Shown here: positions 1 through 64,000 of the stretch, in pieces
Layout: each line of letters begins with the position of its first letter
How positions within the stretch are numbered: position 1 is the first letter of the stretch
Assembly (NCBI GenBank): GCA_035084275.1
Contig: CM068746.1
Location: forward strand, 31,186,001-31,250,000
DNA from: Hydrolagus colliei
Taxonomy: Eukaryota
Direction: 5' to 3'
Length of the DNA: 64,000 bases
The notes under the pieces: model-generated
Told to the model about the DNA's origin: nothing
Database searches by the model: none
What the model saw: only the letters and a program-made list of their open reading frames with translations
Position numbers and translations under genes: made by a program

Positions 1-74
1 TTGTATTTTGAAATCTTGCCAGTACTAGGGAGTTACCGGTTTTCAGAATGCCAGATTATCGAGATTTTACTGTA
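1..74. mobile_element. End of a Tc1/mariner (pogo/Tigger-like) DNA transposon or MITE
   Basis: The minus strand reads TA-CAGTAAAATCTCGATAATCTGGCA, a typical pogo-type TIR start with a TA target site. The other end is outside the window. Confidence 0.5.
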
Positions 75-84
75 CACCAATGTT

Positions 85-210
85 AGAGGCTGAACGGGGT
101 TCCGGGATAGGGCAGAGAAGTGAACTTTAAAATACAAGTTGCTCTGAGAGCTAATGTAGAATCAGTGGGCCAAGTAGCCTCCTCTGCACTGTAAATTTAT
201 ATGATTCAAT
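85..210 (+). mobile_element. CR1 LINE 3' tail fragment
   Basis: gggccaagtagcctcctctgcactgtaaatttatatgattc resembles the CR1 tails at 26530-26580 and 54815-54860. Confidence 0.55.
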
Positions 211-2070
211 AATAAACTCATATGCAATGACAATCTATATTCTCAGTAGCCAAGGGGCCTGAATTAAATCAGTAAATCAGGTTCTGTCTGTGGAGAAAGA
301 CAAAAATGAAGCTATATTAGATTTAACTGGCAGAGTAAAGTGCTAAATAACCTTAAATGTAAAACATTGGACCTTTGATCACTCATTTTCAATCATTTTT
401 AGTGGATGTATGCAGCACTGCACAACTATGAAATAAGGCAAATTTGTTTCATATTTTCATGGTCAGCAGTACCATCTCATGGTCACATTGAGAACTGACC
501 AAATAGGGCTTGAATAATCTGAACCATAAATTAATCACACACTTGTCAGTTTCCTCCAAATTCAATGTGAAAAGCATGTCCAATAATAATACAGTACTTG
601 CACCATAATATAGCATTTTCATGTCATCGAGGCATCTCAAAGTATTTCACAGAATATACTGGAAAATGAATTGACTGAATTAATGTAAACACAACTGTCT
701 TATCTTGTGTGTTTGGAAGAAAGCTGAAACACTCGTTAGATTAAAAGACTTCCACAAGATTCTCAAGATGCTTGTCCTGATCAGGTCTGTCTGATTAGGT
801 TGTCTGAATCCTTCCACCATGTTCCATTGAGAACAAAAGATATTTTTCTGAGGGATATTTTACCAAATCTACAGAAGGAATTGTGAAGGTATCACATTTA
901 GGTGAGTTAGATTATCGCAGAACGTGGAGATGAATCACCTCCACATCACCTCCACATCACCATTCCAGAGTGCTACAGAATAGACTTTAACCAATGTAAT
1001 ATGTTTATATGAAAAAGAAAGCTTAGTTTAAAGTATCAAACTTTCAGTGATTGCCAACTGTTTCATTGCAACACCATTCTGTCTTGCCAGGCTCAAGCAT
1101 TCCACAGAAAGTGTAATCACTATGTATTTTGTAGACTATTTAGCCCATCTGCTCTCAGTGAAACATATACTTTCAAGCTCAGTTCTCTGCCCTGTACCCA
1201 TACCCTTTAGACTTCTAACTTTGATGTACCCATTTACTTCGCTCTTGAAACCCACAGTGGATTGTTTCATGGGAGCTGTGCGAAAGCTTTTTTTTTTACA
1301 AGCATCTCTACAATGGAGAAAGAGGAATTGCACCAAGGGCCAGTTCAAAAACTGTTATTAAAAGTTACATTTAATATTCAATAAAGTGAAAGAAAATTGG
1401 CATAGGCCACATCTTAGACTGCCTTGTCCCTTCCTTGTTAGTTTAATTTCTCTTGGACAAAAGGCATTTCGACAATAACAACAAAATTACTTAATGTCAG
1501 GAGGACATCCCAAGATGCTGACATTTCACCCACAAAATACACTTTACAATACATTCTGTGAAGTGTTTTTAATATCAAATGCAAGGATTATTACTATTAA
1601 TTGCTTTCATCTACTTTGACAGTTACCCTCAGTAGCTGGGATTAACTCATGGGGAAAAGTGTGAATAACTAGAACAGCATCTAAAAATAAGCTGTCTTCT
1701 TGCACAGCCACATGCGCATAAGTTGACTTTCTGTACCTTCAGAAAATATTTCTAAAATATTGATGATGCAAATTTACAAAAAATCTGTAATAAATATAAA
1801 CTTGGCAAGATTTCTTATCCAACCAAACCACTGCAATAATGTACATCTTAGAAATACAAACATACAAATACTGACATCTGAGCTGCAAATGTTTATTTCC
1901 AAAGCTTACTCTTCACAGTGGCTGATTAGCAGGATTTTAAAGGAAAGTTGAGAGGCAAACAAGCCATCAAGGTTCCACACTGGCTCGACAATGGGGAGTA
2001 TGCATCCATGTAGATTGATGTGGTTAAGATAAGAAGATGGAGCCAAGTAGGAGGGCCTTGGTTGACATTC

Positions 2071-2358
2071 AATAATAATAATTATTGCATTTAATGTAGC
2101 ACTTTTCATGTGTTTTAGAAATCTCAAAGCACTTCACAGAATATAGGTACTATAATGTGAATTGACTGACTATTTGTCAGCGAAACTCAGCAGCCAATTG
2201 TGCACAGCAGTGTCCCACAATCAGTCATGGATTGAAGTGACCAATTTTTTTTATCCTGAGAGATTATTATCAAGCATGTGGAGTAAGGAAATTTGCCCAA
2301 GGTTTTCCCTGGCTGGGAATCGAACCCAGGTCTTTTGTTTGAGTGCTCTAACCACTAA
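2071..2358 (-). mobile_element. tRNA-derived SINE (family A), near full length
   Basis: Minus strand shows A box TAGTGGTTAGAGC, B box GGTTCGATTCC, the shared body and an (ATT)n tail. Homologous to 26809-27168. Confidence 0.85.
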
Positions 2359-2499
2359 GGATGGGTACCTGTGGAATGCCAGATATAACAGTGCGGGGAC
2401 AGAAGATGAAACCGTTTTCAGATATGAGAAATTAAACCAACAAGGAAGGGACAAGGTAGTCTAAGATGTGCCCTATGCCAATTTTCTATCACTTTATTG

Positions 2500-3000
2500 A
2501 ATATTAAATATAATTTGTAATCACTGAGATGTTGTGATAGATAAGAATGAAAGAAGGAAGGTGAAGTCCTTGTGGTAAAAGGGCCAGAGGTGCATGAACG
2601 CAGCAGAGAGGTAGTGGGGAGGACAATTGTTTTCCAGAGGTGAAAAGAGGTGGAAGTAGATTGGGTGACACAGAGTGAATGGAGGAGTTTTGGAAGACGA
2701 AGCAATGGTCCTAGGTAGTTTTATCAATAATGGTAATGTCTCAGACTGTGAGTCTCCAGATAATCATCAGGTCAAGGGAGTTACCATGCAGGTGGGTGGT
2801 GAAGTTCAGGTAGAAGGAGAGGTTGAGATAAGAGAAAGGGGAAGAGAAGTTAGCGGGGCTGGAACAAGAAGGGGAGAAGTAGAGATTGAAGTTGTTCAGG
2901 ATGACAGGCGTTCGGAGCGGAGGCTTATGGAAGATGAAAGGGTAGAGATGTTGGAGAGCAAAGCGCTGGAGAGCTTTGGGATATGATAGATAAAGGGATA
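2500..3000 (-). mobile_element. L2-like LINE ORF2 endonuclease relic
   Basis: Minus-strand CT-rich text with a LDLMII motif (cf. TLDLVI) followed by *DHCFV (cf. SDH), typical of the AP-endonuclease C-terminus. Disrupted. Confidence 0.55.
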
Positions 3001-4419
3001 CATCAATTGGAGACGGTTGTGTTATGAGGTACTATCAGGGTTTGCCCTATTCTATTAGTCGTCAAAAACAAACCCCCCCCCCCCACTGTAATGTGTATGT
3101 GAATGCCTGATAAACATATAACTGGTTTGCCAATAAGGATAATCCTAACTGAGAATATGGTACGAGCAGTGAATGTGAACCAGAGCAGACTAAAATGTAA
3201 GGACAGTTGAGGGGTTTCTGAAAGCATTTCCTAAAGGATGTGCTGTAGCTATCTCATGTGATTCTTCTATAGAGTTTGCTTATTGATGAAATATGTTTGA
3301 ACCTGAAGTGTAATATTCAAGCCTTGCTAACTGGACCATTGTATCTCCGGAGGTAACAAAGTGACTTCAAAATAGAGAGAACGTGCTGTATGAAGGTACC
3401 AGAAAAGTGTAACATAGTGGGGTGGTCAGACTGAAGTGCCTTCAGGGGTGATCTAGGGTTTTGTGAAAAAACAATATAGACAATTAGTGAAGGTGGGTGG
3501 AGGGAATATTGCAGGCCTAAAAAAATGAATATCTGACAGTGTTTATCACTCATAATTGACCAGGAAGAATAGATTTGGATTCATTTGATTCCACTTCATT
3601 GGAAAATAATGTCATTTCACAGTAACCATTTTATGAAACATTTGGTTTTCAAAAAGGAAATCAAATATACTCTAGTTACTATACTTTTGAAGGGCTTCAG
3701 GGATAAAGTAACAACAACAACAACAAAATTACATTTGTATAGTGCCTTTCATGTCAGGAGGATGTAACAAGGGACTGAGCTATATGAAACAAATGGGCTT
3801 ATTGGGACCAGTAGTCTTTCATACATCTTTCATGAATAAAAAAAAAATTAAGTCTTCTAAATATTATCTCAGTAATGCAGTATTTTCTCCCCAATTAGCA
3901 AAATGATTTCAACATCCCACAGAGTTCAATGGGTTGAACATCAACCAGACTTAGGACAGGAGAGTTCTGATTTCTAATTCCATTCAGTCCACTGTTTTGA
4001 GCATCACATCTAAAGAAATATCTAGGCGAGGTGAGAAAAATTATAAGATGGATCTCCTTGGGAATTACCATCTCTGAAGAGACATGACAGACATCTGTAA
4101 AGTAAATCCAAGTCAAACTGAGATGTCTCATGTCCTCAATTTTGCAAACCAAAGCCTAAAGGGTAAAGAGGCCTTAGCTAGAAAGTCTGTAACACATAGT
4201 CAACCCTATTTTGACAATTCTAATTAAAAGGTAGTATTTCAGTTTGGCAACGATTGCACCAATAAAATAGATTTGAAACAAAAAATCGTATGAACAATAA
4301 ATAATTGTTATAAAGAAACAATTTCCCCAAAAAGGTACTACAAAAGGAAGAACTTGCATTTATATAGCCCCTTTCATGTGGGATAATGTCTCGGAGCACA
4401 AACGGATATTCATACACCT

Positions 4420-4530
4420 TCGCCCGCAAAATATACAGTCAATTCACTTTACGGTATATTCTGTGAAGGCCTTTGAGAGATTTCAATGATATGATCAGGC
4501 GATATATAAAATACAAGGATTATTATTACG
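4420..4530 (+). mobile_element. SINE family A 3' fragment
   Basis: atatacagtcaattcacttt...gtgaaggcctttgaga...caaggattattatt. Confidence 0.8.
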
Positions 4531-4664
4531 AAATAAGCTGTGACATGGTGGTGAAAACTGAGTTCAAGGATTACAGTGGTATATTGAGCATCAAATTACA
4601 CGGTATTAGCATTAGATTACACGGTACTGAGCAGTGAAGGTTGAACAGTGCGATAAATAAGTCG

Positions 4665-4683
4665 TTGCACTAGATGGCAGCGT
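4665..4683 (+). promoter_or_regulatory. CTCF-like motif
   Basis: TTGCACTAGATGGCAGCGT versus core consensus CCACYAGRKGGCRS (one core mismatch). It sits at the start of the CpG-rich domain. Confidence 0.45.
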
Positions 4684-5499
4684 TGGCCTTCGTTGCAAAC
4701 CTTACCCCCCCCCCCTAGCTGGAGTTGTGGCAATACTGCTCAGTCACCAAACGAGGACGCTGCCTCCAACAAGAAAAGAACACTCCCATCACCCCCACAC
4801 AAAACAAGGGTTTCAAAATGTTCCGAAAGACAGACAGACAGACGGACAGGGATGGAAAATCACAAGGTCGACGTTTCCGCGAATATCAATGGATTTGATA
4901 TGAATATATAAATTAATCCGTGAAAATGCGGCGAAATCACCTCTCATTTCATAAAATGGCACTTATTGAGTTATTTCCGTGCAAATGTCAGCGATTTCTG
5001 CAGATGGTAACCTCCAGCATGCAGATCCACTCGCTGCCTGTTTAAAACGCACTGAGGGCTTATCCCTGCACCACACAAGACGAGGGCTGTCATGAAACGC
5101 CGCATAAATGCGCTTGCAATTCCCCTTCTACGGTATTGCACGTTGAACCCAAACACTCGTGTGGACAGATGTTAAGAACCATCTCCATCAGTCGTGGCTG
5201 CAAATGCAATGTAATGGAAACGAGTGAAAACAAATAGACATAAAACGAATAGCACTGTGTCTGGGTTGAGAATCAGCGGGAAGGCTGATGAACTCGGTTC
5301 CATCGTGGCAAACGATTATCGCAAGGAAGAGAAAGAAAGTCCGATTGGAGATGGAGGGTGGAATGAGGGAAGTTTGATATCAAATTAAAATCAGCAAGGA
5401 GAGAGATAACGCTGGGAGAAGGCGAGGCAGGGTGACAAGTCACGCGTTGGGAGGGTGTGGAGGGGGTGGGGGGGGGGGGGGGGGGGGGAAGAAAGTGAC

Positions 5500-6010
5500 T
5501 GTAATATAGAAAAAGATAGAGCGAGAGAGGCTGTAATACAGCCAATGAGACATTGTGATGTACAGTGAGAGAGATGGTGAAACTCAGTGAGAGAGATTAC
5601 ATTACAGACAGTGAGAGATTGTGATACAGACAGTGAGAGATTATGATATACACGGTGAGAGATTGTGAGATACAAGTGAGAGAGATTGTGATACAAGAGC
5701 AACAACAAAATGACACGGGTGTAGTGTCCTTCACGTCGGGGTGATGTCCCAATGCGCTGGACATCAGTGTTTCGTACTCGAGCTGGGTACAGACATTGAC
5801 AGAGGCTGTAGTGTAGATAGTGAGAAAGGTTGCTACACACGCTGTAGTGTAGCACTAACGGATGCTATAATATACACAGTGGGGGGGCTGCAATACTGAC
5901 AAAGAGAGGCTAACATGCAGATACTCACAGAGAGCTGTAACACAGCAGTGAGAGAGGCTGTTGTATACACAGTGGGGGAGAGAGACTGACTAATTTAGAC
6001 GGTGAGATTG
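5500..6010 (+). repeat. Degenerate ~22-nt minisatellite
   Basis: Repeated variants of gtgatacagacagtgagagatt (5555-5700) and gagaggctgtaatacacagt-like units (5500-5545, 5790-6010). Confidence 0.65.
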
Positions 6011-6049
6011 GCGAAAGATAGCGTATCAAGTTGCAATGTAAAAGTTTAC

Positions 6050-6150
6050 CCCACAAATATACAGTCGGCTCACTTTACAGTATATTCCTTGAAGCGCTTT
6101 GAGGACGTGATAAGGTGTGTGTATCAAAAGGAAGGATTCTTATTATTATT
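6050..6150 (+). mobile_element. SINE family A 3' fragment
   Basis: cccacaaatatacagtcggctcactttacagtatattc...ggattcttattattatt. Confidence 0.8.
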
Positions 6151-7044
6151 AACAGCAAGGAGTGCATTGCACAGAAACTGTTGATCAATAGTACAATATA
6201 ACAGATCATCACATATCTACCAGGACCAGATACAAGTGACAGTAAAGGAATACATTTCAATTCCACCGCATCAAGGAAGGTGCCATGGGAAATGGTCAAT
6301 CCAAGGCTGTAGATAATCTATATGATTATTTGCGGCACATCAAAGCAGGAAGCCATAGATCAGCCATCACTTAAACACCTCCCTTTCGCGTTATGTTGGG
6401 AAGGTTCAGCCCGATGTAGAAAGTTACTGATTTCTCCAGCGTTAATAAGCAATCTGCTTATCTCTCTCACCTACAGGCGGTCGGGTTGACACCTTTCATT
6501 GGATTAACGAGGCAGTGGGAAGTGCCAGGCAGCACAGTCAGTGCCTGACACTTTCTCCGAAGCCTTTCTCAAGCCACCTGGGATCCCGGGAGAGTGAGTG
6601 TGTGACAATACAGGCGACAATCTACACAGATTATTAAATACACAACCAGAACTGCTTCCTCATAAATAGCCTCAAATAATAGGATGGTGGTGGGGGGGGG
6701 GGGGGGGAGCTGTGATGTATAATAGTCTCATTTTCTCCATGCATAAATAGTTCTGCCAGAAGACACACATTGGCACATTACCTCAGCATGATATTGTTTA
6801 TGTTGTATATATAAGTATATATACAATATAAAGTATATTGCATATATTAGAAAATAATCGAAATTTATCCACTCGTGCAAATATTTTCTCGCAAAATAAA
6901 ACATCTAAGCGAAACAGAAATCGAAGTCATTTGGTTTTAAACTCTCACACCACTGCACCTGTATTCTCTGTGCCGCACATCTCTGTTTCTTTCTGAGGGG
7001 AAAAGATTGGAAAATTCTCTCTCTCTCACTCTCTCTATATATAT

Positions 7045-7140
7045 AGATATAATCCTTGCATTTGATGTAGTGCCTTATCCCGACGTCGAGACGTCTCAAA
7101 GCGCTTCACGGGCTATGCTGTAAAAGTGGACGGATGGTTT
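7045..7140 (-). mobile_element. SINE family A 3' fragment
   Basis: ataatccttgcatttgatgtagtgc...tctcaaagcgcttcac is the reverse complement of the family tail. Confidence 0.75.
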
Positions 7141-8037
7141 ATTTTATGGGCGAAAATGAATCAAATAAATGTAACGAACCCACACACACACACATATACA
7201 TTACACACTGGAGGAAGAAACCATCATAGTGTTGCAATGCTTTGCTCGGGATAACCTCAGGATGACAGATCCCGTCACATTGTTTTTGGCATGGAAGGAA
7301 GGGCTTTTTTTCCCCCCCAAACACAAGTCACACGTGTTTTGATATGAGCTACGGGCAGCAGCCTGCACAGGCAACCATTGCGCTATCTTGATTTATTAGA
7401 GGCGTATCTCTCCTTCTGCATCTCTCTTGTATTTTCTCTCCCTCCACCTCTCTCCTTTGTGACGGTCGTATCATTCTGCAGCTACCTACACCGGCAGGTA
7501 AACGCTGATCGCCAGGAGGAGGTCGATGTCGACGAGTTATTAGCTTCCCCCAAACCCCCCCTCCCTCCCCTCCCTCCCTATCCATACCCCCCCACCCCCC
7601 CTCAAACCCACTCCAAACAGAATCGCTTTCAACTACCCAACAGTTAAAAAGATTCCAGGTAGAGCTGAGCGCTGGAGAAGTCGTGACAAGTAACAACACA
7701 TGCAATGCAATGCCTGAGCAGATCTGGAATAAGCCGCTGGTGTCCTCTCTTGGTTGTACTGCGGAATCAATCTGTTTCCCTCTCTTCATGTGAACTGAAT
7801 ACAAATGGGGAAGAGATCCACATGGAATTGGAAGGATATTGGTGTCCCATCACTGATACTGCGCAAGGGAACAGGTTCAGCAGTGATCTGAGCTTCGCCT
7901 GACCGCTGAAATTGGCTGCCAGATCTGCCTCTGTGTGTGTGTGTGTGAGATTTTGTGTTTGTATTTGTCGTGGCTTGTTTTTTTTTGTAACATTATCACA
8001 CACTTTGGGCTTTCCGGCGAATCCCTGATTCTGGAAC

Positions 8038-8108
8038 ATGCACAGGAACTTCCGAAGGTGGATTTTGTATGTCCTTCTCTGCCTGGGTCTCATCTATATC
8101 AAGTTAGG
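8038..8108 (+). CDS. WNT7B: Wnt7b alternative first coding exon 1a (MHR-type signal peptide)
   Basis: ATG at 8038 reads MHRNFRRWILYVLLCLGLIYIKLG, matching the recalled vertebrate WNT7B N-terminus (MHRNFRKWIFYVFLCFG...). It is 71 nt and ends GG|gtaagt, a canonical phase-2 donor that joins exon 2 in frame. Confidence 0.96.
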
Positions 8109-9763
8109 GTAAGTGGTGTAAACAAAAACAACTTTTGTTATCAATTAATCTTGAATTTATGCTAAAAATAATTTCGATCGAGATACCTTCTGACTTCTAG
8201 TACCGAGCGAAAAAAGTATGTACATACTGTATATGTTTAAATTATACTAATGTGTCTTTAGGAGATATTTTCAAATGTGATCTAAGTCGATGATGGAGCT
8301 GGGGTTGAATTTTTTTCCCTCTTTCGAAAAATATAAATCAATTATTATGAGATCTAAACAATTTCCAAGTCACAGGTCCGGACAGAATCGCCGATGCGAT
8401 CCATCAAACATACGTGTTGAAATGTACCTGACAACTGGTTCGCCTGCCCTCCTCTGATGTAACAAAATTGGGGGGGGGGGGGCTAGCTGTTACACATTCC
8501 AACTCCGACAATATGTCGATATATATAAACGCTATAGACAACTGTGAGAGAAACGAAATCTGCCATTTCAACTGCGAATAAGGGTCTGCATTTTAACACG
8601 TTAACGAGGCTTTTGTGGTGTAGAACAGGAAGGCTGTTCTGTGATGAATTTTTGGCAACTCTCTTTTTGCCTCTATGCCCTTATTAGTTGCCAGGCTGAG
8701 TTGCATTACCACATTCCTCAGCGCTAACCCAACAGTCCCGATTTGTTAGAATGCGCTGCTACCTGTTTTCCCCTCTGAACTCAAATAGTTTTGGCTGCTA
8801 CATAGCTGTGGGATTTTGCATGAAGAATGCACAAAAGTGTGTTTTTTTGTATTAAAAAGTCTGCTAAACCTCACCTCTCTTTTTTAAAACAAAAGAAATG
8901 GCGATGACTCTGGTAATTGTACGGATATTTAGGTGATGTTTCCCCCGTGAAGTGAAACATGTCGGTTTGATGTAAACCGAAAGACACACATTCGCGTGGG
9001 TAAAGAGGTGGTCGTTACTGTGTGTTTGGGGGGGGGGGGGGGGAATGGAAGAGAATCACGCCACATCAAACATACGCGACACTCGGGAAATCTCCAATTA
9101 AACCGCAACAAATCCTCCAGATTTAAACCACCGTTCCGGGTTCAGACCCAATGACTTTATGAAATTGATGAAAAAAAACCCTCCCCAAAGAACATCGCCT
9201 GAATTCTTGAGGATTTCACCATAATACATGGTACCAGAGGCTTTGTCTCTGCATGTCCTCTCACCTGGGAACAGCTTTACCAACGTGACTTAGCCCTCAG
9301 TCACACCGAGCTGCTAACCTCAGTGTATTTTACCTGGGCTTTCATCCTTTCCACAGCGCGTTCATTTAGTTTCAATTAAAAACCATTTGAGGAACGACCC
9401 AGGAAGCGGCTCCAGGTATCAATCTGTTTCTATGAGAGCTTCTGATCACATCTTAACACAAACCATTTGCAGTCGAGATACGGGGTGCGGGAGGAACCGC
9501 GACCTATCCGCTTTCTGCCATCGATATTTACCAGAATATTAGACTTCAGAGAAGCTGCTTTCTGTCAGACTCCGGAAAAGTTGTTCCAGTTTGATCCGGG
9601 GACACTGGGTATCTATCCTGCTGTGTATCAAGCGCTTTAGAGGAAGTAATTGAGGTGTGTGTGTGTCTGTGCGTGGGTTTGATTAAATTAACCAGCCAGA
9701 CTCCTGCGTGATAGAACTTGCTTCACTGACATTTTAAGCCTATTCCTCTTCGCCTGATTTAAC

Positions 9764-9785
9764 TATATATATATATATATATATA
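9764..9785. repeat. (TA)n microsatellite
   Basis: Directly visible. Confidence 0.9.
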
Positions 9786-12700
9786 CATACATCTCGAATG
9801 CTCCCAGCCTGGGTCACAGGCCCTGATCGCAAATACCTGAAAAAGCCTGTTGTTTCGTTACACTGCCCGCAGCCACGCGTGGTTTATTTAATGTTGAGAC
9901 CTCCACGTCTTCCCAATCGCTGCGTGGTGTCCGCGTTGCGGAAATTCGCGTTGCGATGATCAAAGATAGACAGAGTGTGAAAAGGAAACTGCACGCGTGC
10001 GCTCACCAGGTGGAAATGCGCTCTGACCGCGTCTTTCAAACCGGGTCATTCATTCATATATATTCTGTAGCCAGACACCCGATGTCTGGATACTGCTGGG
10101 CAGTGAAATCCCCTAGCACAACACGCATAGTGCTGGGATCACTTGTAATCTGGGCTCCCCCCCCCCCCCCCTCCCCCCTCTCCCCACCAAACACGCAGAG
10201 GCCAAATATTTGTTTACATGAATCTTTTGATCCTGTATTGTTATAATACTGGGGAGGGAGGGTAAGGAGAGAAAAGGCTTTCGCAAAACACACATTTACG
10301 CAGCGTATCCATCATATCCAGTTGTCACACTTGTTCTCTGAGGAGCAATTTTAGCCAGGATATCTATCCAAGCCCAGCGAAGACAATAGCTCCGTTTTTC
10401 TCAACATTGATGCAAGGATTATTATAGTAGTAGTAGTAGTAGTTTACACACCGCGTCCTACCGGACATGGTAATTAATAGCTGCATCCCGATTTGAGTAT
10501 AAACGAGCGTGCGGAAAATCAAACTTAAAATATATAAAACTGTAGATCAGGGCTGTCCTTAACCGGCTGCAACTATTACTCAACACAGACAGGTCGGTGT
10601 TACTGCGATTCAGGCCCCACTGACTGTGGGAAGTGTATGAGGGCGTTACAGGAACGAAAACTGCAAGATGTGAAGGAGAAATATTCGATGGCTATTCTAG
10701 ACAATAAAGGACTTTCTTTTTTAAAAAAAGCAATTCACGAAATTATTTCAGATAAAGGTAGGTTAGTGTTCGGTTTCAAAGCCTCTCGAGTTCTTTATTA
10801 CTATGGAAAACGCCTCTGAATGATCAGATAACCTTGGAGGAGGGGATCTAGACGCCCCGAGCCACGTCTTCACATCGAGATGGTCAATTTCACAAAGAGT
10901 CAATGTGGCTGCTGTGATTTATTGTACAGTTGTGGTCCTTTGAGTTTCTAATATATTAATATCCAGGGCACTTTCGTCAAGAATGTATTTATGAACCTCA
11001 GGTTCGGTTTGATTCAGTTTATTTCAAAGCAACGGATTTCCAAAAAAACAACAAATTAACGACTGGATATTAATAAATGAGTAAATCGCTGATATGGGGC
11101 TTGAGGTCAAATGAGTTTGAGCTTGTGTTATGTAATGAAATTGACTGCATCACACGCGTAAAATCCCACCGCAATCCCCTCCAGATACATAGTAAGGAAC
11201 TCTCCGAGCTTCTCTCGTGTGGACACATCACTCCAGCAATCAGCCTCACACCACATCGCCATCAATGACACGCTGCAAAGAAGTGCAACCCTTATCTGTT
11301 TGTGGGCTTTATATTATGAGGGATAACGGGAAAGTAAAGGCTGTTCTGTAAACAGCATCTAGCAGCAACGCTGAAACGCACAGCTCTTAAAACAGCATCA
11401 CGTACCTTGTTGGCTCAAACCATGAGAAGTAATTAACCCAAAGGTATGTGTCAGGTCTAACCACATCTCACACCTGGTCGAAAATAATTCCAGAAATGAT
11501 GTATCGGGTGCCCAGGGCTTTATATGGCAAGAACGGACAGGAAAGTCTATCGATTAAATCACTAAGTAAATTCGTGTATGTTCTTCTAATCATCGGCCGA
11601 GAGACTATTGCAGGTTCGATAGTTTTAAGGGAAAGGTGAAACATCATGAAATGGGAAATGTTTCCACCACAGATTAATCCGAATGTTTCAAGTGCAATTG
11701 TGGTGGGATGGTGTGTCTCTGACCTAATACATCTCTGTCAGAGAGACCGAAGCTACATTTAAAGAGTACCTGTCTGCCCTACTGTGTAAATTACCGGCCC
11801 GTGACTTCAACCTATTAAGATATCACCCAAACCGTTGAAGGCAAAGTCCCCAGCTCTCATTTCTCCCCAGTCTAGTATGTCACGGCCTCACTGGACAATT
11901 TCTGCAACAAAAAAAAAGTTTCAACAAGTTATGTGATGGAGCTGAAAAAATAATCTTAAATCATTCTTGAATCGCACAAAGTTTATGATTCCCTGTTATT
12001 CACTCTAGCTGACTTCTAGCTTAATGAGAAGGTTCTGAATTATAAATTATAGCATTGTACACAGCGCTGACTGGATCATTGTTAGGCTCCTGGTCAGAAA
12101 ACTAACAGGTTACTTATTGAAATGGGTAAGGAGAACATTGCAATTTGCTGAAGCTGTCATCGCCACCCTCTGATCAATGGTACTGACATGTACCTGGCCG
12201 GGTGAATCACACCAACAGAACTGCTTCAAACAGTACCGCTGGTCAGGTTCAGAAATGGTCAATCTGTCAACCATCACCTCCTATCTCTTTACATCCTCTC
12301 CCCACCTCCCACCCCCAACACAGACAAACGGAATTGAAGACAATTTAAGTGGCTCTTGATAAACTGATAGCGGGATACACATTTACTGTGCAGTATCACC
12401 ATAACCATGACAAAACCACGCTCCCCTCCCACCCATTTCTGTTTAGCTCCAACTAAATGGTAGCTTGAGTTGTACAAGGCGAAGATGCTACTGGAACTGG
12501 GGACGGCTCCAGAGAAACATCACTGGATGGAGACACATATCTTTCTACAGGAAGCAAAGTACCAGAAGCGACATCACAAAGTTGCTCAGATCGTAAAGAC
12601 ATTCAGTTTCATCCCTTTGCTGTTCAGGGACTAGGTCTAGACGTTTTGAATAGAAAATAGGACCAATCACGCAAAAGGATGTATATCTGATCTTGAGTGG

Positions 12701-13429
12701 ATCCCAAAGTTTTACCTCAGCAGTTTCAGTCAATCTCTCAGTCTTGCACCAACACACCTTCTGTACGTGTAGCTTTTATTGAGTTATCTATATACAAATC
12801 ACTCTTCAGTATTTCATAGCAGATTTGTTTTTCTCCCCCACATCACCGTTTTCGGCCATTGTAGCCCTTCCTGGTATGGTAGAACAATTGAACCACATTT
12901 CCAGTTAAATAAAGTTGAAGCCCAATTAAAATAACCTTTAAATATTTTTAAAAAAACAACATTGTTTCTGTTACATGTAGCAAAAACACAAAACCAATAG
13001 AATGCAGGTGGGGTACACGATTTAGCTCCACTTAGAAGTAAAAGGCCATTCCTTATTGCCAATTTTTACCACAAGAGAACACTATCTGCTGCCAAAAAAG
13101 ACACTGTAATAACGCCTTTTATAGAACAAAGTATATGTAAGGTAAAGTGCATGTGCTCAAAACACTTATTCCATCCTCCACTGCAGTAAAAAATGATAAC
13201 GGTGGCCATTATTATTGTGACCCTTAAACACATTCAAATTCTCACGGTGAATTTGTTTCTTAAAGGTGATTAGATATAAAATTCCAAATTCTCTGCTGTA
13301 CACTCTCCACCTGACCGTATTTAATCTGGTGGAGCCCACCACTAAAAACCCCCACCAATCACACACACAGACCAGTAACGTCAGTACTCTGTTGTGATGG
13401 ACAAGCTATAAGCTATAACACAATAATAA

Positions 13430-13602
13430 AATTGGTCATTCACTCCACGACTGTTGGTGGGACACTGCTGTGCGCAATTGGCTGCCGCGATTCGCCCACA
13501 AATATACAGTCAATTCACTTTACAGTATATTCTGTGAAGCGCTTTGGGACGTCGATAGATGTGAAAAGCGCTATATCAATGCAAGGATTATTATTATTAT
13601 TA
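13430..13602 (+). mobile_element. SINE family A 3' half, well preserved
   Basis: attggtcattcactccacgactgttggtgggacactgctgtgcgcaattggctgcc...aagcgctatatcaatgcaaggattattattattatt. Confidence 0.88.
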
Positions 13603-14727
13603 TAAGCATTGATCATATGTTACTTTGTACCTACAGCTCCTTAATTACTAATATCCTTACTGCATTGACCTGTATTATTATCTAGAGCAATCTAGGCAAT
13701 CGATGATTGAATGTATTTAACGTGTATTCAAATAAACTGTAGACAAAATTATCAAGAATAGCAAACGACTGACAGTTAGATTAAGTCAGTGATTACTGTA
13801 CATCAGAAAGTTTCTCCCCACTCTTATTAGCAATCCAGGCTTAACTCTCTCATGTCATTGGATCTCAGCATTTCACCAGTAAATCACGGCCTCCCAATGC
13901 CTTACTTGTCGTTTCCTTCCGTACTATTTAGAGATTATGTGTAATTAGGAGCTAAATGCACAAAAAAGGTTTACACTGTAACCTTTTAAAATGCAAGCCT
14001 GAGAAACCCAACATGGCCCGAACCTACACTCGATCCTGATTATTCGCGCGACAGAATTAGTGTTTGTGGGGCTGAGGCGAAGGGAGTTATTTAGTTTATG
14101 AAAAAAATATTAAAAGCGAACATTCTGCTAAGAAACACTCCTGTGGCAGTTACACCAGTGGGGGGTTTTTTATATATAAAAAAAACAAAGTTAATTTGTG
14201 ACAAAATGACAGTTTGCACTGAATTCAAACAGCGAATTTCATTGACCTCCCCTGGTTACAGTCCCGGTGTTTGAAGTGTGCCCACTGTCTTTTCCCACAT
14301 TCAAAAAAAACACAGCGCAAGGTGGTTGTGGGACGTGTCACGGTGTCTAGGGGGCAGATCTGGGGGGATTTCATTGTCATTTTCGACCCATTGTGATTTG
14401 AAAGAGAGTGGGCGGATTGCAGTGGCTGGGATTAGTGTGTCTGCCCAATTGCAGCACTCGGTCTCCTGAGAGCAGAGGCAACTCTCCACACAACACTCAA
14501 CTATCAGAACAGCAACTCCCAACAACTACAAACCACGGCTCCGTCATGAAAGAGAAGCAAAAACACACATCTAACACTCCTCGGGCCCGGCAAGACACTG
14601 AACAAGGCTGACCGAGCACTGCCAAGGACTTACACAAAAGACCCGAGATTACAAATAGTAGATATCACATTTATAATAAAAGAAACAAGGACAAAAAAAA
14701 AACCAGGAATTTATGCAGAGGGCAACC

Positions 14728-14810
14728 ATGATCATCTTTTCATCCCGCAGTGTGATCCTGTCAGTTTACTACCCGCAGATCTTTCTGATCCTCACCAGCG
14801 GAAGTTATCT
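14728..14810 (+). CDS. WNT7B: Wnt7b alternative first coding exon 1b (MLL-type isoform)
   Basis: ACCATG at 14728 reads MIIFSSRSVILSVYYPQIFLILTSGSYL, resembling the recalled mammalian alternative N-terminus MLLLSPRSALVSVYCPQIFLLLSSGSYL. It is 83 nt and ends CT|gtaagt, phase 2, in frame with exon 2. An in-frame upstream ATG lies at 14713. Confidence 0.92.
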
Positions 14811-15139
14811 GTAAGTCATATACCAAAATAATCATTAAGAGAAAAAAAAAACCTTTGGGAACGCTAAGGTTTTTTTTGGTTTTTAAAAAATATTTATATA
14901 TTTATTTTTAAAAAAACGTTGTAACTTCAATGTTTAACCTGTGAGTTGTGAGTCGCTGAAATTTATTGGCTACATTGCTTTTTTTTGTACAGGAGGAGCG
15001 CCTTCATTGGACGCGAGGTTTACCTGTGTAGTAACTCTGCGCTCAGCGTGTGGCTGATCTCTACAGGCTGGAGGTGCTGCTTTGCTGCAATCCCAACATG
15101 TGTAATTCTCACTGTGTCTGTAACTTTACTACTATTCCT

Positions 15140-15835
15140 ACCTCTCTCTCTCCCCCACCCTCCCCCACAGTCAACTCCCCCCCCCCCCCCCCCCCCCCCT
15201 CCCCTCCCACTCCCCACTAAACAAAACATGAAATGCCTCTTCCCGAGAGATGCAATTACACCTCGTTAGAAAGCTCAGAGTTTCGCTCAGTGACCATCTC
15301 CAGGGAGATGGTGTGGTGTGAGATCTCTTTGAAACTAACCCCCTGTACAGCCCCCCACCCCCCCCCCTCTCCCATTTCCTAAGTTAAACATTTCGTGTTA
15401 AAGTCTAGTCACCCCCCGCCCCCCCCTCCCTCCCCCACCCCCACCATTCAAACCTCAGCCCAGCCAAACCCCCTCACCCTCCTGCCTTCAAACTATATTA
15501 CATGTTAAAGCTTTATCAATCAGAAAAACTTACGCTTTGATTTTTTTTGTTTGAGTGAGAGTGACGAGAACATGAGTTTGACGAGTAGGGGGTGAGAGGG
15601 TGAGAGGGGGGGGGGGGGAGGGGGGGGGGGGGGGTGAGAGGGGGTGAGGGTGGTGGAGAGAGAGAAGCAAATCCTCACAAGCCATGGAGCTCCTGTGAAC
15701 GTCTCATCCCCTTTATAAACGCTCTGCGGCGTTTTTGTGGCAGGAAATCCAGCGGCTTTTTTTTTGCCCCCCCTCCTCCTCCTCCCCTCCCCCCCCCCCC
15801 ACCCCCCCCCCCCTCCCCCCCCCCTCCCCCTCCCA
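15140..15835. repeat. Cluster of poly-C and poly-G low-complexity tracts
   Basis: C tracts at 15150-15215, 15350-15485 and 15768-15835; G tract at 15588-15660. Confidence 0.85.
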
Positions 15836-16116
15836 CTGAAGCTTTTTCGGTGGAGGGAGCGCGATGCACTGCGATCGGCTTGGAGCTGAGCTGGACCCAG
15901 AGTGAATGTGGACCGACGCCAGTGGCAATGAAGCTCCCGCTGTGTGGAAATGCTGCACACGCCTTCCCTCCCCGACCGATCGCACCCTCTCATTTCCAAC
16001 TCACTCTCTGCCTCCGCTGTTCGGTTTGATTTGACCGTGCAATCTCTCTGCCTCTCTCTCTCTCTCTCTCTCTCTGCGCCTGTGTTTTGACGTCTGCTCT
16101 CGCTGTTCTGTTTCAG

Positions 16117-16343
16117 AGCCTTGTCCTCGGTGGTGGCTTTGGGAGCGAATATTATCTGCAACAAGATCCCGGGTCTGGCCCCCCGGCAGCGGGCTATCTG
16201 TCAGAGCCGGCCCGATGCCATCATTGTGATCGGCGAAGGCGCGCAGATGGGAATCAATGAGTGTCAGTACCAGTTCAGGTACGGCCGCTGGAACTGCTCG
16301 GCGCTCGGAGAGAAAACAGTCTTTGGACAAGAACTCAGAGTGG
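16117..16343 (+). CDS. WNT7B: Wnt7b exon 2
   Basis: Pyrimidine tract and tttcag| acceptor. Encodes [75 protein letters not shown]. It is 227 nt with donor G|gtgagt. Confidence 0.98.
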
Positions 16344-16821
16344 GTGAGTACTGGAGCAAACAGACCCACAGGTTGCCCGGCGCTCAGCCCAGCCACACAG
16401 ACAGGCAAACAAGACAAGCAAGGCAGGAACCGAGCCCGCGATAACTGCAGACGTTGTTTTTTTTTTTAAGTGAAAAGCCCCCCCCCCCCACCCCCCCCCC
16501 CCACATACCCGGCGTCAAGAACCACACCGGTCAATAAACCCGACCCCTCTGGTGGCTTGTTTGTGTGGCAGGGAGGGAGGGAGGGAGGGGAGGGGGAGCT
16601 GCGGATGTAATGGACCCTCATTTCCTGGTTGCTACCTTTGCAGATTGTTACTCCGCACTGAGATCAGTCATTACATCTATTTCTAATACATGGACTTGAG
16701 ATTTACACTTGCCCCCTCACCACCCGCCACCACCACTTTGGCTCGAGCCGTATTTCCCAGTTCCTTCGACACCCAGTCTTGTGGTGTGTTACTAGGCAGC
16801 AGTAACAGAGTGTGTGTCTGT

Positions 16822-16852
<31 letters not shown>

Positions 16853-17249
16853 GGGCAGGTATCAGAGGCCAGTGAGGCTTCAGTTATACATGTTTAATAT
16901 CACTCTGGGTCCTGGGACACACTCCAGAGTCTGCCATCTACAAAGCAAATGCAGATTATCTGCTACTTATTTGTTGCTGTACTTTCCCCCCCCCCCTGCT
17001 GACCAGGGAGTCAGGCAGAAACAGAACAGTCGATCGAATCATATGATTTGTTCCATGGGTTGCACAGCTCCCGGCTTCATTAGTGTGGGGGGGTGACTGT
17101 GACAATGCACACAGAGTAAGTACATTATTCAGCCCTGCTGATTCTGTACCTTCCACTGCTGTAGCACAATACATACCAACATTCCGATCCTGTAACACAC
17201 CTGCCACAGCATTGCCTGGGTAAAAAAAAATACTTCCTGATAAAGGAAT

Positions 17250-17945
17250 CCTAGAAAATTTACGGCTTAAAAGGAGGCCATTCAGCCAGCCAGTCGGCAG
17301 GTTGTCTCAGAGTAAGCTGTACTTTCAATCCCACTATCCCGCCCTATCTCCATCCCTCTTTAAGCCTTTCCCTTTCACACACACATCGTCTTCCCCCAAA
17401 TGAACCCCAAATGAACTCTGCATCTGCCACCTTACTTGGCAGGGAGTTCCACATCCCAACAAATCCTTGTGTGGGTGGAGGGAGGGAAAAAGTCTCCTAA
17501 ACTCACCTTTTATTCTTCTTGTGGCTGCCTCAGCCTTGTGGCTCCCCTGTCAACCCCCTCATAATTTTGCACACGTTAATCCCCTCTCAGTGTCTCCAAT
17601 TTCTTCTTAACTATAACGCCTCGTATCTAGTATAATTCTCATAAACCTCATCGACACACCTCCAAGGCCTTAACATCGTTCCTGAAGATGCGCTAAACTG
17701 AACTTGGTACTCTAGCTGTGGTCAAGCCAATGACTTGTACAAACTTAGCATTATTGCTTAATTTCTGTACTCTGTGGAGTATGCTGCCCTTTAATATATA
17801 TTCCATACACTGGTAAAATAGATCATCTCAGATTTTAGTACATTACACTTTACCTGTTCAGCCCTTTCACACCAATCTACAGTATTTAAGTTTTCCTGCA
17901 GTTTCTTGCCATCCTCCTCATGATTTGGTATCATCCGCAAATTTG
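17250..17945 (-). mobile_element. CR1 LINE 3' relic (RT remnant plus tail)
   Basis: Minus strand encodes KFADDT at ~17927-17944 (CR1 RT catalytic motif) and ends in the tail gctgaatggcctcctttt...taaattttctag near 17250-17290. Confidence 0.75.
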
Positions 17946-18354
17946 TGATGAGGGTTGGAATGGGGGGTGGTGGTGATAGTGATATTCATATCATAGTTGA
18001 TATCACATCAAAATTACATTACTGTTCTTCAATCATGGTCTGATATTTATTGTTTTCAGGCTTTAGTAGGAATACCATTCAACCACTGAATTGCTTACTC
18101 ACATATGATTGTCATTAACAACTTGAGACGAGTAGACCCTTTCCATCTAGCTATCCATCCAAATTCTCACTTGAGTCTTTCGATTCATCATTCTCTAAAT
18201 TCAGAGACCGTGAATCCTTTTGGTAAACAGAAACGTGTCTAGTTTTTTGTTTTGAAATGTATTGTAATTTATTCTTCAATACTGCTTTGTACTGGAAATA
18301 ATATTTCCTGCATTTCTTATTCTCTTCTGTCGCCCTTATTTTTAACATCATAAG

Positions 18355-18670
18355 CGAGAGACCTGGGTTCTGTTCCTGGCAGGATGAAAAGTTGTTCCAA
18401 GTTTCCTTACTCCGCTTGTTTCTATTTACTTAGTATTAAATAGGAACATTAAGTAATGGATAGGCTCTTTTCCGGGGGTAATAATTCCTTTAAAAAAAAT
18501 TGGTCACTCAATCCACGACTGTTTGCGGAACAGTGCTGTGCACAAATGGCTGCCGTGTTTTGCTCACAAAATTTACTTTCAAGTACTTTGCTGTATATTT
18601 GGTAAAGCACTTTGAGATGTCTCAAAGATGTGATAAGGCACTGTACCAAATGTAAGGATCATTATTATTA
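18355..18670 (+). mobile_element. SINE family A, 5'-eroded
   Basis: B-box-like gggttctgttcc, body aagtttccttactcc, tail gtaaggatcattattatt. Confidence 0.8.
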
Positions 18671-19159
18671 TCTGACATTTAAAAAATTATAATTCAAAGA
18701 TAACAATAGTCAATGGCAGAGCAAGGGCTACCAATTCAACTCATGGGCACTTTCTCCTCCTGCGTTGGGTTCCTCATGGAGTTCCCACTTGTAAAATGTA
18801 GGTGTACTTCACATTGGCAGAGAGGTGTGCTTCAATGTTATTGCAGGCCTGCATGTCTTAACTGTGAGATTAAATTCCAAAATGGGGCTTGAACCTACCA
18901 CCTTCTGACCAAGAGGCAAAATAGCACCACGGAGACATTAACAATCCTTATGGTACATAAACCACAAGTGTATTTTTAAGGATGACACTGGAAATAATTG
19001 TTTTCTTCTAAAGTGTTTGTCATACAAATATCATGTTACTGTACTTTCAGCAAAAAAAAAGTTTAAACATTTATACGAGAATAACTGACCTGTAGTAAAA
19101 GGAACCTGGGTTGTTCCTGTTGATTGGCAGAATGCTTTCTGGGAATAATAATCGCTCAA

Positions 19160-19323
19160 AAAATAGTCACTCAATTCACAGTGTGTGGAACACTGCTTTG
19201 CACAATTGGTTACTGCATTTCACCCACAAAATACACAGATTATAACATATTCTATGAAGCGTTTTGGGACGTTTCAACAACATGATAAGGCGCTATATAA
19301 AATGCAACAATTATTATTATTAT
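19160..19323 (+). mobile_element. SINE family A 3' half
   Basis: gtcactcaattcacag...gcgctatataaaatgcaacaattattattattat. Confidence 0.8.
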
Positions 19324-21589
19324 AAGAGCATTTGTCATTCTGGTCAAGCATTGAAGGATTCATTTTAATACTTTGTCTCTGGATCTAACCTCGGTCTCCC
19401 ACAACCTTTCTCCTCATTCTCACTTTCCATGACTAATACCATCATTACATAAAGTCTCCTCTTTGGTTCTTCATTAGCTCTACAGACCCCAAATCACATG
19501 AACGTCCATCCATCCTGCACTATTAACTATGAATGCTCATTGTACCATCTCCTACTCTAATTCATTTGTTTCCAAGGCCTCACCAAGACCTCTACCTGCC
19601 TTAACCGTCCCTTTCTCTCTAATTTGCAGCCTTTAAAATCTAAACTTGATATCTTTTAACCATTCCTTCGTGATATTACCTTATTTGATAATAAGTTGAC
19701 AATAGAGTGGAAGAAATACTATTTAATATAAACAGACGGAGTATCTATCTAACTTTCTTTCTCCTATTCACTTTGACCTAGATGGTGCCTTGCACTTTGG
19801 GTTTTCTCTCTGCAGTATAAAAAGCCCCAACTCTAAATACCATTGTTCTTAATTGGTTTAGGCTGAAGCATCAAAATAGTGCAAAGATGGAAACTGTAAT
19901 TAGGAAGCCAGGCTCAGAAAAGTGAAGTTTCTATTTAAAAAAAATCAAAAGTTAACTATTTGAATTTGAAACATTTGAGCCATTGTGGCCTGTATCCTCG
20001 AGATTTCATTTCAGTTTAGCAGTAGTACATTGTTTCCAGCCTCCACCAAGGAATTACGTGCTTCTAGAACAGGTTGGATCACCAGGACTGTCGCACCAAT
20101 GACGATTAATTCCACAAAAGACGAAAGATTAAGTATTCTTATGAAAGAACTCCTTTGACTCACCATCACAGTTGAGATTTTCTCCAGATAATGTTCACAA
20201 GGAATTTCCATCTGTATCCATGGCATTTCAATGTCTGCATCAGAGGGCAGTTTATCTGATGTGGAAATGAATAGAAAGAGTACCCTTATATCTATGGTAC
20301 TTGGGAAAAGGTGTCTCTGGGAAGAGAGAGGGAGGGAGAGAGGGCACATGAAAGGACAAACAAAGCTAGTCCAACAGACAATGAGGAAAATTACTAAACC
20401 TTTAATTTGACAATGAGTTAATTTAGATATTATCTCTTCTCTCTCTGAAAAGAATGGCAGAGATCTAACACAATGACCCAAAAGAAGATAATTGTCAAAG
20501 GAAACATTTTGATGTGGCTTGAAGCCACAAAAATGAGTAAAACATAACATTGAGATCAAATCCAAAGCAATAGGAAAGGGCACTTCTCTAGATTTGGGGG
20601 CAAACGCATGTTTTAAGCGGATGAATGGAGGGAAACTTATATTGCTTATATTTATAGGTTCTATAAATTATATTATAAAGTTATACAGTAATTAGAAAAT
20701 CAAACATTTCTGAACAGATGTTTCGATGCTCGTGTACAGATCTCTGCTTCCCTTATGTAGAACACAAGGCCAGAAAAATATAGTTCAATTCTGGGCTGCT
20801 GACCTATGTTACAATGTAACAGGCACCACCTCAAATTAGCATTTGCATCATATCTGTACCATTAATTATATCAATAGAAACCACTCAGGGAAGCAGATTG
20901 AAAATTGCGACTAAGGCTGGTCGCCATATTTTGACCAATTACTGTATATATGCTTATGATAGAACGTATATTCTATGTGTTCATTACCTCTTTCTAACAT
21001 TTGTGGTGCCAGAGATATGCGAATAGATATCACAGGGAAGTGTTGATGCCATCAGGTTTCTAGTACTGTTTGCTGGCCAGAAAAACACAAAATACTTAAG
21101 CACAGTACTTTAAAAAGTCAGACAGAATTTCCACTTTTTTTTAAAAGAAAATGTCTAAATTACATTGTGATTTATTCGTGACTCTGTTAATTTGCACTGT
21201 CTGCTTACACTGTGGTTATGAAGGTCATGTAATGTCACAATTCACTCAGTGTCCTGCAGACAGTGCCATAGACAGGCAACCACAAATTAAGTGCAGGAAC
21301 TGACAGAGAAAAACATGCAGGACTGAAGTATTGCCTTCCAACTCAATGGTGCATTCTTGCAATTTGATCCGAGTCAGTCCATAATGGTGAATAACACCTG
21401 AAAACATGGTACTGTACCATGCATCTGGCATTATGTGTAACAGAACAAAAGAAAATGTACAGTATACTATATGACATTGAAGAGGATGCACAGGGCAGAT
21501 TGTATTGAAATACTGAAGATCAAAAAAAAAACTTGACCCTCCAACTGTACAAATTTCCAACCTGCCCTTCCTTGGCAAAGTTCTAGAAC

Positions 21590-22310
21590 TTGTTGTCACT
21601 AATTAGCTTTGCTCTCACCTCTCCCTCCACAGCATTCTCGAGCCCCTCCAGTTTTGTTTTCACCTTGCCCATAGCACAGAGACAGTGTTTGTCAAAATCA
21701 CAAATAATGTCCTCTCTATCTGTAACCAAGGCTGCCTCTAGCTACTTATCCTTTAGAACCTCTCCTCCTTGATCACCCTATCCTCATCCACCACCTCTCC
21801 TCCCTTACCCACCTAGGTGGAACCTGGTTTGTCTGTTTCGAGTCCTACGTAACAAATTGCCTTTACTTTTTCTCCTCAAATGGCTTCTCCTCTCGCCCCC
21901 ACCCAGTGACCTATGGTGTACCTCAGGGTTCAATCCTTGGTCCCCTCTCTTCCTCATCTATATGCTCCCTCGTGGTGATGTCATCTGCAGATATGGGATA
22001 AACTTCCACATGTATGCGGATGACAACAAATCTACTTGTCCTCCTTCAATTCCACCACATCGCCTACCTCTGACCAGATCTTACCCCAGATGCAGCCAAA
22101 ACACTTGTCCACTGGCTCCATTCTGCTGAACGGATTGATTTCAAGATACTCACACTTGTTTTCAAATCCCATCATGCCCTGGCACCTGCCTGCCTGTCCA
22201 ACCTACTTACTCCCCAACCCAGTACCCACTGCCTCCATTCGACTGGCTAAGGCCTTCTTCTTGTCCCTCATGCTCTACATTCTACCATTGGCAGACATGC
22301 TTTCAGCCAC
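21590..22310 (+). mobile_element. L2 LINE reverse-transcriptase relic
   Basis: GVPQGSILGP, then a frameshift, then LFLIYMLPRGDVICRYGINFHMYADD at ~21915-22025: canonical L2/CR1 RT motifs. Confidence 0.85.
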
Positions 22311-25300
22311 AAAATGATTTGGAAGTGCCAGGTATACATTAGCTGAAGTCTCATCTTAGAATGGTGGAATGGAACAATTGATCATGAGCAGTAAGCCAAA
22401 GATGTATGATCAGAAAGTGCGGGCTGCAAAGTGGTAGTGCAGATTACACAGATATAGTGTAGAGAGATACAGAAGGGATTTTGAAAGCAAAGCAGATGAT
22501 CTCAAAAATAGATCTGGTGAAGGAGCTTTTTGATCTTGGTAATGATGCAGGTGATGCGAATGTGGGACCAAGGCCAAAGGAAACATAAATGAAGCCCAAA
22601 GCAAACTGCAGATCACTCAGAAAAAAAGAGTACACAAATATATTATATCTGTATCATTACTCAACACACAAACTCAAATACATTGCACAATAAGATCAAA
22701 CCAAGTTAATAATAATCCTTACATTTGATTTAATACATTATCATGTCATCAAATTGTCTTAAAATATTTCACAACTCTACTGTAAATGAACTGTAAAATA
22801 TCATGGCTGTATACACCTAAATGTAGATTGTTTTTATCATCATAAAAAGAAGCTTTTGGCAAACCTCTCTTTTGGGAGATGAAATAGTCCAATCGCTTAT
22901 TGCCTCAATGGCATCATGTTCAATGATGTATTGAAGTACTTTACAGAATCATGTGTGTTTGTCTGCAAATAAACTGAGAGTTGACCAATGTATTTATATG
23001 ACAACAGTTTCTTTGAAAATAAATGGCAATTTTTCAGCAGTTGTGCTGGGTGACAAGATAAAGGCAGTGGATGCGTTTTAATTGGAAATTTGGGTCTATG
23101 TCAGCAACAAATCTAACCTGGTTTCTTACTTGCATGTTTGAAGGACAAGTTGCAATTTTAGAACCATATCGATTCAACCTAAATGACCCTGTATGTGTAC
23201 TTTATGTAGGTTCTTAATTGGAACATGAAGATATTCTCACAGCAAGCCATAGATGTGGGCTGTATTACTATTCAAGCTCTATAGCTGTCGGCAAATATGC
23301 TTTCTGCAGAGTGAAAATGAGACATAGGCAAACAGGTGAAACATTTTCCAAAAACGCAAAGTAACACAAAAAAAATTTGGGATGGGCAGCAAGCTTAGAC
23401 TCACTTTGTGGGGAGAGATTCCACCTGGGTCTAAATTTACTAGGTCTATGTAGCATTGTTTTCCGGAGGTCTTAACCAAACATAGAAAATTAACTTCAAA
23501 ATTAAGGCTGCATTTAAGAATTTGTCAAATTCTGGAAGCACTAAAATGGTAAATAAATTGATAAAGTCTAGACTCAGGTGGAAATTCTCCCTACTTGTGC
23601 ACATAGATTATAAATTGGAAGGTGTTTGCTTCTTTGCCAAAGTTGTGACATGAAGTGCAGTGAGGGATGGGGGGAGGGACCCATTCATTTCAACAAACAG
23701 TGCTGAGTATAGAGTGAAGGGCACAGTTCTCCTTTCAATAGTGCTTTCCACATGAGTTGTCCTGTAACATACTGACTATTGTTAATCCTCTCTGCAGATT
23801 TAGTGCAATGGTAAGAAGGGCATATTTAACTTTTGCATAAAGTATTAATGGGACCACGCCCCCAACTCTCCACATAATTATAAAAAGATGTTGGGCTAAC
23901 TCGTTTTTTATAGTTATTTGTTTTAAACACAAAATGTGGCGCAAATCTTATAACCTACCATGAATATAATACTGCTCTACCCCATTGAAGAAAAGATTTT
24001 CTGCACACTTCTTGATGAAGGCAGTGCTCTCTTAAACATCTCCATCTCCTGGTCGATAATTTTGACAGACTGCGCAAATTAATTTGCTTGCAATGTACAA
24101 CTGCATCAGATGCAGCTTCATCTGATCATCCTAGCAGAAATGCCATTCATCACATAGTTGGTACATTTGCAATTAGAAATCAGAGCTTATTTTGCAATTG
24201 GTACCACTAAAGACCCTCATTTGGCTGGCTGAATTTTTAAAATAAATTACAGTGACAGAGAGCTTATAATTCTATTAAAGAGCTTATCATTCTATTAGAG
24301 CCTTCTCCCTGAGTGTGCAAGTTGTTCAGAGGAAGGCACCAGACTGGGAAGCTTGGAGCAGAGGATACCATACCGAGTTTATGATTCAATGCAATAAATC
24401 AACAGTGAGATGACATATATGAAGTTTGGGAAGAAGAAAATAGATATTTTGGAGAAGCAATGACCTCAGTAGTATTGATAAACAACAGAAATACAGGAAA
24501 TGCTGTGTTGAAGCATTTCACGTCGGATTGCCCAGATCATAGCATGTTTTTCTTGTATCCTGCCCAAGGAGTGGGAGCATGCACATTTGGGGCAAAGTTT
24601 GGATTTATAGAGGGAAAGCAATATTTGGGACAAGTGAGCTTCATGGATGCTACTTTAGCAATATGATACGCAGATATGGAGATATGCAAATTAATTTCAA
24701 GATAAGAGAAAATAGCGGAAGTCCAGACTGTCAAAAAAAAGTAGGATCGTTAAATTAGTTGTGTGGGATTCCATGTGCCAAAATGTAGCGCATTTTAGTA
24801 ATGCTGGCTTACATGAGAAATTCTACAATAAGCATAAATTGACAAAGTGCACTCAACCAAATGGTAACTGGAACATCACCCCACAATGTTCATACTCTTT
24901 GCTTCTACAGCAGGCAGAGAAGTTTTAAGATAATCCTTCATCATATTCTTTGTTGCCCCAATTTATCCTGTTATCCCTCCTTATCCTGTTATCCACGTGT
25001 TATCTTGTTATCCCTGTATTATTCCATTGTTCCTGGATTACAACCAACAGTTTCTAAATGGGATCATACTGTACTATATTTGACCATTGTATAATTTCAT
25101 TTTGTTTTAATCCCCACTGTTTCCACTCAACATCAACTTGCATTATACAGCGCCCTACGTGGAGTAGAGTCCAGTGATATTCAATGCTTTTAATAATGTA
25201 AAATATACTGGGAAAGTAATTGTCTGAGTATTGGCACATAACTAATATAAAAAGGAAGAATAGTATTCAACATTATCTGATCAAATGGGCCAAGGAATTA

Positions 25301-26439
25301 CGGTGGATATTAATTACAAACCGGAAGAAAGAAGCAGTGTGCATGTACAAAACATGGGAGGTATTCATTAGCAGAGGCAGAATGGGGAATGGAAGCAGAG
25401 ATTCTTCCCTCTCAGCTCTTTGCAGACCAAAAGCCCTAATAGATTGGGTGGTCCAAGGCAGGAAGTTTCTCAGACAGCGAAAAAGAATGGTAATGTGATC
25501 ATAGCAGATTAAACTCCAGCAGTACTGCCATGCGCACTGTGGGTCCCCAAGCTTTGGTTCTCACTTATACACTCTAGATTCAGGGAAGTAGGGTAGATCC
25601 CCCACAGTGAGAGTGTGCATCCCATTCCAGGCGCAAGGACATTTCCATGTGTATGTGCAAATGTATATGGAACTCTTAGTCTAGTTTGGATATTATGAAA
25701 CATGGCGAACACTCGACACGCTACCATGCATGAAGGGTGCTATATCAGTGCAGGTTGTTGTTTGGATGGGTTTTTGCATGTGTGGCTGACCAAAAAGGAT
25801 TTGTGAGTGATCATTGATCATTTGCTGTAGGTTCTAGTTAATATGAAGCTTTTCCACCAAAGCTAATTAAACGCTAAGTTGTTTCTTGATTTCATTGTGT
25901 TGTCGTTTAAGAAGAGATATTTTGTCATGACAACAAGTGAAATAATATTTGGAATGTTGTGGATAGTTTTGAGCACTCTACCCTCAAAGGGATATTGGAG
26001 AAGATTTGAGAAGAGTGACAAGGATTATTTTGCCAGATGGAGTTTAAAGTTATGATAAACTGCACACTTGTTTTCATTGGAGAATAGTTTTGGGGAGGGA
26101 CATTATCCAAATCTTCAAAATACTGAGTGGGTAATGTAGAGCTAAACCTTTTGACTTAAGACAATAATCACAAAACTTGAGGGTTTATATTTCAAATAAA
26201 CATACCTCAAATGACAAGAGATGAAAACAATTATGAAAACAATCACCCCCCCTTAAAGGATACTAAATATTAATTGTAGGCACTCAACAATAGCAACTTG
26301 TGCTATGTTAATGCTTTCAACAAGGAACTTAATAAACATCTGTTTGATGGACTAAATGATCTCTTTTTGTTCCAGCATTCTTATGTCAGCATCACTCAGA
26401 GATAGCAGACACAAAGTGGATATATGTGGAAAATTTCAC

Positions 26440-26582
26440 ACTGGGGAGGACAGGGTTTGCAAGGTTATGGGGAGAGAGTGGGGAGTGGGATTGATTTAAA
26501 TAGCTCTTTTCAAAGAGCCGGCTCAGACTCGATGGGCCGAATGGCCTTCTTTTGTGCTGAAAAATTATATGATTCTATGATT
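26440..26582 (+). mobile_element. CR1 LINE 3' end
   Basis: atagctcttttcaaagagccggc...gatgggccgaatggccttcttttgtgctg...atgattctatga. Older CR1-like debris probably extends upstream (25240-26400). Confidence 0.8.
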
Positions 26583-26808
26583 GGTGAAACAGAGGGTGGT
26601 CTTCTGACATTGCCATCAAGATATATTGTTGAGTACAGCAGAGGAAACTTTACTTTGCTAGGCTTTACCTTATCAGGTTCCTGCTCGTGCCACAAAGTGT
26701 CTGGATTAAAAACATACCGTATTCCCTTCCCAAGCACTGACCTCCTTTAACTGTCCCCTTTCCGTCTCTCTACCATTTGCTCTATTTCTTTCTGACTTTC
26801 TCTTTTGT

Positions 26809-27168
26809 GGAGTTCTGTAGATCAGTGGTTAGAGCACTCGTCTCACAACCGAGAGGGCCAGGGTTCCATACCCGAGCATGGTGAAATGTTAGGCAAGTTT
26901 TCTTACTCTACATACAACTCTGTTTACCCACCAGTAAGTAGGAATCTGGTTCACCAATAATCCTTCCAAAAAAATCCACAATAATAAAATTGGTCATTTC
27001 GATCCACGACTGTTTGTGGGATACTGCTATGCACAATTGGCAGCCATGTTTCACCCACAAATATAGTCAATTCACTTTACAGTATATTCTGTGATGCGCT
27101 TTGAGATGTCTAGAAGACATGAAAAGCACTATATCAAATGCAAGGATTATTATTAATATTATTATTAT
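26809..27168 (+). mobile_element. tRNA-derived SINE family A, full length
   Basis: Head ggagttctgtagatcagtggttagagcac (A box), gggttccatacc (B box), central gtttacccaccagtaagtaggaatctgg, L2-like tail ending caaggattattatt. Confidence 0.9.
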
Positions 27169-27339
27169 TCAATTGATCACACTAATGTGGACGAAACTAT
27201 CAGGCTGACTGAGTTATAGATCCAATCAAACCCTCAGGCTGATCCCTTTGAACTGGGATCCCTAAATTTATGTAATCTGTTAAATTTCAAAGGTATTGCT
27301 TTCAAAATAGTTTTCAGATCAGGCTGCCTCTTTTAATAA

Positions 27340-27702
27340 CATAATAATCCTTGCAAGTGATGCAGTACATTATCACATCATTGACAGGTATAAAAGCACT
27401 TTGGCGAACATATTATATTGACTGTATATTTTGTGGGTGAATCACAGCAGCCAATTGTTCACAGCAATTTTCCCCAACAGTCGTGGATTGAGTGACCAAA
27501 TTATTATTAGTTTTTTTTTAAGGATTTATTACCCCCCAAAAAGTGATTCACCAGTCGACAAACAACCAGATTCCTACTTACTGCTAGGTAAACCGAGGTG
27601 TGTGGAGTAAGGAGATTTGTCTAAGGCTTCGTCCCATCCGGAATCAAACCTGGTCCTTTTGTTTGTGAGGTGAGTGCTCTCACCACTAAGCTACAGGACT
27701 CC
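27340..27702 (-). mobile_element. tRNA-derived SINE family A, full length, inverted relative to neighbour
   Basis: Minus strand: ggagtcctgtagcttagtggtgagagcac...ggtttgattcc...gtttacctagcagtaagtaggaatctgg...caaggattatt. Confidence 0.9.
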
Positions 27703-28954
27703 TTTTCAGATGTGTCTTCCTTTTCCATCATCTGCTCTGTGCCACATCCAATCCTAAGCCTCAAGCTTTACACAATGAACTACTGCTCTGCGTGAAGAAG
27801 AAAGAATAATATTGAATGGTGGGTGTGGGGGGTTGGCTCCTGCCCTCAACTCCTAGAGCTCAGAGTCCAGTGTATCACACCTTGTATACCTTGGTTGTCC
27901 GGTGGCCAGTTGCCATTTGCAGGGACTAGACTAGGGACCAGGGTCATCCATCCAACATCAACAACAAAATTACATTTATATAGCGCCTTTCATGTCGGGA
28001 GGATGTCTATACTGAGGTTAGTGCAGAGAAAGCCATAGAAAAGAGTAGGGGAAGAAGAGAAGTTAGCAGTGTAATTGTGGAGTGCCACACGGCTGCACTC
28101 TTTGGTCCCTGTGGGTCTATGTGCAGTGAAGCCTTAAGAGGATCAAAGGGCCCCAAAGAGTTCAGTCAACCAGCGTGCAGCTTGTGGGGCATTGTTTCAG
28201 ACCTCAAGTTCCTAGTTTGATTTAAAGTGAATTGAGGTAAACTCTACTTCAGATAAATGTGGCAAAACGAGTTTTAAGCACTTCAGATCTTTTACACCCA
28301 TCAATTGGCTTGTTCAGCACAGTGATGCCATTTTCCCACGCTAGTAGACTTTTCGTGACAACAATTGGCTAGCCAGGTACAGCGAATCTGTGCTCTATTC
28401 CACTGTTCTGACAACTAGGTTCCACATTTCAGAATGCAGTTGCCCAAAATGCTCTTGAGATAGTAAGAGCTGAGATAGTACACACAATTGTATATAGCAC
28501 AGCAACATGCTGGTTGTACTTGAAAAGGGAAACACTGGAATAGAACCACGAGGACTTAGTCCGTTGACACTGCATATGCATCAAAGAGTATAGATGATCG
28601 AGGAGTGTCAAATACCCTTCAAAGTGCAGTACCACTGGAAGGGCTAGTCTAAAAGTACAACCAGCAAAAAATTGAAATTAATAAACTGTTTTAAATCTAT
28701 CCTGAAGGTATATTTCTATTTGATGCCATCAGAAATCATCTGGCAAAAGATCAATTTCTGGGATCTCACAGCTGGAAAATGCCCGCATTGATAACTTATT
28801 CAATGGATCCATCTTTGAGAAAAGTACCTTGCAGATGAAGGTGATCTGCATCCTTCAGGCATGATACAAGATGTACTACAAAATGGAGCTCTGGTGTGAG
28901 CCAAATGCAACGACCACTGAGAGTCGAGAGAAACAGAACTTATGATGAGATAAA

Positions 28955-29065
28955 GAACTCACAGGTTTGATCCTGGTATGTGCTGAGTGAGATGATTTTA
29001 ATTGTGGCAGTAGTTAGCGGCACTACAATTGCCTCAGAGCTTGTTGGCAGGGGAGTGGAGGGGGA
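28955..29065 (+). mobile_element. Ancient SINE fragment (family B 5' part)
   Basis: caggtttgatcctggtatgtgctgagtgagatgatt...ctacaattgcctcag is homologous to 45230-45330. Confidence 0.55.
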
Positions 29066-29379
29066 TGATTCCACAACAACAAAGGGAAGTGTCTTAGTCA
29101 GAAAGGTCTGACTTTAATAACATTGGTTTGTCATCTGATCATTTCAATCAGGTGCAATTCATTTCCAAGTATGCAGCATTTTATGTTTAAATCAACAGAA
29201 CCCCTCAATTAGATTCTAGCCTGTAATTCACCTCAAGATGTCCATTATTCTACATCTAACTCTACAAGCAGCTTGACCAGATAGTACCTTGACCAGATAG
29301 TACCTTATAATCCTGGATTTTCATTTTTGTTTGTGACATTCATGTAATTCAAACTACATTCCATGGAATCACAATCCAT

Positions 29380-29495
29380 TTCAGCCACAAATATACAGTT
29401 AATTCACTTTACTGTATATATCCTGTGAAGCACTTTGAGACATCGATAAGATGTGAAAAGCGCTATATCAAATGCAAGAATTATTATTATATTAT
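29380..29495 (+). mobile_element. SINE family A 3' fragment
   Basis: ccacaaatatacagttaattcacttt...aagcgctatatcaaatgcaagaattattatt. Confidence 0.82.
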
Positions 29496-30009
29496 ATCAG
29501 ATAGCACTGTGATAGTGTTTAAGTTGCATTTCTATTTCTAGTGACTAAACCGATGTGGAATAGTATGATGCCTGATGCTTAATTCCAACTCCACATCATA
29601 TGGGGACAATTATAAATTAACACTTCAATAAAGTTATAAACTAGCACCTAGAGATCACTTGGGCTGGCAATTGGATGGATAATGAGAGTAACAACTGGGT
29701 TCAAGATATAAAGAGGACAATGTGAGGAATACTCACAGAATGAACACAGGATTTAGCAATTTCTTACAACATAATCACTGGACTAGTTTGAGTTTCTTTT
29801 GATATTCTCGAGTGTTACATTTTCTTTGGGGATAAAATAGTTTTGAAGCAGAACATTCCCCTGTAAGAGGGTGGGGTTTAGTCCATGATAGAATAGGTTT
29901 TGCACAATCAGTGGAACGTGCAGGTTCAAATGGTCTTTTTCAATCCATTCTGGCAATTCACCAGTGCGTACATTGCTTTGATCTGATTGCAGGGATTTTG
30001 AACGTGGAG

Positions 30010-30140
30010 GTAATAATAATAATAATAAAATAATAATAATAATAATACTCCTTGCATATGATACAGCACTTTCACATCTTCTAGACGTCTGAAAGCACTT
30101 CACAGAATATACTGTAAAGTAAATTGTGGTCAAAATATAC
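30010..30140 (-). mobile_element. SINE family A 3' fragment with long (AAT)n tail
   Basis: (taa)n then tccttgcatatgatacagcac...cttcacagaatatactgtaaagt. Confidence 0.82.
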
Positions 30141-31489
30141 ATTTGGGTAGATGCGATAACACATCTAACTCCAGGAGATCTAGGCAGACCTTCTCCAGCA
30201 CTAGACTGAGATCTGAACCTTGGGGCCTCCAGCTCTGGTCTGATACTTGCTGTCTGTATGAGGACATGGAGGTACTTGCACTGCACTTGAAGACAGCTCC
30301 ATTCAGTTCAGTAGCTGCATCGTTAATGCATGAAAAAATGTAATTGTAGGTTTCAGCTCCTCACGAGCTCAAACTGGTGTTTATGTCTGAGCAACATGCC
30401 TGTGTGACGGCATGAAACTATTTATACTGGAGGCGTGAGTGGCACTGTAGCAGACTGAACGCACTGTTTTTAGACAAAGTGAAAGTGCAGAACAATTCAG
30501 AGTGATCGTGACTTTCCTTCACACAGCTGAGTGACTCACGTAGAGATATGTGAGGGGGAGCGGAGATCGGGCTGGTTTGACTTTAGGTATGTTTTTTCTT
30601 TCTTTCCCCACCCCCAGCAAAAATTCCTTCTGGCAATTTCCAATACTGGTATGAAAACTACAATTCCCAATATGTTGTATTTGTAAGACTATTTTAAAAA
30701 AGGTCATATATAACTGGACACAAGTGAGAGTGAGATGTGTATGAACTGGCCCCAGATCAGCTTCTGGTCTGTGTGGCCTAGTGCAACACTAGGGAATACT
30801 TTCACCATTAGAGGTTATGGACTGCTGAAGGAAGCCTTCACTCAATAGCTCCACGTGTTTGAGGGAAACAAAGGGAAGAGAGAAATTGTAAACCTTAATT
30901 TCTTCCCTGTAATTGAAACAGTTAGTAGTGAAAGATGAAAGCATTTGTCCCACGTTCTGCATTTCAGTCATCTTTTCTGATATTAGTCGTGATGTTTTTG
31001 TCTACGGTTTCATCATTAATTATTCCTTGTTCAGTGTTATAGATAGATATATAACTCACTCCACTTTTTCCAACACTCAAAAGAGCACCTCTGTTCCATT
31101 GTCTGTTTCCTGCAGCAGCCATCCCTGTCGGAGTGACTTCAAATTTACTGCCAAATTAAGGGCAATTTTTTACTGTGGTCTTCGTGCCCAGGAGTAATTG
31201 GATTGGGTCTTCCCAGAGTCTAACAGCGACTGTAAAGAGAGATTTCCTTCACAGCAGTCTAAACAGAACTTGGCTTCTCACCGACACATCAGGACAGGAT
31301 ATTCACCATGTAACTGAGCACCTTGGAACTTTACATGCTTGGACCGCCCCCCCATCTCTTCACAAATAGAAGGATTATTATTATTTCAATGGCATTCTTA
31401 AAACTAATTATTATTATTATTGTGCTTGATGTGGCCCCTATAACATCAAAACTGTTCAAAGCACTTCACATTTCTTGAAAATATAATGA

Positions 31490-31668
31490 CTGCATTTTTG
31501 GCGAATGCAGCAGCCTGTTTCCCGCAAAGTCATTGCTGTCGCCCAGGGGACTGAGAACAATCTCTTTTCAAATAATGTCATAGGAACTTTAACATCCACC
31601 TGAACAAGTGGACAAGACCTTGGCTTAATATCATATCCAAAAGATTGCACCTCGTCAGCACTGCACTA
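31490..31668 (-). mobile_element. Deu-domain SINE relic (SacSINE1/AmnSINE1-like)
   Basis: Minus strand gaggtgcaatcttttggatatgatattaagccaagg...caggtggatgttaaagttcctatgacattatttgaa matches the recalled Deu core. Sister copies lie at 33495, 35040 and 39525. Confidence 0.7.
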
Positions 31669-31699
31669 ATAATAATTCGTCCCAAAAAAATACAATAAT

Positions 31700-31862
31700 A
31701 AAAATTGGACATTTTAATCACGACTGTTTGTGGGACACTGCTGTGCATAATTGGCTGCTGCATTTCGCCCACAAATATACAATCAATTCACTTTACAGTA
31801 TATTCCATGAAGCGCTTTGAGACATCGATAATATGTGAAAAGCGCTATATCAAATGCAAGGA
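31700..31862 (+). mobile_element. SINE family A 3' half
   Basis: cacgactgtttgtgggacactgctgtgcataattggctgc...aagcgctatatcaaatgcaagga. Confidence 0.88.
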
Positions 31863-32264
31863 TAGTCAGCCTAGACTTTTGAGCTCAACGACCCAACTTG
31901 GGGCATTTAACCACAACCTTCTTTCTGACCCCAGTTACTACCACCTTAGCCAGGTTTAAACAACTGCCTCGAGGCAGATTAATACATGGTCAGACATGGC
32001 CAGATAAATAGGCCTATTCCCGGGCTGTAGGTTGGGGTGTTGGTGCTCAATGTGTGCTGGGCTTCCCCATTGCATGGTGAAAGGGAGCAGGTCCCATTTC
32101 TCCAGGAACCGACGGAAAGCACGAGAAGTGAGACATGGACATCTGCACTGTACGGTGGTATCTTCAATGTTTCTTGGTACCCAGGGCCCGAAAAATTCTC
32201 AATACGTATCTGAATTCGCCCAAATTTGACAATAAAAATCATCCTTCAATTATTGAAATTCAAT

Positions 32265-32400
32265 AATGATAATCCTTGCATTTGATGTAGCACATTTATC
32301 ATGTCGTTGACACATTTCAAAGTGCTTCCCTGAATATACTATAAAGTGAATTCACTATATTTTTGTGGGCGAAATGTAGCTGCCAATTGCGCATAGCATT
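32265..32400 (-). mobile_element. SINE family A 3' fragment
   Basis: ataatccttgcatttgatgtagc...gaatatactataaagtgaatt...gctgccaattgcgca. Confidence 0.82.
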
Positions 32401-33494
32401 AATACAGTGAAATGCTACTTTAAAGTAGTGAATCGGATACAGGTTGGTTTTGTCTGGAACACATTTCTTAGGAAATAGCTGGTCAGGTGAAGCTGCCTGC
32501 TTTATTTACCTTTAGGGCCATGAGTTGTGTGGGTGTGGCAAGGCTGCTGTCAGACTGGGGGTGTTTATTCCAGAAACGCCCTTGTGATTGATCGACAATC
32601 CTAAAATACAACAGGACAAACTCTGAATCACTGTTGCTCAGTATTTAAACAGACTGACCATGGACTTTGTTTTTGGTTAGGAGTATTTTAGGAAGTGCTT
32701 TACAATTACAGGGCTTATTTATCAAGCTCACTTTAGATTTTTTTTTCTCGTATTACAATTGTAGTCTTTGCAGAAGTCAATTCTCTTGTTTGCATAAGTA
32801 ATAACAATCCAATCGTTGTGTGAACAGAGTCTTTCATGATTTTTGATCATAAGTGTACTAATTAGCTAGTACTCAACCACCTTTATTCTGTTAAATAAAT
32901 AATGAATTAGCCGTCAATGCTCTTATTTGCTCAATCGATTAATCAAAAGCCATGGAGTACCGTACATTTACTGCTAGCTCAGTAACAGAACCTGAACAAA
33001 GCACCTTCTGTTCACTCATATACCATACCCATCAGGTACATCTGCCTCAGCAATACAAAAGTACAAAATACTTTGCCTCTAGTTAACACTTGATTCTCTC
33101 AATCAGTTACACAGAGTCTAAAACAATATACCCTTCCTTTTCCTAACACTGTTCGTATCGCACAAAATGATTCTATTACTTTCATTAACACTCCCTTCCT
33201 CTCAGAAACAGTTTTGAAAACTTCAATACATCAGAGCATAAGAGAAAAAATAGATCTCCTAAGGATCATAACATCAGAGAAAAACAGCAATACTTATAAA
33301 CAATAATTAATTTAAAAAATCCCCTGATCAATAGATATTGAATATGGCTCTTTCAGTAAACAAGGGGCTTTATAAAATGTATGTAAAACAAATGCTGTAG
33401 AGCTCCTACCTGATTTCATCATGTTTGGTACATTGAGGTTCTGGTGCACTTAACCATATGAACTAGAAAATGTTTATTTCCATTGTTAACACAA

Positions 33495-33720
33495 ACAAAA
33501 GATCCCAATGGCACTATTTGAAAAGAGAAGGGAGTTTTTCCCAGTGTCCTGGCCAAACAATCCCTCCTAAAAAAAACATGCATCAGTTCACTTCACCAAT
33601 TGACTTCACCTGTTTGTGGGACATTGATGTAGATTGTGACAATGATTAGTTAAATCCAGTGAAGTGCTTTGAGACATCTCGAAAAAGTGTGATAGGACGC
33701 AACATGAAAAGCATTACTAT
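33495..33720 (+). mobile_element. Deu-domain SINE 3' relic
   Basis: aaaagatcccaatggcactatttgaaaagagaagggagtttttcccagtgtcctggccaa, followed by an L2-type tail. Confidence 0.7.
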
Positions 33721-34869
33721 TTTTATTATGATTTCTAGTTATCTATTTTGATAGTAAAGGAAACATTATCAATCATATTTATATGAGGTCCTTGCATAAA
33801 TACACATAGGGTAGCTCCCTCTCCTGTGGGATTACTCAACTGTTGTGGGGTTTGGGTTATGAAAAGGCCCAAGTGTGTTTTAAAAGTGTTTGAAGACTAA
33901 CAAGACTAACAAGACTAAGGGCATGATTGATGGCAATCTTTGGAAGGCAGAGGGGGAGGCACCCATGGAATAGAAACAGAAGCAACGACATCTAATCTCC
34001 TTGGTGTTGAGGTACCTCCTACCTTTAATTTGCTCCTGTTGATTATTCATTGGAAGCTGAAAATCAAATCAAAATACAGATGCATCAACAAAAGTTAGCC
34101 CAAGTGTAACATTACTAATAGTTCCATTTGATAAAAGCATTTTATTACAGTAATTTCATATCATAATTGCAAACTATTTCACACGATAGGTTATACTATG
34201 ATGTGCAGTGACTTTTTATTATGTAGACAATTGAATTTCCTGCCTTGGGCACAAATCCCAGATTTAAAGGAAATTAGTTCAGTAAAATAACAGAATCTAA
34301 TTTCAGATTACGAAGCATGTCACCCGTCATTGTGACTGTCGTTAACAGATGAATTATCAGCTTCTCTACATATGTTCCAGGGCCTTGGGACGTCCTCCTG
34401 ATTTGAAAATATAAATGTAATATTGTTGTTGTTTTTGTTGTATCTATTCAGTGATATTGATTTTAGCAGCATGCCAGCAAACCAAAAGGTGTACTTTTTT
34501 TTTACAACAACAAGGTTACATTTGTATAGTGCCCTTCACGTTGGGAGGACATCCCAGAACAGAGATACATATAACTATTGTACTCCAGGATATGGGAGGT
34601 CATTGGCTTTCTTTGTTTTTACAGTTTTATAATACTGTACATTTTGGTGGGATTCCTTCATTTGAATGTTGCTGACTGGCCCAGTTTTCCAATCGTGTAG
34701 GGGAATGTTTTGGTTTTATTAATTGTTGATGTTGCTGTTTTTCTTTGATTTTATTGGTCCTTTGGAGATCTATTTTTCTCTTATGCTATGATCTATTGAA
34801 GTTTGCTGATGTTATTTTTCTCTTTGTGTTATTGCCTGTTTTCTCTTGTATGATTTTTTCCAGGGTTAC

Positions 34870-35190
34870 AATAATCTTTGCATTTGATAGAGCTAGTGCC
34901 CTTCACATTCGGAGGCAATCTCAAAGTGCTTCATATTTACTGCTACGTATAGTGACCGTGTATTTTGTAGGTGAAAGTGATGCTAATCTGCGCACAGCAA
35001 TGTACCATGACAGCCACGAAGTGAATAACCAATTTTATCTGGGGAATAGTTGGCCAGGACACCGGGAGAAACTCCCTTTTCTTTTCAAATGAATGTCACC
35101 TGAATAGGCAGAAAGGACTTCAGTTTAATGTCTCATTCGAAAGATGGCACCTCTGATAACACAGTGCTCCTTCAAAACTGCAATGTGCAG
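34870..35190 (-). mobile_element. Deu-domain SINE relic
   Basis: tggccaggacaccgggagaaactccctttt...cagtttaatgtctcattcgaaagatggcacctctga, with the tail at 34870-35030. Confidence 0.72.
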
Positions 35191-37958
35191 TGCTTACTGT
35201 GAGATCATTTAGCTGGCTTTCTCTAGTTCATGAGAGATCTCTGAAGTTACTTTTCTCTGGTTTTCTTTGGTGTTATCCTCCAAGGGAGAATGTTACTTTT
35301 TTTTCTCTTGTGTTGGAGGATTTGGGAGAGTGTTACTGTGTTTTCTTATTATTTTTCTGTAAAGGAAACACACTCCTCATTTCTCTGATGTTCTGTCCTA
35401 CACGAGATTGTACCTGGGTTTTCTGTGGTGTTCGCGGAATACAAAGCTTCGACTATAAAACATGGAATTTAGACTTGTGGTTTTAGGAACAGTTTAACAT
35501 GTAATGTGATGCCACATTTGTAGGTACTTACCTCAGTGTTGAAACTCCTTCCCATAATGACTGGAAGGTAGTATTATATTGTGCACCCACAGTCACAAGA
35601 TCTGAGCTGAAGTATCTGGTGCTGCAGATACCAAATGGAAGAGCAGAAACTCATGGAATCAGAGGTCACTTCTTCATTCAGTGTACTTTGTCAATCTTAG
35701 TTTGATCACTTCTTTTATTCTGCTCTTCAAGGCGTTACCTTCAGGCTGTACTTTTTTTCAATAGCAACTATAATCTTGCATCTTGTGTGTAGCTTGCGAT
35801 GATGAGATCTGAATTCATTCCTATCTGTTGTTTGCATTCCAGAATTATTAGATATTGCAGTTACATCTGGCAGATTTCATAACCTATTCCCGCAGGGAAA
35901 TTGTACATATCTCCATTTTCTTTTATTTGGGAACTACAGTCGTTTTGGCTGCATAGGTGAGAATAACAATCAGCAACTCCTCACTGATATGCGCAAAACT
36001 GTTGCTGGAGTCCAAAAGCACATTCATTGCTGCCAATTTTGCTTTTGCTCTGGCACTTTTGTTCCTGAATGGATTGACCCATGCTGCAGTATGATCTCTC
36101 ATGCACTGTCAGGCCCAACACCTTCTTCACATTGTGATCCAAGATGGTGAGGGTGGGCAGGAAGTTTCTCTGTGGATGTCTTGTCTGCTGAGTCCAATGC
36201 TGTCCTGATCTCATATACAATCATGTGTGCTTCCTAGCTGGGTTCAATAATTAGTGATTAAGAGTACAAATCTAAGCTTTCAGCTCCATTGTCAAGTATG
36301 CTAATTGCTTAACTGTTGTCTTGGTTTAGATCATCTTACTCGGCATAGATTAGGAAGTTGATCGACACACGAGTATCATACTTAATTTATATAACTCCCC
36401 TGATTCATTGCTATGGCCAGGGATCAAGGAATTGAGTATAATACCGTCTTATACAGCTGACCCTTTCAGGACTGAGATTTGAGAAGATTCTAAGGAAGTT
36501 CAGATGTGTGAATACATACTGTTCCCCAAAACACAAGGGTAGAAAATTCCTGTGCAAAACAGCATATTAAATGACTTGTGCTGATTGAAACAATAGATAA
36601 TGCTGTGCTGTATGTGTGGCTCTGGATGTGGACAGTGCATTTAAACCTGGGGAGAATAACAGCACACGGTGGATAGGCAATTGCAATTTCCATGGCAATT
36701 GCAAAAAATGAACAGATTGTACGTTAGATTAAGAATAATGAATACCTAGCAGCAAGTTGATTTTCACTTAATAACATAAAATGTCCTCAATGTGCAATGA
36801 GCAATGGAAAATAAGAGGCAGTAAGGGGATTCACTGGACAGTGAAAATAACTGACTTATGATTGAAATATAAAGAAATAACAGGACTGAGTGGATTACAG
36901 TTGTTTGTGGATTAGGTAGTGGGATATGTATAGGTAACAGTGTGTCTGCAATGTAATGGCAGGGACAGGGAAGAGAAAGTCTGGAAGTCTTCCATAGAGG
37001 ACAGTTGTTTGCCCGGAAGCTGGTTCAGAGCAGCCATGGTTAAATCGATGAGTAAACTGCCTCCCATCTTCTCTGACAGTGCTTAAACCATGGAAATATC
37101 ACGTATTTCTCACCTTCAAAACATATTTGTGCAGTAAATAGACCTTTCTGAAACATTACAAGAAATTTATTTTTAAAACAAGGAAAACATTAATGATCAG
37201 GTACACCTTATCTCGTGCTGAGAACTGGAAAGGATATTAACTGCACTGGAAGGGTTCCTTAGCTATCAGAACACCCCACCCCATACCCTCCATTCTCCCC
37301 CTTACATCACAACAAGGTATTTCAGCCCAATTGATCTGCTAATATTGGACAATGAGATATGATTGTTTCTGTGATTTTTGGATTAGAAGAAGGGGATTAA
37401 ACGAATGTCAATTAATGGAGACCAACAAACCAGTTCTATACCATAAATAAATGAACAAATAATTAGTCTGTAGCCTTGCTTGATAACCTTTAGTGGGAAT
37501 TGCGAAATAATTGTCCAGAACTTTTCCTCATTTGCGGTTCACTGAGCTGAATGATCTTTTCTTGTTCTATGTGTTCTTAAGTTCTTACTGCATGGGTTCA
37601 TAAAAGCAAGGTGAGGTGCTATGGATATTTGGTTATAGGGAAGCTATCTCAAGCATTGGCAATCAAAACAAGTGTTATTGCTGTTCACATTAACCTGAGT
37701 TCTATGTTGCAGCATTTTGTGCTGAGCTCCTTCAAAGGTGTTTGAGAGGTTCAAGCGTTTGGTGTACTTCACAGCAATAAGTTGAAAACAACCTCCTGGT
37801 AATTTAATGAGTCAAAGGGAGGAGTGACAATGGTTAAAGATGAGCAATATTTTCAAATCCTAATGATTTTAATACTGAAGTCACCACTGAACTGAAATAA
37901 ATGGTGGAGCTGAATTCTGTCCCATATCCAGTGCCTGTAGATGGACCAGCTTGGATTG

Positions 37959-38082
37959 GCCTGCACTCTGCTGACACTGTGTTCCTGTCCGAGAGAAACA
38001 GGGCTACAAGAAGCAGGATGAGGGATGGAAATGAAGAAGTTGCTTGGCAGATTATGAAACTCGGATCGAGACACATTTCTCC
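37959..38082 (+). pseudogene. Degenerate duplicate of part of Wnt7 exon 3 (pseudo-exon)
   Basis: 37990-38070 aligns without gaps to 38609-38689 (58/81 nt by hand count). It reads REKQGYKKQDEGWK*RSCLADYETRIE versus [27 protein letters not shown], with an in-frame TGA at 38032. Confidence 0.85.
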
Positions 38083-38504
38083 ACAGTGAGAGTGTAGTTC
38101 AACAAATATGAATGTGTCTCACTTGAACAAAGCAGGTTCTCTGACTACCTGTTCAATTACAGTTAATGTAAGAGATTCATCAGAATAAGGGAAAATATAT
38201 ATAATAATCCAATGAATTAAATAGCAGGCTGCTGACAGCTGATGTGTAACAAGTTTCTTTCCTCAATTTTGAAGATCAGTTTGCTCCTGTGTGTCAAACA
38301 CCTATGGAGCTTTTGTGATGCAACTGCATTGAGAAACTCTTATTACTGTATCATCAAATTTAGATTTACTAAATCTGTGGTTAAATGTTTTTTTTTCGCA
38401 AACTTGGAATACGTGTCACAAATGGTCTCTCTGCTTTCTTACAAATAATTCATAACCGAGATTTATTTGCCCGACATCCTAACATTGCCCTTCTGTGTCT
38501 CTAG

Positions 38505-38776
38505 GGAGCCGAGAAGCAGCGTTTACGTATGCCATAACTGCGGCCGGTGTAGCTCATGCGGTGACTGCTGCCTGCAGTCAGGGAAACCTGAGTAACTGTG
38601 GATGTGACCGAGAGAAACAAGGCTACTACAACCAGGAGCAGGGCTGGAAATGGGGAGGCTGCTCAGCAGACATCAAGTATGGGATTGAGTTCTCCCGGAG
38701 ATTTGTTGATGCAAGAGAGATCAAGAAAAACGCCAGGAGACTGATGAACCTGCATAATAATGAAGCTGGCAGAAAG
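38505..38776 (+). CDS. WNT7B: Wnt7b exon 3
   Basis: Acceptor ctctag|. Encodes [55 protein letters not shown]...[11 protein letters not shown]. It is 272 nt with donor AAG|gtatct; phases agree with exons 2 and 4. Confidence 0.98.
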
Positions 38777-39524
38777 GTATCTGTGCATCACTACAATCAA
38801 TAGCGTACTTACAATTCGCATAAACAAAGCATACACTTATTTTCCATGTTGGGAGATCAAATGCTTCTTCCTTCGCAGTTACTGTCCATCTAATGAACCG
38901 ATAAATTAGATAAAGCGAGGATAAAACTCCAATCTCATGCCACACAGAGTCACAATAACAGTCTCACAAATCAGGGTCTCAATACCAGTCTTACACAACA
39001 CAAGATTTCAATAGTACTTTGATACTACATAGATGCCTGGGTGGATCAGGGATTTTTTTTTGGTGGGGGTGGCTCGGAGACAAATACTTGAATGAGTGGT
39101 ACACACCTGTCCAGATGTTGGAGTTGCAAATCCTTTGAGATTTTGGTAAAGAGATTGGATAAAATATCCAACTGCCATTGCAATCGTTTTGCTCCACAGG
39201 AAACTATGGAGATGTTACTGATTAGTGTTGGATTGTGGGACAGAGACACGGAGGAACAGTACAAATGCTGAAAATCTGAAACACAGGGTGATTCAGAAGT
39301 AACCCTTTGCCAGACATGGACCAGTCAAGCAGGGGAAGCCCCCTTATAGGATTGAAGAGAAAGTCATACCAGACCAAGCAACCGTTATAAAACTGAAAAA
39401 CTATTAACTACATACGCAAAGGAGTTTAGCATATTGCTGGAAAGAGGGTTGAAGGGTTGTACATGACACCAGGGTAAATCATAATGTTAATCTTTACATT
39501 TGATGTGGCTCTTTATCATTTCAA

Positions 39525-39752
39525 GAGAAACTCCCTTCTCTTTTCAAACAGTGCCATGGGATCTTTAACATCCACCTGTACAAGCAGACTGGACCTCAGT
39601 TTAACGTCTCACCCAAAGGCACCTCTGACAATGCAACAACCCCCCAGCATTGCATCGGTGTGTCATCTTAGACTTGTGATTCCAAATTCCAACATGGGGC
39701 TCGCACCCTCAAATCTTCTGACTCAGAGGCGAAAATGCAACTACTGAGCCAG
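39525..39752 (-). mobile_element. Deu-domain SINE relic with tRNA-like head
   Basis: aactcccttctcttttcaaacagtgccatgggatctttaacatccacctg...cttctgactcagaggcgaaaatgcaactactgagcca. Confidence 0.75.
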
Positions 39753-41049
39753 ACATGTTAACTCTGAATTTTCATTAGAAGTTATTTTTTATCCGAATTA
39801 TTTTCTCAAAAAAACCCGAATGAACTCCAAAAGAGCTCTGTTTGGTTGCTGGATGCTAATAACCTCTGTCATGGATCTGCTGAGCAAAATGCGGAATGTG
39901 ATTAGCACTACTGATTTGGCAAGCAGGAATTCTGCTTGTGCAATATTGGCTTGGCTATTCAGTTTATAAGCCAATCTAAGCAATGGTTAGAGAGTTTAAC
40001 TTCCAGAAGTGCAAGGTGAATGATGAACTGCCTCTGATTGCTGTCCCACGGCAGGAGAATGGATCCATGACTGGGAAAAAAATATCTTCACATTTTTTAA
40101 ACTTTTGGGAGGTTGCTATCTGTTAAAGCAGAAGTGATCTGCGACATAATTTGGTAATTATAATTTGCTGAAATCCAGATGTTTGTTTAAACTTTTTTGT
40201 TGCTGTGTCAGCTAAGTGCACATAAGTTTGAACATTCCCACCTAGCATTTAAAGAGCTAAAAATACAATTTTTACACACCCATTATAGGCCTGTCATGTA
40301 TAATTTTACAGTGGGCACTTGACTATTGTATTTATTTGGGGTGGGATTTATTTAGTTTGGATGGGGAAGCAGCATGTGTAGCTGTTGGGTCGTAAAACAA
40401 TCAAGAAAAATGTATTCAAAAGAAAAAGAGAGAAAGGAAACATTGCAGCCTGCTTATTATTTTACCAATTTCTGTTATAATCAGTGTATAATCCCATCCT
40501 TTAAACCTCCAAGCTTTCTCGCATTCAGATCAGTTTGCTTCACCCAATGTTGGGTCATTATTAATATACGGTTGGGTATAACCATTGACTTGACAGTGGT
40601 CACGACCTACTGTTGCAGATGCCTTGGATTGAAAAACAAATTTAAAAATTATAAACAGTTTGAATACAAGTGACCAGAACCCTCACATTTTCTGAGTAAA
40701 TGCCAAATTCCACTGTCAACAGGAGCAGCAAAACAATAGCATTCTGAAAACTGGATCAGAAATTCAAACTGACACTGGGAGAAGGAAAATCAAACATTAT
40801 AAACTACATATGTAAAAGGAGTGGGAAGTGGCTCACTCTGACTCATGACTGTAAAGAAGGGCATTGTCTCTGTGGTGGATTAGAAGACATCAGATTAATT
40901 AATGCACTTGATTCATGCCCAGGTCAACTGTCTGTGCCCCAGTATAACCTATTGAACTGTCCACTGACACGTACTGGTTACCTCACACATCTGAAAATTA
41001 ACAGAGCAATCCAGACTCCAACATAAATATAAGGCACAAAATGGAGAAG

Positions 41050-41660
41050 GAACAACTTGCATTTATATAGCGCTCTTCACATTCTGAGCGCTTAACAGTT
41101 GCAGAACCCAATGTGAGCCGGGGGGGAAGTGACCATGGTTGAAGGAGAAGGTCTGCATGTGTGACCTGAAAATAGGGAGAGGGCAAGGCGAAGGGGTTGA
41201 GGGAGTGAGTTCCACAGGTTCTGGGAGAATGGATGAAAGCATAGCCATCAGTAGTGGGGCGGAGGAGGCCACAGCCAGTCGAGGTGGTGATGTAGAGAGA
41301 GAGTAGGTTGGAGAGTTAGGGGGATGTCATGGCGTCAAGGATTTAAAACAAGAATGAAGATCTTTAAATTGCTCACTCTGTGACAGGGAGCCAATGGAGT
41401 TTAATAAGATCTGCGATAATGGAGGTACGGAGTTTAGTGCGGGTAAGAATGTAGACAGCAGAGTTTTTAATTTGTTGAATTTTGTGAATAGTGGAGCAGG
41501 GGAGGCCAGTGAGGAAGGTATTTGTGTAGTCGATGCTGGAGGTGATGAAGGCGTGGATAAAGATTACTGCAGCTTTTGGGGTGAAGTGTAGTCGGAGGCA
41601 GATGCTGTGGCAGAAGTGGAGGAAAGCAGTCCTGGCCAGCGGTGTGGTACAGAGGTTAGC
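41050..41660 (-). mobile_element. L2 LINE 3' relic
   Basis: ORF 41373-41678 reads FIHAFITSSIDYTNTFLTGLP...IQQIKNSA...LHWLPV (L2 ORF2 C-terminal signature). Tail gcgctatataaatgcaagttgtt. Confidence 0.88.
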
Positions 41661-41773
41661 TGCGCTAAGAAAAATCATTAATTTTGAGGTGGCCCCAGAT
41701 TGTTAAAATTTGCATTCTATTAGTAGTTTTAATATCTTGAACAATATTTATTATCATTATTTTATTCCAACAG

Positions 41774-42253
41774 ATCCTGGATGAAAGAATGAAGCTGGAA
41801 TGCAAATGCCATGGTGTTTCTGGTTCATGTACGACCAAGACGTGTTGGACAACGCTTCCCAAGTTCAGAGAGATTGGGTATGTTTTGAAAGAAAAATACA
41901 ATGAGGCTGTTCACGTGGAGGCAGTGAGAGCATCTCGTCTACGGCAGCCCACGTTTCTCAAAATCAAGAAGCCCAGGACCTATCGAAAACCAATGGACAC
42001 AGATTTAGTTTATATCGAACGATCACCAAACTACTGTGAAGAGGACAGCTCGACAGGGAGCGTGGGGACACAGGGGCGGTTGTGTAACCGCACTTCGCAG
42101 TATGGAGATGGCTGTGACCTGATGTGCTGCGGCCGGGGCTACAACACCCACCAGTACACCAAAGTCTGGCAGTGCAACTGCAAGTTTCATTGGTGCTGCT
42201 TCGTCAAGTGCAATACCTGCAGCGAGAGGACGGAAGTGTTCACCTGCAAATGA
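41774..42253 (+). CDS. WNT7B: Wnt7b exon 4 coding part (terminal exon)
   Basis: Acceptor ccaacag|. Encodes [25 protein letters not shown] (Wnt signature with the lipidated Ser)...[19 protein letters not shown], stop TGA at 42251-42253. Exons total 71+227+272+480 = 1050 nt = 349 aa plus stop. Confidence 0.98.
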
Positions 42254-42317
42254 GGAAGTGACCGACACAGAGAGAAACACTTCATCCTAGAGAATGAGGG
42301 ACAGACAAAGAGAGAGT

Positions 42318-42348
<31 letters not shown>

Positions 42349-44740
42349 GTATACAGACAGACCGAGAGGAAACAAGCAAGAAGAAAACGAAAAATAAGTG
42401 GAATTTGAAAACATCTCAGCACAGCATCATTTTGCACATCACCTTTTTTTTTCACAAGAATAACATAAAATGACCCTTTGCTTGAGAGGATGTTGCATCT
42501 TGATTGGCTGATGCTTCCACCTTGCATTCATCTCAAAACTGGAGTCAGATGCAATTGGATACAAGCAGTGCCACTTGAACCCTGCAGTGATTTCCATGGA
42601 CTCTGGGAGCTGCAGTCTATTTTTCCGGCTAGTCTGACATCTGTGGTATAAGTTGGAAGTGACCATTCTACAACTCCCAGTATGCCACGCACTGTACCAT
42701 CTCTCTTCCCCCACGCCTCCCACCCCTCCCCCCTCCCGCCATATTGTTCATAAGAAATTCTATGTAACCTGTACCATCAGATCACAGGAATAAGTGGACA
42801 ATACTTTGAAAGCGCACACAAAAACAAAATTGTGTGAAGAATTTGCAGTGAATTGTGGGGCACAAGGAGAATGCTCACTCTGTGAAGGAGGAAACAAAGC
42901 AAAGCCTTGCTTGGTGCTAATATACTGTATAGACTGGAAATGACTGAGATGCACCATCCCAAACGTCCCGCCAACAATGTGCTGAGGTTCAGAATGAAGT
43001 GGCAGGACAGGGAGATCAGTTGCCTCCTTTTCTTTCAAAACGATTCAATGCGTCTCTTGTCCAGTCTCACTGGAACCGTTCAAGACACCAAGAAAAAAAA
43101 TGTTTATTTATGTTATAGAATCGAAAAGAGAAACTAAGCACTAACGGGTAGAAATCTTGTAATGATTTTTTTAAAGAAAATGTAAACATGTTAGATTCTT
43201 TTATGATTTATAACACATTTATTTGGATATTCCCCGAATATTTCTCTGATACTAATCTGCCTTTACACCAATAGTTTAACAGGGAGCGTGGCTAGAATCC
43301 TAGAGGGATGCATGGACAGTTTAAGTTTAATATTTACATCAAGATATTCATAGATTCAGATAATCTAAAACAATTAATTTATTTTGAAAAGAAAATTGTT
43401 GAATGCTGGGACAAAGGGACATTATATGCTACTGGTATGGCTGACCGTAAATATTGCAGAGAAAATAGAAAATTTTTACCCATAGGGAAAACGTTGTCCA
43501 AGGCGATATCGTGATATCAGATTCTAAAAGCATGGTTTTCTGATTCTTGGTTTTTTCCAATCACAATGTCACAATCTGCAGAATGAGGACATCTCAGAAA
43601 AATCCGGGCTGAAATTGTGCTCTCCTGGAAGTATTACAATTTCACTATTTACTGCCACAGTTTGTCTTTTGGTTGGTCTATTTGTAACATTAGCCGCTGC
43701 TTGTTACGTAGAATGAAATGCAATAGCGTTTCAAGACTGCTTTCTCACCATATCAAATTTGTACGATGTGCAGTTTGAGCAGTTGGAGATTTTACAGGTA
43801 ATGTTGAGATCCATCACAAAAAGTAGACCGTTTACAGGCTGGCAACATGAGCCAAATGAACCTGAAGGTTGAAGGCTTTTTTAATCCAACTTTTAAAGCA
43901 CACATGCTTTTTTCCCTACCTCCCCATTACCCCCTTAAGATGTTTGCTGCTGCATTTCTTCATTCAGGAAGTGAGGACAATCTGAACTGCAAACCTCAAA
44001 GGCCCATTTTCACAATCTATGATTGGCCAATGGAAGGTTTCTGCTTCACTGGAAATGAGACATGTTCTGCCAGCTGTTCCCCCTCCTTCACAGAAAAGAG
44101 ACAGCGCTTAAGTCCCAAGCTGTGATCTCCTCTGAGAAATTCTAAGCTTTCTCCGATCGAAAGCAATTGAATTTGAACAGCAAGTGTAAACCTGGAGCCC
44201 TTTAGAAGTCCATTTTGCAGACGTCTAGGCCACCAGTGATTTGGCAAAGAAAGAGATATGAGATTTTCAGAGTGCTGCAGCCTGTAATTCCTCCCCTGCT
44301 GATCCAAGTGCCTGACAAATTACATGTGTTTTCTGCCCAAGGATTTAGCCACCAAAACGATTTTCAAACCTTTCTTGGATCTCTTAAATTATTCCTTCCT
44401 GCCCCTTTTGATACCATTGCTGCTGTCTCATTAATGTTCTGGCCTGGTTTTGTAGTTCACTCTATAATTGCCACCAAAGTCATTCTATGACAACTGACAG
44501 TCAGACTTGTCTCACTGCTCACTTACTGGGAACTAATGAAATCTGCCTATTGAGGAAAGCCAGTAAATTCTGATATTCATCCCACTATTATAGTGTCAAC
44601 ATTCAAACGTGAGCCACGAAAGCCACCAGGCTGGTCCTTTTCATCTCCTATCCTTTTAATTAATTGACCAACAATCCACCAAAATGGCTTTTGTAGGTTT
44701 CTTTAACTTAAAATAAAGGAAGTGTTCAACACCAACACCA
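42254..44740 (+). other. Putative Wnt7b 3' UTR (minimum estimate)
   Basis: Follows the stop codon and has an AU-rich block at ~43100-43230. The first canonical AATAAA I found is at 44712-44717. The true end cannot be determined from sequence. Confidence 0.45.
42318..42361 (+). repeat. (GACA)n microsatellite at the start of the 3' UTR
   Basis: Directly visible ~65 nt after the stop codon. Confidence 0.9.
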
Positions 44741-45184
44741 ACAATGCACATGTTGGGAACGATGACACCAAGCCAAGAGTCAGTGCCAAACGGGCTGCTG
44801 CAAAACAGTGACATTCAAAGGAACACACAAGGTACCGCCATGGCTGGCAGTATAGACTGCTGGCGTCCCAATCGAGCAGATGGTAAACTTCATCAACTTC
44901 CAGTGAGGATATTGAAACTGGGCTGTGTGCCCTCACACGATTGAGCCTGTCATGTCCATGGCACAGTAAAAACTGCTGAAACTTTACACATTGTGCTTGG
45001 AAAAAATCCTCAACCATTAATCTTGAACAGACTAACTTTGGTATTCACAAATTTCAACTTCCAGTTACATTAAATAAGTATTTGTGGTCAATTGCTAATG
45101 TTACAAAAACCTTTGGTCCTGGCGATTGTGTCCTGACTGACATACTATTTTCAAGCGTAATTTGAACGAACTTGAATCATTCAC

Positions 45185-45545
45185 TTCCTTGGTAAATGTG
45201 CCATGTGGAGTAGTTCTGTGCTGAACAAGAAACTCACAGATTCAATCCTTCCTCCCTGCTGAGTTACCTGATCTCAGTTGGAGCTGCCATGAGACTATAA
45301 CAGTTTACCTTAGTGTCTCTGAGCTAGGAAGGCAAAAAAATAAATCAGCCAGCATTCCTACTATTTATCACCATCCAGTGACCCCTGCTGGAAAGTGCAC
45401 ACGTGTGGTTGGCGAGACAGGGTAGGATCAAATTTAGCTGGGATACTTTCCATGGTCAAATTGACAATGACCACTTACTTCCAGACCCACATATGAAGAA
45501 TGTATGCTTGGATAAAGTCCTGAACACCCATAGAACTGTACCCAG
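45185..45545 (+). mobile_element. Ancient vertebrate SINE (family B; AmnSINE2-like by recollection)
   Basis: tgctgagttacctgatctcag...aaatcagccag...atccagtgacccctgctggaaagtgc...cacatatgaagaatg...gaactgtaccc. A second partial copy is at 28955. The family name is uncertain. Confidence 0.6.
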
Positions 45546-48500
45546 AGAGAGGTATTATTTTTTAAGGGAGGCCCTTTCAGAAATCCATTTCCTAACTTCC
45601 TGGCCAGCAAGCAGTGAACTAGTTAAGAAATACCAGATTTTTTAAGGGTGCTGCGGTCAAAAGAAGTGAATGTACACCAGTAATTTCTCCAATGTTGGTC
45701 CAGTTCCTACATCAGCACAAGAGAGGAAAGATAACGGGACGGAATTGGGAGGAGGGGGTGCGAGTGAAATAACAAAACAGCTCAACCCTCTGTATCGTGG
45801 ACACAGAACTGATTTTGTGGATTTTAGGCTCTTAAGTAGGTTCTTTTTTAGAACTGTGGAAAACCAGGTTCCAAATTAAGACTAATTGTAAGAATTGTTC
45901 ACAATTTTGCGCATTCGTAAATTTTAAGATTAATGGTATTACACACTAAAAGTACGTAGTTACAACAACAACAATAACAACAAAATTACGTTTATAGAGC
46001 GCCTTTCACGTCAGGAGGACGTCCCAAGGCAGTGTGTGTAGCTGTGACAGTAGTAGTTAAAAACCACACACACATAGGTGGACAAGAGTCACTGTTTTAC
46101 TACGATTCGCTGTATTCATGTGTTTGACGGTGGGGAGGTTTACCTTGTCTGTTATCTACTGTGTGGCATTTATTACCCGGAGCAAATTTAATAGAACTGA
46201 ACACAGGTACTAGTTATTAATGAGGCGAAAGCAATCCATGATGGGAAATATGTCAGAAGCACCTGTTCCATACCAAACTGAATTGCATGAATGAGAGCAC
46301 AGAGAATAAACCTTCAAAAAAGTAGGAAGCACCCCATTCTCAGGTTGAGGGGGAAGTGAGTGTTGTGTTCTGCACCCAAATGCCACTCGTGGCACTCTAT
46401 ATTCAGATGTAAGCAGACAAGATTTTACCTATAGAGATTTATGGGCAATAAATACAAGGCACTGAATTCTGGGCAACCCTGTACAACCCCAGATTCCTGG
46501 CAGACTCTGAAGTGCTGAGGCACAGTGCACCCAATAACAAAATGTTACCTTACAAAGTTGTGAGCATTGAAAGAAACTGGATCTGACTTATTTTGTTTCA
46601 AATGATAACTACAATTGCAAATTGTATAATTGCAATTTCTTATTCAAATTAAAAAGTTTTCTAGATTTTTTAAAAAAAATACAAAAGCAGATTAAAGCAT
46701 GAGTCAGTGAAAATGCTGGGTACTGCTTTCAGCTCATGCAAAGCCCTGAATGACAAGCACACATACATGAACTCTGGCTGTGGAACTGTGCAGACCTCTC
46801 AGCATTTACTGGGTGTGATTTGCATTTCAGGGTAGTGTACTTAACCTTTCAGACCTTCTGTAAGCCCTGGGACTTAATGCTTTCAGTGAGTTGGGATCCA
46901 CTGAGTCACAGTAAAATTTTCTTTTCAATATTTAGCAGGGAGAAGCAGAAGGGAAATTAGCAAAACTAATATCAGGTTCTAAATTTCACACAAGTATCAG
47001 AGGAACTACGGTAGAGAACAGTGGGAGCTATCTAAAGTTGTTTAATATTCATGATAGCACCAAGGGCAGTGTGGTTGAGTTATGGGATAAAATTTCCCAC
47101 ACCATGGATTGTCTGACTTGATTATAATGTTGTTGTGGTGGGGGGGGGAGGACGGGGTTGCGGGTGGGAGGTAAGGGGCTCTCAGTGGAGGCCAGACTCT
47201 TTCCTTTGTGTAGGTGGACAATGTTAGGGCAGGTTACCGGCCTGGTACAGGGCAGCATTGGCAGAGTCCTGGAAGCAGGCTGCTCGCCAGTCTACCCTTT
47301 CACTCTGTGGATCTACGTGTGATCCAGGGGGAGTCTGGAAAAAGAAGAGGAAAAGAAAAGAATATTCCTTAACAAAAATAAAAACAAGATTTTTTATGAC
47401 CCATGCATTCTGCTTCAAGTCAGCTGATTATTTCGATTGATTGAAATGATGCAACGATGAGGGGGTGGTGGTGGGGGGAAGAGGGCAGCGGGTTTGACTG
47501 ATCTTTATAGCCTCACAAAAGGCTCGACTGTCAATGAAACCCCAACTACAACCTTTGCTTCTGGACAAACTTAGAAACTGACTTCACTGATCACCAACTT
47601 CTGTAGTCTGTGTAATGGAAGCTTCCATTCCTTTAGAGTTTTTGGCAATGATTCAGTCTCATGATTGTACATTCAGGGCTGTTTTTGTTTGGTCATTTTG
47701 AAATGCATTTTACATATAGACCAACCAACAGATACTGCAGCCGTGTGCTAACTGATTGACAGAAGCTCATCCCAAAGGCAGCAGTCTCCCTAGCATGTAA
47801 AAGTTCCTCATCACTCTTGAGCAGTGCATGATCCCTTCATTTAGAAACCGAACTAAGTATATATTTTCAAAGAGAATATTTTTCTATTTGATATTTTTAT
47901 TTATACTTGCAAATAACCACGTACCTCTTTGTAACTTTTTTTTTAAAAAAACAGAAAATTGTTATTCTCATTTTTGCAGGAAACATTAATTTTTGAAAAT
48001 GAAGGCATATTGTGTGGTGCTTCAGCAATGAACGACAGACTGCGCGGCTGCATTCAAATGGTTTATGCTTTCACTACTTTTCCTGAATCTGAAAGGCATA
48101 ACAGGGAACTATCAGAGCAGAAGTAAGACGTGTTTTGTTAGTTGTCTGAAGCCCAGAGGACCGGAACCGGATAACCCCTGATATTATACCCTGGATTGAC
48201 AGAAAATAAATCCGTTTCTTTCTGACAAACATTTCACCATTAAAAAAAAATGAGATACAAAAACAGGCTTTGCTGTGGGTACTTTGCTGTAAGGCTGGTA
48301 TTGTGGAAGTGTCAGAATCATTAGCTCATTGGCATATATTCTGCAAGCTAATGTTTCTGGTCTAATTCATCACGGGGACGATGCGTCTGCTGCTAAACTA
48401 AAACCCAGACAGAGAGAGAAAAAAACCCTCTTAAAGTGACAGGACTGGCAAATGCACCCCCCACCACCCCCACCCATCCTATGTTCATCCTCCTAAATGA

Positions 48501-49839
48501 CTCTAACCCTCCACATCTGTTTTTGAGTCTGCCCCGAGGCCAATAACGCAAGTATCTAAAGTATCTTCTTGCCCAAACAAGTGCTCAAAGATGAGCAATA
48601 ACCTAGAGCAGAAAGACAAGGGAAGATGAATCTGCTTAATTCCATGTTATGTTGAGCAAAATTGGAGTTTGCTTGGTTGTGACATACATAGATTATTTAA
48701 AAAAAACAGGAGTGCCTGATCTGAATAGCTTTCTACTTTACCATTTATATTTGGAGTAGCTTGGCCCTTGTCACTGTTTACTGTAAGTTGCTGTTGTCCA
48801 TCTCTAGTTCAGTATCACCATCTTCTTTTGAAAACTAGTTTTGTTATCATGTGAAGTAAAAGTTCACTGGAGTGGCAGAACAGTGTAGATTGGATGCCAG
48901 TGTAGGTTTATAATGGAATATTTCATGTTAGGTTCAGAGGTATTTTATTTAGGTTGAATAAAGTGAATAGGATGCTAGTCCCCACAAAAGGAGGAGGTTT
49001 TCCAGTAATTAACAAAACACATCCACGAGGCAGAATTTTGACCTCAATTTTGTGAGAACAAAGGTGGAACTTTCAGCAAGGGTTCTTGCTCTTAGTTGCC
49101 ATCAAATGATCTCTGCAAGAAAGTGTATATGTGTAGATGTAAGTTGAGGGCAGGAGTAGTTTTGGCTGTGATACCTCTCGAGGTCAGATTACCTGCCAAC
49201 CGTCACACGTTCTGAACACAAATAAGAAAAGCCAGCCAGCCTCAGTATACAAGGACTATCAAGGCTCTGTCCAGCTCCTCTGCAACAGGAGCTGTGTCTT
49301 TTGAAAGAGAGCAATGATTTAAAGCCTTGAAGAGTTAAAACCAAGGTTCATTTGAATTGAGGTGCCCATAAATACTTGAAGAGATTTAAAGAAAAAAATT
49401 CAAATATTTCACTCACCTCTCCCCCGCCCTACCCCAAAATAGTTCTGTGACTAACAGACTGGGTTTCTCAGATACTGTATTTGAATTTTTTTGTGGGAGA
49501 TGAAGATCTCACATGAACAGCCCAACAGATCAAATTACAAATTCCACCAGCATTAAACAGGCAATGTTACTTTATCTCAGTCACGAAGCCAGGAGGCAGC
49601 TTCACAGACCTGCAGGTCGGATTAACTGGGATTGCATTCAATATTATGGCACACCAGATTTAATAGTGAAACTGTCAGAGCCCACATCAGACTTTAATCA
49701 CAGCAATTCAAGGGTAGAATCACTAAAATAATGACATAAGTTTCATTTAATTTTTAACACCTAAGAGTAACTCAGTTATATTTTTAAAATTATCTTTAGG
49801 CCATGAGATGCCAGGACATTTTGTCTGTAAAGCAATATA

Positions 49840-50000
49840 ATGATAATATTCCTTGCTTTTGATGTAGCGCTTTTCATGTCTTCTAGACGTCTCAAAGCGC
49901 TTCATGAAATGTACTGTAAAGTGAATTGATCCATATTTGTGGGTGAAGCGTGGCAGTCAACAGCAGTGTCTCACAAACAGTCGTGGATTGAGTGACTAAA
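49840..50000 (-). mobile_element. SINE family A 3' half
   Basis: tccttgcttttgatgtagcgcttttcatgtc...cacaaacagtcgtggattgagtgac. Confidence 0.85.
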
Positions 50001-51039
50001 TCAAAAGAGCAATCCTTAAAACAGTTTGTCAACAGACCCTATCCCAAACATGTTGAGGTACATTCAAGAGTGGGACGCCTATTGTGAATATGTACAAATG
50101 AGATTTCTTACCATTCTATGATCTTTTCTGGTGCATTGTAATGGCAGACAGGAGCCCCTTGGTGTTAAAATGCACCATGTAACCTGACAAGAAAGGATCC
50201 TCGAATCAAACTGGAACGTTCAGAAGAATACTTCAGAGTCAAGATTCATTTTATAAAAAGATAAAATACAGTGGATTGTGTTCACCATTAAAGATATAAA
50301 AACTAAAGGAGGATTGGATTAGTTGACAAGGTATTTTCAGCTTTTCCATCACTATTACTTTTAATGCCCTTTCACTTCTGACACACTGTCTTCACAAAAC
50401 TTCAGTTAACATCAGACAAAATAACTAAAAAAGCAGTAGACTGCAAAGAGCAGCATCAAGAGTGAGTTTGAGGCAGTGATTAAGCTTCAGCTTCATACTG
50501 GCACTTATAGATTTGATGATGCTTTTCTCCTCATTTTTAATGTCCGGTCTATTTTAACTGACCTTTATGTCACAAAACAGCCCCATTCAGCCACTTGGCT
50601 CTCCTTCTCCATCTTCAGATCGCACCAGAAGAACTTTCTTTACATCTGCGCCTATTACCACCTCCCCTTTTGTTCATAGGGTCAGCATCAAGCTCTGCCA
50701 TTCTTGAGGGTTCTGAAACGCTACCCAGTGTGAATGGCACTATATTAATGCAAATTGTTGTCATAACCGTTGTTCTTCAATTCCTAAACTGTTTTGCTGT
50801 CAATACCTCAATATGAACACACACTTAGGAGAAAAAAACAACCATGGAATTATGGTTAAGTAGTAAAATAAACATAGTTAGGTGTATCCCAGATACTGAC
50901 CCAGTTTGTGGCATGAGTCAGGTTGCGTTCATACCTCATACCGGTTTTTGACGTGACTTTGAAACATGTAAGAAACAGCAGGAGAACTAAAACCCTGTTG
51001 CTATAGCAGAGGTACAAAATGCCTGATAATAACAATTAA

Positions 51040-51260
51040 TAATAAGAAGAATCCATGTATTTTAGATAGTGCCTTATCTCATCTTCGAGATGCTTCTAAA
51101 AGCGCTTCACAAAACATACTGTAAAGTGAACTGAATGTAGATTTTGTGGGCGAAATGCAACAAACAATTGAGCACAGCAGTGTCCCACAAATAGTCGTGA
51201 AATAAGAGCACCTAAATTATTTATTTATTTTGTAGGGATTATTATGATTATTATTATTAC
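51040..51260 (-). mobile_element. SINE family A 3' half
   Basis: aagcgcttcacaaaacatactgtaaagtgaactg...gcacagcagtgtcccacaaatagtcgtg. Confidence 0.82.
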
Positions 51261-51789
51261 AAGCACATTCCAAAAAATAGATTTGGCTCCTCAAATCCCA
51301 CTCCCTCCAGAAAATACAAAACCTAACTTACAGTGGATTCACCATTTCATCGCTTGGCAGAAAGTTCTGAATGGAAATTCTAGGTTCTCAAAGGCATTCA
51401 AGGAAACAATATTTATCCATCTCCATTATCTATCCGTGACCTGCTTTGCTCCAGCGACACATCCTTCTCTTTTGCTACACCTGAGTAGCACCAAAACATT
51501 TGTTCATTTCAATCTGCACCTACCTTACTATAGTTACCCAAACAAATACTTATCGAGTTCTTTAATCAATGCAGCATATTGGAAATCTGCTGCAACTTTT
51601 CCAACCAAGCTACCAGACTAGCAGGACATAAGCTTTCATTTGATCAGGTAGCACCCAAAATATGTGTCATTATTTCACAAACCACATTATTATGCCACAC
51701 AAGCACAATGAAACCTGAATGTTCTAGAGGTCTCCAAACACAACATAACAATTGCCAAATCCTTAGTTGTTGCAAAAAAGCATTAGGTA

Positions 51790-52740
51790 TTAATTGAACC
51801 ATGAACTGCAGCATGGATAAAGCAACTAGAAAAGTAACTTGATAATGAACAGCATTGAATTGCTGGAAAAAAACAAGATAGTGCGCTATCTTGTGTCTCA
51901 TCACATCATCTTAAACCACACAAAGTTTGCCACACTTTTATTCCCATTTTTTCCAAAGCATGTTATTTGTATTACATTTGTCTGCATCAACAGTGAAGAC
52001 CTTGCAGTGTTAATGATGACTCTTTATTTCCCTAAAGATTCAAAACATTCAGAGGAGTGTAAGGGATGCTTGGTGTGAGAATTTGGATCTCACAATGGTG
52101 CAGTGTAGAGGGGGAGCGAGTGGTTGTGGCCAAGGTGCATTTTCGGAGATGTTCTTCTGAGTTGAAAGGCCTATACTGAATGCAAGAATTGTTATTATTT
52201 GATCACAGCAATCACAAGAGCAGGAAAACAACTGAGCCAGTGAGGGACTGCAAAGCGTGTTTTCAGGTTGATGTCATGCCCCTGCATATTGGAAAGACTG
52301 GCCAAATCTGAAAATGACAAATCAAAAACACGCGATGATCACAAACAAGCTTCAAATCACCCTAATTTGTGGTCATTTTGTGCTTGAATACATTTGAGGC
52401 CATGTCTCCAATTTTCTCGGTTTCTGACTCGGGTGGTTGTATACACATGAAGAGGAGCCCACGGCATCAGGATATCAGTAATGTAACTAATATGGTTGCA
52501 CACAGTAGATTGACTGATGTCGGCCAAGTACTGGGAACCATAAATACTGTGTGCAGCTGTCACACCTACAGGCAAAGGTGTGCTGACTGTGTTTCTAAAT
52601 CCTCCTGCAAGTCAGTACATACATCAAATCTAATGTTTGTTTAGTCTAGGTCTATGTTTGATTCCTTTCACTAAAAGCCAGGGAACTCCGGGAAGCCTGA
52701 GGAATCCATTGCAAATACGACCTTGTTCTCGGTTTACTTT
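51790..52740 (-). mobile_element. PIF/Harbinger (HARBI1-like) transposase relic
   Basis: Minus-strand fragments occur in the expected order: DVCTDLQEDL, LPVGVTAA...ADISQSTVCNHISYITDIL (cf. GISQSxVxRCIxEVTDAL), LKLVCDHR (cf. NVQLVCDH), FLVALSML (cf. IVACCMLHN). Heavily disrupted. Confidence 0.55.
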
Positions 52741-53392
52741 CCCTGCCAAAAGCTGCCACACGCATCACATCGCATCATCTTCATTCTCAGCATGTGTCTG
52801 CCTGCTTTATTATGCTGCACAGCTTTGGCACCATTAAGACCAGCAGTAAGCTGGTTTCATTAATGCCAGGGCTTAACATTAGATGGCTGAGTGACAAAAA
52901 TACCTTGCACAGTGATGATCACAAAAGATTCACTGACTAAAATACAAACTCACGTAAACAACACTGGTGTAATGTTAAATGGAAAAATGATGCAGTCAGA
53001 AAAGGTGGAATAAATGCAACATGCATCAAAACCTACAGAGAAACAATAGGTTACAGCAATGTCCAAGGACGCAAACAAAACAAAAGATGTGCCTCTTTCA
53101 GAGACATAGCAAACTTATTCTGCTGCCAAAACCTTATGGGATCAAAATAATGAGGAATTATGTGGTCCATTTAATCTTGTAATAAACCACAAAATCAAAT
53201 AGTAATGATTCTCAGATTTGATACAGCACCTTATCATGTTGTCAAAATGTTTCAAAGTGCTTCACAGGATTTATGTTGCAGTGACTGTGTATGTGTAGAT
53301 GAATATGGCATCCAACTGGCAAAGTGAATTGCCAAAATTGTAGTAAAAGTGTACAACTTTTAGATACAAACATTATAGATCTGATCTGTGGA

Positions 53393-53572
53393 TCTGAGAT
53401 TGATAGATTTCTAATGGATAAGGGGATTAAAGGATATGGGGATAAGGTGGGCAGATACAGTTAGATTAGAAGATCAGCCATGATCTTATTGAATTGGGTG
53501 GTAGGCTCAAGGGACTGAATGGCCTACTCCTGCTCCTAATTCCTATGTTCCTATGTCCTATGTCCCTATGTG
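53393..53572 (+). mobile_element. CR1 LINE 3' end (second subfamily)
   Basis: gatcagccatgatcttattgaat...gactgaatggcctactcctgctcctaattcctatgttcctatg, with a short tandem terminal repeat. Confidence 0.85.
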
Positions 53573-54264
53573 GGTACTGTAATTAAACAACAATGGGATA
53601 GTGGCTATCCCACAAGAAAGGCAATCCCATTTTGACATTTTTATTGCAGTTTTTGTTAAAATAGCATTCAAAGTTTCTCTCGGGTTCTGGCCAACAAACC
53701 CCCAAATAAAATTGGCTATTTATATCATTTGTGGGACATTTGTGTACAATTGTGCTGTCATGTTTACCTACAAATACACATACAGATACAGATGTCCTTT
53801 GATGTGTCTTTTTCTGATGGTGAGGCTGAAACTTGTTCCAGTTTCATTTGGAGGATTAATTTTCAAGGAGTTTTTGTTACATAGACCTTCTCAATTTGTA
53901 TACTTTATCTTCACCTGAATTAATCTAGTGCTTTTGAACTCATCATTAATTTGCAATGTGAAGGCACAGGTCCTTCAATCTGCCTCTTCTCATTGAATGT
54001 AAATGATAATTATCGTAATTAAAGAAGGTTGCTCCTCAAAAATATGCATCAAACAATGCTGAGAACAACTCATGTTACTTACAGTGACAGTCAAAGATCA
54101 GCTGGCACCAGCATAACTTCCACTCATGAGCAAGCTATTGTTATCACCAGTTCCCACTCTTTCACTTGTGAAGATATTTTTACATTGCGCTGCTGTCAAC
54201 AATACACTCCTTGCACAGGGCTATCAACGGCAGAAAAATGAAACTGAATGGACTTTATAAATAG

Positions 54265-54860
54265 GGCTTTATAAATAGGGGTAAGGAATAAAAAAGTGAA
54301 GAGGTTATGATGAACCTTTATAAAATACTGGTTAGGCCTCAGCTAGAGGACTGCACTCAATTCTGGGCATCACACTTTTGGAAGCATGTCAAGGTCTTGG
54401 AGAGGGTGCAAAGGAGATTTACCAGGATGGTACCATGAGTGAGGGACTTGAGTTATGTGGAGAGACGAGAGAAACTAGGACAATTCTCTTTGGAGCAGAT
54501 AAGGTTAAGCAGAGATTTAAAAGAAGTGTTCAAAATTACGAGGGGATTTGATAGAGTGAACAGGGAGAAATTGTTTCTTCTGATGGTTGGGTCAGTATCC
54601 ACAGGACATAGCTTTAAGATAGTTGTCAAAAGAACCAGGAGGAGATGAGGAGAATTTTTCTCACACAATGACTTGTTGAGATCCGGACTGTAGCACCTGA
54701 AAGGGTGGTGGAAGCAGATTCAAAAACAACTTTCAAGAGAGAAGTGGATAGATATAGGGGAGGACAAATTTGCTAGGCTATGGGAATAGCTCTTTCAAAG
54801 AGTCAGCACTGGCACGAAGGGCTGAATGGCCTCCTTTTGTGCTGTATATTTCTATGATTT
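54265..54860 (+). mobile_element. CR1 LINE 3' ~600 bp
   Basis: LYKILVRPQLE...QFWASHFWKHVKVLERVQRRFTRMVP and LSRDLKEVFKI (CR1 ORF2 C-terminus), plus tail ggctgaatggcctccttttgtgctgta...ctatgatt. Confidence 0.92.
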
Positions 54861-54944
54861 TGTTAACAGAGAAAGGGAGGACACATATTAGGAACTATTG
54901 CAATTGAATAATATTAATCCTATGATGGGTTTTAAGATATTAGT

Positions 54945-55700
54945 TCACCTGCTGGAAAAATGTCACATTGCATAATATCTTTTGCATCGATAGCATTTGT
55001 TTCCTTTTGTGGGATACCTCCTGATAGATGTTCTAATTTTCCACATTTCTCCATTGTGTTTGGTCTCCCTCTTGGTCTGTATATACTCTGCACTCCATAC
55101 TCTTCATTTGTAGTGTTCTAACTTTTTCTTTTGGCTAGTCCATCTATTTCCATTTCTGTTTCTCTTTCCATGTCTCTCATACTTATTTTTTGTCACCTAT
55201 TCAATCCTTATTATCTCCATTGTCAATTCTAATGTCAGATCCCCTTTTTTGAAAAGCTTTCCCCTTAATCTATTATCTTTTATGCTAACTACGATCTGGT
55301 CCCATATCAATTCCTCTCTTAATGTCCCATAATTGTAATTTTTAACTTAGGGATCTCAGTACCACACAGTACTGATTGAATGATTCTGTGGCTCCCTGCT
55401 TTCTTGTTCCAAACTTAAATCTGTCAATTATCACCTAATATTTTCCACAGCATCTTTCATTCATAATAGTCATCATCTCATTCACTGGCATGTCCAATTG
55501 TCTTTCTAGGGTTGCAAAATATTCCCTTGTTTCCTCGCCTGCCACATTGAAAAGTATCACGGTATGCAGTTCCTGTGGCAGTTTCATTATATTTGCTGCT
55601 AATCCAAAAATGTTCAAACCGTTGCCAATTGGGCCTTAAACTACCAACCAAGTTTACTGGTTTTGGTATCCGCACAAGGATTGGTAAGGCATTTAATTCT
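54945..55700 (-). mobile_element. Ty3/Gypsy LTR retrotransposon gag relic
   Basis: Minus strand, across frameshifts: NLVGSLRPNWQRF; ILFNVAGEETREYFATL; VIIDRFKFGTRKQGATESFNQY; REELIWDQIVVSIKDNRLRGKLFKKGDLTLE; degenerate knuckles KCGKLEH and KCYRCKR...HF. Confidence 0.75.
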
Positions 55701-56867
55701 GTTTGATTTAACTGAATTAAATCTCTCTGCATTTTGCTTTTCAATCTGTATTCAATCTCGTAGTTACTCCACGTTCCATTTTCACTTCTGACACAGTGCA
55801 ATGTTTGTAAAACACAGTTTAGATTCACTGGTCTCTTTACTTAAGCCTTACACTGCCACTCTGTTCCACAATCTGTCCAGTCACTTTCCCAGCCTACTTT
55901 TAGGCTTGCTTCTCATTGTTAATGTTCAATTGCCAATTAAGTCATTAAAACGATGTGCAACATCTTCCTTCTTTTAGTTTCTTCTCCTTCCATCTCCAGA
56001 GCACTGCCTGCTTTCACCCTTTCGTACTCCTGCTGAAATCTTTTATTCTGTCCTATTGCCTTTTTGATTTACTTCTCATGATTTGTCCTAATTCCATTCT
56101 CAATAAGTATTAGAACTGATGCTGACAAAGCTCTTCACATGTATTAACTGTCCTGATCCTTGTCCTGAACTTCAAATCCCTCCATGGTCTAACTCCACCT
56201 ATAGAACTCTATTCCTGTGGCCGGAATCTTCAATTTTTCCAATGCTGACCGGGAGCTTGGCTCTTCACTTTGTTCTACCTTGGTAGTTGAGTCTTCAGTT
56301 GCTGTGTTGCTGTCCTCTGGATCTCTTTTAAAATCTTGCTGCATCTCATCACGCATCAAATCCTTCATAAAAATGTATTCCTCAAACTGTACCTTTGGTC
56401 AACATATTTAAATTTCCCTTTTCCTGCAAAGTGCTCACAATTACAATGTTTCAGTTGTGGATATTTCTAATACACATTGTGCTTAAATTTTCAGTGTCAC
56501 TAGTTGTTAGGTTACAGGTACTGCCACCTGATTCACCATCTGGTGAGCTACAAATCTCGAGATATGTTGAAAGGAAGCAGTTACTAACAACATGGCAGGT
56601 CAGGTGCTAAGAACCACAGTTGCACACTTCCACATGCTGCCTCATTAGCAGCAGAGAATTTCCAACTGTCTATTTGCTACAGAGCAATCTGAAAAAAAAT
56701 TGTTATTTTTGTTACCCTTTCACGTCAAAAGCACTGAATTAATTAATGTGCAGGTTATAATGCAAATTCTAAAATACTGATCTGATTTTTAAATGAACAA
56801 TTCAAAATGTTTTATTTTTGAACTTATAATTTCTAGTTCTCTCATAGGATTTGAATAATACACCACC

Positions 56868-57150
56868 AACAACAACAACTTGGGTTTATATAGCGCCCTC
56901 CACCCCGGACGGCGTCTTAGAGCGCTTCCCAACAACGAATCCTGTGGCTGAGCCAGTAGAAGGGGGAAGAAGGTATCTAAAAGCGCGGTCAAAAAGAAAG
57001 CCAAGATGTGAAAGTAAGAAGAGAGGGGGCGAGGCAAAGGGAGTGAGGAAGGGAGTTCCAGAGCCTCGGGGCGTAGTGGCTGAAGGCACGCCCGCCGATG
57101 GTGGAGCGGAGGATTTGGCGGAAAAAGAGGAGGCCAGACCCGGTGGAGCG
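56868..57150 (-). mobile_element. L2 LINE 3' end, CpG-rich (relatively young)
   Basis: Minus strand ccaccatcggcgggcgtgccttcagccactacgccccgaggctctggaactcc...gcgctatataaacccaagttgttgttgtt. Confidence 0.85.
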
Positions 57151-57152
57151 AG

Positions 57153-57295
57153 TAATAATAATAATAATCCTTGCATTTGATATAGTACCTTATCATGTTG
57201 TCAAAAAATTTCAAAGTGTTTCAAGAGATTTTAATGTAAGATGTTGTGTCTGCACATTTTTACAGACAAGCAAAATATGGGAGCCAATTTGTGTA
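57153..57295 (-). mobile_element. SINE family A 3' fragment
   Basis: (taa)n tccttgcatttgatatagtaccttatcatg. Confidence 0.7.
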
Positions 57296-57319
57296 TATGG
57301 TTTATTCCAACCCTCCCAG

Positions 57320-57612
57320 ATCGTGCAACCATTAGCGGTTGGGCATTCAACCTCTCTGCCCCCACCCACTGGAACTCCAGCCCACAGTCAACTTCGCCTC
57401 GCTCCCTCTCTTGCCTTCTTTCAAAGGAACGCCTCAAGACCATCTTCTTTGACCGCGTCTTTGTCCACTCTCCTGCCCCCCCCCCACCCCCCCCCCCCCC
57501 CCACATCCCCTGCCCTACAACCTCTTCCTATGGTCCAAATCCCTGACTGTCCAGCACTTTGGGATGTCCTCCTGATGTGAAACGTTCTATGCAAATGTAA
57601 CTTTGTATTTGT
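57320..57612 (+). mobile_element. L2 LINE 3' end
   Basis: accattagcggttgggcattcaacc...ctggaactcc...ttcaaaggaacgcctcaagaccatcttctttgacc...gcactttgggatgtcctcctgatgtgaaa. Confidence 0.82.
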
Positions 57613-58563
57613 ATTCTATTAGAATAATGCACATTGGTTGCAATGCCAAAGTATTGTCAGTACGTGTCACAGCCTTCAGCCACTAATATGTCACCAATTT
57701 TCCTCACCCTGCTCCCAATGGAATGCTAAGGAAATTTTGTTTAATTTTGTAGTGAGTTGATTCCATAGACTCGTGTTTCCGAATGTTTTGCTGCATTGTC
57801 TTCTGCCTTAGAATAACACGCGGCCAAAGCAGAACAAATTTAAGTGGCTTTATGTTCTTCTGATCGTCCTCATTTGTCCCAGCCCTAATATTTCCCACAT
57901 TTCTTCATCAAGTTCATTACTGCGTGGATCAGTGACACAGGTTTTCAGGAATGCCAATTGCACAACATTTTTTTTTGAAAATCCCCTTCCTCCCTCCCCT
58001 TTATCTTTTTGGCTGCAACAAAGCAGCATAAAGCTGTTCAAACACTGGCAAGTTGTGACAATGTAACAGCTGGTTAAGATGAGCATGGGAAAGAAAACTA
58101 AAGATGGCATGGAGGGATCCAGCAGTAAGTTTGACTGCCTGCATTTTCCCTTGTATGAAAGGACTTGACCCTGCAAATGTGAACCTCTCCCACCGTGTCC
58201 TGTAACAAACACACACTTCACTTTCCAAATAGTTGCTGACAATGTTTGGTATTTTTCTTGAGCAGATTAAATTTGCCAAGAGACGGAATCTGTTTTCTGT
58301 CCCATTTGATTGAGAATATGGAATGTTGGTTTCTCATGTTGTCATTTCTAATCATCACTATTTGGTTTTGCTTTAAATTAAACTATTTATTTTCAGAGAA
58401 GGATTAGGTCCGGTTTATAAAGAATATGATTGATAAAGCAAACAAATAGGTAATCATCAGTGAGTCAGGTCTAACTTTAAAAGGTTGCAAAATGGGTCTT
58501 AAATTATAAATGACAATCAATTTTATTACCATATCACTTTCTTGTGACCCACAAAAGTGATAC

Positions 58564-58627
58564 ACATAGTCAATGTTTCACCTCTTACTGAAGTGAAACA
58601 TTGACTATGTTTCACTTCAGTAAGAGG
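58564..58627. repeat. Two overlapping perfect inverted repeats
   Basis: 58564-58581 pairs with 58593-58610 (18 bp); 58581-58601 pairs with 58607-58627 (21 bp). Confidence 0.95.
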
Positions 58628-58729
58628 CTGAATGAAATATGTTTAGTAAATATTCTCTACAATAAAACAAGCCACTTTTTGGTTCAGATTTGAATCAAGT
58701 GGAATTTTTGCAAATTTTGCAACACGTAA

Positions 58730-58870
58730 TCCACGACCTGTGGGACACTGTTGTGTGCAATTGGCTGCCACATTTCCGCCCACATATATACAGTCAATTT
58801 ACTTTAGAATATATTTTGTGAAGCTCTTTAAGACATCTAGAAGATGTGAAGTGACTGATACAAAAAGGCA
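58730..58870 (+). mobile_element. SINE family A 3' half
   Basis: ccacgacctgtgggacactgttgtgtgcaattggctgcc...tacagtcaatttacttt. Confidence 0.8.
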
Positions 58871-59169
58871 GAATTTCATGAACGTGTAACAGAAGATTCA
58901 CTGATCTGTACCCATGATATATTAATATTAATTGAATATTGAGATATCAATTTCATTGAATTTGGGGGACTAAAAACTATTTATTATATACGTGAAATAA
59001 GTACAGCAAATGCTATAAATGCACAAAAGATTGACCAGCAGGTGTGAAAGAGAAACAAAATTAACGTTTCTTTCATGACTCTGGAGTGTGTAAGTAAACA
59101 TATGAATGTTCATTCCTCCCCTCTTCCTTCTAATCCACAAAACCCCCAAAATGTGAAGACTCGATATCC

Positions 59170-59292
59170 ATATTGGCTGCTGCGTTTCGTCCACAAATAT
59201 ACAGTCAATTCACTTTACAGTATACAGTATTCTGTGAAGCGCTTTGAGAAGATGTGAAAAGTGCTATATCAAATGCAAGGATTATTATTATT
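59170..59292 (+). mobile_element. SINE family A 3' fragment
   Basis: ttggctgctgcgtttcgtccacaaatatacagtcaattcacttt...caaatgcaaggattattattatt. Confidence 0.85.
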
Positions 59293-60227
59293 CAGGTTCA
59301 ATCATATGAGGAATGGCAGTTTGGGCAAGGTGCAGGAAACATTCAATCAAGAAAACCTGGAAACACACTACTGATCAAACACGGAGTTATCTAGAATACT
59401 GTAAATGTTCAGGGAGCTACTTTTTAACGGCCCCACGAGCCTCAACCAGCCCATGGTCTCTAGTAGTTTGGCCGACATTTCTCTAACGCAACCAACTTGG
59501 GGATCAAATACAGAACTTCCCAGCCGGGGTGACTCAGCTGCTTGCTAAATAAACACCACAACCCATCAGAGGAGCCACAGCAATTTGAATTTGTAAACAA
59601 TTTGTGCAGCCATGGAAATTCTATTGTATTAAATGGACTGGATTCATGTAATAACTACATGGCTGCATGATTTCACACAAATGCTGAATGCAATTCAATC
59701 TGATCCAGGGTTGATTGAAAAAAAAGATATTTATTGAAGCCTTCTTTAATGCCCTTAAAGAAAGATTTACAAACTTATTGTTCTCTAAATAGCTGGCAAC
59801 TTCATAAACAAATGTTTCAGTGCTCGTTTAATTGGAAAAAAGTATTTATTACGTCTGATGAGTCATCCTATCCTTAACCATTGCACCACATATGTGGGCT
59901 CCCAAAGAATGAGTTCTGCTCAGAGAGTTCCTGGAGAAGCTCAGGTCACAAATGTTACCAGCGTCTTTAGGTGCTGACTTAAACTTACTGTACCATGTAA
60001 ATACAAATAACTGGGCATCAGATGAAAATAGCTAAATTATACCCTATTATACTGTACTTCTGGCCAGACCTATGTGAGACCACATCCCATTGGCTTCTCT
60101 TATTGTTGGCTGCACAATGGTGGCCATACTGTCAACAAAGAGAGCTCATGCCAATTTTGGAGCAAAATAAACTCTGGTGATCTGATCAGTACTTCACTTT
60201 ATCCTAACACTGAATTGCAGATATCAT

Positions 60228-60420
60228 AACAATAACAACTTGCATTTGTACACTGCCCCAGAACACTTGACAGAGGCAGAGCACGATGCCGAGCCGGGGA
60301 GGATGGGTGTGTTTGATCATAGGCACAATCAAAGAGGAAGGTCTTCAGGCGTGATCTGAAAATTGGGAAGGAAGGCTGAGGGATAGAGGAAGAGTGTTCC
60401 AGAGTTTTGGGGCATAATGT
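60228..60420 (-). mobile_element. L2 LINE 3' end relic
   Basis: aacaacttgcatttgtac...gaggaaggtcttcaggcgtgatctgaa...gttccagag. Confidence 0.65.
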
Positions 60421-63400
60421 AAGCTACATTTATCGGCCTAATTTAAATGCAGACTTAATTGGTATCCAACAACAATCCATTATTCCATTTCCAGAATCAT
60501 TAACTAGCTGTTATCACTCTTTTCATGCAGATTTATTCTGGTGAGAAATAGGAACACAATATTTAAATTAGTAGATTAAAATCTGCTGTAGTAGATACAG
60601 CTCTATCAAGGCTTTATAAACAAAAATGCAATATACTGCAGATGCGGAAAATCTGGAACAAAAACAGGCCCTAGCCACTTCTGTTTTTGTTCCATCAAGG
60701 CTTTATTGTATTAAAAACAAATATTTTAGAATGGGGGGGTGGGGGGGAGGAAAGAGATAATCAGCAGCACAAAACCAGCCACAGTTTGTCACTCAGATTG
60801 CTCAGCTCTTACTTCGGCAACAGCATTCCAACCCGTTTTGGTCGGCAAATGGCATGTGCAGCCACAGGGGAGAAAAGTTCCTTTCAAATGGTGATTTGCG
60901 GATCAAACGAGAGCAAATATATCAGAAAATAGTTTTGCTGCAGTCCAAGAAGTTTAACTTCAAAGCAGCCTGCACTTCCATTGCCTTTATATTTATTTTT
61001 CTTAGGCAATGTGACTAGGGCTACTTTCTCTCTTTCACCTTTGGTCCCCAGAAGACTTGGCATACTTTGTGCCTCTCAGGCACCACTCGCTGTCTAGCTG
61101 CTGCTCGAGGTGACAGAGCTGGGGTTCCATTGGATTTTCCTGCTCTCCAGAGGACACAGAGCTTGTCAAATAGCCTGATCAAGGTTACAGAACTGAGTGT
61201 TCCTGGGCTTGACTCAGCTACAGCCCACACTGCGGTGACTAAAATCAAGAATTTACTCTGTGTGGAGGCACAGCAGCAGATCCATGTTCCCAACACTCCA
61301 CGGTGAGGGGCCTGGAAAATAAACATCAATTGGAATTTTGGTCCTCAAGCAAACGTTAGTCAAAAAGCCGATTTAGCAACGACGGCATCAACTCAATCTC
61401 AGAGGATACTTTAACCTCATTAGATCATGGTTTAGTAGCACCAATATATGAAATGACCAAAGTTGTTATGTGGCAGGAGATTAATTGCAAGTTTCTATTT
61501 CCCTGTCTTCTTAAGATGGCCCTTGGTGTTTGGCTGGGAGCAGTTCAATTGTTTACTTTTCACACAGATACACTGATTCAGTTGCTGCCAGCTTCCTCCA
61601 AGGCAGGCCTCAAGTACACTCTTCAACTACCAGTAAAGAGTTTAAACTCCCTGAAGAGCACACTTGTGGTAATGTAAGTTAGGAAACAACAGACACATGC
61701 AGAGAGGAGAAAAGAAGAACAAGAAATGCAGAAATGAATGTGCTTTCCAGCTGTTACTCACCGAGTATTTCAAATTAAGTTTAAGCATAAATTCCATCCC
61801 TGTGATGTTAACTAGATTAAGGACATTATTCCACTGCAGTGTTCTCCTTCAGCTCTTGTTCCTGCCATTGTTTCTGAGAACCAATAGATCAGTACCTTGC
61901 ATAAATCAACATACCCCCTTCTGTGCTACTTCAATCTATTAAATCTATACTGGCACTTAGATCTACTGCTACCAGCCAGCACAGTGCTCTCACAAATAAA
62001 ATTTGCTAAGAAACTCGTTTCAAGATTCTGGCATTGTGAGCATTACAGTGTGTGAATCAGGCTCCAATAAATAATTTCATTTTAAAAAAAAAAGTCAGGG
62101 TAAAAGAAACAAATGCCACGTAAAGAAGAAAAGTGTTAGCTTCAGTCTTACCTGCCGTAGAATAATTATTTTCAAAAAGCAGTTTAAGGGAACAAAATAT
62201 GCAGGATTTGAACACTACCTACTAGCAGTGTTTCTCCTTCAATCTGTTCCCATGGTGGTGAGAAGCTATCATTCATAACAAAAATTGAGGGGGAAGGAAA
62301 ACCAAAGGGGAGTTCACAAGGGCAGAACATTGTGCCAGTCACAAAATAAGACTCATATAATGCATGCACCTGTTTTTCAGGCATCATAATAGCTTGACTG
62401 GGAAATATAACTCACTGAATACAACACACTCAGAATTGTGTTCACATATGAAGATGGAGGTGTTTAGACTGCGAAACTCTAGCTTTCTTTTTTTTGTGGG
62501 GTGGTGGGGGTGGGGGGGGGGGGGAGGGGGGGGGGAAAGGGGGGGCAGAAACGAGAGAATCAAAATCCAACTAGCAGGTGTGGGTTGCAGAAACATTGGT
62601 CTTTTATTCCCACTCCTAGTTTGTTTGCATCCTGTGTGGGAACTTCAGATTCAACATAACAGCAGCTTTAGAAAGGAACAAAACCTATGACATCCCATTG
62701 GTTTCTTATGGGCCCATGTTGGAAAGTTGAGCCAAGTTATTAATGCACAAGTCAACTTCATTCAAACACTTCCATACAAGCTTTTTTTTATTCCAGCATC
62801 ACAACATGGTCTGGAGTTTGAGCCATTTGGCATGGGTGTTGCTTTTCCTTGGATAAGATTTTGCATATTATGATCATGCACTATGCTACTCTTGATAGGC
62901 TGTTGTAATTCATAGGTAACGTAGTTTATTTTTGACAATGTTAAGTACACCAATTACTTTGACTACAATATTGTACTTCCTAGGGCCAATTGAAGGAAAA
63001 CACAAGTGTGTGTGGGTGTGGATTTCTGGGGTGGGGAGGAGGTGGGGGGGGAGGTGGGGGGTGGTGGGGGGGTGTTGCTGTTATTAATCACAAAGCCTCA
63101 CAAGCTCCAGTACACTTTGACTGTTTTGGAACAGCTCTATTAATCATAGATAGGTCACATTATTGGCCTATAAAAGCTGTCACAGATAGTTTCAGGTACA
63201 AGTCCTTTGTTCTATAAATCCAAGAACAATCATACAAACTTATCATGACTAAACCAAACAAAAAACGCAAAGATCAAAGAGTTCCACAAGCAAAAGCCAC
63301 ACGATGAAATAGCCAAACAGACAACTTGTTGTAGTGCTTGAGAGAATTTGACAAAATCATCTTTACTGTGCCGTCTACAGTTCTCACTCAAGCATTTTGT

Positions 63401-63487
63401 GTGTTAATCATGATTTGGCAGCCAACAAGCTGTGTATCCTACTTAAATGGTGTAAGGGCAAGTCGCCCAAAGTGCTATTTATATAAC

Positions 63488-64000
63488 CACAACTCGCATT
63501 TATATAGAGCCCTTTTCGTGGAGTAGTGTCCCGGAGTGTTTCACATTGGCAGAGTCTGACGCCGAGGCAGGGGATGAGGTGGGGGTGGAGACACTGAGTA
63601 GGATACTTTAGCTTGAGGTAAAGAAAGTAAGATAAATTTAGGGAAGTAAAAACGGTAAAATGCAGATGCAAAGCGTTTAATAATGAAAAAAAATCCCCAA
63701 CAATTTTCTTCCCTCTCCTCCATCCTTGAAGACATTTTCCCTTTCTACTGGAGGACTTTCCCAACACTGCTGATCCTCCTGTACTCATGATTCAGCCTTG
63801 ACCATGAATAGTCTGAGCAGACTATTTGAAAGGTGGTGGGGAAGAGATGGGCATTTCAGATCAGGCTATTCCTGAATCAAGCAAATGCATAATCATACCT
63901 CTAGTGGTGGGAGAAGTGGGGGATTTGCTGCACGGATACCACAAATGCAGAACCTGATTGATTTCTCCTCTTCCCAACTCAGGCCCCAGGTTACTGTCCT
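63488..64000 (-). mobile_element. L2-like LINE 3' relic
   Basis: Tail caactcgcatttatatagagcc at 63490, followed by degraded L2-like sequence. Confidence 0.45.

Follow-up and report, generated by a model that had tools for sequence, protein, structure and literature searches.

A frame-broken partial copy of Wnt7b exon 3 in intron 2 of the gene in Hydrolagus colliei

Introduction

Does intron 2 of Wnt7b in Hydrolagus colliei hold a decayed second copy of exon 3 and, if so, what was this copy and does it do anything now? The original prediction for this locus was that an old duplicate of exon 3 lies 619 nt upstream of the functional exon. It was suggested that the copy could be the relic of a mutually exclusive exon or of a tandem Wnt7 paralogue, with residues of the WNT7A type, and that it could act as a stop-containing poison exon or as a regulatory element. 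Here we follow up these ideas in the window, by which we mean the whole 64-kb stretch of DNA that was analysed.

Results

The host gene is Wnt7b

The window carries a complete Wnt gene on the plus strand, with the following exons:

8038..8108, plus strand: Wnt7b first exon 1a
14713..14810, plus strand: Wnt7b alternative first exon 1b, with an ATG at 14713 or 14728
16117..16343, plus strand: Wnt7b exon 2
38505..38776, plus strand: functional Wnt7b exon 3, 272 nt long, entered in phase 1 and left in phase 0, with a Pfam wnt match at E 2.2e-34
41774..42253, plus strand: coding portion of Wnt7b exon 4, ending with the stop codon

The references used throughout were 84 named vertebrate sequences (82 of the Wnt7b type and 2 of Wnt7a) from the 120 listed of 276 matches; 35 unnamed entries and one insect-named entry were left out. 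Wnt7a was compared through three sequences (human, sturgeon and paddlefish). Among the matches listed, bird and eel Wnt7b share 98% identity with exon 3, and sturgeon and paddlefish Wnt7a share 81%. By this comparison the host gene is therefore Wnt7b. Exon 3 is equidistant from birds and eels, which fits a slowly evolving jawed vertebrate. Exon 1b has a GTAAGT donor in the correct phase for exon 2 and is matched by 24 of the 84 named references (among the matches listed).

Intron 2 contains a partial copy of exon 3

Intron 2 harbours a frame-broken, partial copy of exon 3, about 120 bases long, upstream of the functional exon. Its parts and its source are:

37959..38052, plus strand: firm part of the relic, a copy of exon 3 positions 38570-38671
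37990..38070, plus strand: gap-free core, 58/81 nt identical to 38609-38689
38032..38034, plus strand: TGA stop codon in the Wnt frame, replacing a Trp found in 82/82 Wnt7b-type references (among the matches listed)
38053..38082, plus strand: probable 3' tail of the relic, which carries a 6-nt insertion and reaches exon position 38695; weakly supported when taken alone
38570..38695, plus strand: source segment, the middle of Wnt7b exon 3

The gap-free match at an offset of 619, its identity of 49/63 over the first 21 codons (14 mismatches), the translations of the copy and of exon 3, and the open reading frame at 37901-38089 in the +1 frame had all been reported previously, and we reproduced each of them. 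When exon 3 was compared with the window by blastn, the copy was found at an E value of 1e-10 and the next DNA match at 0.17. A tblastn search with the exon 3 peptide, which had been proposed as a check, recovered the copy at 4e-6. The local DNA score of the copy was 3894, compared with a maximum of 1576 among 179 background windows of equal size, and its frameshift-aware protein score of 78 was attained by none of 782 background windows. When local-alignment signal was summed over the middle of the exon, none of 500 nulls was as good. By these values the resemblance is not due to chance. An assembly duplicate would be expected to be near-identical, whereas the copy is 78% identical to the exon over the 21 codons, with differences that are rich in transitions and in third codon positions. 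Only the short length of the match favours chance or an assembly artefact, and we find either scarcely credible.

The same alignments set the limits of the homology. Homology is firm from 37959 to 38052 and weak from there to 38082, so that the relic covers nt 66-191 of the 272 nt of exon 3 and includes neither splice junction. The gapped extension on the 5' side, which the original prediction had noted, holds as far as 37959 (0/250 and 1/150 nulls as good in anchored extension); to the left of this position the signal is at background (125/250). The claimed 3' extension fared less well. The stretch 38053-38082 is probably part of the relic, but is weak when taken alone (30/250 nulls as good, or 5-8/150 at fixed end points). 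The view that exon 3 had been copied as a whole was not confirmed. When both exon ends were tested jointly, they were no better than random intron (133-147/400 nulls as good), and the summed signal was ordinary both for the 5' quarter (213-234/500) and for the 3' third (64-140/500). The 5' quarter tested at a fixed end gave a weak hint of the exon end (10/150). The head of intron 3 compared with the stretch downstream of the relic gave 5/200 in one comparison, and 13/1000 or 298/1000 depending on the scoring. With permissive gap settings an alignment spans the entire region, but random windows then score high too. A 7-mer on the 619 diagonal (37857/38476) showed no excess over other diagonals, and the absence of flanking intron similarity, as had been noted, was borne out for the upstream side (117/200 nulls score as well).

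Three short segments further downstream resemble parts of the 3' third of exon 3. The segment 38108-38137 is a candidate 3' tail at the protein level and is convincing by eye (14/570 windows as good). A second candidate lies at 38162-38175 (20-193/1000, depending on the query and the scoring), and an 18-nt seed lies at 38306-38323 (5/300, chosen after it had been seen). As continuations of the relic these three are mutually incompatible and none extends past its seed, so we rejected them as evidence for a whole-exon copy.

In sum, the alignments support the predicted old duplication of exon 3 sequence, and we conclude from them that the relic is a real, ancient and partial copy of Wnt7b exon 3.

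The reading frame is lost and a coding past is not needed

A net deletion of 8 nt near 37971-37989 breaks the reading frame of the relic. In addition, the copy is altered at an invariant Gly-Gly and an invariant Ser, and its stop falls at an invariant Trp (references among the matches listed). Of the 14 differences in the 21 codons, 5 are synonymous and 9 non-synonymous, giving a dN/dS of about 0.3 (0.28-0.30), and 9 of the 14 lie at third codon positions. We simulated a copy that was neutral from birth alongside a constrained exon in which only silent changes were accepted. This reproduced both counts at d of 0.2-0.3, with tail probabilities of 0.19-0.65 for the 21 codons. Thus, the synonymous differences are uninformative about a coding past, and we rejected a coding phase after duplication as unnecessary to explain the synonymous excess. 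The best 42-nt stretch of the copy (35/42) is somewhat above the expectation for even decay (P 0.07, 375 matched simulations).

No protein of 35-114 or of 115-2000 aa had three 5-residue words in common with the read-through translation of the copy. Ordinary Wnt7b likewise escaped this filter, so the result rules out only an intact version that is close to the copy. None of the 84 named references (among the matches listed) carries the exon 3 segment twice. For the +1 open reading frame at 37901-38089, Pfam gave no match (lowest E 0.15), and among 1.84 billion protein representatives there was one weak match, to an unnamed sequence (40% over 32 residues, E 2.4e-4). An antisense open frame of 93 codons at 37840-38118 on the minus strand is likewise without a Pfam match; the window holds about 100 frames of at least 90 codons.

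The copy is of the Wnt7b type

The copy had been said to carry CT and DEGWK as WNT7A states. This assignment did not hold up. The glutamate at residue 45 is found in 81/82 Wnt7b references and in both Wnt7a references (among the matches listed), and is thus ancestral to both paralogues. The host exon has Q at this residue (38639-38641) where the copy keeps E. As E45 is nearly universal, the copy retains the ancestral residue and the host exon has changed. The duplication therefore most likely predates the E45 to Q change in the host, as judged from the residues compared, and codon 45 has been unconverted since Q arose.

Among the matches listed, the copy carries the Wnt7b-type residues R35 (77/82), Y40 (81/82) and E61 (52/82). 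T24 of the copy occurs in 1/82 Wnt7b references (among the matches listed) and in 3/3 Wnt7a sequences, and D44 occurs in 0/82 Wnt7b references (among the matches listed) and in human WNT7A, but not in sturgeon or paddlefish Wnt7a. Each of the two is one base away from the host codon. The 21-residue score of the copy had a median of 78 against the 82 Wnt7b references and 63 against the 2 Wnt7a references (among the matches listed); residues and scores together show its Wnt7b origin.

A relic of a tandem paralogue was not supported either. Exons 2 and 4 match only themselves by tblastn and blastn, so that no relic of them was found in the 64-kb window, and the 84 named references (among the matches listed) match only five Wnt7b exons and the relic there. 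An origin from a tandem Wnt7 paralogue or from WNT7A would account for T24 and for the D44 shared with human WNT7A. Both are single-base changes, and the Wnt7b-type residues, the scores and the lack of neighbouring exon relics weigh so heavily on the other side that we hold this origin to be highly improbable.

Age and neutral yardsticks

Matched simulations gave quartiles of 0.25-0.34 for the divergence d of the relic (5-95% range 0.19-0.38; prior uniform over 0.15-0.4). The available text of PMC13100897 gives a dS of 0.061-0.111 for the whale shark compared with the zebra shark over about 50 million years, from which we computed 0.6-1.1e-9 per site per year; slow shark rates also appear in the available part of PMC10587355. 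If the shark rate applies, the relic would be roughly 180-580 million years old (for d of 0.2-0.35), a figure drawn from one slow species pair.

As a neutral yardstick we used a dispersed repeat, about 180 nt long and ending in TAT repeats, found at 13417-13603 and in at least 18 other places, which is presumably SINE-like and may resemble shark SINEs. Nineteen copies of this repeat, the commonest in the window, lie 0.03-0.41 from their consensus (median 0.17) and are still alignable. Therefore, survival of the relic needs no selection. Elephant shark SINE copies are given a mean divergence of 12-22%, and up to 49%, in the available portion of PMC5499810.

Two other features of the window were observed. 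Open frames that look like LINE fragments lie in intron 2 at 21726-22126, with motifs that are presumably reverse-transcriptase-like, and self-comparison revealed a nearly perfect self-complementary stretch at 58564-58632 (91% over 57 nt).

Candidate splice sites

The best candidate for a cryptic exon is:

37932..38085, plus strand: preceded by a candidate acceptor and followed by a candidate donor, with a second possible donor after 38167

The candidate cryptic splice sites all lie outside the duplicated stretch. Splice sites were scored with a crude matrix and ranked among the 1356 AGs and 1203 GTs of intron 2. On this crude matrix the acceptor at 37932 is at the 92nd percentile (score 1.2) and the donors at 38085 and 38167 are at the 93rd and 98th (0.9 and 2.5), where the weakest real sites of the gene score 1.9 and 1.6. 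By the same crude scoring, a pairing of acceptor and donor that is as good is available to 34 of the 1356 acceptors in intron 2. The real acceptor is preceded by a YTRAY branch motif, but the 60 nt upstream of 37932 contain none. At 38776/38777, the donor of the functional exon 3 (AAG/GTATCT) scores 1.6 on the crude matrix, below the cryptic donor at 38167.

Inclusion of 37932-38085 would cause the relic to be read in the +1 frame, with a stop at 38593-38595. With the best cryptic sites the stop thus lands in exon 3, and not at the TGA of the relic that had been noted earlier. Nonsense-mediated decay (NMD) follows a rule of 50-55 nt. The stop would lie 181 nt before the last junction, and so more than 50 nt before it, and all of 20 splice combinations give a premature stop; these results are uninformative, since most pseudo-exons do likewise.

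The core is enriched in purines relative to the exon (47 compared with 43 of 63, P 0.007), a weak sign noticed after the fact. The word AAGAAG occurs twice in the core, with a P of 0.0006 for that word and of 0.18 for any new hexamer occurring twice. A gain of splicing enhancers was considered and rejected. The count of 7 motifs compared with 0 was circular, as the motifs had been chosen afterwards, and the fairer test gave 0.18.

An inverted repeat at the edge of the relic

One further element adjoins the relic:

38082..38104, minus strand: imperfect inverted copy of the relic 5' end (37955-37981), beginning where the homology ends

With windows fixed on the relic ends, the DNA score of this inverted arm was matched by 1/373 and 3/314 GC-matched pairs; against all window pairs it is ordinary (36 and 81 of 1605 as good). 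The right arm spans the cryptic donor at 38085 and has relic-specific bases in common with the left arm, and the T24 codon, which was earlier taken as WNT7A-like, falls within the inverted arm. According to the available text of PMC7954356, template switching can leave an inverted copy at a junction. It is possible, from its position and score, that the inverted copy is the scar of a template switch, or it may be due to chance.

A structural role for the RNA found no support. The window contains no Rfam family and the fold z-score is -0.44. A terminal stem was rejected: it was matched by 3/5301 with hand-picked arms, but by 139 and 26 of 1605 with fixed windows and by 64/373 and 17/314 GC-matched pairs, and it is missing from wider-context ensembles. 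The hairpin over the cryptic donor has a pairing probability of 0 in wider contexts.

Simulations of the mode of origin

When a whole-exon copy was allowed to decay evenly and neutrally, the observed pattern appeared in 0/400 runs under every one of 16 settings, and the product of marginals did not exceed 0.001. A copy of the middle of the exon gave the pattern in 27-46% of runs at d of 0.15-0.25 and in 12-29% at 0.3. A tandem unit of 619 nt should also have left similarity between intron and intron, and none was seen, the score being at background as given above. In simulation, no more than 5% of runs failed to show this homology at d up to 0.3, and 3-23% failed to do so at 0.35. Indels in these simulations were limited to 40 nt, and therefore a longer duplication trimmed by large deletions stays compatible with the data.

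Discussion

We have proposed a model for the relic that addresses how it arose, how it decayed and why it is still there. In our view the relic is likely to be a neutral fossil, left by a short duplication that was local and templated. This event would have placed a single copy of about 95-125 nt of mid-exon sequence from Wnt7b exon 3 in intron 2, some 0.6 kb upstream of the source and in the same orientation. The copying may have involved a switch of the replication or repair machinery onto the nearby exon as template, rather than a long head-to-tail duplication or retroposition. Because the relic lies 0.6 kb from its source, a local DNA event is favoured over retroposition, although this is an inference.

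The second part of our model concerns the fate of the copy. As it came without a splice site, the copy would never have been an exon and would have been harmless to the gene. It would have drifted since birth, gaining about 0.2-0.35 substitutions per site on its own branch, whereas the real exon would have changed mostly at silent sites. We propose that the relic is still recognisable because the genome evolves slowly. It would be without function, except perhaps for rare mis-splicing that NMD would clear. We infer this neutrality from a single sequence, which holds significant homology to part of the gene's own exon, loss of frame and changes of the neutral type.

The predicted link to mutually exclusive exons deserves separate consideration. 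On the one hand, the copy is homologous to the neighbouring exon and lies on the same strand in the adjacent intron, 619 nt away, which is the classic position. On the other hand, it corresponds to only part of the exon, lacks splice sites in homologous places and has no open frame (the TGA at 38032 and the frameshift near 37989; 0/20 splice combinations in-frame). One could suppose that a whole-exon tandem duplicate, perhaps once an exon 3a/3b pair, has lost its ends by deletion, or that its middle was kept by constraint or conversion. The dN/dS of 0.28-0.30, the weak hints at both exon ends (14/570, 10/150, 5/200 and 5/300) and the length of an exon 37932-38167 (236 nt, equal to that of exon 3 modulo 3, a one-in-three coincidence) would agree with such a history. 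However, the exon ends are jointly non-homologous, the three 3' continuations fail on extension, the even-decay simulation never gave the pattern, and the dN/dS is explained without a coding phase. Nor did a protein of 35-2000 aa share three 5-residue words with the copy or a named reference among the matches listed have the segment twice, and the E45 that the copy keeps speaks against conversion of that codon since Q arose in the exon. We therefore find a relic of a mutually exclusive exon unsupported, and a whole-exon origin distinctly unlikely.

A present role for the relic, as a poison exon or a regulatory element, also appears unlikely to us on the features of the DNA. As a poison exon, the mid-exon piece would have supplied enhancer sequence, the cryptic sites at 37932 and at 38085 or 38167 would have been recruited, and inclusion would shift the frame of Wnt7b and lead to NMD. 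The percentile ranks of these sites, near the weakest real sites of the gene, the premature stops and the purine gain of the core all point in this direction. However, the matrix was crude, 34 acceptors pair as well, the branch motif is missing, random pseudo-exons also give premature stops, and the donor hairpin does not persist in wider contexts. The purine gain itself comes down to one 6-nt cluster, which slippage could make, and one change on the host side. We consider a poison exon quite improbable. Alternatively, the middle of exon 3 may bear transcription-factor sites, and the copy may have been kept as a non-coding Wnt7b element, that is, as a duplicated exonic enhancer. There are precedents in the available text of two papers: 24/31 conserved coding exons of developmental genes were enhancer-active in zebrafish (PMC3342275), and 38 exonic remnants were kept after the teleost genome duplication (PMC2831330). 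The slightly uneven decay of the copy (P 0.07) would fit as well. Yet Wnt is mentioned 0 times in the main text of either paper, the single remnant tested could not alone drive consistent expression (as PMC3342275 says of PMC2831330), and the divergence of the relic is fully accounted for without constraint. We regard an enhancer as very improbable. A combined version, in which an ancient copy with purine-rich words and new cryptic sites was kept lineage-wide as a +1-frame poison exon or cis-element that tunes the dose of Wnt7b, is one that we seriously doubt on the sequence features at hand.

The neutral fossil that we favour can be compared with several known systems, as these are described in the available text of the papers cited. 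Ivanov and Pervouchine (2022; PMC9013439) reported 4,027 unannotated intronic targets homologous to exons of their own gene in human. The relic resembles this class in being an exon-homologous intronic sequence of the same gene and strand, within their identity range of 57-100%, but differs from the highlighted cases, which have split-read and conservation support, in being partial, frame-broken and known from sequence alone. Tandem mutually exclusive exons, such as SCN exons 5a and 5b (PMC12772994) and those of a human catalogue (PMC9741552; see also PMC8373072), share with it the homologous neighbour in the adjacent intron. Unlike the relic, each of them is a complete exon that has an open frame and splice sites of its own. 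Their duplications can date to jawed vertebrates and be lost in some lineages (PMC12772994; PMC9741552). The supplements of PMC9741552 and PMC8373072 gave 0 matches for WNT among tandem duplicated exons, nor does the available text name a WNT gene. The available text of PMC12772994 deals with intact exon pairs and offers no example of a decayed copy that affects splicing. The exonic remnants of Dong et al. (PMC2831330) are also recognisable non-coding pieces of coding exons at developmental loci; however, they stem from whole-genome duplication and show excess constraint, whereas the relic is a local intragenic copy. Lastly, template-switch mutations (PMC7954356; PMC5453318) share with the relic the copying of a nearby template and, at a junction, a cluster of mutations beside a short inverted copy. 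Those cases are short-range and recent, with a known ancestral state, while the relic lies about 0.6 kb from its source, is ancient, and would have arisen by the mechanism proposed here.

A Wnt7b intronic exon copy was not described among the full-text literature matches listed, which cover few subscription papers. Thus, the Wnt7b relic seems to be undescribed, while intronic exon homologues as a class are already known and common. As neutral debris the relic is minor: at most it would be a clade marker, and it would also serve as a record of an older state of the exon (E45). Mapping the Q45 of the host across relatives would set a minimum age for the duplication. If the relic were constrained or spliced, it would represent lineage-specific control, by NMD or as an enhancer, of a major developmental ligand through a piece of its own coding sequence.
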